A DNA stretch of 64,000 bases from Camelus ferus (Eukaryota), in NCBI RefSeq assembly GCF_009834535.1, contig NC_045728.1:7564001-7628000 (forward strand). Reading direction: 5' to 3'. The first letter of the stretch is position 1. Every line of letters begins with the position of its first letter. The notes below the pieces were generated by a model. The model had not been told where the DNA came from, searched no databases, and saw nothing but the letters and a program-made list of their open reading frames with translations. The position numbers and the translations under genes were made by a program. Of this stretch, positions 1 through 64,000 are shown piece by piece.

Positions 1-11
1 TGAGCTGATTT

Positions 12-42
12 CTAATGTACCTTTTTTTCTCCATGTCCACAG
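12..42 (+). promoter_or_regulatory. 3' splice acceptor of the 5'-UTR intron of the first OR8B-like gene
   Basis: CTAAT branch-like motif, then cctttttttctccatgtccacAG, ending 16 nt before the ATG; this is the usual OR architecture. Confidence 0.65.
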
Positions 43-58
43 AATCCCTTAGTGAAGA

Positions 59-991
59 ATGGCTCCTGGAAATGGTTCTTTTGTGACTGAATTCATTCTG
101 TTGGGTTTAACAGACCAACCAGATCTCCAGCTCCTCTTGTTCCTCCTGTTCCTAGTAATGTATATGGTCAGCGTGTTGGGAAATTTGGGCTTAATGACTC
201 TCATTGGGCTTAGTTCACACCTACACACCCCCATGTACTTTTTCCTCTTCAACTTGTCCTTTGTAGACTTCTGTTATTCTTCAGTATTTACTCCAAAAAT
301 GCTGACGGATTTCTTATCAAAGAAGAATGTTATCTCTTACATGGGGTGCATGACTCAGTTCTACTTTTTCTGTTTTTTTGTCGTTTCTGAATGCTATGTC
401 CTGACATCAATGGCCTACGATCGCTATGTGGCCATCTGTCGCCCACTGTTGTATAACATTGCCATGTCCCCTGCAGTGTGTTCTAGGCTTGTGCTTGGTT
501 CATACTTGATGGCATTTTTTGATACCATGACGCTCACTGGATGTCTGCTGAGACTGACCTTCTGTGATGCAAATACCATCAACCATTATTTTTGTGACAT
601 CCTCCCTCTACTCCAGCTCTCCTGCACAGGCACCTATGTCAGTGAGCTGGCGGTTTTCATTGTGGGAGGCATCAACATAATTTTTCCCAGTCTCACCATC
701 TCTGTCTCGTATGGTCTCATCCTGTCCAGCATCCTCCGCATAAGTTCCAGGGAGGGCAGGTCCAAAGCCTTCAGTACCTGCAGCTCCCACGTAGTTGTTG
801 TTTTTCTGTTCTTTGGATCGGGTGCATTTATGTATCTTAAACCATCTTCTGCTAGGTCTATGGATGAGGGGAAAATCTCTTCTGTCTTCTACACGAATGT
901 GGTTCCCATGATTAACCCCTTCATCTACAGTTTGCGGAACAAAGATGTTAAAATTGCTCTGAGAAAAACCCTGGAGGGGAGAAAATTTTGA
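59..991 (+). CDS. Olfactory receptor, class II, OR8B-like, intact (310 aa)
   Basis: Intronless ORF with the OR motifs [30 protein letters not shown] and [15 protein letters not shown]; N-glycosylation sequon NGS; pyrimidine tract plus AG acceptor at 41-42. Subfamily assigned from recalled OR8B sequences. Confidence 0.95.
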   Translation: MAPGNGSFVTEFILLGLTDQPDLQLLLFLLFLVMYMVSVLGNLGLMTLIGLSSHLHTPMYFFLFNLSFVDFCYSSVFTPKMLTDFLSKKNVISYMGCMTQFYFFCFFVVSECYVLTSMAYDRYVAICRPLLYNIAMSPAVCSRLVLGSYLMAFFDTMTLTGCLLRLTFCDANTINHYFCDILPLLQLSCTGTYVSELAVFIVGGINIIFPSLTISVSYGLILSSILRISSREGRSKAFSTCSSHVVVVFLFFGSGAFMYLKPSSARSMDEGKISSVFYTNVVPMINPFIYSLRNKDVKIALRKTLEGRKF

Positions 992-1611
992 TTAGAATCA
1001 GTGTCTTTGTGCAGGTAGTCACAGGGCAAGAGATTCCATTTTTTAATTAAATATTTTTAGTGATAGTCTTCTTATTTCTGTCTCACCATGGGGAAAGAAA
1101 TTTAATCTTCTCTCAATCTGTTTCCAGTTTTTTAGAGTAGGTCTTCCTCCTTTCATTTCCATTTTATCTCCTTTAGTTTGTTTTTTCTATTTAAGAATAA
1201 CATTAGGAAAAAAAATTATCTTTGTCTTTTTTCTATTGTCATTATGGTCTTTCTTTTTTCCTTGTGGAAAAAGGTGAGTTGTCCCACTGATGATCGATAT
1301 AGTAACACTAATGTGACTTTTTGCATTTGGGGGGCAGTTTCTAAACTGCCACTTGTAATGTGCTATTAGAAGCATGAATCAGGTAGTCTGTCCTTCTCTC
1401 TTCCCCCAACAGTGATCAGGAATATGACCCATTTAAATGCCAGTGTTTCACAATTATAGCCAATTTCATAAGGACTATCAAATATACCCCACTTTGCAGC
1501 TGTAATCACCACCATACATTAAGCTTCTTTCTTGTTTACTTCATAGATTTTATATTTGCCTTCTGCATTCAAAGTGGCACATTAGATTGTCAATATATAT
1601 TTATTACATGA

Positions 1612-1730
1612 AGAGAATACCGAAACTCAGAGAAGTTAATGATTTACTTAAAGTCACACAACTTCTTCATGAAAAAGTCTAGAATAGGTATTAGCCACCT
1701 GACTTTCAGTCTACCACTCTTTGTAGTATA
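1612..1730 (-). mobile_element. MIR SINE fragment
   Basis: gaaactcagagaagttaatgatttacttaaagtcacacaac resembles the reverse complement of the MIR core. Confidence 0.6.
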
Positions 1731-3189
1731 CTTTCTATTTTATTTTTATTTTAGTGAACATGAAATATGAGAAAACATCTCTGTTTTAAAAGCTGACTTC
1801 ATACAAAAAATAAAGTGAAATGTTTTCTCTGTAATCCAGAGAACAGGGCATGGCAGGGAAAAATTCCCAGGAACATGTCCTTAGTCTGTCACCCAAAAGC
1901 ACACCCAAAAGGCCAATAAATGAGAGGCTCCTCATTAGGAAATGGCAGTAAGGTTTAGAAACCACAGTTCATTTTGAACTTGTATCCTAGTCTGTAGAGC
2001 TCTGTAATTATCCTCCACTTTCCATAGCTTTGATTAAAGCTTATAATACACGATGAACACACATTAGCAGTGGTTTTGGGAACGAAGCCCAGTGGCTATG
2101 GCCACATTGTTGCGGAACCAGGTAGACAGAAGACAGCATCTTTAGGAGAAGAACTAGAGTGATTGGTAATCAAAACTCAAGTTAGAAAATAGACTGATGA
2201 GGAAAGAAAGCCCTTTTGATGACCTTCTTCTCCTATTTGGAAGGCTCTAAAAATATTATGGGTATCACAGGATATCTTTGGATGTGATGAAATCTTAAGT
2301 TATTTGATATTTAAAAAGCTAAACCCATAGGACTGGTGGACATGGAAACAACAAAATTACTCTTGGTTTGTTGGCTTTATTCTTATTTGGATTTTAAAGT
2401 ACAAAATCCCCAAATCGTAGCTGGGAGAGCAATGACAATTTGAAATAAATAATTGATGAATAAACTAATTTTTACAACATCTTTTTAAAAGTAATGTTGA
2501 GTTATTTTTCTTTAGAGAAAACAGGCAAAATTATGACCACTCAAAACCCTTAATACGATGTGTCAAGAGACAATTTAAACGTGTTCTAAGGTAACTACAA
2601 TAGCATTTACTACTTTACTGCTCTCTAATCCCCACTCGGTATGTAGGCGTTTTGAAATTTAGCATAGCTGGGTTGCTGGCTTGCTTGTTTGTTTTTAGAT
2701 GTTCAGTGTTGCTAAATCCCTGACTTATGGTTTTAAATGACTACTGATACTCCAGCCCCTGATCCAATATTAATATATCTGATTTTCCCTTAACATAGTT
2801 CTATTTGTATGAAACAGTTGGTCTTGGCTGAATTTTTCATTTGCTTTTCTTTTGATAATAGTCTGTTGTTTTGATAAAATTGTTTTTTATGTTGAAAGAA
2901 AAGTGTATCTTAATAGATAAATAATACCTGTGTTATTTGGGAATCTTTTTAGACATTGCAGAGTGTGTTCAGTCCATTATATATTTTATTACTATTTGAA
3001 CTGGCCCAAAGAGTGGATTAAAACTTGTAATTATTCCTTTATTTGATGAGACTCAAAATACAAATGAAATCTGTTTAAATTTCTGAAAAAACTATTTTTT
3101 AATTAGGTTTTATTCTTTCAGATTATTTTGAAAAAGGTTAAACAGAAAAACAGATATACATACATATTGTAAAAGTTAAGCGTGGCAAA

Positions 3190-3720
3190 ATTTTAATAGA
3201 GGAAAGATAATATTTTTGTTAGTGCATTTAAGTGTTGTATAGCTAATTCTTTAATCCATTTGAGTTAGTTTTTGTGTCTGGTGTAAGATACTGGTCTAAT
3301 TTTATTCTTTTACATGTCGCTGTTCAATTTTCCCAAACTCATTTAGTGTAGATACTGTCCTTCTACCCATTGTGTGTTCTTTGTTTCTTTGTCANNNNNN
3401 NNNNNNNNNNNNNNNNNNNNNNNNNNNNNNNNNNNNNNNNNNNNNNNNNNNNNNNNNNNNNNNNNNNNNNNNNNNNNNNNNNNNNNNNNNNNNNNNNNNN
3501 NNNNNNNNNNNNNNNNNNNNNNNNNNNNNNNNNNNNNCTAGTTTTGTTCTTCTTTCTCCAGAATTCTTTGGCTATTTGGGGGTGTTTTTCCATCCCTATT
3601 AAAATTCCAATGGTGTTTTTTCATGGAATTAAAACAATAATTATAAAATTTATATTGAAATTATTTAAGTGAGCTTTAGAAGCTTGCATCTTTCAATAAA
3701 TGTATTCACTTAATTGGTTG
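3190..3720 (-). mobile_element. LINE-1 ORF2-region fragment spanning an N gap
   Basis: Antisense L1 ORF2 phrases (ttttattcttttacatgt...ttcccaa; ctttggctattt) on both sides of the gap. Confidence 0.7.
3395..3537. other. Assembly gap (143 N)
   Basis: Run of N. Confidence 1.
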
Positions 3721-4239
3721 TCGAAAGTTTTAGTACCGATTTATTCGTAACATTCCCTTACTTTCCTTTTAGGTCCATAGAATCTGTAGCAACAACCTCT
3801 AATATTTCTGTATTATGATGTTTGCCTTTCTCTTTCTTTGCTTAATCCGTCTGGCCACAGGATTATCACCCTTATTAATCTCAAAAACAGTGTTTAGGTG
3901 AATTGATTTTATAAATTGCTTTTCCCCCTGTTTTACTGCTTTCTGCCATTACATTTATCATTTATTTTTTTCCTGCATATTTTGGGTTTATTTTTATTTT
4001 GTGTGTTTTCATGAGATAAGATATTTGACTTTGACTTTGTCTTTGACTTGAACTATCTCTTCTTTGCCAGTATAGATACTGAGGTGCCTAAATTGCTGTG
4101 CAAACATTTTGTTAAACGATATTGCAAGTATTTTGGTAAGTTTTGTTTTCATTTTCATTAATTTCAGAATGCTTTCTGATATTTCTTTTCATTTCATTTT
4201 TTTTTTAGAACTTAGTAGTATTTTTCTGGTAACAGATTT

Positions 4240-4960
4240 ATTGATATTATTCACATACCATATAATTGTAGAATTAAATAGTTTTCACTTTACTCACTGA
4301 GCTGTACAAACATTGCCACAGTATATTTTAGGACCTTTTCACCATTCCTAAAGGAAATCCCCTACCCTTTAAGCTATCAGTTTCCTATTCCTCACCCTAA
4401 CCCCAGGCAGCCACCAATCTAATTTCTGTCCCTATGGATTTGAATGCTCTGGGTATTTCATATAAATGGAAGAATATAATACGTGGTTTTTGTGTGTGAC
4501 TGGCTTTTCTTGTTTGGCATAATGTTTTCAAGGTTCCTCCATGTTATAAATTTAAAGGCATTTCGTTGTTTTTCTTTTGCATTTGTTGCCAAGTAATACT
4601 TCACTCTGTGGATACACCATGTTTTGTGGTACAAATTCTGTTGAATTACATTTTGTCTAATATTTTTTTCTATTGTCACTAGTATTGTGTTGGTGTCATA
4701 TCCAAGAAATCATTGCCCAACCCTTGATTCCAAAGATTTTCTTAGATATTTTCTTCAATGAATTTTATTATACTACTTCTTACATTTAGATCTACAATTT
4801 ATTTGCAGTTAATTTTGTTTACTGTGCAAGTTAGGGGTCCAGTTTCTTTCCTTTCCATGTGAACATTCTGTTGTCCCAGTACCATTTGTTGAAAAGACTA
4901 CTGTCTCACCACAGAAGAGTCTTGGCATCAATGCCAGGTGGCCGTAAACATGGGGGTTGT
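4240..4960 (-). mobile_element. Old LINE-1 (L1M-type) 3' region
   Basis: ccccaggcagccaccaatct...ctatggatttg and gtcccagtaccatttgttgaaaagact are typical of antisense L1 3'UTR/ORF2. Confidence 0.7.
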
Positions 4961-5320
4961 TTCTGAATTTTCTTCACTGAAATATGAGTTATGTATTTAC
5001 GACTGTCATGAAATTAAATACAGGCAATTTACCTCTACACTTGAGCTCTTCGGTTTTCTTCCACGTGTCATTTGTATAAGTACTTTACTGTATTTGCTTT
5101 CATGGCTTTTTATTCCACTTGGTTAACAGTTAAACACAAAGGTGGGGTGGTGTTAGTTGCTTTCAAGCTACTATTTTCATTAATTTTTATCATTCAGAAC
5201 CAGAAGATTGAAGGTGAGGAGGAAAAAGAAAGAGACTTTAAAATATGCCTCTCCTTGAACTAACTACTCTTTGAAACAGCGGCTTCCTTCAACTCTTGGC
5301 GCTCCTCGAAATAATTCAGA

Positions 5321-5846
5321 TACTGTCTGTAGTCACAGTGCTGTTCATTAGATCCTCAGAACTTACTTGTTTTCTAACTGGAAGTTTCTACTTTTTGACC
5401 AAAATCTCCTCACTTCTCCAACCCACCTTCCCTTGGCAACCACCTTTCTATTCTTTGTTTCTATGAGTTTTAGTTGTTGTTGTTGTTTAAGATTTCACAC
5501 ACATGTTATATCATGCAATATTTGTCTTTCTTTGTTTCTTTTATTTCACTTTAAAACATGTCCTCTAGGACCATCGATGGTATTGCAAAAGGCAAAATTT
5601 CATTCTTTCTCATGACAATAATATTTCATTGTACTTCTATATCACATACTTGAAAGTTGCTAAGAGAGTAGATTTTAAAAGTTCTCACTACCCAAAAAAA
5701 GGTAGTATGTAGCTTGATGGGGGTGTTAGGTAACACTGCAGTGGTAATCACATGGCAGTAGATACTTATCAAATCAACACATTGTAAACCTTAAAGCTAC
5801 CAGTGTTACATGTCAGTTATACCTCAATATATTTGGAGGGAAAAAA
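5321..5846. mobile_element. L1MA9-like 3' end with an inverted 5' segment (minus about 5321-5640, plus about 5645-5846)
   Basis: The left part is antisense 3'UTR; the right part is sense ttgaaagttgctaagagagtagattttaaaagttctc to a short A tail; degraded TSD aaataattcaga / aaagaattcaaa. Confidence 0.7.
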
Positions 5847-6079
5847 GAATTCAAATTCTCATGTTGAGATAAAGGCAAGTGAAGGGAAAATGCAAAGTAA
5901 TTACCTAGCTTTTCTTCCACCATATTAAAATTTATTATATTTTTGCAGTTTTAAAAACAATACTTATATATCAAGGATCTTTACTTGATTTTAAAAAATA
6001 TACTAAAGCCTTCTTGGGATATTTCTTAGAGCAATTTCTTTTTTCTTTTAAATTAATTCAAATATTGTCTAAGAGAAAA

Positions 6080-6310
6080 GTCCCCATCAGAGGGAGCTGT
6101 TTACTTAGAATATAGCTGAGACAAGTTCCAAAAGGATAATTCCCCTCACTGACAGGGACTGTTTTAGACCACATAACTGTCCCTTAATTCACATCCCATA
6201 ATTCATAGGGAGAATTAACACAGTTCAGTTTTCACACACTGTTGTAGTTCTCATACAGAAGAAAGCCTTACTTTAGGACAGTTGAAATTGTAAGACTTTC
6301 CCCTCAAGAC
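6080..6310. promoter_or_regulatory. Cluster of O/E(EBF)-like and homeodomain (TAAT) motifs; candidate OR enhancer
   Basis: ataattcccctc (6136), ataattcatagggagaattaa (6198-6218), atcagagggag, tttcccctcaag, in non-repetitive sequence. Confidence 0.35.
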
Positions 6311-6699
6311 CTAGTGTTCCCAAATTCTTTCCTTTACCAAGAGCTATGCTATTGACGGTGTGGACAATTTATGAACTAGCAAATCTCAGAGGAAACATTT
6401 TTCCTATAAGTCATTGATAGGACATTTGATACCCAAAACGGGGTAAATCTCAGATTACTGTACTTCTCTTTAAATTATACAGGTACTGTGAAACTCTTTG
6501 CCTAAACACACAAACAAAAAGTAACACAGAGCATGAGAGAAATTCATATATCACTCTGCAGCAAAGAACAGTCAACCTCACACTGAAATATTTTCTCATC
6601 CTACAGTCTTACCGAAAAGAATATACTGTAATGAAATAGATGTAAGTAGACTATAGAGAATAGTAGAGTAGAAATTGGAAGGGTAAGAGTGCAGTCTCA

Positions 6700-6790
6700 A
6701 CCTTTTCTTTATGAAGCTGTGTGACTTTAAGTAAGTTATTAACCATTCTGAGCTTCATTTTCCCATCTATGAATGAATCTTTTCTGACGG
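6700..6790 (+). mobile_element. MIR SINE fragment
   Basis: gtgactttaagtaagttattaaccattctgagcttcattttcccatctat matches the MIR core. Confidence 0.7.
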
Positions 6791-7430
6791 CCTGTTATGT
6801 CCTGGTTTCGCTGTACAAAGGTCAAAAGGAAAACTCTGCTGAAATAAGCTTGATGCAAAATATTTACGGTGCAAAATGGATTCTAGTCAGTAGTCTTAAA
6901 GGAACCTTCAATGTCTGGCATTTAAAGGAGACATATTCTTCCCACAGAATGCAAAGATGGGGGTAGAAACAGAGTACCTGATTCATGCTTCTATTAGCAA
7001 TAAGTGCACCTCCAGTAAAACAGTGTCGCTCTGGTATTACCTAGCTCATTTTTCTTTCACTCAGCTCATTGATCTCTTAATCATTGATCTCTCATTAGAT
7101 AAAGGGTCTCAAATTTGATTGTTTGGAGACCATTTCCTCTTTCTAATAAAAATTTTAAAAGTTCTAAATGACAATGGTAAAAAAGGAGACAAAGTATTTG
7201 TAATTTGGTGTTTATTACTAAGCAGGAAAAATGATGGAGTAGATATTGTGCAAGTGGTTAGAAAGAAGTCTCGGCTATAAAAATTGGAATAGGTTATTGA
7301 GAGAAGGCACAAATTGTCTTAATCATGTTCAGAAAAAAAATAGCATTAAAAAGCTGTCAGTAAAATATTTAATTAAACACACAGAATCTCCCTGTCCTGT
7401 AACTAGCTGCACTACACAGATGCTTTCTGA

Positions 7431-8354
7431 TCAAAACGTTTTCCTACTCAGGGTTTTCCTCGGAGCAAGTTTTACGTCTTTGTTCCTCAAGCTGTAAATT
7501 AGGGGGTTCAGCAAGGGAACCATATTGGTGTAAAAGACAGAAGAGATTTTTCCTTCATCCATAGACACAGAAGAAGATGGTTTGAGATACATAAATGCAA
7601 TTGCTCCAAAGAAGAGAGAAACAGCAGTTATATGGGAACTGCAGGTACTGAAGGCTTTGGACCTGGAGCTGATATGGAGGATGTTGGAGAGGATGAAACC
7701 ATAAGTGACAAGTATGGTGATACTGGGCACAGTGACATCGATTCCGGCTATAATGGAAGCTACCAGCTCGGGGGTATAGGTGCTGGTGCAGGAGAGCTGG
7801 AGCAGAGGGAAAATGTCACAGAAGTAGTGGTTGATGGTACTTGCATCACAGAAAGCCAATCTTAGCATGCATCCAGGGAGAGCCATGGCACCAGAAGATG
7901 CCAGGAGGTGTGAACCAAGCATAATGCTGGAACACACTTTAGGAGACATGGAAATGTTGTACATAAGTGGGTGACAGATGGCCACATACCGATCATAAGC
8001 CATTGCTGTCAGCACATAGCACTCAGAGATACCAAAAAAACTGAAAAAGTAAAGCTGGGTCATGCACCCCGTGTAGGAGATAATATTCTTCTTTGATATG
8101 AAGTTAATCAGCATTTTGGGTGTGAATACAGAAGAATAACAGAGATCGATGAAGGACAAATTAAAGAGGAAAAAGTACATGGGGGTGTGGAGGTGTGAAT
8201 TCAGCCCAATTAGGATTATCAAGCCCAAATTTCCCAACACAGTGACCATATACATTACTAGAAACAGGAAGAACAGAGGGAGCTGGAGATCTGGTTGGTC
8301 TGTTAATCCCACCAAAATGAATTCAGTCACGAAAGAGCCATTTCCAGGAGCCAT
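7431..8354 (-). CDS. Olfactory receptor, OR8B-like, open frame (307 aa) with a 3-codon deletion in IC3
   Basis: True ATG at 8354 (MAPGNGSF...); the ORF track starts at an upstream GTG. All OR motifs are present, but [12 protein letters not shown] lacks EGR. Acceptor AG at 8373-8372. Confidence 0.9.
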   Translation of the reverse strand: MAPGNGSFVTEFILVGLTDQPDLQLPLFFLFLVMYMVTVLGNLGLIILIGLNSHLHTPMYFFLFNLSFIDLCYSSVFTPKMLINFISKKNIISYTGCMTQLYFFSFFGISECYVLTAMAYDRYVAICHPLMYNISMSPKVCSSIMLGSHLLASSGAMALPGCMLRLAFCDASTINHYFCDIFPLLQLSCTSTYTPELVASIIAGIDVTVPSITILVTYGFILSNILHISSRSKAFSTCSSHITAVSLFFGAIAFMYLKPSSSVSMDEGKISSVFYTNMVPLLNPLIYSLRNKDVKLAPRKTLSRKTF

Positions 8355-9289
8355 CCTCTCTCTGAGGACATCTGTGAGCACAGGAGAAAAGGGTTACACA
8401 GAGGACAAACTCCCTTTCCCATAACATTTTCTCATACAGTGTGATGTGTGTGCTGGGAATGACTGATACTAGCTCAACCTGGGCTCACAGAATTTCTCTA
8501 CCGTTAACATGAAAAAGAGTGGCATGAACTTTCCCTTTTAAAGTCTTTCTAAGCTAAGTAGCATAAAGCATCAAAATTTGACCTGTGGAGTGAAGGAAGC
8601 TGCTGCCATGTGCAGATGTAACTATTGGAAAAACCGAAAGGAGTAGGGAAAAGAAGTTTGGACCAGGACAGAATTTTCCTTCTCTCATTTCACCGTTTCT
8701 TCAATCCCCTGGACCCTCCCTCTCCAGTAAAACCAGAGGCAGCAACCCCAAAAGCCTGGTGCTTGACTGTGATGCAGATTATTCCTGATGGGGTAGAAGC
8801 CAAGAAGATTGTTTCTAATCAGAAAAGAGGGGAAGGAACCAAAGTCTAGGAAAGGGGCCAAAGTCACAGAGTAAAAGCTATAAATGAGCAGAATGAGCGT
8901 TCCATCCAAGGAGAGGGAACCTACTGACTGAGAAACTCCATCCCCTGAATGATTCTGAACATTCCCTGCTCTCCCCTCAAACGGATTTCTCTGCAAGATT
9001 CACCCTAGTGTTAGGTCTGCAAAAATGGGAAAGAAAGTGTCATGTCTTAGGTCCTCAGTCTTCCATCTCAAACAAGGAAAACACGAACTGTGTTGTCCCT
9101 TCAGTACCGTTAAGGTGGAAAAACAGAAAGGAAATATTTGTGCATGTACACTCACACACATTTTTCTGTAAAAATAGTGACATGCTAAAAATACAATACT
9201 CAATAAGACAAATTGCTACTCTCATAACGCTTACATTCTACCATGTAGGTGTGTCAGTAAACCAACAAAGAAATAGATACAGAACTTAG

Positions 9290-9450
9290 AGTCAAGCAAT
9301 GAGAAATACCTGAAGAAAATAAAGCCGCGTAAGGAAAGGGGTTGGAAATTAGAGAGGGCAGTCAAGGAGTACACTCCAGAGAGGTGACACGTGAGCTGAG
9401 TCCTGAATGAAGTGAGGGACTCTTGAAGGAGGTCATCGGGAGAAGGGCAC
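9290..9450 (-). mobile_element. L2 fragment
   Basis: gagaggtgacacgtgagctgagtcctgaatgaagtgaggga is typical antisense L2. Confidence 0.55.
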
Positions 9451-9451
9451 C

Positions 9452-9812
9452 ACTGGTTGACCTGCAAGCTTCACCCAGGCACTCAGAGGTCCCTCACCCC
9501 CTTGCCTGTCCTTGGAATGTATGTTCTGCCCATGATTCCCACAGTGGGAGCCATTTTCAAGGATGCAGCCTTTAGAGAGCAATGTGTGATGGAGACCATT
9601 TGGACAGCATATGTGACTGAACCCTGTTAAGACCCTATATAAACTTTCAAGATTCTTTTTGGTGAGTGTGAGGATCTACTGCCACATGGCCACTCAAGAC
9701 AAGCCTCGTAGCTTATTAAACCTGCCACCTACCAGTCGGAGGTGGTCTGCCTCTTTCCTCAGTCTCTCCTTGTCCTCTGTGTATGGGAGCCAGTTTGTGA
9801 ACCAGCAGAGGA
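9452..9812 (+). mobile_element. Partial ERV-type solo LTR
   Basis: TATA (ctatataaac 9635-9644), ATTAAA at 9715-9720 and a CT-rich U5-like tail; nested between two L2 pieces. Confidence 0.5.
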
Positions 9813-9829
9813 GCAGCCCTGCCGGTGTT

Positions 9830-10140
9830 TGTATAAAGACTGGCAAAGTGGGTGAAGGTGTCAAAAGGCACAAACCTTCGGTTGTAAGATAATAGTCCTG
9901 AGGGTATAACGTACAACGTGGTGACTATAGTTAGCAATGCTGTAGCATATATTTGAAAGTTGCTAAACGAGTAGGTTTTAAAGGCTCTCATGACAAGAAA
10001 CAAATTGTAACTAGGTGAGGTGACAGGTGTTAAATAAACTTAGTGCAAGAATAATTTTGTAATATATGCATATATCAAATCATCATGGTGTACACCTAAA
10101 ACTAATACAATGTTATATGTCATTTATGTCTAGGTAAAAC
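9830..10140 (+). mobile_element. L1MA9/L1MB-like 3' end
   Basis: gggtgaaggtgtcaaaaggcacaaac...gtgactatagttag...ttgaaagttgctaa...aaactaatacaatgttatatgtc follows the L1MA9-type 3'UTR. Confidence 0.8.
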
Positions 10141-10900
10141 TCTGGGAGAAGCTTGTTCAGTGCAGAGGGAACGTCAGGTGTAAAGGCTCTGAGACAGAGC
10201 ATGCTTGGCATGTTGGAGAAACGCCAGAAGGCCAGTGTGGCTGGACCAGATGGAGCCAGGAAGACAATGGTAAGTGGAGGCTCTGCGCCAGATGCAGAAC
10301 TTGGTAAAAGATGTGACTCTTAATTTTGGGTTTGATGGGGCAATGTTGGAGAGTTTGCAGAAAGTGGAGTATTACACATTCAAATGCATGTTTAGAAGGA
10401 TCTCTCAGGCTTTGGTTACTTTGTCATGAATGTTTATTATGGAGTGTAGAAGTAGATTCATGAAATCAGGAAACACAGTGTGCTTCCATTGAGAGAGGAT
10501 TGCTGGGGTCAGCCTGGTAATGATGGAGATGTTAAAATTATTGAGAAAAACCTAGTCTGGATGACATTTGCTTACAAGTTGGCTAAGGAAATCTGAGCAA
10601 GAGTGGCAGGGATGGCATCCAGGATATTGTTCTGAGATTGGATCAGTGGTGGTGTTGGAAAAGCAGTTTTTGGAGGTGTTTCTGTTCTGCACATTTTAAT
10701 TTTGATGTCTATAATATGATCAAATGGATATGCTGAATAGGAGATTGGCTATATGTGTTTGGAGTTCAGAGGAGAGGTCTGGCTTGGACATTGTTTTCTG
10801 AATAATTAATGCGCATAGGATACTAAAAACCAAGAACTGGATGAGATCACCTAGGTATGATGTGTACAAACGTTAAAACAGTGCCTGGCATGTAAAAAGT
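10141..10900 (-). mobile_element. L2 fragment
   Basis: cagagggaacgtcaggtgtaaaggctctgag...aaggccagtgtggctgga...gagaggtctggcttgga...actggatgagatcacctagg. Confidence 0.7.
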
Positions 10901-12409
10901 TAGCCATAAATTTTGGCTTGGTCATTTTTATTATTACCAGATATTGAGCTAGACATTGAGATTTTTAGAGCCTCTTCTCCATTCTTTTTCTATTCCTCTT
11001 CACCTTTACTCCCTACTGCTGTGTATCTAGAGCAGTAGTCCAACAGAGCATCTGTTACAATGAATTGGAAACATCTGGCACAGAATCTAGGCCCTCGTAG
11101 AGACCCTGAACCGTATTCATTCCCTTTTCTCTCTTCCTTCAGATTCTACCTATGTATTGACTTCTGCACACCTCCTATTCCTAAAATGTTCAATCTTCAA
11201 ATAAAGCAACACCCCCAGACAGTATCCTATATTTACACAAAATTTCCTGTATTTTCTTTCATTTTTTGTCTTTGCTTTGGTTGCGTTCGCATTCCTTACA
11301 TTTCTGTCTTCTCTTAGACAAATCTACACGAGGAGTACCAAAACTGGGACAAGATTTAATTCAGTGCGGTTATAAATTTGACACACTTCAGGTAATAGTA
11401 AAAACATACCTGTGTGGAGTATGACTTGAATAAAATAGTTTGATCTTTGTTTTTTATCACAAAGTATTAGATACAAAGAGCCTTTAACATCTCCTGATGT
11501 AATAGGAGTTTGGGTGACTCCATCTCTGAGAATGGGTGTTTGAAGAAGTTTGAGAATCGGGATGCTTAAGCCTCAAAAAAGAAACATTTAGTATTTGTCA
11601 GTTAGAAGTATCTAATTTAATAAAAGTTCTCACACTAGTATTACAACCAAGAGACAAAAGCATGCGGAATAAGTGAATAAACATGTCAGAGACAATGATG
11701 GAATTCATTCATTTCATTTTTAAGATTAACTTTGTAAATCCACTGTTTGAAAAGCATAAAGTGGGGAAGGACATCATTTCTGACCCTGAAAATAGCAGTT
11801 TCTGAATTGGGCTATGAGTCAGGTGCTTGAGTTTTTATTCATAAGTTGACCCATTGATAAATCTCACCCACTTTGGGAATATATATGTGCATGTAAGAGG
11901 TTATTGACAAACTTCTAAGGCAAAAAAAAAAAAAAATACTAGTAGGCTGGATAGTAGGTTAATGCCACTGTCCTTTTAGTAAAAGAGGAATCCCCAACTT
12001 CACTAAGCTTTGTAATATTACATTATTGATGCATGTGAGAATGCTCTATAAATTTCCAAGTTCACCATAAATGAGAATATTATTAATATGACTGGACTTG
12101 GGGAAGAAACTCAGGACTATGAGGTCAGAGGAACAGATGCAGAACTAGTGGAAGGAGAAATGGTCTCCCTGCATTGCACACTTTTTGCCCACCTGTCATG
12201 AAGCAGACAGTGCCTTCCTGTTCAGTCTTATCGATAATGAGCATGGGTGATAAGAATTTTTAAGTCTTCAAAATTCACTTTCAATGACAGTATGTTATCA
12301 AAGGTAGATAGAATTTTATGACTTACCTGAATATTACCACTTCAGTAAAGTGCTGTTGGTCTCATATGAGTTTTAGCTTTGGTCTCACATAGTGCCTGCA
12401 TGTACACCC

Positions 12410-12439
12410 TCGTGTGTGTGCGCGCGCGCACACACACGA
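12410..12439. repeat. (GT)n(GC)n(AC)n microsatellite forming a perfect 30-bp palindrome
   Basis: tcgtgtgtgtgcgcgcgcgcacacacacga equals its own reverse complement. Confidence 0.95.
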
Positions 12440-13229
12440 TAATTTTATCATCAAACACTAATGGCCTAGAATCTTTCTGAGTCTCGCAAAATCATGGAGT
12501 TGATTCTGCATAAGAATTCAAGGAGTGTTGATAAGGGTTATTAGCTTAAACCAACTAAGCAGAACAAGGAAAGTAACCCTACTGACCCTTAGTCCTCTGT
12601 TACTGAAGGACAATTTTACTGGGATCTGTTTGGACCTGAAGCAGATGATTGGAAGCACAAGTTTCCCTTAGGGGCTTGTCTTCCCAGTTGTTGGACTCTG
12701 TAGGGAAGAAACAATTACAAAGTGTCTATTTGTTGGCAATATAGAGGCATTCTTCTTGATCCCTGGAGTATTTAAAACAAATGGCGACCTTTTTTCCCCC
12801 TTAGTGTTAAGAAGTTTAATAATGATTCCATAATAAATATAAAACTTTGGACACCATGTTAAAATTAAATTGTTTTATCAAAACCACAAAATAATACTTA
12901 ATTGTCCTTAGCATTTAAATTTTTCTATAACGCAGCCAAACCCATCCCATCATCTCCAAACAGGGAAAAAGCTTCTTATACTTAAGCCATCTAGACGATT
13001 TGGTGGATTACACGTGGAGAAAAAGGATAAGTGAACTTTGATCTTCCTGTGATTTAAGGAGTTATAACCTGGGCTCCAAGGCATTTTCTTAAGAGTATTC
13101 CAGGCCTATGGAAAGTGTATGTCCATACGCTTATCCGGGTCGGTCCTCACTTCAAATATGTGACTTTTAGCCAGTATAAACTATGGTGAATTGTCTGTTC
13201 GTTTGTGTGTCAAAATTTTAGCAGCTTTG

Positions 13230-14520
13230 TTGAGGAATGATTGACATACAATAAATCGCACATTTAAAATGTGTAATTAGGTAAATTTGACATATTTACC
13301 CATAAAAGCATCACCAAAATTAATAAAATGATCATATCCACTCCACTTTGTAATCCCTCCATCTCAGCCTTCTTCCCAGACAACCATGGATCCATTTTCA
13401 TTCACTGTAGATGGGTTTGCTTCAAGAGTTTTATACTTAACAGAACTATATAGTATGGACTCTTTGCTTAGCTTCTTTAATTCAGCATATTTGGAGATTC
13501 ACTCATGGTTTGTTTTGTATATATCTATAGTTTTTCTTTCTCTTTGTCTCTCTGTTTATGTTTGCTTGTTTGTTTGCTATATGATGGCCAATTTTTCTAG
13601 CACCATCAGATGGCCTAATTCTGTTGAGATCAATTGACCATCTTTGTGTGGGTCTACTTTGAACGCTCTGTCTTTCTTTACTGATCTGTTTGTCTATCTT
13701 GATGCCTAAATCATGCTGTTTTGTTAGTTGTATCTTCACAATATGTTTTAAAGATTATAGTATACATCTTCCAACATCATTCTTCATTATCAAAGTTGTT
13801 TTTTCTATTTGAGACTTGAGTATTTTCTTATGAATTCTAGAAATATCTTACCAATCTTCACAAAATGCCTGATGGGATTTTGAATGGGATTATATTGAGT
13901 CTATGAATAAATCTGAGAAAAACTGTCATCTTAATAATGAGTCTTTTGCTTCAGAAACACAGGATATTCAAGAAGTTTTAAAAAATTTCTCTCAATAATG
14001 GGTTTTGCTTATAAAGATCTTACATGTATTTTGCCAGCTTTATCACTAAGAATGTTATATGTTTTGTGCTTTTGCAAATGGTATTTTTAAATTAAATTTT
14101 TTAATGTTTATTGATAATGTATTGAAAATGATAAATGTTTGTAAATTGATCTTGTTTCTTAAAATCTCGCTAAACTCAACTGGTATTTATATAGCTCTGA
14201 CATAAGAGTAGATTCGATGGTTTTTCTTCACAGACAATTATGTATCATTAAGAAGTTTTGCTTTTTCCTTTCTGGACTAGATGAACTTTATTAATTTGAT
14301 GTTGTTGTGGTTTTGCCTTATTGCTCTGAAGTGTACTTTATCTGATATTAATATATCCACTTCTAATGTTTCAATGTTAATGCTTGCATGGTATATATTT
14401 TTTCATCCTTTTACTTTCACCTATTTATGTTACTCTATTTGAAGTGAGTTTCTTATAGACAGAGTTGGTTTTTAGCAATTCAGTGGGTCATTGGTAAGTT
14501 AAATCATTTATAATAATCCA
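13230..14520 (-). mobile_element. Old LINE-1 (L1ME/L1MC-like) ORF2-3'UTR fragments
   Basis: tgacatacaataaatcgcacatttaaaatgt..., gggattttgaatgggattatattgagtctatgaataaatctgag and similar antisense L1 phrases. Confidence 0.7.
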
Positions 14521-14649
14521 GTTATTGGCATGTTAGGGCTTACATCTACCATTTTATTATTTTTTTCTTCCTGTTTCTTTTTTCTCTGGTTCACTCTCTT
14601 GACTTCCTGTGGGTGACTGATATCTTTTAGAATTTCATTTTAGTTTATT

Positions 14650-15110
14650 TATACTCAATGAGATTTTAAAGTAAACATATCAGTTGTTAAGATATATAAA
14701 TACAAAACTTCCATTAAAAAATGAAAAACTAGAAAAAATGAAACAAAATCCAATTATACCTGGAGGTAAAAATATAGTTATTGAAATAAAAAATTTTTAA
14801 TATTTGACATAAATCTAGATTGGACATAGCTAAAAATCTAATTAGTGAACTAGAAGTTACCACTGAAGAATTAAAGAATCAGAAAAATGAGTACTGAGAA
14901 TTCATCCATGCATCAAAGAGAGAAAGCATGATGTGAAAACAAAAAAGCGGCTGAAAGAGAAGACAGACTGTGAGCCTTCACTTTTAATCCAATAGCGGTT
15001 TCAGAAGAAGGGAATGGAGGGAAGATCTGGTACACAGTACTAAATCTGAAAAGATAGTTGATGATGATTTTCCAAAATTGAAAGAAGACAGGAATCCTAC
15101 GAGTAAAGGT
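14650..15110 (+). mobile_element. Old LINE-1 ORF1-region fragment
   Basis: A-rich sense L1 ORF1-like sequence (ctaattagtgaactagaag...gatgattttccaaaattgaaagaagac). Confidence 0.5.
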
Positions 15111-15569
15111 GAAGTTATATAAATATATGTGTATTTTTGAGAATTCTTTATTGGTTCACCTGTATTTCCTGTGAATTCATGAATATATTTATAATAGATA
15201 TTTGAATATCCTTTTCTGGTAGTTCTAATATACAGCTTCTCTCTGGGTTAATTCTTGGTGATGTTTTTCTTTGAATAGAAGATTTTCTTGCCCTTTCTCA
15301 TGACACACACGCACATACACACACACACTTTTTTATGAGGCAGGCATATCAGACATTGCATAAAAGAACTGGTTTTTCCCCAGAGCGTGTGACATCTTTC
15401 CTATATTTCACAGCCAAAGTGAGGGTTGGTTATTTAGACTCCACCAAGTGTGTTAAGCTGAGGTGACTAAGCTGTAAGTTTAAGAAAGTTGAGCTGATCT
15501 CGGGTCAGTCCAGCTCCCAGTCTTCCACACTACCATCTACCAATAGCTATCGACAATATGCTGCAATTC

Positions 15570-16320
15570 CTTAAATATACGGAATTTACTCTACAGATAT
15601 AATAATAAATAGATGAACTTAATAGTCCTAGTCTCATAAACATTTTGAATTTGTAATTATAAAACTTCTGCCTAAGAAATCTCCTACTCACATGATTTTG
15701 TCTGTGAATACTTTCAAACTTTTAAAGAAGAAATATTAAATCTTAAGATAACTATTTAAGAAAATAGTAGATGAAGGAACATTTTCCAGCTCAGTTTTGT
15801 GAGACCAGCATTACTCTGTTCCAAAACCAGACAGGATATTTCAAAAGAAGATTATAGATCAATGTACAATATGTATAGAGATGTGAAAATCCTCAACAAA
15901 AGACTAGTGTATTGAATCCAGCAATATCTAAAAGGTATAATATACAATGACCAAGTGGGTTTACTCTAGAAATGTTCATTTGAACATTTGAAATATTTGA
16001 AAACAGACAATATATTCACTACCTTAACAAATTAAATGAAAAAGAAATCTAACCATGTCAATAGATGTAGAAAAAATGATTAACAAAATTGATGACATTT
16101 TCACATCATGATATTCATGACAAAGACACCAAGTAAATCATAATGAGATGGAAATTTTTTTAGTTTAATAAAGGGCACTTAAGAAAAATCAACTACTAGC
16201 ATCATATTTAATGTGGAAATTTTGAAGGTGTTGCCCTGAAAATTAGGGACAAGGCAAAGATACCTACTTTTATCAATTATACTCAATATTGTATTGGAGG
16301 TCCTTGCAATAAAATAAAGG
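15570..16320 (+). mobile_element. Old LINE-1 ORF2 (RT-region) fragment
   Basis: ccaaaaccagac..., aaaatcctcaacaaaagactag..., tcaatagatgtagaaaaa...aacaaaatt, ggacaaggcaaagatacc are L1 RT landmarks. Confidence 0.75.
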
Positions 16321-17022
16321 GCTGTGACTACCACTGAAATTCCAAGGGCCAGAAGATCAATCTGAATCTGCCCTTATGACTCTGGAGATAACTGATAAGT
16401 ATGAAATAACTGACAGATATGAGCATTCTGAGATTCTGCATCATAAACAACAACAACAAAACACCCGGAAAACTCATCTGAAATTTAGAACTTCATCTGT
16501 TTAACAGACAAAGAACTGTCAATTCTGTACAGCCAGTCCGCAACTGATTTTTCTTTTTTATCCTTTCCTTTTTTTTTTTTTTTTTTTTTCGGTCTTGACC
16601 CTTCCTGAACTTCCTGCACTTTTACTCTTGGAAAATGCTTTGCCAAAACTTATTCTAGCACAATGGAGTGATGATTTTGTAAAGTCTGATTCAAAACAGA
16701 AAGAATTGAGAACCTGGCTAACTTAGGATAAGGAAGGTTTCACACAGATAATGATATTTTAACTGGGTCTTTAATCATACAGATGAGTTTGTTCAGATGA
16801 AGAAGCAGGAAGGAGCATTTCTAATAGAGAGAATAAAGGCACAGAGTTTAAGAGAAGTGAGCAGGAAAAAAATGTTCCTTTCTTCAAAAACATGCATTGT
16901 CTTATCAGCCTGACATAAGCCCCTAAAACAATGTTGTGACTAGTTCACTGCAGCAGATTCCCCAACTAAAACCCTGATCCTGAAAAGAAATAAGCAGATT
17001 GCAGAATAGCCTCTACCTCTTG

Positions 17023-17150
17023 CCCTTCTCTTCCCATCATCCCTTTCTTTTCCCATCACCCCCTTCTCTTCCCATCATCCCTTTCTTTTCCCATCCTCCC
17101 TTTCTCTTCCCATCCTCTCTTCCTATCCTTTTCTCATCTTCCCCTTTTCA
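17023..17150. repeat. Pyrimidine-rich minisatellite (18-19 nt units, 38-nt higher-order period)
   Basis: cccttctcttcccatcatccctttcttttcccatc starts at 17023 and again at 17061, followed by degenerate units. Confidence 0.85.
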
Positions 17151-17884
17151 CGGTCTTTTTTTTTCCCTTGAAATTTCTGTCTGGATTGGAATAGCATATA
17201 TCTCAGGCTGAGCTCATTAGGCAAAAGAACAAAGGAAAGTTAGTGGGACAGCATTAAAGTCACAGCTTTTTGGTTAAAAGAGTATCTAAAACCACAGAAC
17301 AATAGCAGCTTAGATTTTGCATTGACCCCTGGTTGTACTTTGTGATTCTAAAGACAAACTGAAATTTTTAATACTGAAAAACAACAGAATTAGTCACCCC
17401 TTTGCAGACTCTCCTGGTCTACCTTCTTCATCTCTTTCATCCACTGCTTTGGCTCCCAGTCAAGTCTTGCTTTCAGGTTTAAGACCATCAGACAAGATTT
17501 TGGGTGATAGAGCACATTGATACCTGTGATTCACACATTAAGACACCTACCTGAAGTCTCGTCCCAAAGTCCTTTTCCTTTACACAAAGTCTTTTCATTT
17601 CAAAAGTCAAAGAATGGCACCAGAAGTCATGGCTGAAATTCTCTCATTTTTCAACAAATCATAGAGCATGAAATGAGAGCTTATCTGCTGCAGGCACTTG
17701 AGGGGTTCATTATATAATCATGCCAGCCAAGATGAGGAAGTGCTAGGGTAAGGGAGAAGGGATGAGGAGAGGATGGAGGAGGAGAGGAAAACAAAGAGGG
17801 AAGGACAGAAGGTCTAGGTTTCTGTTTTGTTTTGTTTGTTTTATTCTGTTGCCAACTGGGAAGAGATTTTTTTCCTCCTGAGTA

Positions 17885-17965
17885 GGATAATTTATTAGTT
17901 ATGTGACCTTGAGCAATCCACTTCATACCTTCAAATCTTAGCTTCTTCATCTATAAAAGGGAGCA
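17885..17965 (+). mobile_element. MIR fragment in the 3' flank of the OR10D1-like pseudogene
   Basis: ttatgtgaccttgagcaatccactt...cttcttcatctataaaagggag. Confidence 0.6.
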
Positions 17966-18033
17966 GTGACAATATCTGTGCAAATTCCATCTGTAAGCAA
18001 TGTGGTGCTATTCAAGTGTAGCTTCTGATGTCA

Positions 18034-18966
18034 TCACTTCTTAGGAAGGAAGGCCAGGTGCTGTAGCACCTTCCTCAGAGAATATTTCACTTCCTTATTT
18101 CTCAGGCTGTAGATTAAGGGGTTCAGCACGGGGGCGACCAGGTTATTCAGAACCTGAACAGTTGCATTAAGCCAGGGGTTAGGGGTAGGCTGCAGGTAGA
18201 TGAGAACCACTGGCATAAAAGAGAGAAGGATGGCAGTGAGGTGGGCACTGCAGGTGGAGAAGGCGCGTCGCCGGCCCTCTGCAGAGCGGATCTGCAGGAT
18301 GGAGTAGACGATGCGACAGTAGGAGGTGAGGATGAGGAGGAAGCAGGTGAGGGGCATGAGGCCCACACTGATGAGCCCCACCATCTCCAGGGCCGAGGTG
18401 TCTGCACAAGCCAGCTTCAGCATCACTGGGATGTCACAGAAGTAATAGTCCACCTCGTTGGGGCCGCAGTAGGGCAGCTGGAAGGTGAGAGTAGTTAGAA
18501 AGGTGGCCTGAACGCAGCCAAAAAGTGAGGTCCCCATGGCCAGGATGGCACACGCTCTGTGACTCATGATTATCGTGTAGCGCAGAGGGTGACATACGGC
18601 CACAAAGCGGTCGTAAGCCATCACCGTTTACAGGAAGCACTCTGTGCAGCCCAGGAAATGGTAGAAGAAGAGCTGGGACACGCAGCCTGCATAGGAGACG
18701 GCTCGGCTGTTCCCTGAGAGGTAGAAGAGCATCTTGGGGGAACTCACGGAAGGAAAAAATATGTCACACACAGAGAGTTTACACAGGAAGAAGTACATGG
18801 GGGTGTGAAGCCGAGAGGAGGAGACAATCGCCAGTAGGATGAACAGGTTGCCTATAAGCGTGAGGACGTAGAAGGACAGAAACAGGACAAAGAGCGTGGC
18901 CTCCAGGCCGTGTGTGTGCGGGATGCCCAGCAGAATAAACGCGGTCACCACCGAGGCATTCCTCAT
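18034..18966 (-). pseudogene. OR10D1-like receptor with a single in-frame nonsense codon (Y113*)
   Basis: The two ORF-track pieces are in the same frame. TAA at 18630-18628 replaces the TAC of the 52-kb paralogue. Acceptor ttctaacAG lies 2 nt before the ATG. Confidence 0.9.
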
Positions 18967-19199
18967 CTCTGTTAGAACATTGGACTTCAAAAGAGAACAC
19001 AGATCTCCAAGGCGTGAACACTGGTCAAACTGAGAAGCTATGTAATAAATAATAAGCAATTATTTAATTATCACGTTATGTGTTCTTTTAGCAAGTGTAC
19101 CTGACAAACGACATTAATAACCTAAATACGTTCAAAGGAAGATTATAAAGATGTAAAGTGGCTTTAAATCATCCCATCGGAGAATAGTTTATTAAAAAT

Positions 19200-19410
19200 A
19201 ACAGCTAATATTGACAGCATTGTAAGTGCTATGCTAATTTATTTTTATGTTCTTTTATTTTTACATTTAAATCTCAGAACAACCTTATTAAGTGGAAGAG
19301 GAAATAAAAGCACAGAGTTTTAGTAACTTGATCACGTAGCTAGAAAGTAACTCATCTGAGATTAAAACTCAAGTCTGACTCCAGAGCTAAAGCTTCTAAC
19401 CCTTTTACTG
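19200..19410 (-). mobile_element. MIR fragment
   Basis: cagctaatattgacagcattgtaagtgctatgcta...gaggaaataaaagcacagag...ctgactccagagct. Confidence 0.55.
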
Positions 19411-20054
19411 TGAAAGCTCCCAGGAAATGTGGCTTAGAGAAGCAGAGACATGACACTTGTCTTCAGGTGCTATGTAGATTTGCTGCATGCTTTTCTATGG
19501 TGAATAACCAGTAAAAAAGAGTGGAACTAATAAAAAGTTAGATTTTAATTTCAGTATAGAAAAATAAATCATGGGTAAGTTTCCCTGTGAAGGATTGTGT
19601 TCTCACTACTGTAAGGTTTTAGGTAGGGGTAAGATGCTGTTCTTTCAGGGATGTGATGACCCTGTGTTTCTAATTTGCATGCAGAGTTATCCTACATGCA
19701 CCATTAATGTCCTCTGAAATTCTTTGACTTTATTACATAGTTCGTCTTTTCAAATATATCTGAGAAGGCACAATAAAGCTTAACAAATATTACTCCTAGT
19801 GAACAGGTGGCTTTGATTTAAATATGATAAATCTATTCACTTGTATAACAGTAAGAATTATGAATATAGCTATATGAGTTACAGTAATAACTGAATACCA
19901 TTCTTAATATATCTCAATAGAATAGAGACACATGCCATGTGGAAGGCCAGAATTCCACTGAACAAGAGTGCCTTAGAATGATGGAAACTCTTTGGGATGC
20001 TTTTGTGTATGATCTGTAGTTTTAAAAAAGTGACAAACATCCTGATTTATGTTA

Positions 20055-20215
20055 ATATAAACATGTCCAGACACTATACTGAGTGCTTTATGTACATTAG
20101 TGCCTTTTGTCCTTACCACGACTCTATGAGACAGGTAGTGTTAACTCTCCTTCACATTAGGAAACTGAGGCACAGGAGTTTAAGCAAATTGCCCAAGTTC
20201 CTCCATCTGTTAGAT
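20055..20215 (-). mobile_element. MIR(b) fragment
   Basis: cagacactatactgagtgctttatgtacatt...aggaaactgaggcacaggagtttaagcaaattgcccaag. Confidence 0.75.
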
Positions 20216-20689
20216 GTACAGTAGGGTCTCACACAAAGAACAGTAGGAAGATCTTCTAAATTACCAACTCTGGACTTTCTAACATTCATTCATAAATAAT
20301 GGTAATTATAAATAGTTATTTTTTAATTGCTTAATTGTTATAATATAATTTTATGATCACTTAAGTCTCACAAAGTTCTTGTAAGGTCATGGTAATTAAC
20401 CCCAATTTCCAAAAAAGGACACTGACATTCAGAGAGTTAAAAACTTTTCTAAAACTGAAAAATGAAGAGCAAGTCATACCCAAATCTTCTGACTCCAAGT
20501 TTAAAGTTCTTTCCACTATACCTTCACTGCCTCCCAAAAAACTTAACACAGAAATCAGTTGCCCCTTTGTGATGGAAAACCACTCACAGATTCATTCTTT
20601 AGATTTGGAGAGGTCTTCCTGGCCACCCCACAACCATTTCCTGTCTTTATCTACTATTCTCTGAAAAGTTTAGGTAGTAGATTGGAGCT

Positions 20690-20800
20690 CCAGAGAGGGA
20701 GATGAGTCTCTCAAGATCATATTATATTTGAGTCAATTAGTCCCACAGCACAGAGAAATTTCCTAAAGAAGGTCCCCAAGAGCATACCTCAATTTATGGT
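20690..20800 (-). promoter_or_regulatory. Candidate promoter of the 18-kb OR (O/E + homeodomain composite)
   Basis: On the minus strand ctgtGGGAcTAATTG (20748-20734); nearby tccagagagggaga and gtccccaagag; about 1.8 kb upstream of the ATG. Confidence 0.4.
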
Positions 20801-23800
20801 GTAACATAAATGAAAATTTGCATCATCTAGAAATAACAGCCTGCCCCCTTATTTGCTGTATATGATTTCCAATATTCAGTAAGTTTACAGACTTTGCCCC
20901 CCTGCCACCTAACTGGACTGAAGTGATCTCATTTATATAAATAAATCCCACTTTTTAAGTTGAGTTGAAGTTTTACCTTTGCAAGTCTATGTATTTATAT
21001 TAACACAAAAGCATTTATGTAAAAATTGTGTTCACGTATTACTGCGTGTGTGCACAAGGTGGGTGGTAGACGATAGTCAAAAAAATGAAAGAAAGTGGAG
21101 ATACATAAGCATGGCTCTTGGAATCTGATACCTCCAAGATTGACGAGTTAAATATAACTCTGGAAGGATACTATTTTGTATGATTCAGGATATACATATG
21201 GAAAAAACATCCAACAGGAGTTTGGAGAGGAAGATCTAGGGCGGATTCTAGATACTGTGGCTGATAGTAGAGATTTGTGTGTCATACTCCTCAGGGTAAG
21301 AGCTGAACCTCTGAAGGGGCATCATATTACGCTCATACCACACAGTTCTCCTCCACTTGGTTTTTATTTATAGAGCATTCCTAAATAACAAACTGGAGAC
21401 AGGCTGATCTGGCTAAATCATCTTAAGAGATGTTATCTCATGATTCCAACCAGTGTCATGGGAACAGTTAAATGTAGTGTCTTGCACAATTCAAAGGAGG
21501 AAAAGTTTCACAGATATTTAAGTATAAACCTTTATTAATTATTAAAATACCTGTCTTTCCTAAAGGCCTCTCATTTTGTCATCAAACAAGTCATTTCTAA
21601 TAGTAAATGTCTAACTTCATCAACAAAAGAGGCTTTAGCAGCAAACACTGGAATTTGCCCTTTGTAAACCGTCTTTTCACATTGTTCATAATCTATAAGA
21701 TCTTAAATGTACCAGCATCTCCAACAATCCCCAATACAACATTGTTCCGTGATAATTTGTCTTAGTGTGCCGATCTAATAAAGCAGCATGTATTACCAGT
21801 TATATTGTCTCACATATCAATTAGGCAGTAATCAAGTTACTTTCAAGAATCTGTAGATCTGTATTTCAGATCTATATGGAATACATTTTGTATAGCTCTT
21901 CTACTGTACATTCTTCTATGCATTTTAAAGATCACAGAAGTTACATTATGTTAAAAAAAAAAGATTTACAATTTGGTATGACTGACCTAACATACAAAAT
22001 CCTTCTTAGAATGTGAGGAAATTGAAGGAAGAAGACTTCTGCTCATTAATACATTTCCATCCAATTTTGTCAGACTATTTCGTTTCCAGATGGCTCAGAT
22101 TAAATCTCTGGAGCCCCTTTCCAGTGGCTTGGAATAACCTTGAGTTATCAGGTAATGAAGAAAGTACAGAAATGAGTGTGTCTGGCTTTCATATTCTTAA
22201 CAAATTTGATTGAATCCATGATGGTTTATGCATCATGAGTATGGGCATTAATACATCTTAAGCTCAGTTTCAGGAAACAACCTTTCATGAATAATTTATA
22301 CTAGTCAACTTCCTTTATATATCCAAATAACCTTGAAAATTCCCTTCAAGTTCAGTTCTCTCTCGTCACCATAAATGACTGATTCTAAAAAAGCTATTGG
22401 GGCTATTAGCAAGTCAAGTAGAAGGAGGGGTCTTGATGGCTCTCTTTAGGGGTCTCATCCAGTGATAGCATCTTCATCTTTTAACACTGAGCTTGTCTGG
22501 CTTATCAACCCATTCACTTGGTAATGGCAAGCCTGGTGCCAAAAATATGGAACAGATTCATACTTGTATTTTGGAATATACTCCAGTCACACATCAGAAA
22601 CAAGACAAACTCTAGGATTACCTAAATATTACTCAGCATTAAGGGAAAAAAAAGGATATTGTAAAAAGACCTAAAACAAAGAGAATACATGATGTCACTA
22701 AATCTGGAGAGTGAACTATAGTAGGTCAGATGATTTCCATTTGTTATAAAAGTGCCATTTAAGTAAACAAAACAGGGAAGGTAAGCACACAAGCATAATT
22801 TGTAATATTCTCTGACTATATATTTTTACCCCATAAATTAGTACTTCAAATACCTCATCCCAATTTCATTTTTATATCTTCTTTTAAAAATGTTTTTTAC
22901 ATGATATGGTTGAGAGACTCCTTAAAGACTCCACTGAAGGGAGGAGGAGGAGCCAGGCAAGGAGATGAAGAGGTTTCGGGAGAGAAGTACAGGGCACTTT
23001 GCACAAGGTCGTGTCTTGGAGTCTGAGCAGAAGGGGTGCCTCTAGGTGAGCATTTGCGGTTGGTTGGTTTCAGGTGACTGGATATAACATTTTACTAACA
23101 CTGGGATGGAACACAAAATACGTGGCTGAGTGGATGTCAGACCATTAGCTGGAGAACTTCGGTGGTTGAAGGAAGCTCAGTGATAATGAGCATGTGATTC
23201 TGTGCACAGAGGATGAGGTTCTCAGTGTTTTACTGACCATTAGCCCAGCAGTCACATGGTTCATGTGCGTGAGCGTCAGTCACATCCTGCTAACTGTGAA
23301 GTTTCCCACTCAGTAAGGTGGAACGGCCCTTATTCTCTTCTTCCAAGATTGTTGCAAGTTCTTCCAGCAGTTGTTGTGGGCCTGTTGCTCACTCAGACTA
23401 AGGATCATTTTCTAAAGATTTCCTGTTTCTCCTGAAGCTTATTTACCTCTTTACCCCTGTCACTTTCCAGCTCATATGCAGATTAGCATGCACAGGGCTT
23501 ATGCACTGAGTCTTAGAAAATTCAAGAACTCCAGAGGTGTATCAGTCAGCATGGTAACATACAGGAGATAAAACAGAGTTTTGGAAAATTTTGTGATGTG
23601 GTGGAATGAATAACTACAGAGAAACCAGAGATCGAATTATTTTGTTCCAGCTTCACCATATTTGCTGCATGTGCTCAGAAAATGGAAGAAAAGGGCTAGG
23701 AGCTAGGTTGCGGGGCAGAGGAGGCCTCTGAGCATGACTGGTCTGGCTCATATGCAAAGTTTAGTGCATATGATGCACGAAGCAGAGCAGGAGAGCAGAG

Positions 23801-25059
23801 CTGTCTCTATTATGCTAATACAGTGCGGATGCGGGTGTGATGCCTGGCCTGGCCCTGTAGTCAGTGCAGACTAAGCTTACCTGTCATTCCTGGAATGGAT
23901 CCCCTGTGTCCACAGCTAAGACTACAGTTAAGACTCCTTAGTTTTACCCGGTGTCCTGCCCTTTATAAAATTCAACTCTGCTGTCTACTTTTCTTTCCAC
24001 CATTATTTCCTCCCTTTTATGCATGACCACGTGGAGGTGTTCACTGCCCTCTGACTGACAGGGACTTCCTAAGATTCTCTTTGCCTGACATTCATTTATT
24101 CTTTCGTTTCATCTGTTCCATGACAGATTTTGTTCATCACTAAAGGTCTGACTCTCATGTAACTTTTCCTACAAAGCCTTCCCAGAGCCCCCAAGGTGGA
24201 ATTCGTAACTCACTGCTCTCTACTCTCGTTGCATCTGTGTGAGATTCGCAGCTACTGTTTTATGTTGGCGTGGTCAAGGGAAAGTTGATTGAAGTCAGTG
24301 TGCCTGGCTGGGCTCTAATCCTGACTCTGGTTTTTTTCTAAGCGTGTAACATTTAAAAAGGTGTTTAACCTCCCTTTGCCTCAGTCTCCTTGTTATCATT
24401 TTTGTTGTTGAAGAAAACCTAAAATATTTGTAAAGTAAAAAAGTTTTATCTTTTTAGAGAATTTTCTGACTAGAATTAGATACCCTGGGGTGTATGGAGA
24501 ATAAGAAAGAGCTGTGAGTAGGAGGAAGAAAACTCCTATGAGTGTCTACAGTTAGTTTTCCTTTCATATATACTCATATATGTGGAAGAATACATATATA
24601 TGTATATACACATTACATATATAATTGACATATTCAGCTTTATAAATATATATTGGAATCATGGTAATTGCTGTAGAAATTCTTTTTTCCAAAGTAACGA
24701 AAAGAAGAAAGCACAGTGAACTTATGGAGTTATCTCTTTTTAAATAGCTAGAGGAACATAAATCATGAAGGAGTTTTTCTGTTCTGACATTTTATAGGTT
24801 ATAACTAGATATGAATAGAAAGTACAGAATGAGAGTGTATTAGGATAAATTAGGAAATGAATGGAAGCTTTTAGTTTGAAAATAGCAAACAGTTAATTGA
24901 ACTTCCCTGACAAGAGATTTTTAGTGTAATTAGTATTGGAAAATCTTCTACATCCAGTAATGTAATTGATACGGTTTTTTTATATCTAGGCTTATGCATT
25001 AAAACAGAGCAACAAAAGACAGACTTAGCTGAATTAGTGATCAGGTACAGATTACATGT

Positions 25060-25726
25060 GATTAAATGTACTTAGTGAATAGCTTCCAGTCTATTTTTTT
25101 GTTTAATCAATACCACATTTTTATTTGAAATTTATTGAGCTTTATTGAGATGTAATAGAAATAGTTATCTGTTTATTTAAAAATACACTAGTATTCCTTA
25201 TCTGTCCATCTCTCTGTGTACTTATATGTGTGTATATAAAAATATAAATGTGTACACTTATGTAAAACCATTACCACAATCAGGCAATAAACATACCCAT
25301 CATGCACAAACTTTTATTCCTATCTCTTTGTAATTCCCCACATCTGTCCCCAGGCAAATAATGATCTCTTTCCTGCCAATATAGGCTAGTTTGATTTTTC
25401 TAGAATTTTATATAGATGGGATTATATAAATGTACTCTTTTAGCAGGTGGGTATCTGGCTCCTTCTGCTTAGAATAATTATTCTGAGATTCATCCATGTT
25501 GCTGGGCATATCAGTAGTTCATTGCTTTTCTTAATGAGTAGCATACATTTGATAATAAGCCACACAATGTCTTCTATTGATCAACACTTTTGCTGCTTCT
25601 TGTATTGGGCTTTTATAAATAAAGCTACTATTAATCTTTATATACAAATCTTTCTATAAACTTATGTTTTCATTTCCCCTGATTAAATACTTTAATTTGG
25701 AATGAATGCATAATGTGGTAGATTAT
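25060..25726 (-). mobile_element. Old LINE-1 3'UTR fragment
   Basis: ccattaccacaatcaggcaataaacatacccatc...ttctgagattcatccatgttgctgg...aataaagctactattaatc. Confidence 0.7.
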
Positions 25727-26082
25727 GCTGAACTTGTCATTCTAAGTGAAGTAAGCCAGAAAGAGAAAGAAAAATACCGTATGAGATTGCTTATATGTGG
25801 AATCTAAAAAAAAAAAAACAAAAAAAAAAGCATAAATACAAAACAGAAATAGACTCATAGACATAGAATACAGACTTGCGGTTGCCAAGGGGGCGTAGGG
25901 TGGGAAGGGATAGACGGGATTTCAAAATTGTATAATAGATAAACAGGATTATACTGTATAGCACAGGGAAATATACACAAGATCTTATGGTAGCTCACAG
26001 AGAAAGGAATGTGACAATGAATATATATATGTTCATGTATAACTGGAAAATTGTGCTCTACACTGGAATTTGACACAACATT
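25727..26082 (+). mobile_element. Young camelid-type L1 3' end lacking its terminus and poly(A)
   Basis: Closely resembles the reverse complement of the L1 at 59.75-60.36 kb, but stops at gacacaacatt. Confidence 0.85.
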
Positions 26083-28140
26083 AAGATTAAAGATCTTTAG
26101 ATCTTTCAGTCTTTAAGGGAAATGTGTGCTATTTACTTTTTTTCAGTGGCTTTAATATTTCAATGACTAGAGTCCTGGGTTCCTGGCCTTTAAGTTACCA
26201 TTTTCTAATACATAGGTTTGTGGTCTGTCCTGTCCTCTCTCTCTCTGTCCTAGTTTAATTAACTTGTTCTACTTTATTTTGTTTTCTTTTTTCTATGCTC
26301 TTACTATGATCATAAAACTGAAGCAACATTTTTAAATCACTTGATTTCCTAAACAGACTTGCTACCTAGAAAGAGTGTTTCAAATCCATATCTGTAAGTT
26401 ACGTCTTAGCTTTTAGGTTTGCAGTATTTTAGTTGACCCACTTCTCTTTCTTAGTGTAATAACGTACAGTATTCTTTTCACAGTAAGACCTCTGCCCATT
26501 TTTATTTGCCCATTAATGAAATCTACCACCCGTTTAAAGGGAAGCTCCATAGTAGAAGACAAAAATCTAAAGCCCTGATAAGAGCTTATGTATTTGACAA
26601 ATCCAGGGACAAGTTGAGCCCTCTGGTGGGAGCTAGTCCTTGAGTCTGTGCAGAAGCCGCAGTAATTCAGTGAGGCTCACCACAGTTCCATGTCTGGGTT
26701 GTAAAGGCAGTTTACAGCAGCCTGGCCGCTCTGCTCTACTGGTCTTGGAACTAGTATTTCTTGAATATAGGGCTGGAAAGAGAGCGAAAATAATGAATGA
26801 TTGTTCCACTCTCTCTTTTCTAAAAAAAAAAAAAAATACATAAAAAGATTCTGTTTTCCTCACAATCAAATCATTACCTCTGATGTGAGCTTTTTACATT
26901 CTTCTGACAGTGTAATTCACAGAGTAGAAGTTTTCAGTTTTAATAAGTTCCATCTCACCAGTGTTTTTCTTCCATAGATCATGTCCTTGGAGTTAAATCT
27001 AAAAAGTCAGGCCTCACTTTACCACGTGATTTGCTATGCTGACCCATTAGACTTAAAATCTTCTTAAAATTTTTTTGATTCTCTATTGCTGCATACTTGA
27101 ATTCAAGAATAAATTAGACTTGCTTCGGGGACTTCCTGGTGTCAACAGATTTTAATGACATAAGAAATCAGATATTCAAAAATTACCACATCTGTGTTGG
27201 AATTTGCCACCGAAGGAATTCAGAATTAGTACTTCTCAGTCCTTGTATAGAAACAAGTAAGAATTTTACTAGTTATCTTACAGATCTTTGAAGAATTCTC
27301 CAAACTTACACTTAATTGATTTGAACTAAAACCAAAAAAGCCATTTATAGCTCTTGAAGGAGTTAAAGGAGGAAGACAGAATTGGGTACATAGTGGTTTT
27401 CATATAAATATTTTATAGAGGGAAATAAATACCAAGAAAATTATCAAGGACCTACTAGGTAGCAGGCATTCTGCTACCCTGAGATATGGCAGTGCACCAC
27501 ACACGACAGGAGGCTACCTTGAGGGAGATCACAGTCCAGCGTGGATTTTGACAATAAACAGACAGTTACAACTAGAGTAATAGATGCCAAAGCAGGAGGA
27601 TATTTGATTGGGCACAATAACAACAAATGTAGGTCTGTAACTCAGATTTTAAAAATCTAATCATGTTTCTTAAGGAGGAAAAAGAGGAAATAACTCAGAG
27701 AACAAAGGTGTGCGGTGGGAGATGAAGGGAAAGAGACTTTTCCAGAGTAGAGATGTGCAAAAGGTAAAGAATACAGTCATCACGTTGCTATGGTTTTGTT
27801 ATTTTTTGATTGGGTAGAAGAAAGGAGGTTGATAATCACTGCTAGAAAATATTTTCATTGATAGAGGGTTTTTATCAATTGTATGAAAGAAAAGAGAAAG
27901 AGATAATTTTGATGGCACTAGTGGGTCCATGTATCCAAGTCATCTTTAGAATTTCTTTTAATCTGTGTCTCAATGATATTTATCAGAGAAACATCCACAA
28001 AGAAATGGCACCAAGGCCATAGGAGTAAGAAATAATGTTAATAGAATCCCACTAAATATATGGATATATTAAACACACCAATTCATACAATATAATAGAC
28101 AATGATGTAGAATAAAAAGTCATCCTCATATTATTTCTGA

Positions 28141-29077
28141 TCACAAGAATATCCTTCTTTCTAGCACTTTCTTTAGGGCAACATTGACATCTTTATTCCG
28201 AAGGCTATAGATCAGGGGATTCAGCATGGGCACAATAATGGTATAAAACACAGAGGACACTTTCCCTTGGTCCATGGAACTGACTGAGGATGGCTGCAGG
28301 TACATGAATGCAGCAGATCCAAAAAAGATCACAACTGCCAACATATGGGAGCTGCACGTGCTGAAGGCTTTGGATCTGCCTTCCTTGGAGCGGATGCGGA
28401 GGATGCTGGCAATGATGAAGATGTAGGAGCTGAGGATGGTCAGGATGGGGACAAAGATGTTAAGGGCTCCAAAACATAGAATGAGTAGTTCATTGACATA
28501 GGTGCTAGAGCAGGAGAGCTTTAGGAGGGGAAGAAGATCACAGAAGTAATGGTTGATCACATCAAGTTTGCAGAAGTGAACCCTAAGCATGCAGCCTGTA
28601 TGAGAGAATGCACACACCAAGGCTATAATATACACTCCCAAAATCAGAGAGAAACAGGCCTGATGGGACATGATGACGTTATAAAGCAAGGGGTTACAGA
28701 TGGCAACGTAGCAGGTCATAGGCCATCGCAGCCAGCATGAAACACTCCGAGACGGCAAAAACAAGGAAGAAATAGAGCTGGGTCATGCATTCAGGGTAGG
28801 AGATGGTATTCTTCTTTGTCACAAAGTTCCCCAGCATTTTGGGGGTAATGACGGTGGAATGACAGACATCAATGAAGGACAAGCTACTGAGGAAACAGTA
28901 CATGGGGGTGTGCAGGTGAGAACTGAGCCCAACCAGTGTGATCATGCCCAGGTTCCCCACCACTGTGACCACATAGATTCCCAGGAAAAGGAAGAAGAGG
29001 GGCAGCTGGAGTTCTGGCTGTTCTGTTAGTCCAGCGAGGATGAACTCAGTCACTGTGGAATGATTTCCTTCTGTCAT
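28141..29077 (-). pseudogene. OR8G-like (OR8G1/8G5-like) receptor with a single +1 frameshift in MAYDRY
   Basis: 937 nt = 936+1; GAC-CTGC-TAC instead of GAC-CGC-TAC (extra A at + strand 28713). Removing it gives a 311-aa OR with OR8G-type motifs ([44 protein letters not shown]). Confidence 0.9.
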
Positions 29078-30264
29078 TTCCCTCTGGGAACTTTATGTAA
29101 GAAAAGAAGAGGAAAATTTGAGGTAGATATTTATGGTCCTACTATTACAATGAAGTGTGACATAAAAATCGAGGGTTTTCACCCAGGTAGCTCCCGTTCC
29201 CTGTCTGTCTCCTGATCCATGTTAGTGCTCAAAGACCCTGAGATCTAAGATAGGACATGAAACTAAAAATCAGAAAGAACTATGCCTTTTTTGATCTGTG
29301 CTGTAAGAGTGGGTCTCAGTACTGCCCAGTCCCTGAACAGCCAAAGAACTTTTCTGTCAACTTTGATTGTTGTAAGAACTTTCCATGATTTGTTTGTATT
29401 CCTCTCAAATTGTCTACAGAGCATATACTCGCATGCCTGTGTTACATGTTAGGTAACTGATACATTGCTGTGGTTGGATATATTTGCCCAGAGTTAGGCA
29501 TGTAATAAGCAAAGGATCAACGATATGAAATAAGGCCAGTCTCACCTTCCATCTCTTATTTTAACTGCTCATATCTGCCCTTCTATCTTTTATATCTTTT
29601 GTCATGTGAGAGAAACTGTGCAGAGCAATTAATGCAAGGCAGGAAAATTCATGTTAAGTACTGACAACAGTGTATCAACAACTGACCGCCTGTAGTGAAT
29701 ACTTCCACTCCTGGCACCTTTTCAAATATACAGAAAGAGTGGGTCTGGAAAGTACCTGGATGGCTAACAATAAGTCTATCATTCAGCCTAAACTCCACAT
29801 CCAGGAAGGATGCAAGTTTCCTAATGAGGAGAATTCAGAAGTGTGAAATACTAAAAGCCCAAATCCATTCATCCTAAAAACACTTATGGAATATTTACCA
29901 TGTGCTAAGTCCTTGGAATGACCTGATGTGGTTCATGACCCTTGGGCTTATGTTCCGGGAAACCACAGCTGGCAGAATGTCAGCCTTGCATGATGCTTCG
30001 GCCGGAACAAGAGTGTGTGTGTTGTCTTGGTGTCTTTGTACTCACCTTTGAACCAAAGCAATCACAAGAGGCACAAGAGACCAAAGCAGAAGGAACCTGA
30101 GTATGCTTCTATGGCTGCAGGAAGGGTTTGGAAGCAAGCTGATGATTCCAGGCACAGCACACTGTGATGACTGTTCTGTCTTCGAAAGAAAGAGATCCAG
30201 GAGACACCGTCAGAGATTATTGGTGCATCAGAAAACTAGTCCTGTTTATTCAGTGCATGCCATG

Positions 30265-30375
30265 TGCTGTCCAGGCCCTTTTATAAGTGGAGTCTGAGGC
30301 ATTTCCTCCCAGAAACCTTATGAGTGTATTATTCCCACTTTATAGATGAGGAAACTAAACCTCAGACTGTGGTTT
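30265..30375 (-). mobile_element. MIR fragment
   Basis: aaaccttatgagtgtattattcccactttatagatgaggaaactaaacctcaga. Confidence 0.7.
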
Positions 30376-30929
30376 TTCAATATAAATGTGGTTTTTGATT
30401 TCCTCATAATACAGATAAAAAATGACATAGCCATAATAAATAAAAGCAGTAATAAAGGACTTGAGCTAGTATTGATAGCTTCTGGAAATACTATCCTAAA
30501 ATCAAGGCATGTATAAAACACATGCTGGATTCAAAGAACATAAGAGCTGGAGAAAAATTATAGTCGTGATACTAACATTCGTTGAGTGATTCTGGTTGGA
30601 CCAGAGTCTAGATAAGATCCTGCAGAGATGAATCGTCAGCAAGTTACTTATCGTATCCATGTGTGGATACACAATGAACAGTGTTTGATCAGGATGCAAC
30701 TGGCACAGCATGAACGAAATAAAACAAAAAGTCTTCGTCTTTCCCAAATTGTCAACTGCATATAAAATTCTGTGAACAGCATGGTGCCATTCTGCCACTG
30801 AAACGTCTGCCTGTGGTGTTTATGCTTATAGTGTGTGAAGCATGGCTGAAAACTGGTAAGTCCCACGCCAAAATTCATCTTTTATGTAGTACTTTGTCTC
30901 CCAGCTTCAAAGTTTTTCTAATATCACAC

Positions 30930-31890
30930 TAATGATTGGAGCCACAGTAAAATAATCTCATTCTTTGGGAAAAATATTTGAAAGCCATATATCTGACAAA
31001 AACCCTTGCAACTTAGTAATAACAGACAGCCACATTTTGAAATGAGTAGAGGATTTGAGTAGACATTTTTCCAAATAAGATATGCAAATGACCAGTAAGC
31101 ACCTGAAAAGAGGCTCAAAAATCATTAGTCATTAGGGAATTATAAATCAAAACTACAATGAGATATATGCCCTCTATACGTGAGGATGGCTATAATCAAA
31201 AAGACAGATGATAGCAAGGATCTGGAGAAATTAGAACCCCTACACAGTGCTGATGGGACTGTAAATGATACAGCTGCTTAGGAAACCAGTTCAGCAGCCC
31301 CTCAAAGCATTAAGCATAAATTTACCATGTGACCCAGCAGTTTTACTCCTAGGCACATACTCACAAGAGCTGAAAACAAATGTCCACCTAAAAACTTGCA
31401 CATGAATGTTTAGAGCAGCGATATTATTCATAATAGTCAAAAGAGAAAACCATCCAAATGTCCATCAAATATGAATGGATAAACAAACGGTGGTATATTC
31501 ATATAATGGAATATTATTCAGCATTAAAAAGTGATAAAGTATTGAGATATGCCACATCGTGGATGAACCTGAAAACGTTATGCTAAGTGAAGGAAACAGA
31601 CACGAAAAGCCACATATTATATGATTCCATGTATATGACGTGTCCTGAAGAGATAAATTCATAGAGAAAGAAGCTTAAAAGCTTCCAGGAGCTGGAGGCA
31701 GGGGAGAATGGGAAGTGATTGCTGAAGGGTACAGGGCTTTTCTGGAGGGAAGTGATGAAAGTTCTACAATTAGGACATGGTGATGGTTGTACAACTCTAT
31801 GAATGTACTGGAAAATGCTGATTTGCTCACGTACCAAGGGTAAATTTTATGGTATGTGAGTTACATTTCAATGAAGTTGTTATAAAACAA
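30930..31890 (+). mobile_element. L1MC/L1ME-like ORF2 end and 3'UTR
   Basis: tgagtagacatttttccaaataagatatgcaaatgacc..., ccatgtgacccagcag, aaatgtccatcaaatatgaatggataaacaaacggtgg, atatgagttacatttcaatgaag. Confidence 0.85.
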
Positions 31891-33049
31891 GTCAAACAAC
31901 AACAATAAAATGATAGTGATACCATATTGACCATACAAAGCATTCCACCCCAGCTTGCTAATTTGCCTTTGTCCTCTAGGCCTTCCGCATTTAGGTTATG
32001 TCTGATGTGTGCCTTTTCATTTATGCCAAGTATGCCCATTAGGTTTTTCTTCAAATGAGATCTTTTTCTCCCCCCAAAATTGTGCCAGGTTGAGCTGTAG
32101 TGCTCAAAAATTGTAACTATCTTTTACAATTATAATATTTTTTATCTAATACATAAACAAGAAAAATATAGTTCTTAACCATGAATTGTTAATCAGTTAC
32201 AGACATAAGTCAGACATAGACTCTATTTAAAACATTTCTTCTGTGTCTTCATTGGAGGAAAAAAATAACAAATACAAACAAACAAGTAAAGTAAATACAG
32301 TAAGGAGACCTGAAATCAGTGTCAGAAAATACTCAGCAGACTTAAGTGAGGTGCCCAGTAATTTGCTGCGTGATACTGACTTTTGTCTTATGCCCGGAAG
32401 ATCAGTAAGTTTTCCATCTCCTGCAGAGACAAACCATCCTTGACTCTGGGCCAATTCCATACATTACTATGAGAAATTTAAATATGTCTAATGTGCAAAA
32501 ATTTCAACTCATTTTCAAGCCAAACCTGCTGCCAATTTTTGTAAATCCAAAAATGCAAAATGGCAGTTTCCCAGTTATCTTTTCCAGAATCACAGTTATT
32601 TCTTTGAACTAATTTTACCTAATTTTGTCTTATTTCATATTTAAAAGGCTGAGTTGCTGTATCCTTCAATATTTCTGACTCTTTAGAAAGGACAACTGCT
32701 TGTTTTTTCATGTACTCCTGGCCTCTCACAAACCTGGCCCACTCAGTACTGATGGCCATCACAGAAGGTCCGTTATGTCTTGTCCAGTCTGTAATGTTTG
32801 ACTGCAGGTGTTGGCCTCTTAATCTTTACATGTGACCAGCTCCCCCTGAAGTCCGACTCTGGTGCATGCTCTTAGTTTCTATTACTTCCCATTCTGCCCA
32901 GGTAACAGCACCTGTCTGCCTGAATGCCTGTGATTCTTAAATGTGGAGAATTCCCAACACTGCATTAATGGTCTTTTCTGAACTTGGTCAGATTTACCTA
33001 AGAGATGAATGAATCCTGAGAAAAACACCAAAAACAATTTAAGAAAGAA

Positions 33050-33530
33050 AAATTTTTAAAGTTTTATAAAAGAAGTGTTACGATTCATAGCCAGCATAGG
33101 ATCATTAAGTTATACCCAGAATTTTTGTTTCTTTAGGTTTACTAAATTAATAGAGTAAAAGACTTTTATCATCCCAAGTTATCTTGATTTCAAGAAAGCA
33201 TTTGCTGAATTTCTTGTATAATCTGTGGACATGATAAAGTTACATGTGGTAGGTAAAAATATAGAACAATATATATCATAGTTACATGAATTCAAGGAAC
33301 ATCTAAAGATTACTCATAAAGTGAGAAATGTTGAGTTATTATTCCATGGGTCTGTATACTCAGTCTTATCTTGAAAAACATTCTGTCAATAACTCGGATG
33401 ATGCCATAGAAGAAATCTTTATGAAATTCGTAGATAATGTTAACAAAAGAGAGTAACAAACACTTTTATGATGGTAAGAAGATGTTGTAGGCCTGTGAAT
33501 CTGGGCTGATACTACAAAGAGTTTCACTAT
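33050..33530 (+). mobile_element. L3/CR1 LINE RT-region fragment
   Basis: atcttgatttcaagaaagcatttg...tgtggacatgat and aacattctgtcaataactcggatg resemble the CR1 RT region. Confidence 0.5.
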
Positions 33531-33544
33531 CTGTAAGCGTAGAG

Positions 33545-33800
33545 TTTGCTGTGGACCCTCAGGATAGAGAGATGAATAAAATAGAATCCCTGCTCTTCAG
33601 AACGTTACAAACTAAAAGGAGTTGTGGGTGGACTGGACAATGTGATAAACATGTGATTGAACAGGTCCTTCAGGAGCATGGTGACCATGGTGCTAAACCA
33701 GAACAGACATCAATGAAGGCTTTCGAAAGAAGCCTGAACCTGGAAGGAGAAGTAGAAATAAGCCAGGTCTACAAAACATTCAAAATCGGGAAGCATTGGC
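33545..33800 (-). mobile_element. L2 fragment
   Basis: ggatagagagatgaataaaatagaatccctgctcttcag...agcctgaacctggaaggagaagtagaaataagccagg. Confidence 0.6.
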
Positions 33801-35169
33801 CTCACAGCTCTTCATGTTCAAAAGATCTGGATCAAGAGAAAAACACCTAAAACTGCCAATGAATTCATTAAAAAAAAAAAAAGAACGTAATATCCAAAAT
33901 AAAGGAAATGATAGTCCCACAAGATAAACTCACTCGGTGAACTATGCTTAGTCCTAGGGGCTGTATTTTATGATGGCGATTTTCAAAATATAACTGTCCA
34001 AAAAAAAAAAAACCAAACCTGAATATTTGGATCAAAATAACATGAACTGGAATTAGACCTTTTTTTGTATGTTACCTCAAAGGGCAGAGCTACGGCCAAT
34101 GAGACACATGTTTGAAGGTCAAGAATCTCTAACCATTAGATGGGTCTGGAAGTAGCGTGGGTGGAATTATGAAAAAGATAATTTTCCATCGTCATATGTG
34201 TTACAGCAAAAGATGAGTAACCATTGGACTTCAGGAAATTCCCGTAATGTTGTGAGGAGGCTAGACTCTCTTAACAATCTGAGATTTAAAAGTTCTAAAA
34301 CTTTCTAAAACTCGGATACTCACCTTTACTTGGAAACCTTAGTCTGGATTATATATATGCTTTAGACCAAGTACTAAGAGAAGTAGGTCTTGATGATGAT
34401 GGTAGAGGCTGTTCAAGATAGAAAATCCTGGGCTCTCTTTTACTTAGGGCTCAAATGCAGGTCTCGATTGCTGAGTTGTTCATGTAGATACTAAGAATCA
34501 AGAACCGTGATTCCCTATTGTCCCTTCCTCATAATTCTACCAGAGGCGCTTGCCAAAGTGACATGCTTTCATCTAAGGTTTCAACATACAAGAGGTAGCA
34601 TTAAAAATATATTGGAAGCTATTGGAGGCTCCCTCAAGATTTCCTTTCACCAGGAATGAGCTCTTGGGGTGTAGGAGCAATTAAAATTTGCTTTTTTCAT
34701 TCTTCGTTAATACTCTTATTAGTTCCCTTGTGTATAATATTCTCAGTGTTGAGACGATAGACAGTCATTAGATTAAGGGCTAGAAATAAAAGCCTGCAGA
34801 CACTGTTCTAGAAGGTCTTTGAAAGCAGCTTCCTATCTGAATATAATTTCTGTTTTTCCTTTCACAAGTTCTGTTAAGTCCACATCACTAGCCATGTTTA
34901 ACCTGTTTCTGTCTAAACTGTATAGAGATGCTATATCAATGTACAACAATGTTCTTCTTAATTATGTCCTAGATGATGCCTCCTTTACTTTCAGTGTTGA
35001 ACTAGCCAATACCAGGTATCAAAACTCGCATGCTGAGGGGCTCACAGTCTGTGAGGCACTAGCCTGCTTGTGGTCCCTTTGCCTGGCAAAGCAATACAGT
35101 GATTCTCTTCTAATTCTCCCAAAAATAAAACAAACAAAAATAACAACAGAAACTGCATTCTGACTTATA

Positions 35170-35500
35170 GTTTGAGCAAAGACAAGTAAAGAACCTAAGA
35201 GTTGTCATTCCTGTCCATACAAGAAAAAAACCAGATAAATTGAAAATTAATGACTTTTCTTGGACCCATTCAGAGAATAGAGGTTGCAGGGCAAAATGCC
35301 ACCCTAAAATCTAGAGAGACAGGTGTATTCAGGGAGATACAGCCCTCATGATTTGCTCACCTGAAGGAGAAATCACAGAACTTCATCAGCTGGGGTAAAC
35401 ACTCAAATAATTATTTTGACAAACTGCTGAGGACTAGCATGCAGACTAGCATCATTCTGAGAAATTCTTGCAGTTCTCAGTCGTAAGGAGACCCCACAAA
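35170..35500 (+). mobile_element. Old L1 5'-region fragment
   Basis: tgacttttcttggacccattcagagaatagaggttgcagggcaaaatgccaccctaaaatctagagagacagg resembles old L1M 5' ends. Confidence 0.5.
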
Positions 35501-36309
35501 ATACTGCAGATAAAACTGATTTTAAAAAAATATTTAATTTTATTCAGCAGTCATAATTTAAAGAAAACATTTTTATCACATTGCAACAATAATCACAAGT
35601 ATTCACTGTAGTTTAAAAAATCATCAGAAGAAATGCTCATAATCCAATTATAATAATCATAATTATTTAAAATAATTATCTCCAATGAATATTGAACACT
35701 GTTCAATATTTCAATTGTTTCTAATTTTTTTCAAATTATTTTATAAATAATAAGGTAATGAACATCTTTGGACATAAACACTTATGCAGAGTTTGTCATC
35801 TCTTCAAAATTATCCAGTCACTCGTAGAACAAGTTTCTTCCTCTATCACTGCCCCTTCAAACACAAACATCCAGATGACTCCTCAACCCAGGGAAAACCT
35901 TAAAATCTGTGCTAAGACTGGAGATGTTCTTTATCCACCAGAGGACAACAGAACACAGATTGCAGAACACACATGCCTGGCTGGTGTCCACCCTGGAGCA
36001 CTCTAAGTCTACAGTTACAGACTTACTAGACTGCATCAGAAATCCAAGATAACTGCCAGGATTCCTGAAATCTATAAAGCTAATATATGTCCAAAAGGAG
36101 AAGGCAACCGTACTTGCCATTCTGCGTAGGTTCAAGTGATCAGGAACAGATAAGAATGAGCTAGGAGACCTAAAGACTTAAAGAGCTAGGAGAGCCTGTG
36201 TGCCTCATTCTTTTGAATCACAAGCTCCAGAAGCAAGGAGAGGACAAAAGTGAGTTCCTGATTCTTCCACCCTTCTGGGCTCGCATTTATACTGCACCCA
36301 CTGTCTTAC

Positions 36310-36823
36310 TGTTGCCGAGTCTAAACTCGTTCTGTTCCCCGCCCGATAGGCCAGTAAATCAGGAGATGAGGTGATGGGGCAAGGAATAGGGACTTTATTT
36401 GGAAAGCCGGCAGACCCAGAGGATGGTAGATTAATGTCTTGGAGAACCATCCTGCTCTAGTCAGAATACAGGCTCCTTTTATACAAAAAATAAGGGAGGG
36501 GGTGTGCTTGATTGGTGTAATCGTCTTGCTGCAGGCGTTCCTTGTTCTTGCAGCCATCCCCTTGGGCTAGGTCATGGTGTCCAACAAAACAAAGGTTATT
36601 CTCTACTACACTACTTTCAGTTTGGAGAGATAGGTCACAAGTGGGATCATCCTGACCTTGGACATCTATCTTTTTGCATTTTTGCATTCCATTGATATAT
36701 AAAGTAGACTATTTAAATACAGCCTGGAGGCACACAGCTCTATGTAGCCAGTCCTTTGCTCAAAGCCTCACCCCAGCCTTCCCAAGACTTAAAAGAGGAA
36801 GGGATTAAATTCTATTACTGACA
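36310..36823 (-). mobile_element. ERV1-class LTR (probably solo)
   Basis: On the minus strand it begins TG and ends ...ggcaaCA, with TATAAAA (36483-36477) and AATAAA (36399-36394) in LTR order. No PBS/PPT or TSD found. Confidence 0.65.
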
Positions 36824-37415
36824 TATTGTTCAAAGGGTGTTCTAAGTTCTCCAGCTCCAGGAATTGCTAAGAATCAAAACATAAGAAAACATTCTTATGA
36901 CCAGGGCATGCAAGTTAGTGTAAATATGTCTCAGATCCCTTATAAATCTTAAATGTACTCTTGAACGTACGCTGTGTGTTTGTTACTCCTCTTTTACCTA
37001 AGTTTACAATCATAAATTTGGAAAATTTGTAAAGGATTATCATTCTCTAAAATGAGGCATTCAGTTTAGCTGTATTGAGTACAAGCACATTCCAGTGGTG
37101 GCTGCTGGTTCCATACGTGTCATAACCACTGTGGGTCAGTTGCCCACAAATGGTTAATTTTCATGGGTTCCAAATATAACTGCTTGTCAGAGTTTATGAG
37201 TGTACTTTAAACCCTTCTTGAGGTGCCTCAATTATTCTGCCACAAGTTCCACTTAGGTCTTATTATTTCATATAAACTTATGGATCTTTCTAGGGCTTGA
37301 TGCCAGTGTATCAGGTATTCATCTTAGTTTAAAAAGCCTTTTGTCATTTTATTTCCCTCCACTCATACTTCTTCCTCAGCTTGGTAGCGGTTGTTAGGAG
37401 TGTAACCTGTACTTC

Positions 37416-37885
37416 TGTAAAGGAAAAGAATGTTGCTTTCAATGGTGTTTTGGTTTTTTTTAATATATTTTTATTGAAGTATAGACAATGGAATACTACT
37501 TAGCCATAAAAAATAATAAAATAATGCCATTTGCAGCTTTCTGTGGTGTTTTACAAGGATTAAGTCATTGGCCACTGTGGTCCCCGACCTAGAGTAAACT
37601 CTGAAAGGTATTCAAGGACAAGGAACAAGATAGGGCATTCTGTGCTTTGGGAAAACAGGCAGAATGGGCCCTACTCAGATAGTCAAATATATTTCAGGAG
37701 GAGTTGTTCTGAACCCAGATTTTTGCACCTTCCAGTACTTCCAAAGTGCTAAAATCATTAGCTGAGATGTCTATTCCTTGTGATTAGCAGTAACCTTCTA
37801 CAGAGATGTGTGCTGGATGGCACGTACCCCTTCACCAAGTCACATATATACTGGCCTCTCCCCTGCCTCTTCAGAGCAGCTCCTT
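37416..37885 (+). mobile_element. Second, partial ERV1-class LTR interrupted by a micro-L1
   Basis: Starts tgtaaaggaaaagaatgttgc; contains ctaaaatcattagctgagatgtctattccttgtgattagcagtaa and catatatactggcctctcccctgcctcttcagagcag, resembling an artiodactyl LTR family from memory. Confidence 0.55.
37452..37535. mobile_element. 84-bp inverted (twin-primed) L1 insertion with 17-bp TSD
   Basis: Antisense T-tail plus attgaagtatag fused to sense acaatggaatactacttagccat...gccatttgcagc; flanked by gctttcaatggtgtttt / gctttctgtggtgtttt. Confidence 0.8.
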
Positions 37886-38628
37886 TTCTTCTTTAGTGAA
37901 TGAGTAAAGGTGTACAGCAGGACTTTCTCAGTTAGATTATTGGGTTTTGTTTGCCCTTGTTTTTATTATTTAACTCTTCATCCATCTGATACTCATTTTG
38001 GTATATATTTTGAGTTTAGATATTTCCCTCAAAAAATGAGTTTTCCTAAATTTAGAATAAGCCTCTCTTTTTAATTGGTTTAAGATAGATATGTCTTTAA
38101 ATGCTAAGTTCTAACAAATGTTATTATTGTTGTTTTTCTTTTTTTAATTATATGAATCCTTTGTAAGTGATTGTAAGTGTAAGTGAGGATTTTCAATCAG
38201 TAAATATCCCTGGTTTTAACAGATAATACTTGAGATCTTCCAGAGCATGTTGAGGGTGTGATAATTCTTTGTTAAAAGTTATCTTCATAATTTCTCAGAC
38301 CCTGGACCTCTGGCACTAAAAGAATACTTGTTTTGTGAGGCCAAGGGATGTCTGCTCAAGACTGATATACAGTTGCTCCCCTACGATAGGTGAGAGCTGA
38401 GTGTTTACTCATGTGTCTCTCTAGGACCTTTCTCAGTGAGCATCTAGGGCCTTTGTCCTCCTGTGCACTCCTAGTTTGGTATCCCAGTCTTCCCTGGAGG
38501 CGAACAGGTTCAGAGGAGTTTATCAGAGCATCCATCCCTCAGAGCCCCAGCCGTCTGCCTCCCCTAGCCGAGCAGGGGAGAGTCAGGACAGCTTTTGAAT
38601 CAGCGGTGAAGCTCAGAGACATATCCGC

Positions 38629-39019
38629 TGTATGAGTTTCCTATTGCTGCTGTAAAAAACATTACCACAAACGTAGTTAATGGCTTCAAACATTGGCAAT
38701 TTATCGTTTTACAGTTCTGGAGGTTAGAAGTCCATAATGAGTGTCACTACGCTAAAATCAGGGTGTTGGTAGGGCTGAGTTCCTTCTCAGCTCTCATTTC
38801 TCTGGTTCTCCTCTGCCTCCCTCCTCCACTTAGAGAAATCTTTGTAACTACACTGGGCTCACCCAGATCATCTCAGTTATTCCCTCATGTCAGAGTCAGC
38901 TGATGAACAACCTAATTCATTTGCAGTCTTAGTTCCCCTGTGTCAGCGACCTGACACGTTCACAGGTTTTGGAGATTCGGCCACGGGCATCTTGGGGAAG
39001 CCTTATTCTGCCTACAACA
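38629..39019 (-). mobile_element. MLT1 (ERVL-MaLR) LTR
   Basis: tgtatgagtttcctattgctgctgtaa...ttacagttctggaggttagaagtcc...ttattctgcctacaaca follows the MLT1 pattern end to end. Confidence 0.85.
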
Positions 39020-41624
39020 CCAACTGACAAGTTTCTCCACCAACTGATAGTAGAGCTACCAGATTCCACCGCTAGTCAGTTCTTCCTGGACAGGAAGGTC
39101 AAATCACACCCAAAGATCATCAGGAACACGCAAGAAATCCACCCAAGCAGGGTTTCTAGAATTCATAAGCAAATCCGCATAGCTCTTTATTTACATCCAC
39201 CGAGAGTGGGTCACTGAAAATGTCAGCTCATTCACAAATTGAGGGATCTGAAAGGCAATACATTTCTTTAACTGCTCAAAAATATTAGACAAGTCTTTGA
39301 AATTACTCCATTTTTGCTTCAAAAATTGAGAGCTGAGTTGTTGTCAGAGGTGCAGCAGGGGCAGGAGGGCACAGAACCTGAGAACATAAGCCTGACTCTC
39401 TCGCTTGTTTTGAATCCGACAAGCATTTCTGTTTTACACGTGTGCGAAACCGATGCCCAAACATGTTGCCATGGCCATCTGTACATGTTGCCAGAACAGC
39501 AGACATCTTCCCAGAAAGTGGATTTTGTAAAAACAAGGAAACAAAACAAAGCAGACAGACAACAGCAACAAAAATGTGCATTTGACTAATCAAAATCAAT
39601 AAATTATCTTGACTACTCACCTGTGACTGGCCCTGTACCAGGCCATAGGGAGAGGCTGATTTTAGAAAAACAGCTCTTCTGCAACTTGGAACCTAGTGGA
39701 GAACACAGCATTTTGCTCAGGAGAACACAAAGCAATAATCTCCAGTGAGACAGGTCTGAGTCAAGTCCTTAGAGTGAGTCTAAATGCCACACAGAGAGAA
39801 CAGGGGCCAAAAGGCTGGAGCCAGGCCGTGACACAAATGGAATAGGAGCAATGTTATAAGCAGTAGAAATGGATCTAGGACTTTTGGCATGATAGCATTA
39901 AATGCCTGCTGTTTGCATTGTCGTAGCTGTTCTGAACTCAGTTTTCAGTGTTGGGGAGAAGGGGTTTCCCCACACATTCAAGCAGTTTTCTGACACAAGT
40001 TTGCATGGAGAAAGAAACTGGAAAAGCAAGAGAAGGAAAGGGGAAAAGGCAATTATCTTTTTAAATGACCAAATTAAGAGGAAATGACACAGTTGTAGAG
40101 CACTGGTTTTCAACTGTATTGTCTGGACAAGGATTAATCCACATGGGACCTGAGATTCATGATGCAAGAGAATGAACAAGATTGATCTTTATAAAGTCTG
40201 AAATAACTTGAAATTTTGAGGATGAAAACAATTATTTAAAAATTAAAAATGGATTTATTATGGAATAGAACATAAAATATTCATGAATCACATTTTCAAA
40301 TAACCTTTAATATAAAACGAAATCTTAGAAAAATTCTAAGGTTGATGCAGATAATTTCAAGATAACTATCTTGCCTCCATCATCTGCTGTTCCCTCCCAA
40401 CTTCATCCCATCCTACACAATTTTCTCTTCACAGCCTTTTGAGTCGCTTCAATGGAATATTTTAAGAAACACTGGCCAATGGCACATAAGTAGGACCAAG
40501 AATCATGAGACTTGGGTTTGGAAACCAGTTCCACCCCAATTATTCCATTTCCTTAGTTATATGTCTTAGCTTTAACGTCTTTGAGTTACTTTTTTATCAG
40601 TACAATGAGGATAAGAGTGCAGAATTCAGAAATACATATTGATACATCACCAGGAAAAGCCTAGCAACTCTTCCAAAGGACAACATAGACTGATATTCGT
40701 GACCTTAGCACATTTATCACAATCTAGACTTCTGATCTTCAGTTTTGCAGTCTTGGAAACTTAATTTTCTCCTCACACAGAAAGGAAATTGATCTCTTAG
40801 GGGGTCAGTTTCACATTAACCAAGCACATAAAGCTGTGAGGCATAAAACCAGAATTCTATTTTATTAACTTTCCATGAATCCAGGATACTTACCATTGCT
40901 TAGAGAAATATTCTGCTGCACATGGGAAATCTGAATGCCAAAAGTTCAATTTAAAATGTGAATCGTAGTTCACTAACTAGCAAAATCTGCACCTGTGGTT
41001 TGTCTCCAATAAGATCTTCCTAAGAAGTCAAATTAAAAGGAAAACTGGTAAATTGCATCAAGTTGAACAGAATCCATTTTTCTCAGGCTTTGGATTTTAT
41101 TAGTCAGTAATATTCAATTAAGGCTACATATAAGGTTACCTACTTCTTATTTTGACAAGACATTAAAAATATAACTAAACTATAGCTACCATTAAAAAAG
41201 GAAGAAAGGAGGACATACAGTTTCAGAGGAAAAAAAAATACATCCTTTCCAAGGAAAGACAATGCCAACATTAAAATTTCAGTTTTATCATACTTTCAGA
41301 CTATTCCATAGACCAGAGTTGATAAATCACCAAATTAGGCATTTTAAATAGCTGTTGCATTCATCACTCAATATAAGTAATTTTCCAATGAGCTGGTAAT
41401 ACTTAGAATCAATTGGCTACAGCTTCCTTCACTCCTTTCTACATGAGAGTGGACTTGACCTTGAAACCAGAATATTTGGATAATGACAGAGGGAGGCACA
41501 CGGTAGATGTTTGACTGGAGTCAGCTTTTTCTCCAGCTCCTGCTCCTTTTTGTATCCTTGGTCTTCCCTCCTCTTTGCACATTTTCTCAGATGATAAAAT
41601 CAAAGATTCCAGTGCCTTCATTTA

Positions 41625-41765
41625 TAGCACATTTAGGCAGGCCAGGCTAAGCTATGATGTTCAGTAGGTTAGGCGTACTAAATGCATTTTTTTTTTACTT
41701 ACTGTATTTTCAATTTATGATGAGCTTATCAGGACGTAACACCGCTGTAAGTCAAGGAAGATCTG
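41625..41765 (-). mobile_element. TcMar-Tigger MITE end (MER47/Tigger5-like)
   Basis: ggctaagctatgatgttcagtaggttagg...gtaagtcaaggaagatctg followed by TA (terminal inverted repeat and TA target). Confidence 0.7.
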
Positions 41766-43194
41766 TACCTGATGCTTCTAGGGTTTCAGAAGATTCTCAA
41801 AGGATAGTTTGCTGTTAGGATTCACATCTAGCAGTTTCTCAAGAGGGGACTGTGGAGGTGAACTTGCATTATATCACAGTGAATCAGGAGGTACTCGAGC
41901 TGGAATTGTAATAATACAGCGCTAATTAGGCCAGAGGTACAAAGGGTTGAGGTAAAATTATGTGAAGTCCAGGCAATGAATGCAGTGGATCCAGTGAAAC
42001 CCACCTTTGCCTTCTGTAATGTTTCTGATCTAATCAGTGCCTTCCACAGAGCTGCTTTGTAGCCATCTGTGAACCAAAGTAGGTGTCTCTGATGTAGATC
42101 GAATAGGGAAGAGGTTACCTGAGACTAAGTATAATAAACATCACCTTTATAATTGTTTCTATTAGAAGAGGAGAATTGTTTGGTAAGTAATTAAATGAAC
42201 CCTGAAGCATGAACAAGCATAGCTTGAGCTGTTAACAAGCTCAAGTGCATATTGAAGGTTCAGATCCAGGTGCTAAAGAAAAGGCAACAACACCTTTAAA
42301 GTCATGGGTAGAAGGAAATCCTTAGTCTTGGAGGATGCCATGGAGATTACATACTCCAGAGGCCTTCCAACTTTTCCCAGTGGAATTTTGCCAAGAAATA
42401 CAACAGGTATAGCAGGTAAAAGGGAAATTTTCTCTATACTTAACATGAAGCCTTAGAATAAATTCACTGGCGCCTTGGGGCTCCTTGAATCATACTTGGA
42501 AAACCACTGGCTCAGTCTAATTATCTGACCTGATAAAAATGCATTTTATCACATTAATAACCACTCTATTAGTGGACAGTGAAATGGAAACATCCAGCCT
42601 AGAATACTAGCCACAAAGCTTTTCACTTTCCTTACACAGTTGGAACTCATCTTATTTGCCTAAGAACCTTAAGGCAGAGAAAGCAAGGATGAGAAAAATC
42701 ATGGGGTGCAGAGGAGAACATGTCCATTGACAAATCCTAAGTTATTCCCTTTTTTACACAGTTGAAAAGGAAAAAGAGAACACTTCATTTTGCCTCTGGC
42801 AATTAGTCTGTTAATATTAAAAGAGAAGGTCCTGTCATGCTCCCAATCAGTTATTTAAAGTTGCTTTCTTCTGTTTATTCCCTTTCCTCATAAACTTGGT
42901 CTCACGCATTGTTGGGAAAGGTGGGAGAAATGGTGCAATGGTCTTTTAGTGGCAGGAGGTTTTCCATAGAAGGAAAGCGAAATAACAACAACCCAGATGA
43001 TGTTATTTTGAAGCTGTGGGGAGGGGACTTCGGTAACACAAGAAAATAAAATAGACAAAGTGATGAAGTATTATGACATACTGGTCCACACCATTCAGCA
43101 TGCACTGCAAAGCCACATGTAAGGATTCCAGAATAAAATTTCCCATGTTGAGGGAGAAAGAATTCCATGTCATCAACCCATCCATCCGTTCTTA

Positions 43195-44127
43195 TTAAAT
43201 CTCAGGAATGTGATTTGTCCAGTGCAATATTTTTTTCAGGGCTGATTTTACTTCCTTATTCCTCAGGGTGTATATTAAAGGGTTCAGCATTGGTCCTACC
43301 AGATTCATCAGAATTTGGACCACAGTTCCCAGCATGGGGTTGGGGGTGGGCTGCAGGTAGACGGTAATGATGGGCCCATAGGCACAGAGGATGGCAATCA
43401 GGTGGGCACTGCATGTGGAGAAGGCACGGCGGCGGCCCTCTGTTGATCGAATACGCAAGATGGAGATGGAGATTCGCGTGTAGGATACAAGGATGAGGAG
43501 AAAGCAGACGAGAGATATTAGGCCCACGTTGGTGAAGCTCACCCTCTGGGCTAGGGATGTATCAGCACAGGCCAAGGGCAAGAGTGCTGGGATATCACAA
43601 AAGAAGTGATCCACTTCATTGGGACCACAATACGGCAAGGTGAAGGTCAGCCAGGTTAGGATACTGGAATGGACACATCCTAACAGCCACGTGCCCACAG
43701 CCAGGGCCACGCAGATTCTAGGGTTCATGATGACTGTGTACCGCAGAGGGTAACAGACAGCAGTGAAGCGGTCATAGGCCATCACGGTGTACAAGAAGCA
43801 CTCAATGCTGCCAAGAAAGTGGAAGAAGAAGAGCTGGGAGACACAGTCCTGGTAGGAGATGAGCGGGCTCAGTCCCACGAGGTAGAGCAGCATTTTAGGA
43901 CAGGTCACGGAAGAGAAACTCATGTCAAACACAGACAGGTTCCCCAGGAAGAAATACATGGGTGTGTGGAGGCGAGTGGAAGAAAGAACAGCCGTGAGAA
44001 TGGATGCATTTCCCAGCAGGGTGCAGGCGTAGAAGGGCAAGAACAGGACAAAGAGTGCGGGCTCCAGCCCCTCTGTGTGCGGGATGCCCAGGAGGATGAA
44101 CTCAGTCACCGCAGAGCGGTTCTCCAT
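43195..44127 (-). CDS. OR10D3: Olfactory receptor 10D3 orthologue, intact (310 aa)
   Basis: Long stretches match the recalled human OR10D3 ([99 protein letters not shown]). Confidence 0.9.
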   Translation of the reverse strand: MENRSAVTEFILLGIPHTEGLEPALFVLFLPFYACTLLGNASILTAVLSSTRLHTPMYFFLGNLSVFDMSFSSVTCPKMLLYLVGLSPLISYQDCVSQLFFFHFLGSIECFLYTVMAYDRFTAVCYPLRYTVIMNPRICVALAVGTWLLGCVHSSILTWLTFTLPYCGPNEVDHFFCDIPALLPLACADTSLAQRVSFTNVGLISLVCFLLILVSYTRISISILRIRSTEGRRRAFSTCSAHLIAILCAYGPIITVYLQPTPNPMLGTVVQILMNLVGPMLNPLIYTLRNKEVKSALKKILHWTNHIPEI

Positions 44128-45039
44128 CTCCCTCCGGGAGAGCCAGTCCTTGGGTAGGAAGAGGGAGCAGGAGACAGGGAAGGAGGTCCTGGCTGGATGT
44201 CAATGGAGTGAACACACTGGGAAATGAGATGTGTGATTTAAATGACAGTGTTTGGGCTAGGAGTTACGGAAACACTACTTACGAACCAAGTTTCAGGGCA
44301 TTTTAACTGGAATGTAGCTACCTTAGCCACCTTGATAATTTCTGTAACATATTTTTCCTGTGCTGATTCCAAATGCAAACATCCTTTATTAAAACAATAT
44401 TTTAAAAGAAATATGTTGGAGCAAGGATTTTAACAGGAAGGGTGGTACCCCCACAAATATGCACCCTCAGAATGGAGGGGTATCAGAAGCCTCACAATCA
44501 CCCTGGGGCTCATTATATCTCTAGGGGTACGAACTGTGACCTGAGAATCACTCTATTTGTGAACCGCTACAGCTGACAAAATTATATTTTATTCTTATCT
44601 CTGTTTTTTGGTGAGCCATAGGGTTAAATAATCAGCACATTACCACTTGAAATGTCTACACAACACGATTTCAGTTCATTTAATCCACACAGTAACTCTT
44701 TAGAAAAGAAAACATCTGGACATTAGACAGGCTACACAGTTCTACATTGAGGTCACTGTATGTGGCAGAACTAGGGATCTGAATTCTTCTTTCTTTCTTT
44801 CTTTATTTTTTAACATGAGTCTTTCCATTATGTGCATCTGTGATGGGCTATGATGTTACTAATCTTGTCAGATTTTGCGCCCGTCCCACCCCCGTGTTAT
44901 TCACGCTTTTCCTTTTGATGTCACAAATCTCTAAAAATGTTCCCACTCCTCCTTAGTAAGCAATGGAAATCCAGCCTGCCTGCCCCTGCACCACCACCAC
45001 CACCACACACATATACTGAAATACAAAGTCTAGAAGAGT

Positions 45040-45130
45040 AAATGCCTTTTCACGTGCACTTCTCTATCCTCAGTGCAGAAAGCGGTGCCCGGCACAGAGT
45101 AGGTCCTTAATAAATATTTGATGAATGAAA
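45040..45130 (+). mobile_element. L2 3' end
   Basis: gtgcccggcacagagtaggtccttaataaatatttgatgaatgaa. Confidence 0.65.
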
Positions 45131-45889
45131 CAGTGAAGCGACTCGCTCAGTAACTGGCAAGAAAGGATATCATTCAGTTGTTTTGTCTTGTACGAGGGCT
45201 TATATGACACCATCAGCTATTAATACTCCTAAACAACCCTGTAAAGAAGCTTAATCATATACCTGTTCATTCTTTGCACCATCCTCTGAATAGTCAGAGT
45301 TTGTCCCGGGTGTTTTATCAAGAGGAGTCGCACATGACAAAGAATTGGACAAAAGGTGTCAGGGTATAGGCTCACTTAGAGGGTCCAACCTTTTAATCTC
45401 TTTGAATTAAGACCAAATCTCTGGTTATAAAGGGCAATAGCAAGAAAGGAGTTTTTAGTTGACAAGCCAACATGGTGAGTTGAATAACAAACCAAGCAAA
45501 CGATGTCCTATTCTTGTGCCCAGTAGCCCCAAGTCCTTTTCATCCTGGACTCTGAGACCATTTGTAAACCAAGGACTCCAGATTCCCCTCTCCACTGGAA
45601 ACTTGAGGAAGAAAAGAGGAGTAGAAATTAAAGAGATGAGGGTGGCACTTCTGTAACTCACAAGGAGGGAGTGGATTCTTTTATTATCTGCCTCTCTGGG
45701 CTCATCCATCCATATTTGCCTTTAAGCCAGGGTCAGGGATCTCCTGCCATCATCTGGAAAGTTCTCTCTTCTTAGTGAAATAAACTGAGATTAAATGACA
45801 GAAAGCTGAAAGTACCTCTTGTCTTCTCAAAGATTTCTTCCAAGACACTGATAGCTACGTTGTTTTCTCATATGTGGAAATTTAAATGC

Positions 45890-45965
45890 TGTTGGGGCCC
45901 TTGGGATCCCCTTCCTGAATGAGTCCTGATTCAAGGGGGTTGTTGAGCAAAGGGAGTAATTAGAA
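45890..45965 (-). promoter_or_regulatory. Candidate OR10D3 promoter (O/E sites plus O/E-homeodomain composite)
   Basis: gCCCttGGGA (45897-45906), ttcaaggggg, gcaaaGGGAgTAATTAG (45947-45963); about 1.8 kb upstream of the ATG. Confidence 0.5.
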
Positions 45966-46549
45966 GTGGGTAAATGATCTAGCTGAAACACAATGTGGTT
46001 TTCCCCCTTGTAGCACGACTGTGATGTGAATAAGACAGAGCCATATCTACGCTTTTTATCTCTGTGACTGACCTTGGGAAGTACAGGAAAAGGTGAGAGG
46101 TACAGCTCAATCATCGTGGACATAGAGAAGCTACTCCCTCGGTTTTGGGGTTTATTTTTAGAATAGGAAATAATAATCGTAAGTCTGAGGCTTTTAACAT
46201 CTGATTTCACATACTTTGCCTCAGTTTGTCCATAGCTCTTCTACATTTCAAACTATGATGTTTTGGTTTAGAAATAGAATTTCCATTCTCAGACTCCTCA
46301 GCAAGGAATTTTGTCAATTGGCAGAGCTGGCTTCCCTGAGCGAGGAATTGTTCTCCACATGATTTTTCCAGAATTGTATCCATGTATTAATCAACAAATT
46401 CTTATTAATAACTCATACAACTATGCACAAAGCATGTCTGCTGCATCTGGAATTTCTCTTCTGTAACAGGAGTCAAGAACTTTGTCCCTTGAGAACTAAT
46501 GTTTGAAATGTAAGAATTGTTGATCTTGTATGTAGCAGAAAGCCACATA

Positions 46550-47755
46550 GTTTTCAAAGAACTAAAAATAAATAGATAAAAGCGTAAGTTAATGAGCTAG
46601 AGAAAATAAAAAGAGAAAGGATCAACAATGCCAAATTTTGGCTTTCTGAAAATACTAAGAAAATAGTTATGCCTTTGCAAAGATGATTAGTGGGAAAAAA
46701 AGAGAGCGATGACACATAGAAACAACATGAGGAATAGAAAATAGGACAAAAGCACATGGACTAAGCAGATTATATGATATATTAAAGTATTTTCAAATAA
46801 ATTTGAAAACTGATAAACTGAATAAAATCTTAGAAAGATACAACTTAGAACAGACTCAAAAAAGACATGGAAAATATAGATCATCATATGTACTAGTTTC
46901 AATTGTTGCATAGCAAATTACTCCAAACATTAGTGGTTTAAAATAACTATTTATTATTCCAGTTTCTGTGGGTCAGTAATGCAGGCACAGCTTAACTGGT
47001 TTGCTCTGGCTCAGAGTCTCATGAGGCTGCAGTTAAATTGTTGGCTGGAGTTATAATCTTCTTGAAGGCTTGACTGGGGAAGATTTACTTCCAAGGTTAA
47101 TCACATGGCTCTTGGCAGATGAGCCATAGGTCTGTCCATAGGTCTGCCTCACAGCATGACAGCTGGCTTCTCCCAAGGCAGTCAGTCAAGACATAGCAAG
47201 ACAGGGCAGTACACCCAAGATTGAAGCCAGTCTTTTATAACCTGATTTTGGAATCTCATCACCTCTGCCACATTCTATTCACTAAAAGCAAGTCACTAAA
47301 TCCAAGGGAAGTGATTATACAAGAACATGAATCCTAGAGAGTGGGCATCATAGGAGAGCATATTAGAGGCATTGTAGGACAGTGGGAGAGTGATGAACTA
47401 TTAAATCAATGGCGCTGGGACAACTGGCTATTCATATACTTTTTAAAGAAAGGAATTGAATTTTTACCTCATCGCAAACAAAAGTCAATTCCAGATGGAT
47501 TAAAGGCTTACAAGTGAAAATCAAAACAGTAAAAAAATTACATACATAAATTAAGGATAATAGATGACTTCTAAACAAGACACAAAAAACTCTGAAAGAG
47601 ATTATACTGGGAAAATTTGGTAAACCATTCACGTTAAAATAAGGCATTGATTGTATTAAAAAATACCTTAAAGCTAATAAAGAGAGGAACCACAAAGTAA
47701 AAAACTATTTGCCGTGCATTTTAACAATAAAAGATTAGTATCTAGAATACGTTAT
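46550..47755 (+). mobile_element. Old L1 ORF2 fragment split by an MLT1 LTR
   Basis: L1 phrases at 46550-46888 and 47381-47755 (tatttaatcaatggcgctgggacaactggcta, aattccagatggattaaagg). Confidence 0.7.
46889..47380 (-). mobile_element. MLT1F-like MaLR LTR
   Basis: tgtactagtttcaattgttgcatagcaaattactcc...ctgtgggtcagtaatgcaggcacagcttaactgg...ccacattctattcactaaaagcaagtcac. Confidence 0.8.
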
Positions 47756-47759
47756 CTGT

Positions 47760-47975
47760 GACAGAGCAATTTATACCCTGCATGGCATAGCCCGCCTGCA
47801 GCCTGTGTAACTGACGTTTCATTGGAACAAGCCTCATCTTGTTTCATTCGTTTACATATTTTCTGTGACTGTCTTCGTGCTATCATACCGGAATTCTGTG
47901 TTTGTGGCAGAGATCAATGGTCCCCAAAGCCTAAAATACTTACTGTCTGGACCTGTAGAGAAAAATGCCTGCTGA
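47760..47975 (+). mobile_element. MER58A-like hAT-Charlie MITE
   Basis: tttcattggaacaagcc...cattcgtttacatattttctgtgactg...ggcagagatcaatggtccccaaagcctaaaatacttactgtctggacctgtagagaaaaa. Confidence 0.75.
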
Positions 47976-48151
47976 AGGTCAGAGGTTTCTATCAGGATTG
48001 CTTCCCTGTCTCTATGGCAGAAAATACCTTACAACTGTCATAGATACTTTTTTTTTCAAATTAACACATAAATGGGAAGGGAAAAAAATCAGCTCTACTC
48101 CCAAGTGGACTAGAGACCGCCTCTGAAACAGCCGGTCCCCAGCCGGCTTCT

Positions 48152-49045
48152 TCAGGGCTCCCTTGACATCTTTGTCAGAGTGTAGATGTTGGGGTTTAGT
48201 GTGGGAGTGATGACATTTCCAAAGATTTGCATTGGGGTTGCCAGAACCTCGCTCAAAGATGGCTGGCTATAGATGAGTGCACAGGGCCCAAAGAACACCG
48301 TGACCCCTGAGAGGTGGGAAACACGGGTGGATGCCACCTTGTGCCCCCCTTCAGCAGTGTGCATCTGTAGGATGGCGATGACAATGTGGACATAGGAGGT
48401 CAGGATGAGGAGGAAACACATTGTGGGCAGAAGGCTAGTGTTGGTGAAGCTCACTGTCTCAATAATGAGGGTGTCACCACAGGCCAATTTGACAACAGGA
48501 AAGATGTCACAAAAGAAATAGTCTATCTCATTAGACCCACAGTATGGCAAGTGGAAGGTCAGTGCAGTGAGCATTGTGGCTTGAAAAGAGCTCACACACC
48601 AGATGCCAGCAGCCATCCCGGCACACACCTGACGGTTCACGATGATGGTGTAACGCAGTGGGTGGCAAATGGCTACAAACCAGTCCTAGGCCATCACCGA
48701 GTAGAGCAGGCACTCACTGCAGCCCAGGAAGTGGCAGCAAAAGACCTGGGACACGCAGCCCCCCAGGGAGATGACGCGGTTCTTCACCAGCAGGTTGGCG
48801 AACATCTTTGGGGTGCTCACAGCAGAGAAACCAATATCCAGCACAGAGAGGTTACAAAGAAAGAAACACATAGGAGTGTGGAGGCAGGAATCAAACATCA
48901 CAGCCACCAGGATGAGTGGGTTTCCTAGCAGAGCGCAGAGGTGGAAGGTGAGGAACACAACAGAGGGCACAGTTTGCTGGCCTTCTGCATGTGGGATGCC
49001 CGACAGGGTGAACTCTTTGACCGAAGTGTGATTCTTTACCTCCAT
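48152..49045 (-). pseudogene. OR10-family (OR10D/10G/10N-like) pseudogene
   Basis: In-frame TAG at 48688-48686 (MA*DWF for MAYDRF); an apparent 4-nt deletion in LRNKDV near 48175 shifts the C-terminus; many motif substitutions (HKVASTRVSHL for RKAFSTCxSHL). Confidence 0.9.
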
Positions 49046-49966
49046 ATAAGTTAGATTTTATCCTGGAAAGAGGGAAAAGTGACAATAAGTTAAGGACCCA
49101 AGGCACCGAAATCCACTGCCTGCTACCTACAGATTCATGAAAAGAAAGACAGCGGTAGACCGTGTTCGTGCAAGGGTAACGTGCGTGGTGACGCAGACCG
49201 CGGGAGCGGCAAGTACCCTAGACGGAGGTGCGGCCTCGGGTGAGGACTGGATGCAGGCAACTGGACTGATGTGTGGACAGGTGTTATTTATTATTATCAG
49301 ACAGAGAAGAGCAAGTGACAAAGAGAGTAGCAGCAGTGAGAATCCACCTGGTCAGGTCTCGGAACCCGCTTTCTAGCCCACGCTTGAATGCAGCGTCTCG
49401 GGAACCGCTGCTGCTGTAGCCACTCCTCTCCAAACGTCCTCTGACCCGCAGTCCTTCTCTGGCCTCCCAGGTCCTGGACTTTGATTCTCTTCCTTTGCTC
49501 TGCCCCTGTGGATGAAATTCTCTGCTAGATGGGTCATCCGATTTGGGATTTCTCCCACTGACATTTTTCTATCCAAATTCTTCTTACAGTGTCCCTTTAA
49601 TTGTAGAACACGGAAAAGTCTTATTCCACCACCAAAATCAGCCTGGGCCCCCACACCCCGGGCTGGGCCTGGCGTTCTGGGGTCCTGCTTAGGTGAAAAG
49701 AGAGCTCAAGACACTAACTGAAGACATGAGAGCTGCCAGCTTGTCTAGAACCCCCGGGATAGGCAGAGAGGTCAGTTTGTTTAAGGAGAAACAGCACCTT
49801 TGTGACAGGCTTCCAACCAGGGAACAAAGCACTAAGCTGGAGGAAGGACCCTGAAAACAGGTCAGATGAATTTTAGTTTTCCTACAAGGACATTCACTCA
49901 TAGATGACAAATAGTTAAGAGATACTCATGCAAGGAATTATCTCTCACCACTGCTCAGCCCCCCAC

Positions 49967-49993
49967 CGCACGCGCGCACGCACACACACACGT
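49967..49993. repeat. (CG/CA)n alternating purine-pyrimidine tract
   Basis: cgcacgcgcgcacgcacacacacacgt. Confidence 0.9.
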
Positions 49994-50099
49994 TGTTTCT
50001 CCCTGTAAAGCATTTCTCACCTATTCTTTACTTCATTCAAACCAAAAACAAGCAATAACACCTGAAGTTCAGCACCCCTTCTGTGAGGTCCCTCCCCGG

Positions 50100-50300
50100 T
50101 CCCATAAAAATATATTCCACATGTTCTGTTTTATTTCACACCTGACCACAATATTTATCCTGGAATGTTCTAGTTGTTTATCTGTTTCTTTTCTCCAGCA
50201 GACTGTGACATCTCTCATGTAGGCTAGTGCATCTTCTTCATCTCTGCATTTCCTGCTCCCAGCACAGAGTTCCTCATCAAATGACATCTGAATGAGTGAA
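50100..50300 (+). mobile_element. L2 3' fragment
   Basis: tgtttatctgtttcttttctccagcagactgtgac...cccagcacagag...ctgaatgagtgaa. Confidence 0.55.
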
Positions 50301-51564
50301 AATGAAAGGGAATTGGGTCCCGTCTTTTTTTATTACAAATTGTTCTAGTCTGACCATCTGAGCAGCTACAACCAGGAAATTGAGGAACGGGAAGAGGTCT
50401 TCAAATGGACTCAGAGAGGCTAGAGAAGGAAGGGTTTGGGATGCACTAAATTTGACATCATTTGAGATATATTTTCACCTTCCTGTTTAGATTCTTATTT
50501 ACTGAAAAACAGAGGAGAATCAGCACAGAGGGTTTTTAGGAGCTGGAGTGACCAGGCAAGAGTCTGTCTCTGCTCCAGAAGCAAGCGCTAGCCCGCCCCA
50601 TGCCTGGAGACGCACACGCAGTGCTGCTGATCTGCTCTGGCGGGTTCCGTGGCTGCTCTCTGATCCTGAGTACAGAGACAGGGGAGAAACTGGTCTCTGC
50701 CTCTACCCCCTTCTCTTCCATCATCCTCTTTCCAGTGTCCTTCCGTCTCTACATCATAGTTAGAATAATCTTCACAGCAACTGTATTCCCCACGTGTGGT
50801 TGTGTTCCCAGTGAATTCAGTCATGAAGACAATAGTGCCCTGTGTTGAAGGAGCAGACTTCATCCTTAGTGTATTTCAGCCAAAAAGTAAAGAAGTGTAG
50901 GAATGAGGACCAGAGTCAAACCCTTTCAGTGAACAGAGAAGCCAAAGATACGAAACAATGACAGCTTGGACCCAGCATTGCCTCCTGGCTGTACCGCGCA
51001 CAGCGGAGCCAGGTCCGGGTTCCTAACACGGCGTCACGGCGCAGTCACGGCCGTGGCTGCCCCACTGGCCCTCCCCCAGGCCCGTCCACGTGCTGCGCTT
51101 GTACAGCCGGAGCCTGCTTCAGGTCTGAGCCCCACAGACGGGGCTGTAGGGGAGACGGTAACCAGCACCTCTGCTTCCCTCGTGAGAGATGCCTCGGGTC
51201 CCTGCCTGAAGTCCTCTTTGCACAGTGTATTCATGTTTTCTAGGGACCTGCTTGTTGCCTTGAGCGTCCACCTCTCCCACTTTCCCCAACCGCTCCTAGA
51301 CCCGTAAAATGACGGCTTGTGCAATGCAGGCCCTGGAGGAGACAGTCACTGCGGCTGAGATGAAGACGCTCCAGGGCGAAGGGAAGACGAAAGGGAGGGG
51401 GGATGCAGGAAGGTGAAGAGCACAGGGCTGAGAAGCCGAGGGCCCGCCTGTACTGCCGCTGGGGAGAGCGCCCCGCTTCCCGCATCAGCCGTGGGACGTC
51501 CTCGGGTCCCAGCGTCAGAAAGCCGGCCCTGCAGCCTTCCCTCCGCGCGTGTCCTCCAACAGGT

Positions 51565-51630
51565 CGCTTTAACTCTTCCCGTCTTAGTCCCCACGTGGCA
51601 AAATGGAGACACCCATAATGATACCTGTCC
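51565..51630 (+). mobile_element. MIR core fragment, GC-shifted
   Basis: gtcgctttaactcttcccgtcttagtccccacgtggcaaaatggagacacccataatgatacct; same relative position as the MIR 3' of the 18-kb paralogue. Confidence 0.5.
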
Positions 51631-51694
51631 TCTCCGATTACAAAAATATTTGTGAGAACCGTACACAGATGTTCTATAAACTGGGAAGTGCAGG

Positions 51695-52651
51695 TCAGGT
51701 GTCGCCTGCCGACCTCCACAGCTGCTCAGGAAGGAAGCCCAGCGGGCGCAGAACTCTCCTCAGCGATGATTTCACCTCCTTATTCCGGAGGCTGTAGATC
51801 AGGGGGTTCAGCATGGGGGTGACCAGGTTATTCAGGACCTGGACAGTTGCATCCACCCAGGGGCTGGGGGTGGGCCTGAGGTAGATGAGGACCACCGGCA
51901 TGTAGAACAGCAGGATGGCGGCCAGGTGGGCACTGCAGGTGGAGAAGGCGCGTCGCCGGCCCTCTGCAGAGCGGATCTGCAGGATGGAGTAGACGATGCG
52001 ACAGTAGGAGGTGAGGATGAGGAGGAAGCAGGTGAGGGGCATGAGGCCCACACTGATGAGCCCCACCATCTCCAGGGCCGAGGTGTCTGCACAAGCCAGC
52101 TTCAGCATCACTGGGATGTCACAGAAGTAATAGTCCACCTCGTTGGGGCCGCAGTAGGGCAGCTGGAAGGTGAGAGTAGTTAGAAAGGTGGCCTGAACGC
52201 AGCCAAAAAGTGAGGTCCCCATGGCCAGGATGGCACACGCTCTGTGACTCATGATTATCGTGTAGCGCAGAGGGTGACATACGGCCACAAAGCGGTCGTA
52301 AGCCATCACCGTGTACAGGAAGCACTCTGTGCAGCCCAGGAAATGGTAGAAGAAGAGCTGGGACACGCAGCCTGCATAGGAGACGGCTCGGCTGTTCCCT
52401 GAGAGGTAGAAGAGCATCTTGGGGGAACTCACGGAAGGAAAAAATATGTCACACACAGAGAGTTTACACAGGAAGAAGTACATGGGGGTGTGAAGCCGAG
52501 AGGAGGAGACAATCGCCAGTAGGATGAGCAGGTTGCCTATAAGCGTGAGGACGTAGAAGGACAGAAACAGGACAAAGAGCGTGGCCTCCAGGCCGTGTGT
52601 GTGCGGGATGCCCAGCAGAATAAACGCGGTCACCACCGAGGCATTCCTCAT
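51695..52651 (-). CDS. Olfactory receptor, OR10D1-like (mouse Olfr149-like), intact (318 aa)
   Basis: Full OR motifs; close to the recalled Olfr149-type sequence (CDIFFPSVSSPKMLFYLSGN, LRPTPSPWxDATVQ). Acceptor tctgactttctcacAG lies 2 nt before the ATG. Confidence 0.92.
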   Translation of the reverse strand: MRNASVVTAFILLGIPHTHGLEATLFVLFLSFYVLTLIGNLLILLAIVSSSRLHTPMYFFLCKLSVCDIFFPSVSSPKMLFYLSGNSRAVSYAGCVSQLFFYHFLGCTECFLYTVMAYDRFVAVCHPLRYTIIMSHRACAILAMGTSLFGCVQATFLTTLTFQLPYCGPNEVDYYFCDIPVMLKLACADTSALEMVGLISVGLMPLTCFLLILTSYCRIVYSILQIRSAEGRRRAFSTCSAHLAAILLFYMPVVLIYLRPTPSPWVDATVQVLNNLVTPMLNPLIYSLRNKEVKSSLRRVLRPLGFLPEQLWRSAGDT

Positions 52652-53719
52652 AGCTGTGAGAAAGTCAGACCTCGAAGAGGGGCCTGAGACACCAAAGTCT
52701 GAACGCCAGTATCAGATTATTAAGCTTCTCGGTATTGAGTGCTTCGGCTGTGTTTTTAACAAGGAACAACCACCTTCTTGTGAATGGCAGGCTCTACATA
52801 AAAATCCCGGGTAATAAGGAAAGGCTGCTTTAGAGCCAGTCTGTCCACCTCCCGGAAAGAGCTGCCCTCTGTGACAAGATCAGAAGTTTTGGAATCTGTT
52901 CAAAACATTCTCATGTTAAGTTAGAAACCTTCTTACAGTTGTTTAATTCATGGATTTACTCTCTTCAGGCATACTTATATTTTGAACTCTCACGGTATCC
53001 CTGAGAAGCAAACTCCCACTCTGCAGTACCCTCTGAAAGATACCAGAACACTTGTGTTAGAATCAGAACGCTTGATTTGAAGCCCTGCTTCGCCACTTAA
53101 TAGCTATAGTAAAGACAATTTATACAGTATCTTTCATAGACATAATTTTATCCTGCACGGAATGAAAAATACAATTGTTATACCAACAACAGAGATACCC
53201 TGGTGTCACGGTAAAGTTCATGAAATTTCTGTGAAAGTATCTGGCAAAAATCATAAATCCTAATGAAAAGTGTTCCTTTATGTTTCTTAAATGTACTCAA
53301 GTAACTTTCTTTAATGTTACTATTCTATAGTTATGTGCAAATAAATGTTTTATGAAGTAACATTATTAAAGAAACTTGTGTCAGATCCTCTTCAGGGTAC
53401 ATCCTTCCAGACTGGGGAGCTGTAATACCCCCAGCTCTCTCAGGAGATGCTGCTCTGGTTCTTCTGGTCCTTTTAACCTTTTCTAAGTGGACTTACAGCG
53501 ACTCTGAAATACTAAGCAAAAGAAATAGTAACAGCAAGCAAAGCATCAAATTCATGTTACTGCGAGAAAAAGAGAAATGCACTAACGCACATGGCAGAAA
53601 GTTGAAGAACAGCTCCACTGAGGGATGTTAAAGAATTCACAGCAGGGTATAGTGTCTGGGAAGCACAGGGCTCTTCCTCTCATCATTCATTCAGTAATAA
53701 GAAATACACATACACCATT

Positions 53720-53945
53720 TAATGAAAATTTACTATGTTCCAAGGACTGGGCTCAGTACTTACAAAATATGATTTTTTTTCAATAAACCTATAAGGAAAA
53801 AACTATTACCATTATTCTCACCTGTTGGTCAGAAAACTGAAGCTTAGAAAAATGGAGCAAGTTCCCCAAGGTTACAAAGCTAGTATGTGACAGAGCCAAG
53901 ACTCAGACCTGTTTCAGTCCACCGTCTGTGCCCTTAACCATTAGG
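53720..53945 (-). mobile_element. MIR
   Basis: ttactatgttccaaggactgggctcagtact...gaaaactgaagcttagaaaaatggagcaagttccccaaggttacaaagctagtatgtgacagagcc. Confidence 0.75.
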
Positions 53946-54104
53946 AAATTCTGCCCTCTGTTTACTGTGCTGCCCAAGGCAGCCTGTCCCACTGCTGGGC
54001 AGTGGGCTCACATCATCATTTTATACTAAGGTGGGAAAAGTCTTCTTGTCTTCCTTCTTCCTGCTTGTTTCCAGTCTTGACTCTAGAGCACACCTAGTTG
54101 GTGT

Positions 54105-54204
54105 NNNNNNNNNNNNNNNNNNNNNNNNNNNNNNNNNNNNNNNNNNNNNNNNNNNNNNNNNNNNNNNNNNNNNNNNNNNNNNNNNNNNNNNNNNNNNNNN
54201 NNNN
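54105..54204. other. Assembly gap (exactly 100 N, probably of unknown size)
   Basis: Run of 100 N. Confidence 1.
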
Positions 54205-54814
54205 AGTTTTTAGTTTTAGAGAAGAGACAACAGGCTTTTCCCATCCCTTCGACACCATCCCTTAGTATCAACTCCAATACAGGAGCTTTCACGTCCTAGA
54301 GCCACATTCAATGTGAGGCTTCCAATCATGAAGTGTGGCAGGGGCCACTAAAAAACATGACAAAAGAGGATGACCGAGTCAAAACGGGTCACTCACATAC
54401 ACCCCAGATTTGGGCAAAAGTGAAGACAGCAAAGGGGAAAACCACGCTGCTCTGGGGGAGAAACGCTGCTGACAGCCTGCTTCTTGTTACTGATTCCGGC
54501 CGTACCTGAACAGTGCGTCTGAGAATGCAGAGTCCTGTGAGCTCTGCGTCACCTCTTCTTGGTCAGCAAAGTAACAGGTCTTTGGTCCTTGCCTATGATC
54601 AGACACAGTGATAATCTCTGATTCTATAATACTGTTTGATTTTTCAGTCCATTTCAGGAAAAAGAAGCCCCAAGCACCAGGAAGGTCCCTGTGTGAGGCC
54701 CCCGGTGTGTGGGCGGCAGAGGCTAACAGGGAGAGCCGGGCAGCAGTTTGAACACACACAGTCCACCTGAGAACACGTTCAGGCTCTCCTGTGTTAGAAC
54801 AAGACCTTGCCTGG

Positions 54815-55020
54815 CTTACTGTTTCTGAGCAGAGCACGGAGTGCTCCAGCCACAGGAGCTCTAATTCCCCTACTTATAAAGAATTGAGTCTCAAAGGGCT
54901 TGTGCAGTCAAGAGACCTGTACACACTCCCTCTTCCTGGATTACGTCCTTGGAAGTTTATTCAGGTCCCTGAAAGCCCTGCGTGGGGCTCAGTGAGAGCT
55001 CTGAGGGGGCAATTAGTCAT
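54815..55020 (-). promoter_or_regulatory. Candidate promoter and 5'-UTR exon donor of the 52-kb OR10D1-like gene
   Basis: ctctgagggggcaattag (54999-55016), ctaattcccctac (54861-54873), gtctcaaagggc; minus-strand donor aca|GTAAGC at 54819. Confidence 0.4.
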
Positions 55021-55475
55021 ATTCACATCCAGCTGTGAAACAACAGCAGCGAGATCAACAGAAAGGGACGCCTTAAAGAGGGAAATGTCTATGTTCCTCC
55101 GTTATCTGCGTGGCAGAACGCACTCCAATTATAACCTTAGATCGCCTGCAATGCTCTCCCATTTTTTTGGTTGCCTTACACACCCTCAGTCTTTTGCTTG
55201 TGATGTCATTTGTCTGTTGCTTTTGTAATTATCCATATCCTATCACTATTCCAAATAGAAACCTAATCAGTTAGTTTTTATTTATTATGAATCTCTATCG
55301 TTACGTGTCCTTCAGGTCAATACTCCTAAAGAAAAATATACATCCATAGGAGGGTGACTGGTATAAAGAAAGGGGTTGGCTGTCAACCTTCTCATAAGAA
55401 AAATGATTGACTAAGTAGCTAATATGAGGTTAACAATTCATAGTAAGCATTTACCACACGCTAACTTAAAATTTA

Positions 55476-57440
55476 AAAAAATTTTTTTATTTAAGTGTGG
55501 TTGATTTACAATGTTCTGTTAGTTCCCAGCGTACAGCAAAGTGATTCAATTATGCATATCTGCATCTATATAGACATGTGGATAGATTCTTTTTCATATT
55601 CTTTTCCATTATAGGTTATTACAAGATATTGAATATAGTTCCCTGTGCTCTACAACAGGTCCTTGTTGTTTGTCTGTCTTATATATGGTAGTGTGTATCT
55701 GTTAATCCCAAGCTCATAATTTAGCCCTCCCCCCTTCCCCTTTGGTAATCATAAATTTGTTTTAAGTATGTAAGTCTATTTTTGTTTTGTAAATAAGTTC
55801 ATTTGTATATTTTTTTAGAATCCACATATAAATTATAACACATTATATTTGTCTTTCTCTGCCTGACTTACATCACTTAGTATGATAGTCTCTAGATCCA
55901 TCCATGTTGCTGCAAATTATTTCATTCTTTTTTACAGTTGAGTAATATTCCATTGTGTATATTTGTGTGTGTGTGTATCATAGCTTCATTATCCAGTCAT
56001 CTATTGATGGACACTTAGGTTGCTTTCATGTCTTGGCTATTGTAAGTAGTGCTGCTGTGAACATGGGGGTGCATGTGTCTTTTTGGTTTAAAATTTTCAC
56101 CTNNNNNNNNNNNNNNNNNNNNNNNNNNNNNNNNNNNNNNNNNNNNNNNNNNNNNNNNNNNNNNNNNNNNNNNNNNNNNNNNNNNNNNNNNNNNNNNNNN
56201 NNNNNNNNNNNNNNNNNNNNNNNNNNNNNNNNNNNNNNNNNNNNNNNNNNNNNNNNNNNNNNNNNNNNNNNNNNNNNNATTTTTAAAATTGAAGTACCAT
56301 CAGTTATAGTGTGTCAGTATCTGGTGTACAGCACAATGTACAGGTCATGCATATGTATACATATATTCATTTCATATTCTAATTATTTTTTTTTTATAAT
56401 GGCCATTTTGACCAACGTCAGGTGATACCACATTGTAGTTTTGATTTGCATTTCCTTAATAATTAGTGATACTGTGTGTCTTTTCATGTGCCTGTCCTCC
56501 TTCTGTATGTTTTCTTTGGAGAAATGTCTATTTAGGTCTTCTGCCCATTTTTTGATTGGTTTGTTTCTTTGATATTGACCTGTATAAGCTGTTTGTATAC
56601 TTTGGAAATTAATCCCTTGACAGTCCTATTGTATACAAATATTTTCTCCCATTCAGTAGACTGTCTTTTGGTTTTTCTTATGGTTTCCTTTGCTGTGCAA
56701 AAACTTTTAAGTTTAATTAGATCTCATTTGTTTATTTTTGCTTTTATCCACTACTCTAAGAGACAGATCAAAAAAATATTGCTGCAATTTATGTCAGAGT
56801 TTTCTGCCTATGTTTTCCTCTAGAAGTTTTATAGTATCTGGCCTTACATTTAGTTCTTCAGTTCGAGTTTATTTTTGTATATGGTGTTAGAGAATGTTCT
56901 AATTTCATTCTTTTACATGTAGCTGTCCAGTTTTCCCAGCAAACTTATTGAAGAGACTGTCTTTTCTCCATCATATATTCTTCTCTCCTTTGTTGTAGAT
57001 TAGTTGACCATAAGTGCATTCCTTTATTTCTGGACTCTCTATCCCGTTCTGTTGATCTATGTGCTTGTTTTTGTGCCAGTACCATACTGTTTTGATTAGT
57101 GTGACTTTGTAGTATAGTCTGAAGTCAGGGAGCATGATTCCTCCAGCTCCATTCTTCTTTCTCAAGATAGTTTTGGCTATTTGGGGTCTTTTGTGTTCCC
57201 ATATAAATTTTAAAATTATTCATTCCAGTTCTGTGAAAAATGCCATTAGTAATTTGATATAGTTTGTACTGAATGTGTAGATTGCCTTGGGTACTATGAT
57301 TATTTTAACAATCTTTCAGTCCAAGAACATGGTATTTCTTTCTGTTTGTGTTATCTTCAGTTTCTTTCATCAGCATCTTATAGTTTTCAGAGTACAGGTC
57401 TTTTGCCTCCTTAGGGCATTTTTAGGTATTTTAGTGGTAT
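55476..57440 (-). mobile_element. 5'-truncated LINE-1 (about 2 kb) with TSD
   Basis: T-rich tail, 3'UTR and antisense ORF2 end; TSD gctaacttaaaattta (55460-55475) / gctaacttttaaaattta (57441-57458). Confidence 0.9.
56103..56278. other. Assembly gap (176 N)
   Basis: Run of N inside the L1. Confidence 1.
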
Positions 57441-57579
57441 GCTAACTTTTAAAATTTATTATATTTAATCTCCAAATGAAACCTTATAAAGTAGGTGATA
57501 TTATTTGACAAAAAAAAAAAAAACCCTGAAAAGCAGATTAAAAACTTGATTATATACACAATTAGAAAGTGAGTGAGCT

Positions 57580-57723
57580 GGGGAGGGTATAGCTCAGGGG
57601 TAGAGTGCATGCCTAGCATGCATAAGGTCCTGGGTTCAATCCCCAGTACCTCTATTTTAAAAAGTAAATAAGCAAATAAACCTAATTACTCCAGCCTCCA
57701 AAAAAAAAAAAATAATAAGCAAA
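57580..57723 (+). mobile_element. Vic-1-type camelid tRNA-derived SINE inserted into a MIR
   Basis: ggggagggtatagctcagggg (A box) ... ggttcaatcccc (B box), AT-rich body with aataaacctaattac, poly(A); 18-bp TSD tagaaagtgagtgagctg / tagaaaatgagtgaactg. Confidence 0.9.
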
Positions 57724-58419
57724 TAGAAAATGAGTGAACTGAGACTGTAATTTTAAAGCCAGTGCTTTTAAGCTCTATGCTATGGATTCTAGAAATCTGA
57801 GTTTTGCATCCAAAGAGAAACAGAGATATAATGTGATTTTTCAAACGTTTGCAGGGCTGCTAAACAGACTTCATATGCACTGTTCCATGTGGTTACTCAA
57901 GAATCCTGGGCAGATCTGGTAGAAAGAGATTTATTTTCAACATAGAAAGAAAGTTTAATTATTAGAAAATGTACATGGATGAAATAAGCAACCTTATGAG
58001 GTAGTTATCTCCTTGTCTGGAAATACCCAAGAAAGTGTAAAAAGAACCATCTTTCAGGGGTGCCATTAAGGATATTTTCAATTTGAATGAATAACTTCAG
58101 TTAAAGTTCTTCCTAACTTTGAAATTATTTGACTTTATTTATACTGTAAAACTTTTCAATGATACCTAACACAATAAAAGTGTAACTTTAACGATGCTAA
58201 TTCTGCTAACCCCTGTGCAAAAGAAGTGACGGATATAACCACAGTAGTTATGACAGTAACTATTGCAATAGCAAGACTGTTGGGAAACGTTTTAAAAGAG
58301 GAGGAACACAGATCATGGAGGGAGTCCAGGTGCTACTTAGACAGTGTTTCACAAGGTGAGAGTGGCCTGCTGGGATGTCTTCCTGAGCAGACCACAGTTT
58401 TAGTAACAATCTTTTATTG

Positions 58420-58590
58420 TGCATTTGCTACATACTGAGTGCTCCACATGTATTAGCTCTTTCAATTCTCCCTAGAAATCTATCAGGCAGGCAGCATTAT
58501 TTCCCCCATTTCTAGTAGAAAATTTAGCCTCAAAGAGTTTAAGCGACTTAACCAAGGTAATAGGGTTGGTTAGTGGACCCAGGATGATAG
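58420..58590 (-). mobile_element. MIR
   Basis: gcatttgctacatactgagtgctccacatgtattagctc...agaaaatttagcctcaaagagtttaagcgacttaaccaagg. Confidence 0.7.
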
Positions 58591-59750
58591 GATCCTTCCT
58601 TTTGAGTTACAAAGAAAAATAAGCTTGTAACTAATTCTGATTTTCAAATACCCATTCATAACTAATATCACCTTACATTTGTGGCTAGTCAAGTTTTTCA
58701 GTGCACTTTTGTGGTTTTTAAATTAATTCTCTCAAGAACTATGTAAGGGGGCTTTTATTAATCCCATTATACAAATACAGATACTGAACTCAGGGCAATT
58801 GTGACTTTCTAAATGTTAGACAGCAGAAGAGCCCAGGCATCCCCAGGCTTAATTCTCTTCCCGCACATCCTCACTGCTTCCCAAAATGACCCCGTACAGA
58901 AGGCGGCTGTCCCTGTGTTAAGAGGAGGATTATTAATAGATTCATTTTAGAGTTTTGAAGGAGTCTTGTGTATACCCTTGTAGCCCTTACCGTTTTAATC
59001 GTGTATTCTCTGACAAGAGTATGGCCTTAAACTATAATGAGAGACAGAGAGACTTGTTCAGTGTTATGTCTTGTTTCACAGGGATTGAGTCCCAGGAAGT
59101 TCCACAGGTATTTCTCAAAGGAGCTCTCTTGCTATGGTCTACTTGTAGGAAATTTTGCCTTATATTTGGATCATTCTTGTTTTAATCAGAGAAACAGTCT
59201 GTCTCTTTTTTCCTCTACTCCAGAAATTCAACTAAGTTACTGGCATATACTAGCAACAGCTGGTTTCTCAACTAATCATTCAGCAGAACTTTCTGATTAT
59301 AAATAGCAGGGCTATATCTAGGCATTCTTGGTCCAGTGACAGGTGCTTTCCAGTTTGTTGGCAGGGCTGGGGTCTAGGGTGAATGGCTAAATGAAAGTTT
59401 CTTCTTTCATCTGCAAAAACTCAGTAGTGAAAAACCGGACTGTGAATCAAAATGGAAGAGTAGGATGATGGCTACTTACTAGGTGATAAATTTCTTAAGC
59501 TATTATTCTCCTGCCTTTCTTTTTCTTTCTTTTTTCTTCCTGGTGGGAAAGTGCTCAGTTGCTTTCCTGTGCCTCCTAAGAATTTAATGGTTTCTGTGAA
59601 AGAGGTTTGACCCACTTAGTGGAGAAGTTAAAAGTAGTATAGGAATGAAACTTACATTTTCTGCATTTTTATTGGGGAGAGATGGGAATGACAAATATCA
59701 GGCACTTGAATCCCTAGAAACTTTAGTGACTTGGTGTCACCAACAATTCT

Positions 59751-60360
59751 TTTTTTTTTTATTGAACTAGTCATTTTATAATGTGTCAATTTCTGGTGTA
59801 CAGCACAATTCTTCAGTCATACATGAATATACATATATTCATTTTCATATTTTCACCATAAGCTACTACAAGATATTGAATATATTTCCCTGTGCTGTAC
59901 AGTATAAACTTGTTTATCTATTTTATATATACCAGTCAGTATCTGCAAATCTTGAACTCCCAGTTTTATCCCTTCCCACCCCCCTCCCCCCTGGCAACCA
60001 CACGTCTGTATTCTATGTCTGTGAGTCTGTTTCTGTTTTATATATAAGTTCATTTTTTTTTTTTTTTAGATTCCACATATGAGTGATATCATATGGTATT
60101 TTTCTTTCTCTTTCTGGCTTACTTCACTTAGAATGACATTCTCCGGGGCCATCCATGTTGCTGCAAATGGCATTATTTTATCATTTTCATGGCTAAGTAG
60201 TATTCCATTGTATAAATATACCACAATTTCTTCATCCAGTCATCTGTCAATTGACATTTAGGTTGTTTCCATGTCTTGGCTATTGTAAATAGTGCTGCTA
60301 TGAACATTGGTGTGCAGGTGTCTTTTTGAATTAGGATTCCCTCTGGATATATGCCCAGGA
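59751..60360 (-). mobile_element. Young camelid-type L1, 5'-truncated (about 610 bp), with TSD
   Basis: Poly(T), 3'UTR and ORF2 terminus; TSD gtgtcaccaacaattct / gtgtcaccaattctt; target TTCTT|AA fits the L1 endonuclease consensus. Confidence 0.92.
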
Positions 60361-61639
60361 GTGTCACCAATTCTTAAGGGACTCCTCACTCTTCTATGTG
60401 GTCCCCAGTGTCAAAGACTCTAAACTGCTGGGATCTGGTTCAGGTAACCACAGCAGGCTGTAGTACTGGAACAGCCACTGTATCTGAGGGAGCAGACCAG
60501 GCACTGGCAGGGAGATCACCAGTCTAGAGGGTTTGAGATGTAGCTCAGTCTGTCAAGCAAACTGTGGTATCCAATTTCCATGGCACAAGCAGACAAGTAG
60601 GTCAAGGTTCAGGAAGAGTAAAACTTTTAGTAAGTAACAGATATTCAAGAAGATGCAGTAGAGCATACGTACCAAAAAACAAAAACAAAAACACATATAT
60701 GTAGAGACATGTAACTGTGTGTGTGTGTGTGTGTGTATAAAACAGAGATATATCTATACATCCTCTGGACTTGGACTTGGATCCAGGACAGGATGTAAGA
60801 CCCCAGAAAGGAGGATTGAAAAGAGTAAGTAGAACCCCAGTCCAGGAAGACCAGGTGACCCTGTTTGGGATTTGAGCTCAGACAACAAGGGTAATAAGGT
60901 CCTAATGTCAGACACAAGGAGAGAGCAACATAAAAGGAAAGGAACTGAAATTAAGGTCTAGGAAAAGCTGTTTTGAGGCTCAGCTGCTTAAATGCTTTCT
61001 TCCAAAGGGCAGCGGCGGTCCTCAAAGCTGAGACAGGGCTGGGTCTACAAAGATAGCTCCAAGAGATCCAGCAGTAGGAGAGGGCAGGAGAGTTTGGAAA
61101 TCTGCCAGAGTCAGTACCAAAAATATGATAGAACCATCACCAGGTCTGGCTTGCTCTGTTTTACTCCACTTGACTAAGTGGTAAATTCACCTTTGAAAGA
61201 ATGTACTTCTGGAAAGCTATACAATTAATAATGACTATATTTGTTACTGTATCAATTGGTTTTTATTGGAAATATATAAAAATAAGATATATTATACTGA
61301 CATGGGATTTGACAAATAGTAATTAAAATAATCTATAATATCTACTTATTAATAGATGATTATAATGAACCTGAGTTCAAAATTTATTTTAAAATATTTT
61401 TGCAGTAACTAAAATTGGAAAAAGAATAGAGCTCTGTCCTTTAGTTTTCTGACTTTTTATCACTGTCATTTTTACTATGAATTCATGGCATTTCAAACTA
61501 CTTGTGGTTCCCAAAAGTCTTCACAGTGTTTCACACCTTCATGACATTGCTCATCTTTCCACATTTGCTTGGAATGTTTGCCTCCTATTCCTTTAATAAC
61601 TTATGTTCTAATTCATATATAATTTTCTCTTTGAAGCTT

Positions 61640-63150
61640 TCTCTTCACAATTGGAGTGGGTAGGGTAAATACCCATTTCTAGCATTACATTACAATCCTG
61701 CTCAGAAGTCCAACAAATAATTTCCCTGAAAGCTGGGATCACATCTTTGCAGTTAACCACTGTATTTTGAACACCCAGCATGATTCACTGTACAGAAAAG
61801 TGTGCAATAACAATTTGTTAGATGTGTGAATAATGAATCAGCCTTCCAGTATCTCAGAGGGAGCACCGATGTGTTTTCTGGAAGAGTCCAAGAGCAAAAT
61901 AGTTGTTACATACTAACACTCTTTACCAATCTGCTTTTTAATTAACGTCTCCACGTAACCCACAGCAAACTTCTCCACCAAAACAACTCTCTCAGGTCAC
62001 CAACAAATCCCATGTTGGCACATCCAGTGGTCAATTCTCATTCATCTTCTATTCTCATATAGCCAAACCATATATTGAAGTAGTTTACTCTGTTCTTTTT
62101 TTTTTCACTACTTATTATATTTGGCTCCCAGATACATACTTTTTCTTGGATCTATCTTTCCATCTCACTTCATCATTGCTCCGACCTCTAAATGCTGGAC
62201 TGCCCTAGGGTTCAGCTTCTAAGCTTTTTATGTATGTATCCATTCCCGCCCTGCTCTCACCCGTTCTCACAGTGCTAACTCCCATCTACACGCACGCATT
62301 TATACTTCTAGCCCAGACTTTTCCCCTGAATTCTAGACTCATGTATCCAGCGTCTTTCATCTCCACCTAGATGTCTAGTGAGCATCTCAAACTGACAGCA
62401 ACCAGAGAGGAACTCCTGATTTTCCCTTCCAAGCTTCTCCTCCCACAGCCATCTTTATCTTAGTAAGTGAAAACTCAAATCTTCCAGCTGCTCAGATGAA
62501 ATATCTTGAAGTCATCTTTCTATCCTCTCCTTTTCCTCCACTCTAAATGCAGTCCATCTGCCTGCCAATCCTACGAGCTCTACCTTCAGAATACATCCAG
62601 AATGAAATCACTTTGCACTATCCCACTGTTTGCACTTATGGCAACAATATTCATGCATCTTTCTTGCTGTAACTTGACAGTTTATCATCTTCAGTGAGGT
62701 GAGAAAAATTCTTTTAAAATGTAAGTGAATCATGTCATGGTGCCTCTCTGCTCGTAATATTTTAGGGTTATCAAAACCAAAAGTTCTTATGCTGACCTGT
62801 AAGACACTACATGATCTGGCCCCTTGCTCCTTTCTGATAAAATCTTTCATCAATGTCTGTCACTGGTTAAGTAGCACTGGCCTCCTGCCTGGTTATTTAG
62901 TACCCTGAACACTTCACTGCCCCGGATTCTGCACTTGCTATTTCTTCTGCCTTTTCCCAGGTATCAGTGTGGTTAATTTCTTTACATTTAGTCAATTCAA
63001 ATTACATAAGGCCTTTCATAAATACCGTTTTGAGATTTAAAGCCCTCCACCAATGCCATATGACATCTCACTTTTCCTAACTTGACTTTCGTTAGAGCTC
63101 TTACCGCCACCTTTCATAGTATCTTTTTAACTTGCTTTTGTTTGTTTCCT
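61640..63150 (+). mobile_element. L2 fragments
   Basis: catccagtggtcaattctca..., atctccacctagatgtctagtgagcatctcaaact, ccatctgcctgccaatcctacgagctctaccttcagaatacatccagaat. Confidence 0.75.
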
Positions 63151-63169
63151 TCAACAAGTGGAATGCCAA

Positions 63170-63865
63170 AATGAACAGGATGGAAGGATTAGGAAAACTG
63201 TTATAAGTTACCTGAACTACATGTAACGTGGGATAGTGTTATTTGAAGGTGACTTAATGATTAGTTTTAAATATATATCACAAATTCTAGGGCAACAACT
63301 AAAATATATATATATATATATATACACATAAAGAAATATAATTGATATGTTAAGAGCAGAGATAAAATGAAATCACATAAAATATTTAATTAAAACAAAA
63401 GCAAAATCAGGGAAAATTTTTTAAAACAAAGGTAACAAATAGGAAACAAACATGGTAGTTATTAATCCAGTGATATCAATAATCAGATATGAATGGTTAT
63501 AAAAACACCAACTAAACTTTAAAGATGATCAAAATAGATTTTACAGAAAGACCCAAGTATATGTAATCTACAAGAAACCCAATTTAATTATAAAGACTTG
63601 AATAGGTTAAAAGTAAAGGAATGCAGAAAGCTAAATATCATGCTAACACTAATCAAAGGAAAGCTGGAGTAACTGTATTCATTCTAGACAAAGCAGATTT
63701 AAGATCACAAAATCATCAAGGATGAAGGTGACCATTACATAATGGTAAGTGTCATCAATTCTCCAAGAAGATACAGTCCTAAATGTATATGCACCTAACA
63801 AGAGAACATCAAAATATGTGAGGCAAAAACTGGTAGAACTGAAAGGAAAACCAATAGATAGGGCG
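63170..63865 (+). mobile_element. Old L1 inter-ORF / ORF2 endonuclease fragment
   Basis: Translation SSILQEDTVLNVYAPNKRTSKYVRQKLVELKG matches the L1 EN motif (TILNIYAPN); aggaaagctggagtaactgtattcattctagacaaagcagattt. Confidence 0.8.
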
Positions 63866-64000
63866 TTGCGCGGAGTTTTTGTTTTTCCTGTCAATCAGAT
63901 GCTTCAAGCAGATGGACTGTTTTTAAGGAAGCAGTGGCTGAGATGGGAAGGAAACAGCACATGACCCCCAGCATGACGGTGTTGGAACTGGGGGAAGTAG

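What the first reader, a model, noticed from the sequence alone, without database searches (positions are those of the whole stretch)
18239..18966. Recent coding-exon gene conversion between two ancient OR10D1-like paralogues makes a chimeric receptor
Seen: 18239-18966 and 51924-52651 align without gaps at a constant offset of 33,685 bp and differ at only 2 of 728 nt by eye (18628 T vs 52313 G; 18843 A vs 52528 G). Overlapping antisense and alternative-frame ORFs in the track are also essentially identical, so silent sites are shared. The remaining 205 coding nt differ at about 47 positions, and the introns upstream show no obvious similarity. The tract starts exactly at the ATG, 2 nt after each gene's own splice acceptor, and ends sharply after AFSTCSAHL (codon about 243). 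Known: OR clusters evolve by birth-and-death with occasional ectopic gene conversion. Inference: the 52-kb gene donated TM1-TM5/IC3 to the 18-kb gene, which kept its own TM6-TM7/C-tail and promoter. The direction follows from the GC/CpG-rich tract matching the donor's surroundings while sitting in AT-rich DNA at 18 kb. The boundary at the exon start fits homology-limited DNA conversion; cDNA-templated conversion is a less likely alternative.
Basis: partly seen in the sequence, partly recalled or inferred. Interest (0 to 1): 0.75.

Follow-up and report, generated by a model that had tools for sequence, protein, structure and literature searches.

The report
Concerted evolution of two camel odorant-receptor genes
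Two old olfactory-receptor genes 33.7 kb apart in a camel genome share a copied-over first 728 bases, one episode of repeated gene conversion also seen in other camelids, and the recipient copy here carries a premature stop, so this is a known process rather than a newly made receptor.

Summary
Window 18239-18966 and 51924-52651 differ at 2 of 728 nt. The next 205 coding nt differ at 47 (Fisher p = 1e-30). Both genes lie on the minus strand.

Interlocus gene conversion is strongly supported:
- Trees for the tract and for the 3' part conflict (AU p = 4e-12 and 2e-4).
- Silent sites are homogenised.
- Each gene keeps its own orthologous flanks.
- The same architecture occurs in five other camelid assemblies, so it is not a mis-assembly.

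1. One of the two differences (18628) turns Tyr113 TAC into TAA. The 18-kb copy is therefore a pseudogene allele in this genome. It is intact in the dromedary, Bactrian and alpaca references.
2. The event is not private or very recent. All three Camelus species share the 728|729 boundary. Alpaca has its own tract ending near nt 650. All 11 fixed Camelus/alpaca differences are shared by both paralogues of a lineage, so this is recurrent concerted evolution.
3. The direction 52 kb to 18 kb is demonstrated only for codons 217-243, where alpaca, pig and hippo keep the ancestral 18-type sequence.

Protein trees over 54 mammals suggest the same N-terminal homogenisation in many placental lineages. 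Type-specific residues occur only from codon 249 onward. This is a known kind of process and is moderately interesting.

The parts
18034..18966 (-). 18-kb OR10D1-like gene ('18-type'): 310 codons, interrupted by TAA at codon 113. Pseudogene allele in this genome.
   Evidence: translation; both pieces hit Pfam 7tm_4. Orthologues are intact in C. bactrianus, C. dromedarius and alpaca.
18239..18966 (-). Converted tract in the recipient (CDS nt 1-728, codons 1-243: N-terminus through the AFSTCSAHL motif).
   Evidence: 2/728 differences from 51924-52651. Breakpoint at nt 728.
18628..18630 (-). Premature stop TAA (Tyr113 TAC in every other copy examined). Window 18628 is its third base.
18841..18843 (-). 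Codon 42, TTC (Phe) here against CTC (Leu) in the 52-kb copy. This is the second of the two tract differences.
18034..18238 (-). 18-type-specific 3' part (TM6-TM7-tail). It is 23% diverged from the 52-kb gene and closest to the hippo and pig 18-type.
18967..19036 (-). The 18-kb gene's own upstream flank with the putative splice acceptor. Orthologous to the alpaca, hippo and pig 18-type flanks and not converted.
51695..52651 (-). 52-kb OR10D1B-like gene ('52-type'), intact 318-aa ORF.
51924..52651 (-). Donor copy of the tract (CDS nt 1-728).
   Evidence: Direction for nt 650-728.
51695..51923 (-). 52-type-specific 3' part: GC3 0.84, with a W-to-S-biased derived state.
52652..52721 (-). The 52-kb gene's own upstream flank with the putative acceptor (cacag|ct ATG). 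Orthologous to the alpaca and sperm-whale flanks.

Best explanation
Two ancient tandem paralogues of the OR10D1/OR10D1B (mouse Olfr149-like) class II olfactory-receptor group lie 33.7 kb apart in the same orientation. They undergo recurrent non-reciprocal interlocus gene conversion confined to the first 650-728 nt of the single coding exon. In the Camelus stem lineage the 52-kb gene served as template, shown for codons 217-243 and inferred for the whole tract. Its sequence overwrote codons 1-243 of the 18-kb gene. The 18-kb gene kept its own upstream flank, its own TM6-TM7-tail and its own 3' flank. An independent conversion ending near nt 650 homogenised the same pair in the alpaca lineage. 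The 5' edge sits at the ATG, where alignable homology ends. The 3' edge sits where the paralogues are already about 20% diverged. Since the last homogenisation each copy has collected 0-2 private changes (substitutions or a small indel). In this genome (identical over 3.6 kb to Camelus ferus KB016450.1) one of them is a TAC-to-TAA nonsense mutation at codon 113, which inactivates the chimeric 18-kb gene. Shown: the tract, the tree conflict, the shared derived sites, the polarity at 650-728 and the stop codon. Inferred: the DSB-repair/heteroduplex mechanism, a single stem-Camelus event, and direction for nt 1-649.
For: The tract has 2/728 differences against 47/205 beyond it, with silent sites equally identical. 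DNA trees: for nt 1-648 the paralogues cluster by genus (alpaca pair 96/93, Camelus six 95/92, all camelids 100/100), and AU rejects camelid 18-type monophyly at p = 3.9e-12. For nt 729-933 the 18-type clade contains pig and hippo, the 52-type clade contains sperm whale, and AU rejects camelid monophyly at p = 2.4e-4. Of 11 fixed Camelus/alpaca differences in nt 1-649, six are derived in Camelus and five in alpaca. Every one is present in both paralogues of that lineage, and six are at third codon positions. At 650-728, alpaca 18-type differs from all 52-types at 15-16 sites but shares 10-11 of those states with the pig and hippo 18-type. Camelus 18-type copies carry the 52-type states. The same architecture is found in C. 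bactrianus GCA_048773025.1, C. dromedarius GCA_000803125.3 and GCA_036321535.1, alpaca GCA_048564905.1 and C. ferus GCA_000311805.2. A 2,693-nt Logan contig matches window 19757-17066 with no mismatches (one gap). It runs from the unique 5' flank through the tract into the unique 3' flank. Upstream and downstream flanks are type-specific and orthologous across artiodactyls. Gene conversion producing mosaic or homogenised ORs is an established process (review PMC1995454).
Against: No read-level check was possible. Logan contigs can switch paralogues inside the tract, as L009 does. Within Camelus all tract differences are singletons. The data therefore cannot separate one stem-lineage event from later independent events that share the boundary. 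Direction for nt 1-649 cannot be polarised, because outgroup N-terminal parts are not type-specific. The only artiodactyl 52-type outgroup, the sperm whale, is a low-quality model and is equidistant from both types in nt 729-933.
Confidence: 0.9

Rival explanations
1. Assembly artefact: reads of the 52-kb gene were wrongly used to build the 5' two-thirds of the 18-kb gene.
For: A 728-nt identical repeat cannot be spanned by short reads. One Logan contig (L009) is a chimera that joins the 52-kb 5' flank to the 18-type 3' end. The read-level test could not be run.
Against: The same mosaic is present at the orthologous locus in five other assemblies of four species. These carry species-specific private differences and a different boundary in alpaca. 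The two window copies differ at two sites. The 18-kb-specific states (T124, A339) recur in independent Logan contigs.
Confidence: 0.02
2. Ongoing conversion within each living Camelus species, rather than one event in the Camelus stem. The shared 728|729 boundary would then be re-created each time because heteroduplex is rejected where identity drops.
For: Paralogue divergence in the tract (2-3 changes in 728 nt, about 0.3-0.4%) is no larger than between-species divergence. win52 is identical to dro18 over nt 1-640. Phe42 occurs in the 18-kb copy here but in the 52-type protein of the older C. ferus annotation (P0124). That could reflect exchange of a polymorphism between the paralogues.
Against: No tract variant is shared by both paralogues of one Camelus species to the exclusion of the other species. 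All differences are private singletons, which gives a star tree. The P0124 observation comes from a short-read assembly that may have mixed the copies.
Confidence: 0.3
3. Purifying selection alone, without DNA transfer, keeps the N-terminal two-thirds identical.
For: The N-terminal part of ORs carries conserved motifs, and the family is conserved at protein level (85-90% across mammals).
Against: Third codon positions are identical at 241 of 242 sites. Lineage-specific synonymous substitutions (nt 15, 219, 252, 267, 393, 441) are shared by both paralogues. The same region differs by 10-12% from pig, hippo and whale.
Confidence: 0.01
4. A single unequal crossover (NAHR) created a hybrid gene, or a spliced cDNA of the 52-kb gene templated the repair.
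For: The genes are in direct orientation 33.7 kb apart. The tract begins at the ATG, close to the presumed splice acceptor.
Against: A single crossover would exchange one flank and change copy number. Here the 18-kb gene keeps both its orthologous 5' and 3' flanks, and the 33.7-kb spacing is conserved in C. bactrianus (33,678 bp). The nucleotides between the presumed acceptor and the ATG were not transferred, and the tract ends inside the exon. Nothing therefore requires a cDNA template.
Confidence: 0.04

Closest known systems
Gene conversion among clustered olfactory-receptor paralogues (primate OR cluster on 17p13, Sharon et al. 1999, as summarised in the review PMC1995454)
   Same: Non-reciprocal transfer between tandem OR coding exons produces mosaic or homogenised receptors, and pseudogenes are involved.
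   Different: Here the conversion is repeatedly confined to the same 5' two-thirds of the exon, in two camelid lineages and apparently in many placental lineages. The TM6-tail region stays as two trans-species types. No paper found in four literature searches describes this pair.
Partial concerted evolution of long-lived duplicate pairs with bounded tracts (for example primate gamma-globin genes, red/green opsins, RHD/RHCE, CYP21A2/CYP21A1P). Cited from general knowledge, not tested here.
   Same: Ancient duplicates carry a sharply bounded homogenised segment next to diverged segments. A pseudogene copy can act as a potential donor of inactivating mutations.
   Different: This is a single-exon GPCR gene with a 33.7-kb spacing. 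There is no flanking homology at all outside the exon.
OR10D1/OR10D1B (mouse Olfr149 group), class II OR family 10 subfamily D
   Same: Best hits are named OR10D1B-like or olfactory receptor 149-like (97% to alpaca, 85-91% across placentals). Pfam 7tm_4 E = 1e-48.
   Different: The 18-kb copy in this genome is interrupted by a stop codon.

Membership tests
Interlocus (ectopic) gene conversion | A sharply bounded tract of near-identity between paralogues, flanked on both sides by diverged sequence | tested here: met
   2/728 against 47/205 on the 3' side, about 55% falling to random identity on the 5' side, and a max-chi2 breakpoint at nt 728
Interlocus (ectopic) gene conversion | Synonymous sites are homogenised as much as non-synonymous sites, so selection is not the cause | tested here: met
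   1/242 third positions differ in the tract against 26/69 outside it
Interlocus (ectopic) gene conversion | Phylogenetic discordance between the tract and the adjacent sequence | tested here: met
   DNA trees and AU tests, p = 3.9e-12 and 2.4e-4
Interlocus (ectopic) gene conversion | Non-reciprocal transfer without a change in copy number: both loci keep their own flanks | tested here: met
   Type-specific orthologous flanks. Spacing of 33,685 bp here and 33,678 bp in C. bactrianus
Interlocus (ectopic) gene conversion | The structure is confirmed by molecules that span the repeat | not testable with these tools
There is only indirect support from other assemblies and Logan contig L008
Concerted evolution (recurrent homogenisation) | Lineage-specific derived substitutions are shared by both paralogues in each of two or more lineages | tested here: met
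   Six sites derived in Camelus and five in alpaca, all shared by both paralogues. At protein level, same-species or same-lineage pairs cluster in sloth, guinea pig, shrews and mustelids
Class II olfactory receptor, family 10 subfamily D | 7tm_4 domain above the curated cutoff, with closest named relatives OR10D1B/Olfr149 | tested here: met
   Pfam PF13853 at 166.6 bits against a cutoff of 27. Hit names
Functional (intact) receptor gene, 18-kb copy | An uninterrupted ORF of about 310 codons | tested here: not met
   TAA at codon 113 in the window, in L011 and in Logan contigs L008-L010

The most novel reading that the evidence does not exclude
The camel tract may be the local expression of a very old regime. 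In most placental lineages the OR10D1-type pair has been repeatedly homogenised over codons 1 to about 215-245. TM6, EC3, TM7 and the tail have persisted as two trans-species types for roughly the age of placental mammals. This implies a stable conversion boundary at the IC3/TM6 junction, perhaps held by selection for two different TM6 activation motifs (SF-MP versus FY-MP at residues 249-250). Evidence so far is at protein level only: N-terminal and C-terminal trees over 54 sequences conflict (AU p = 3e-7). Same-species or same-lineage pairs cluster in the N-terminal tree for sloth, guinea pig, the shrew Sorex and mustelids with starred support, and for the shrew Suncus with weaker support. 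No type-diagnostic residue lies before position 249.
Probability: 0.6. Interest if true: 0.55.

Novelty: new member of a known kind. Interest (0 to 1): 0.4.

Why it matters
This is a clean natural example of partial-exon concerted evolution in an olfactory-receptor pair.

- Its tract ends can be dated by species comparison: nt 650 in alpaca and nt 728 in Camelus.
- Its direction can be polarised for part of the tract.
- It warns that orthology calls, dN/dS estimates and duplication dates for OR10D-type genes will be wrong if whole-gene trees are used.
- A pseudogene 99.7% identical to its functional neighbour over 728 nt is a standing donor, or a possible beneficiary, in future conversions.
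- If the placental-wide pattern holds at DNA level, the pair becomes a useful system. It would allow asking why a conversion boundary stays fixed at the TM6 junction for tens of millions of years, by selection on TM6-TM7 function or by homology-dependent rejection.

Tried and rejected
1. The read-level check failed. The look-up of sequencing runs returned 24 runs, all kept as Logan contigs.
2. The unrelated 43-kb OR10 gene also has a GC-richer 5' part (0.54 against 0.46). Direction was established from alpaca, pig and hippo states instead, with GC3 as secondary support.
3. Polarising the direction for nt 1-649 with outgroups failed. Pig and hippo 18-type and sperm-whale 52-type are about equally distant from the tract (65-77 differences in 640 nt).
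4. A third donor was rejected. The 43-kb and 48-kb OR10 genes are only about 70% identical.
5. Four literature searches found no description of this pair or of camel OR conversion.
6. The earlier-findings search by words returned nothing.
7. The neighbouring OR8-like pair (59-991 and 7431-8381) shows uniform divergence and no tract.

Full report
**Observation.** The window holds an olfactory-receptor cluster. OR8-like ORFs lie at 59-991 (+), 7431-8381 (-) and 28141-28764 (-). OR10-like ORFs lie at about 18 kb, 43 kb, 48 kb and 52 kb, all on the minus strand.

The two genes of the finding are:
- 51695-52651 (-), an intact 318-aa ORF.
- 18034-18966 (-), 310 codons.

At a constant offset of 33,685 bp, 18239-18966 and 51924-52651 differ at exactly two positions: 18628 T/G and 18843 A/G. 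The next 205 coding nt differ at 47 positions. This is far beyond chance. Fisher p is 1e-30, and the max-chi2 breakpoint falls exactly at CDS nt 728. Third codon positions differ at 1 of 242 sites inside the tract and 26 of 69 outside it.

Outside the exon, blastn finds no similarity between the two loci. Only about 33 nt upstream of the ATG remain weakly alignable, at about 55% identity. Both proteins are class II ORs. Pfam 7tm_4 scores 166.6 bits for the 52-kb gene, and both pieces of the 18-kb gene also match. Their best named relatives are OR10D1B / olfactory receptor 149-like.

The difference at 18628 is the third base of codon 113. It reads TAC (Tyr) in the 52-kb gene and TAA in the 18-kb gene. 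The 18-kb gene is therefore interrupted just before the MAYDRF motif. The other difference is Leu42Phe.

The TAA recurs in several places:
- The older Camelus ferus assembly, L011. It matches the window's 18-kb locus over about 3.6 kb with no mismatches, so it is probably the same species or the same source.
- Three Logan contigs from three runs: L008, L009 and L010.

It is absent from the C. bactrianus, two C. dromedarius and alpaca assemblies, where the orthologue is an intact 310-aa ORF. A database protein identical to the 18-kb product but with Tyr113 also exists (P0129). The nonsense change is therefore young and possibly polymorphic.

**Not an artefact.** I fetched the orthologous genes from these assemblies:
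- alpaca: L001 and L002;
- C. bactrianus: L003 and L004;
- C. dromedarius: L005, L006 and L007.

Every species has the same pair, spaced 33,678 bp apart in C. bactrianus. In every species the 5' part of the two genes is nearly identical and the 3' part differs at 45-50 of 205 nt. Logan contig L008 (2,693 nt) matches window 19757-17066 with no mismatches and one gap. It runs from the unique 5' flank through the tract into the unique 3' flank.

Logan contig L009 joins the 52-kb gene's 5' flank to the 18-type 3' end, switching between CDS nt 231 and 339. That is most simply an assembler switch inside the repeat, so short-read contigs alone are not proof.

For CDS 1-648:
- all camelid copies form one clade (100/100);
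- inside it the two alpaca paralogues pair (96/93);
- the six Camelus copies form a star (95/92);
- AU rejects monophyly of the camelid 18-type genes, p = 3.9e-12.

For CDS 729-933:
- camelid 18-type genes group with the pig and hippo 18-type genes;
- camelid 52-type genes group with the sperm-whale gene (91/88);
- AU rejects camelid monophyly, p = 2.4e-4.

The upstream 70 nt and the sequence after the stop codon are type-specific. They are plainly orthologous between camelids and hippo/pig for the 18-type, and between camelids and sperm whale for the 52-type. The two loci are therefore old, and only the exon's 5' part has been exchanged.

Eleven sites in nt 1-649 are fixed differences between Camelus and alpaca. 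Polarised with pig, hippo and whale, six are derived in Camelus and five in alpaca. Every derived state is present in both paralogues of that lineage, and six of the eleven sites are at third codon positions. Homogenisation therefore happened independently in both lineages after they split. This is concerted evolution, not a single event.

**Boundaries, direction and age.** In all three Camelus species the tract ends at 728|729. In alpaca the best breakpoint is at nt 650. Alpaca 18-type carries 15-16 differences from every 52-type copy between 651 and 702, and 10-11 of those states are shared with the pig and hippo 18-type genes. That stretch is therefore the ancestral 18-type sequence. Camelus replaced it with 52-type sequence, so the direction 52 kb to 18 kb is shown for codons 217-243.

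For nt 1-649 the direction cannot be polarised, because outgroup N-terminal parts are not type-specific. GC3 gives weaker support for the 52-kb locus as the main donor:

| Segment | GC3 |
|---|---|
| Camelid tract | 0.76 |
| Pig and hippo 18-type, same region | 0.63-0.66 |
| Camelid 18-type own 3' part | 0.63 |
| Camelid 52-type own 3' part | 0.84 |

Changes derived in the 52-type are 16 W-to-S against 3 S-to-W. This agrees with the scan's neighbouring note on a gBGC-like footprint (s1-149991).

On age: within Camelus all tract differences are private singletons, 0-2 changes per copy counting the bac52 indel as one. Tract divergence between paralogues is about 0.3-0.4%. Flank divergence from the window is 0.43% to C. 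bactrianus, 0.66% to dromedary and 3.3% to alpaca. The simplest reading is one conversion in the Camelus stem, at or shortly before the species radiation. Later independent events that share the boundary cannot be excluded.

**Mechanism (inferred).** I infer repair of a break in the 18-kb exon using the 52-kb exon as template, or heteroduplex correction. The 5' limit sits at the ATG, where homology ends. The 3' limit sits where identity has already dropped to about 80%.

The Camelus event nevertheless advanced 78 nt into sequence that was about 18% diverged, so the boundary is not absolute. A single unequal crossover is excluded, because both flanks of the 18-kb gene are its own and the spacing is conserved. 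Nothing requires a cDNA template.

**Wider pattern (protein level only).** Among 54 mammalian sequences the C-terminal 67 residues split into an 18-type and a 52-type clade. Several species contribute one member to each clade.

The N-terminal 215 residues instead cluster by species or lineage:
- sloth pair, 96/82;
- guinea-pig pair, 100/94;
- Sorex pair, 99/86;
- mink with European mink, 100/92;
- Suncus pair, with lower support (86/22).

AU rejects 52-type monophyly for the N-terminal part at p = 3e-7. Same-species pairs differ two to five times more per site in 244-310 than in 1-215. Residues that distinguish the two types occur only at position 249 and beyond: 249, 250, 259, 263, 267, 295, 302, 304, 305 and 310. 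None lies before 249.

This suggests the camel tract is one episode of a placental-wide regime with a boundary near the IC3/TM6 junction. The type assignment comes from the same C-terminal columns. DNA-level confirmation outside Artiodactyla was not possible with the look-ups left.

**Comparison with what is known.** Reviews already list gene conversion as a source of mosaic and homogenised ORs (PMC1995454, citing Sharon et al. 1999). Four searches found nothing on this pair or on camel OR conversion. I therefore class the finding as a new member of a known kind.

The claim of a new chimeric receptor does not hold for this genome's allele. It holds for the genus only in the modest sense that Camelus extended the shared region by 26 codons.

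Noticed in passing
L009:1-2303 (Logan contig; matches window 53001-52652, then the tract, then 18238-17012): The contig joins the 52-kb gene's 5' flank and 5' CDS (with the C. bactrianus-type 52-copy indel at CDS 227-231) to the TAA stop, the 18-type 3' part and the 18-kb 3' flank. This is the structure of an NAHR deletion product. It is more likely an assembler switch inside the identical tract.
   Followed up: partly
window 48200-49150 (-): A fourth OR10-like gene with an in-frame stop inside the MAYDRF motif ('SVMA*DWF'). It is about 68% identical to the tract genes and is probably a pseudogene.
   Followed up: partly
protein P0124 (C. ferus annotation EPY88794.1): This annotated 1039-aa fusion of VWA5A with the 52-type OR carries Phe42, which in the window is found only in the 18-kb copy. 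This reflects either exchange of a polymorphism between the paralogues or mixing of the copies in a short-read assembly.
   Followed up: no
L004:3227-3231 region (C. bactrianus 52-type, CDS 227-231): A private 3-nt deletion plus two adjacent substitutions gives a 317-aa product (Pro-Pro to Trp region). It is also present in Logan contig L009.
   Followed up: no
window 50695-51694: The 1 kb downstream of the 52-kb gene is GC-rich (0.56) with CpG o/e 0.61, inside an otherwise AT-rich cluster. Derived changes in the 52-type 3' CDS are strongly W-to-S biased (16:3). This agrees with the scan's gBGC note s1-149991.
   Followed up: partly
window 59-991 (+), 7431-8381 (-), 28141-28764 (-): Three OR8-like genes. 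The first two are intact and diverge evenly (7-19 differences per 60 nt), with no conversion tract. The 28-kb ORF begins only at the MAYDRY region, so that gene may be disrupted upstream.
   Followed up: partly
L014:2037-2039 (sperm whale 52-type): The position of the camelid ATG reads GTG, so the annotated low-quality 338-aa model starts further upstream. In CDS 729-933 this gene is equidistant from the 18-type and the 52-type, so it may itself be a mosaic.
   Followed up: no
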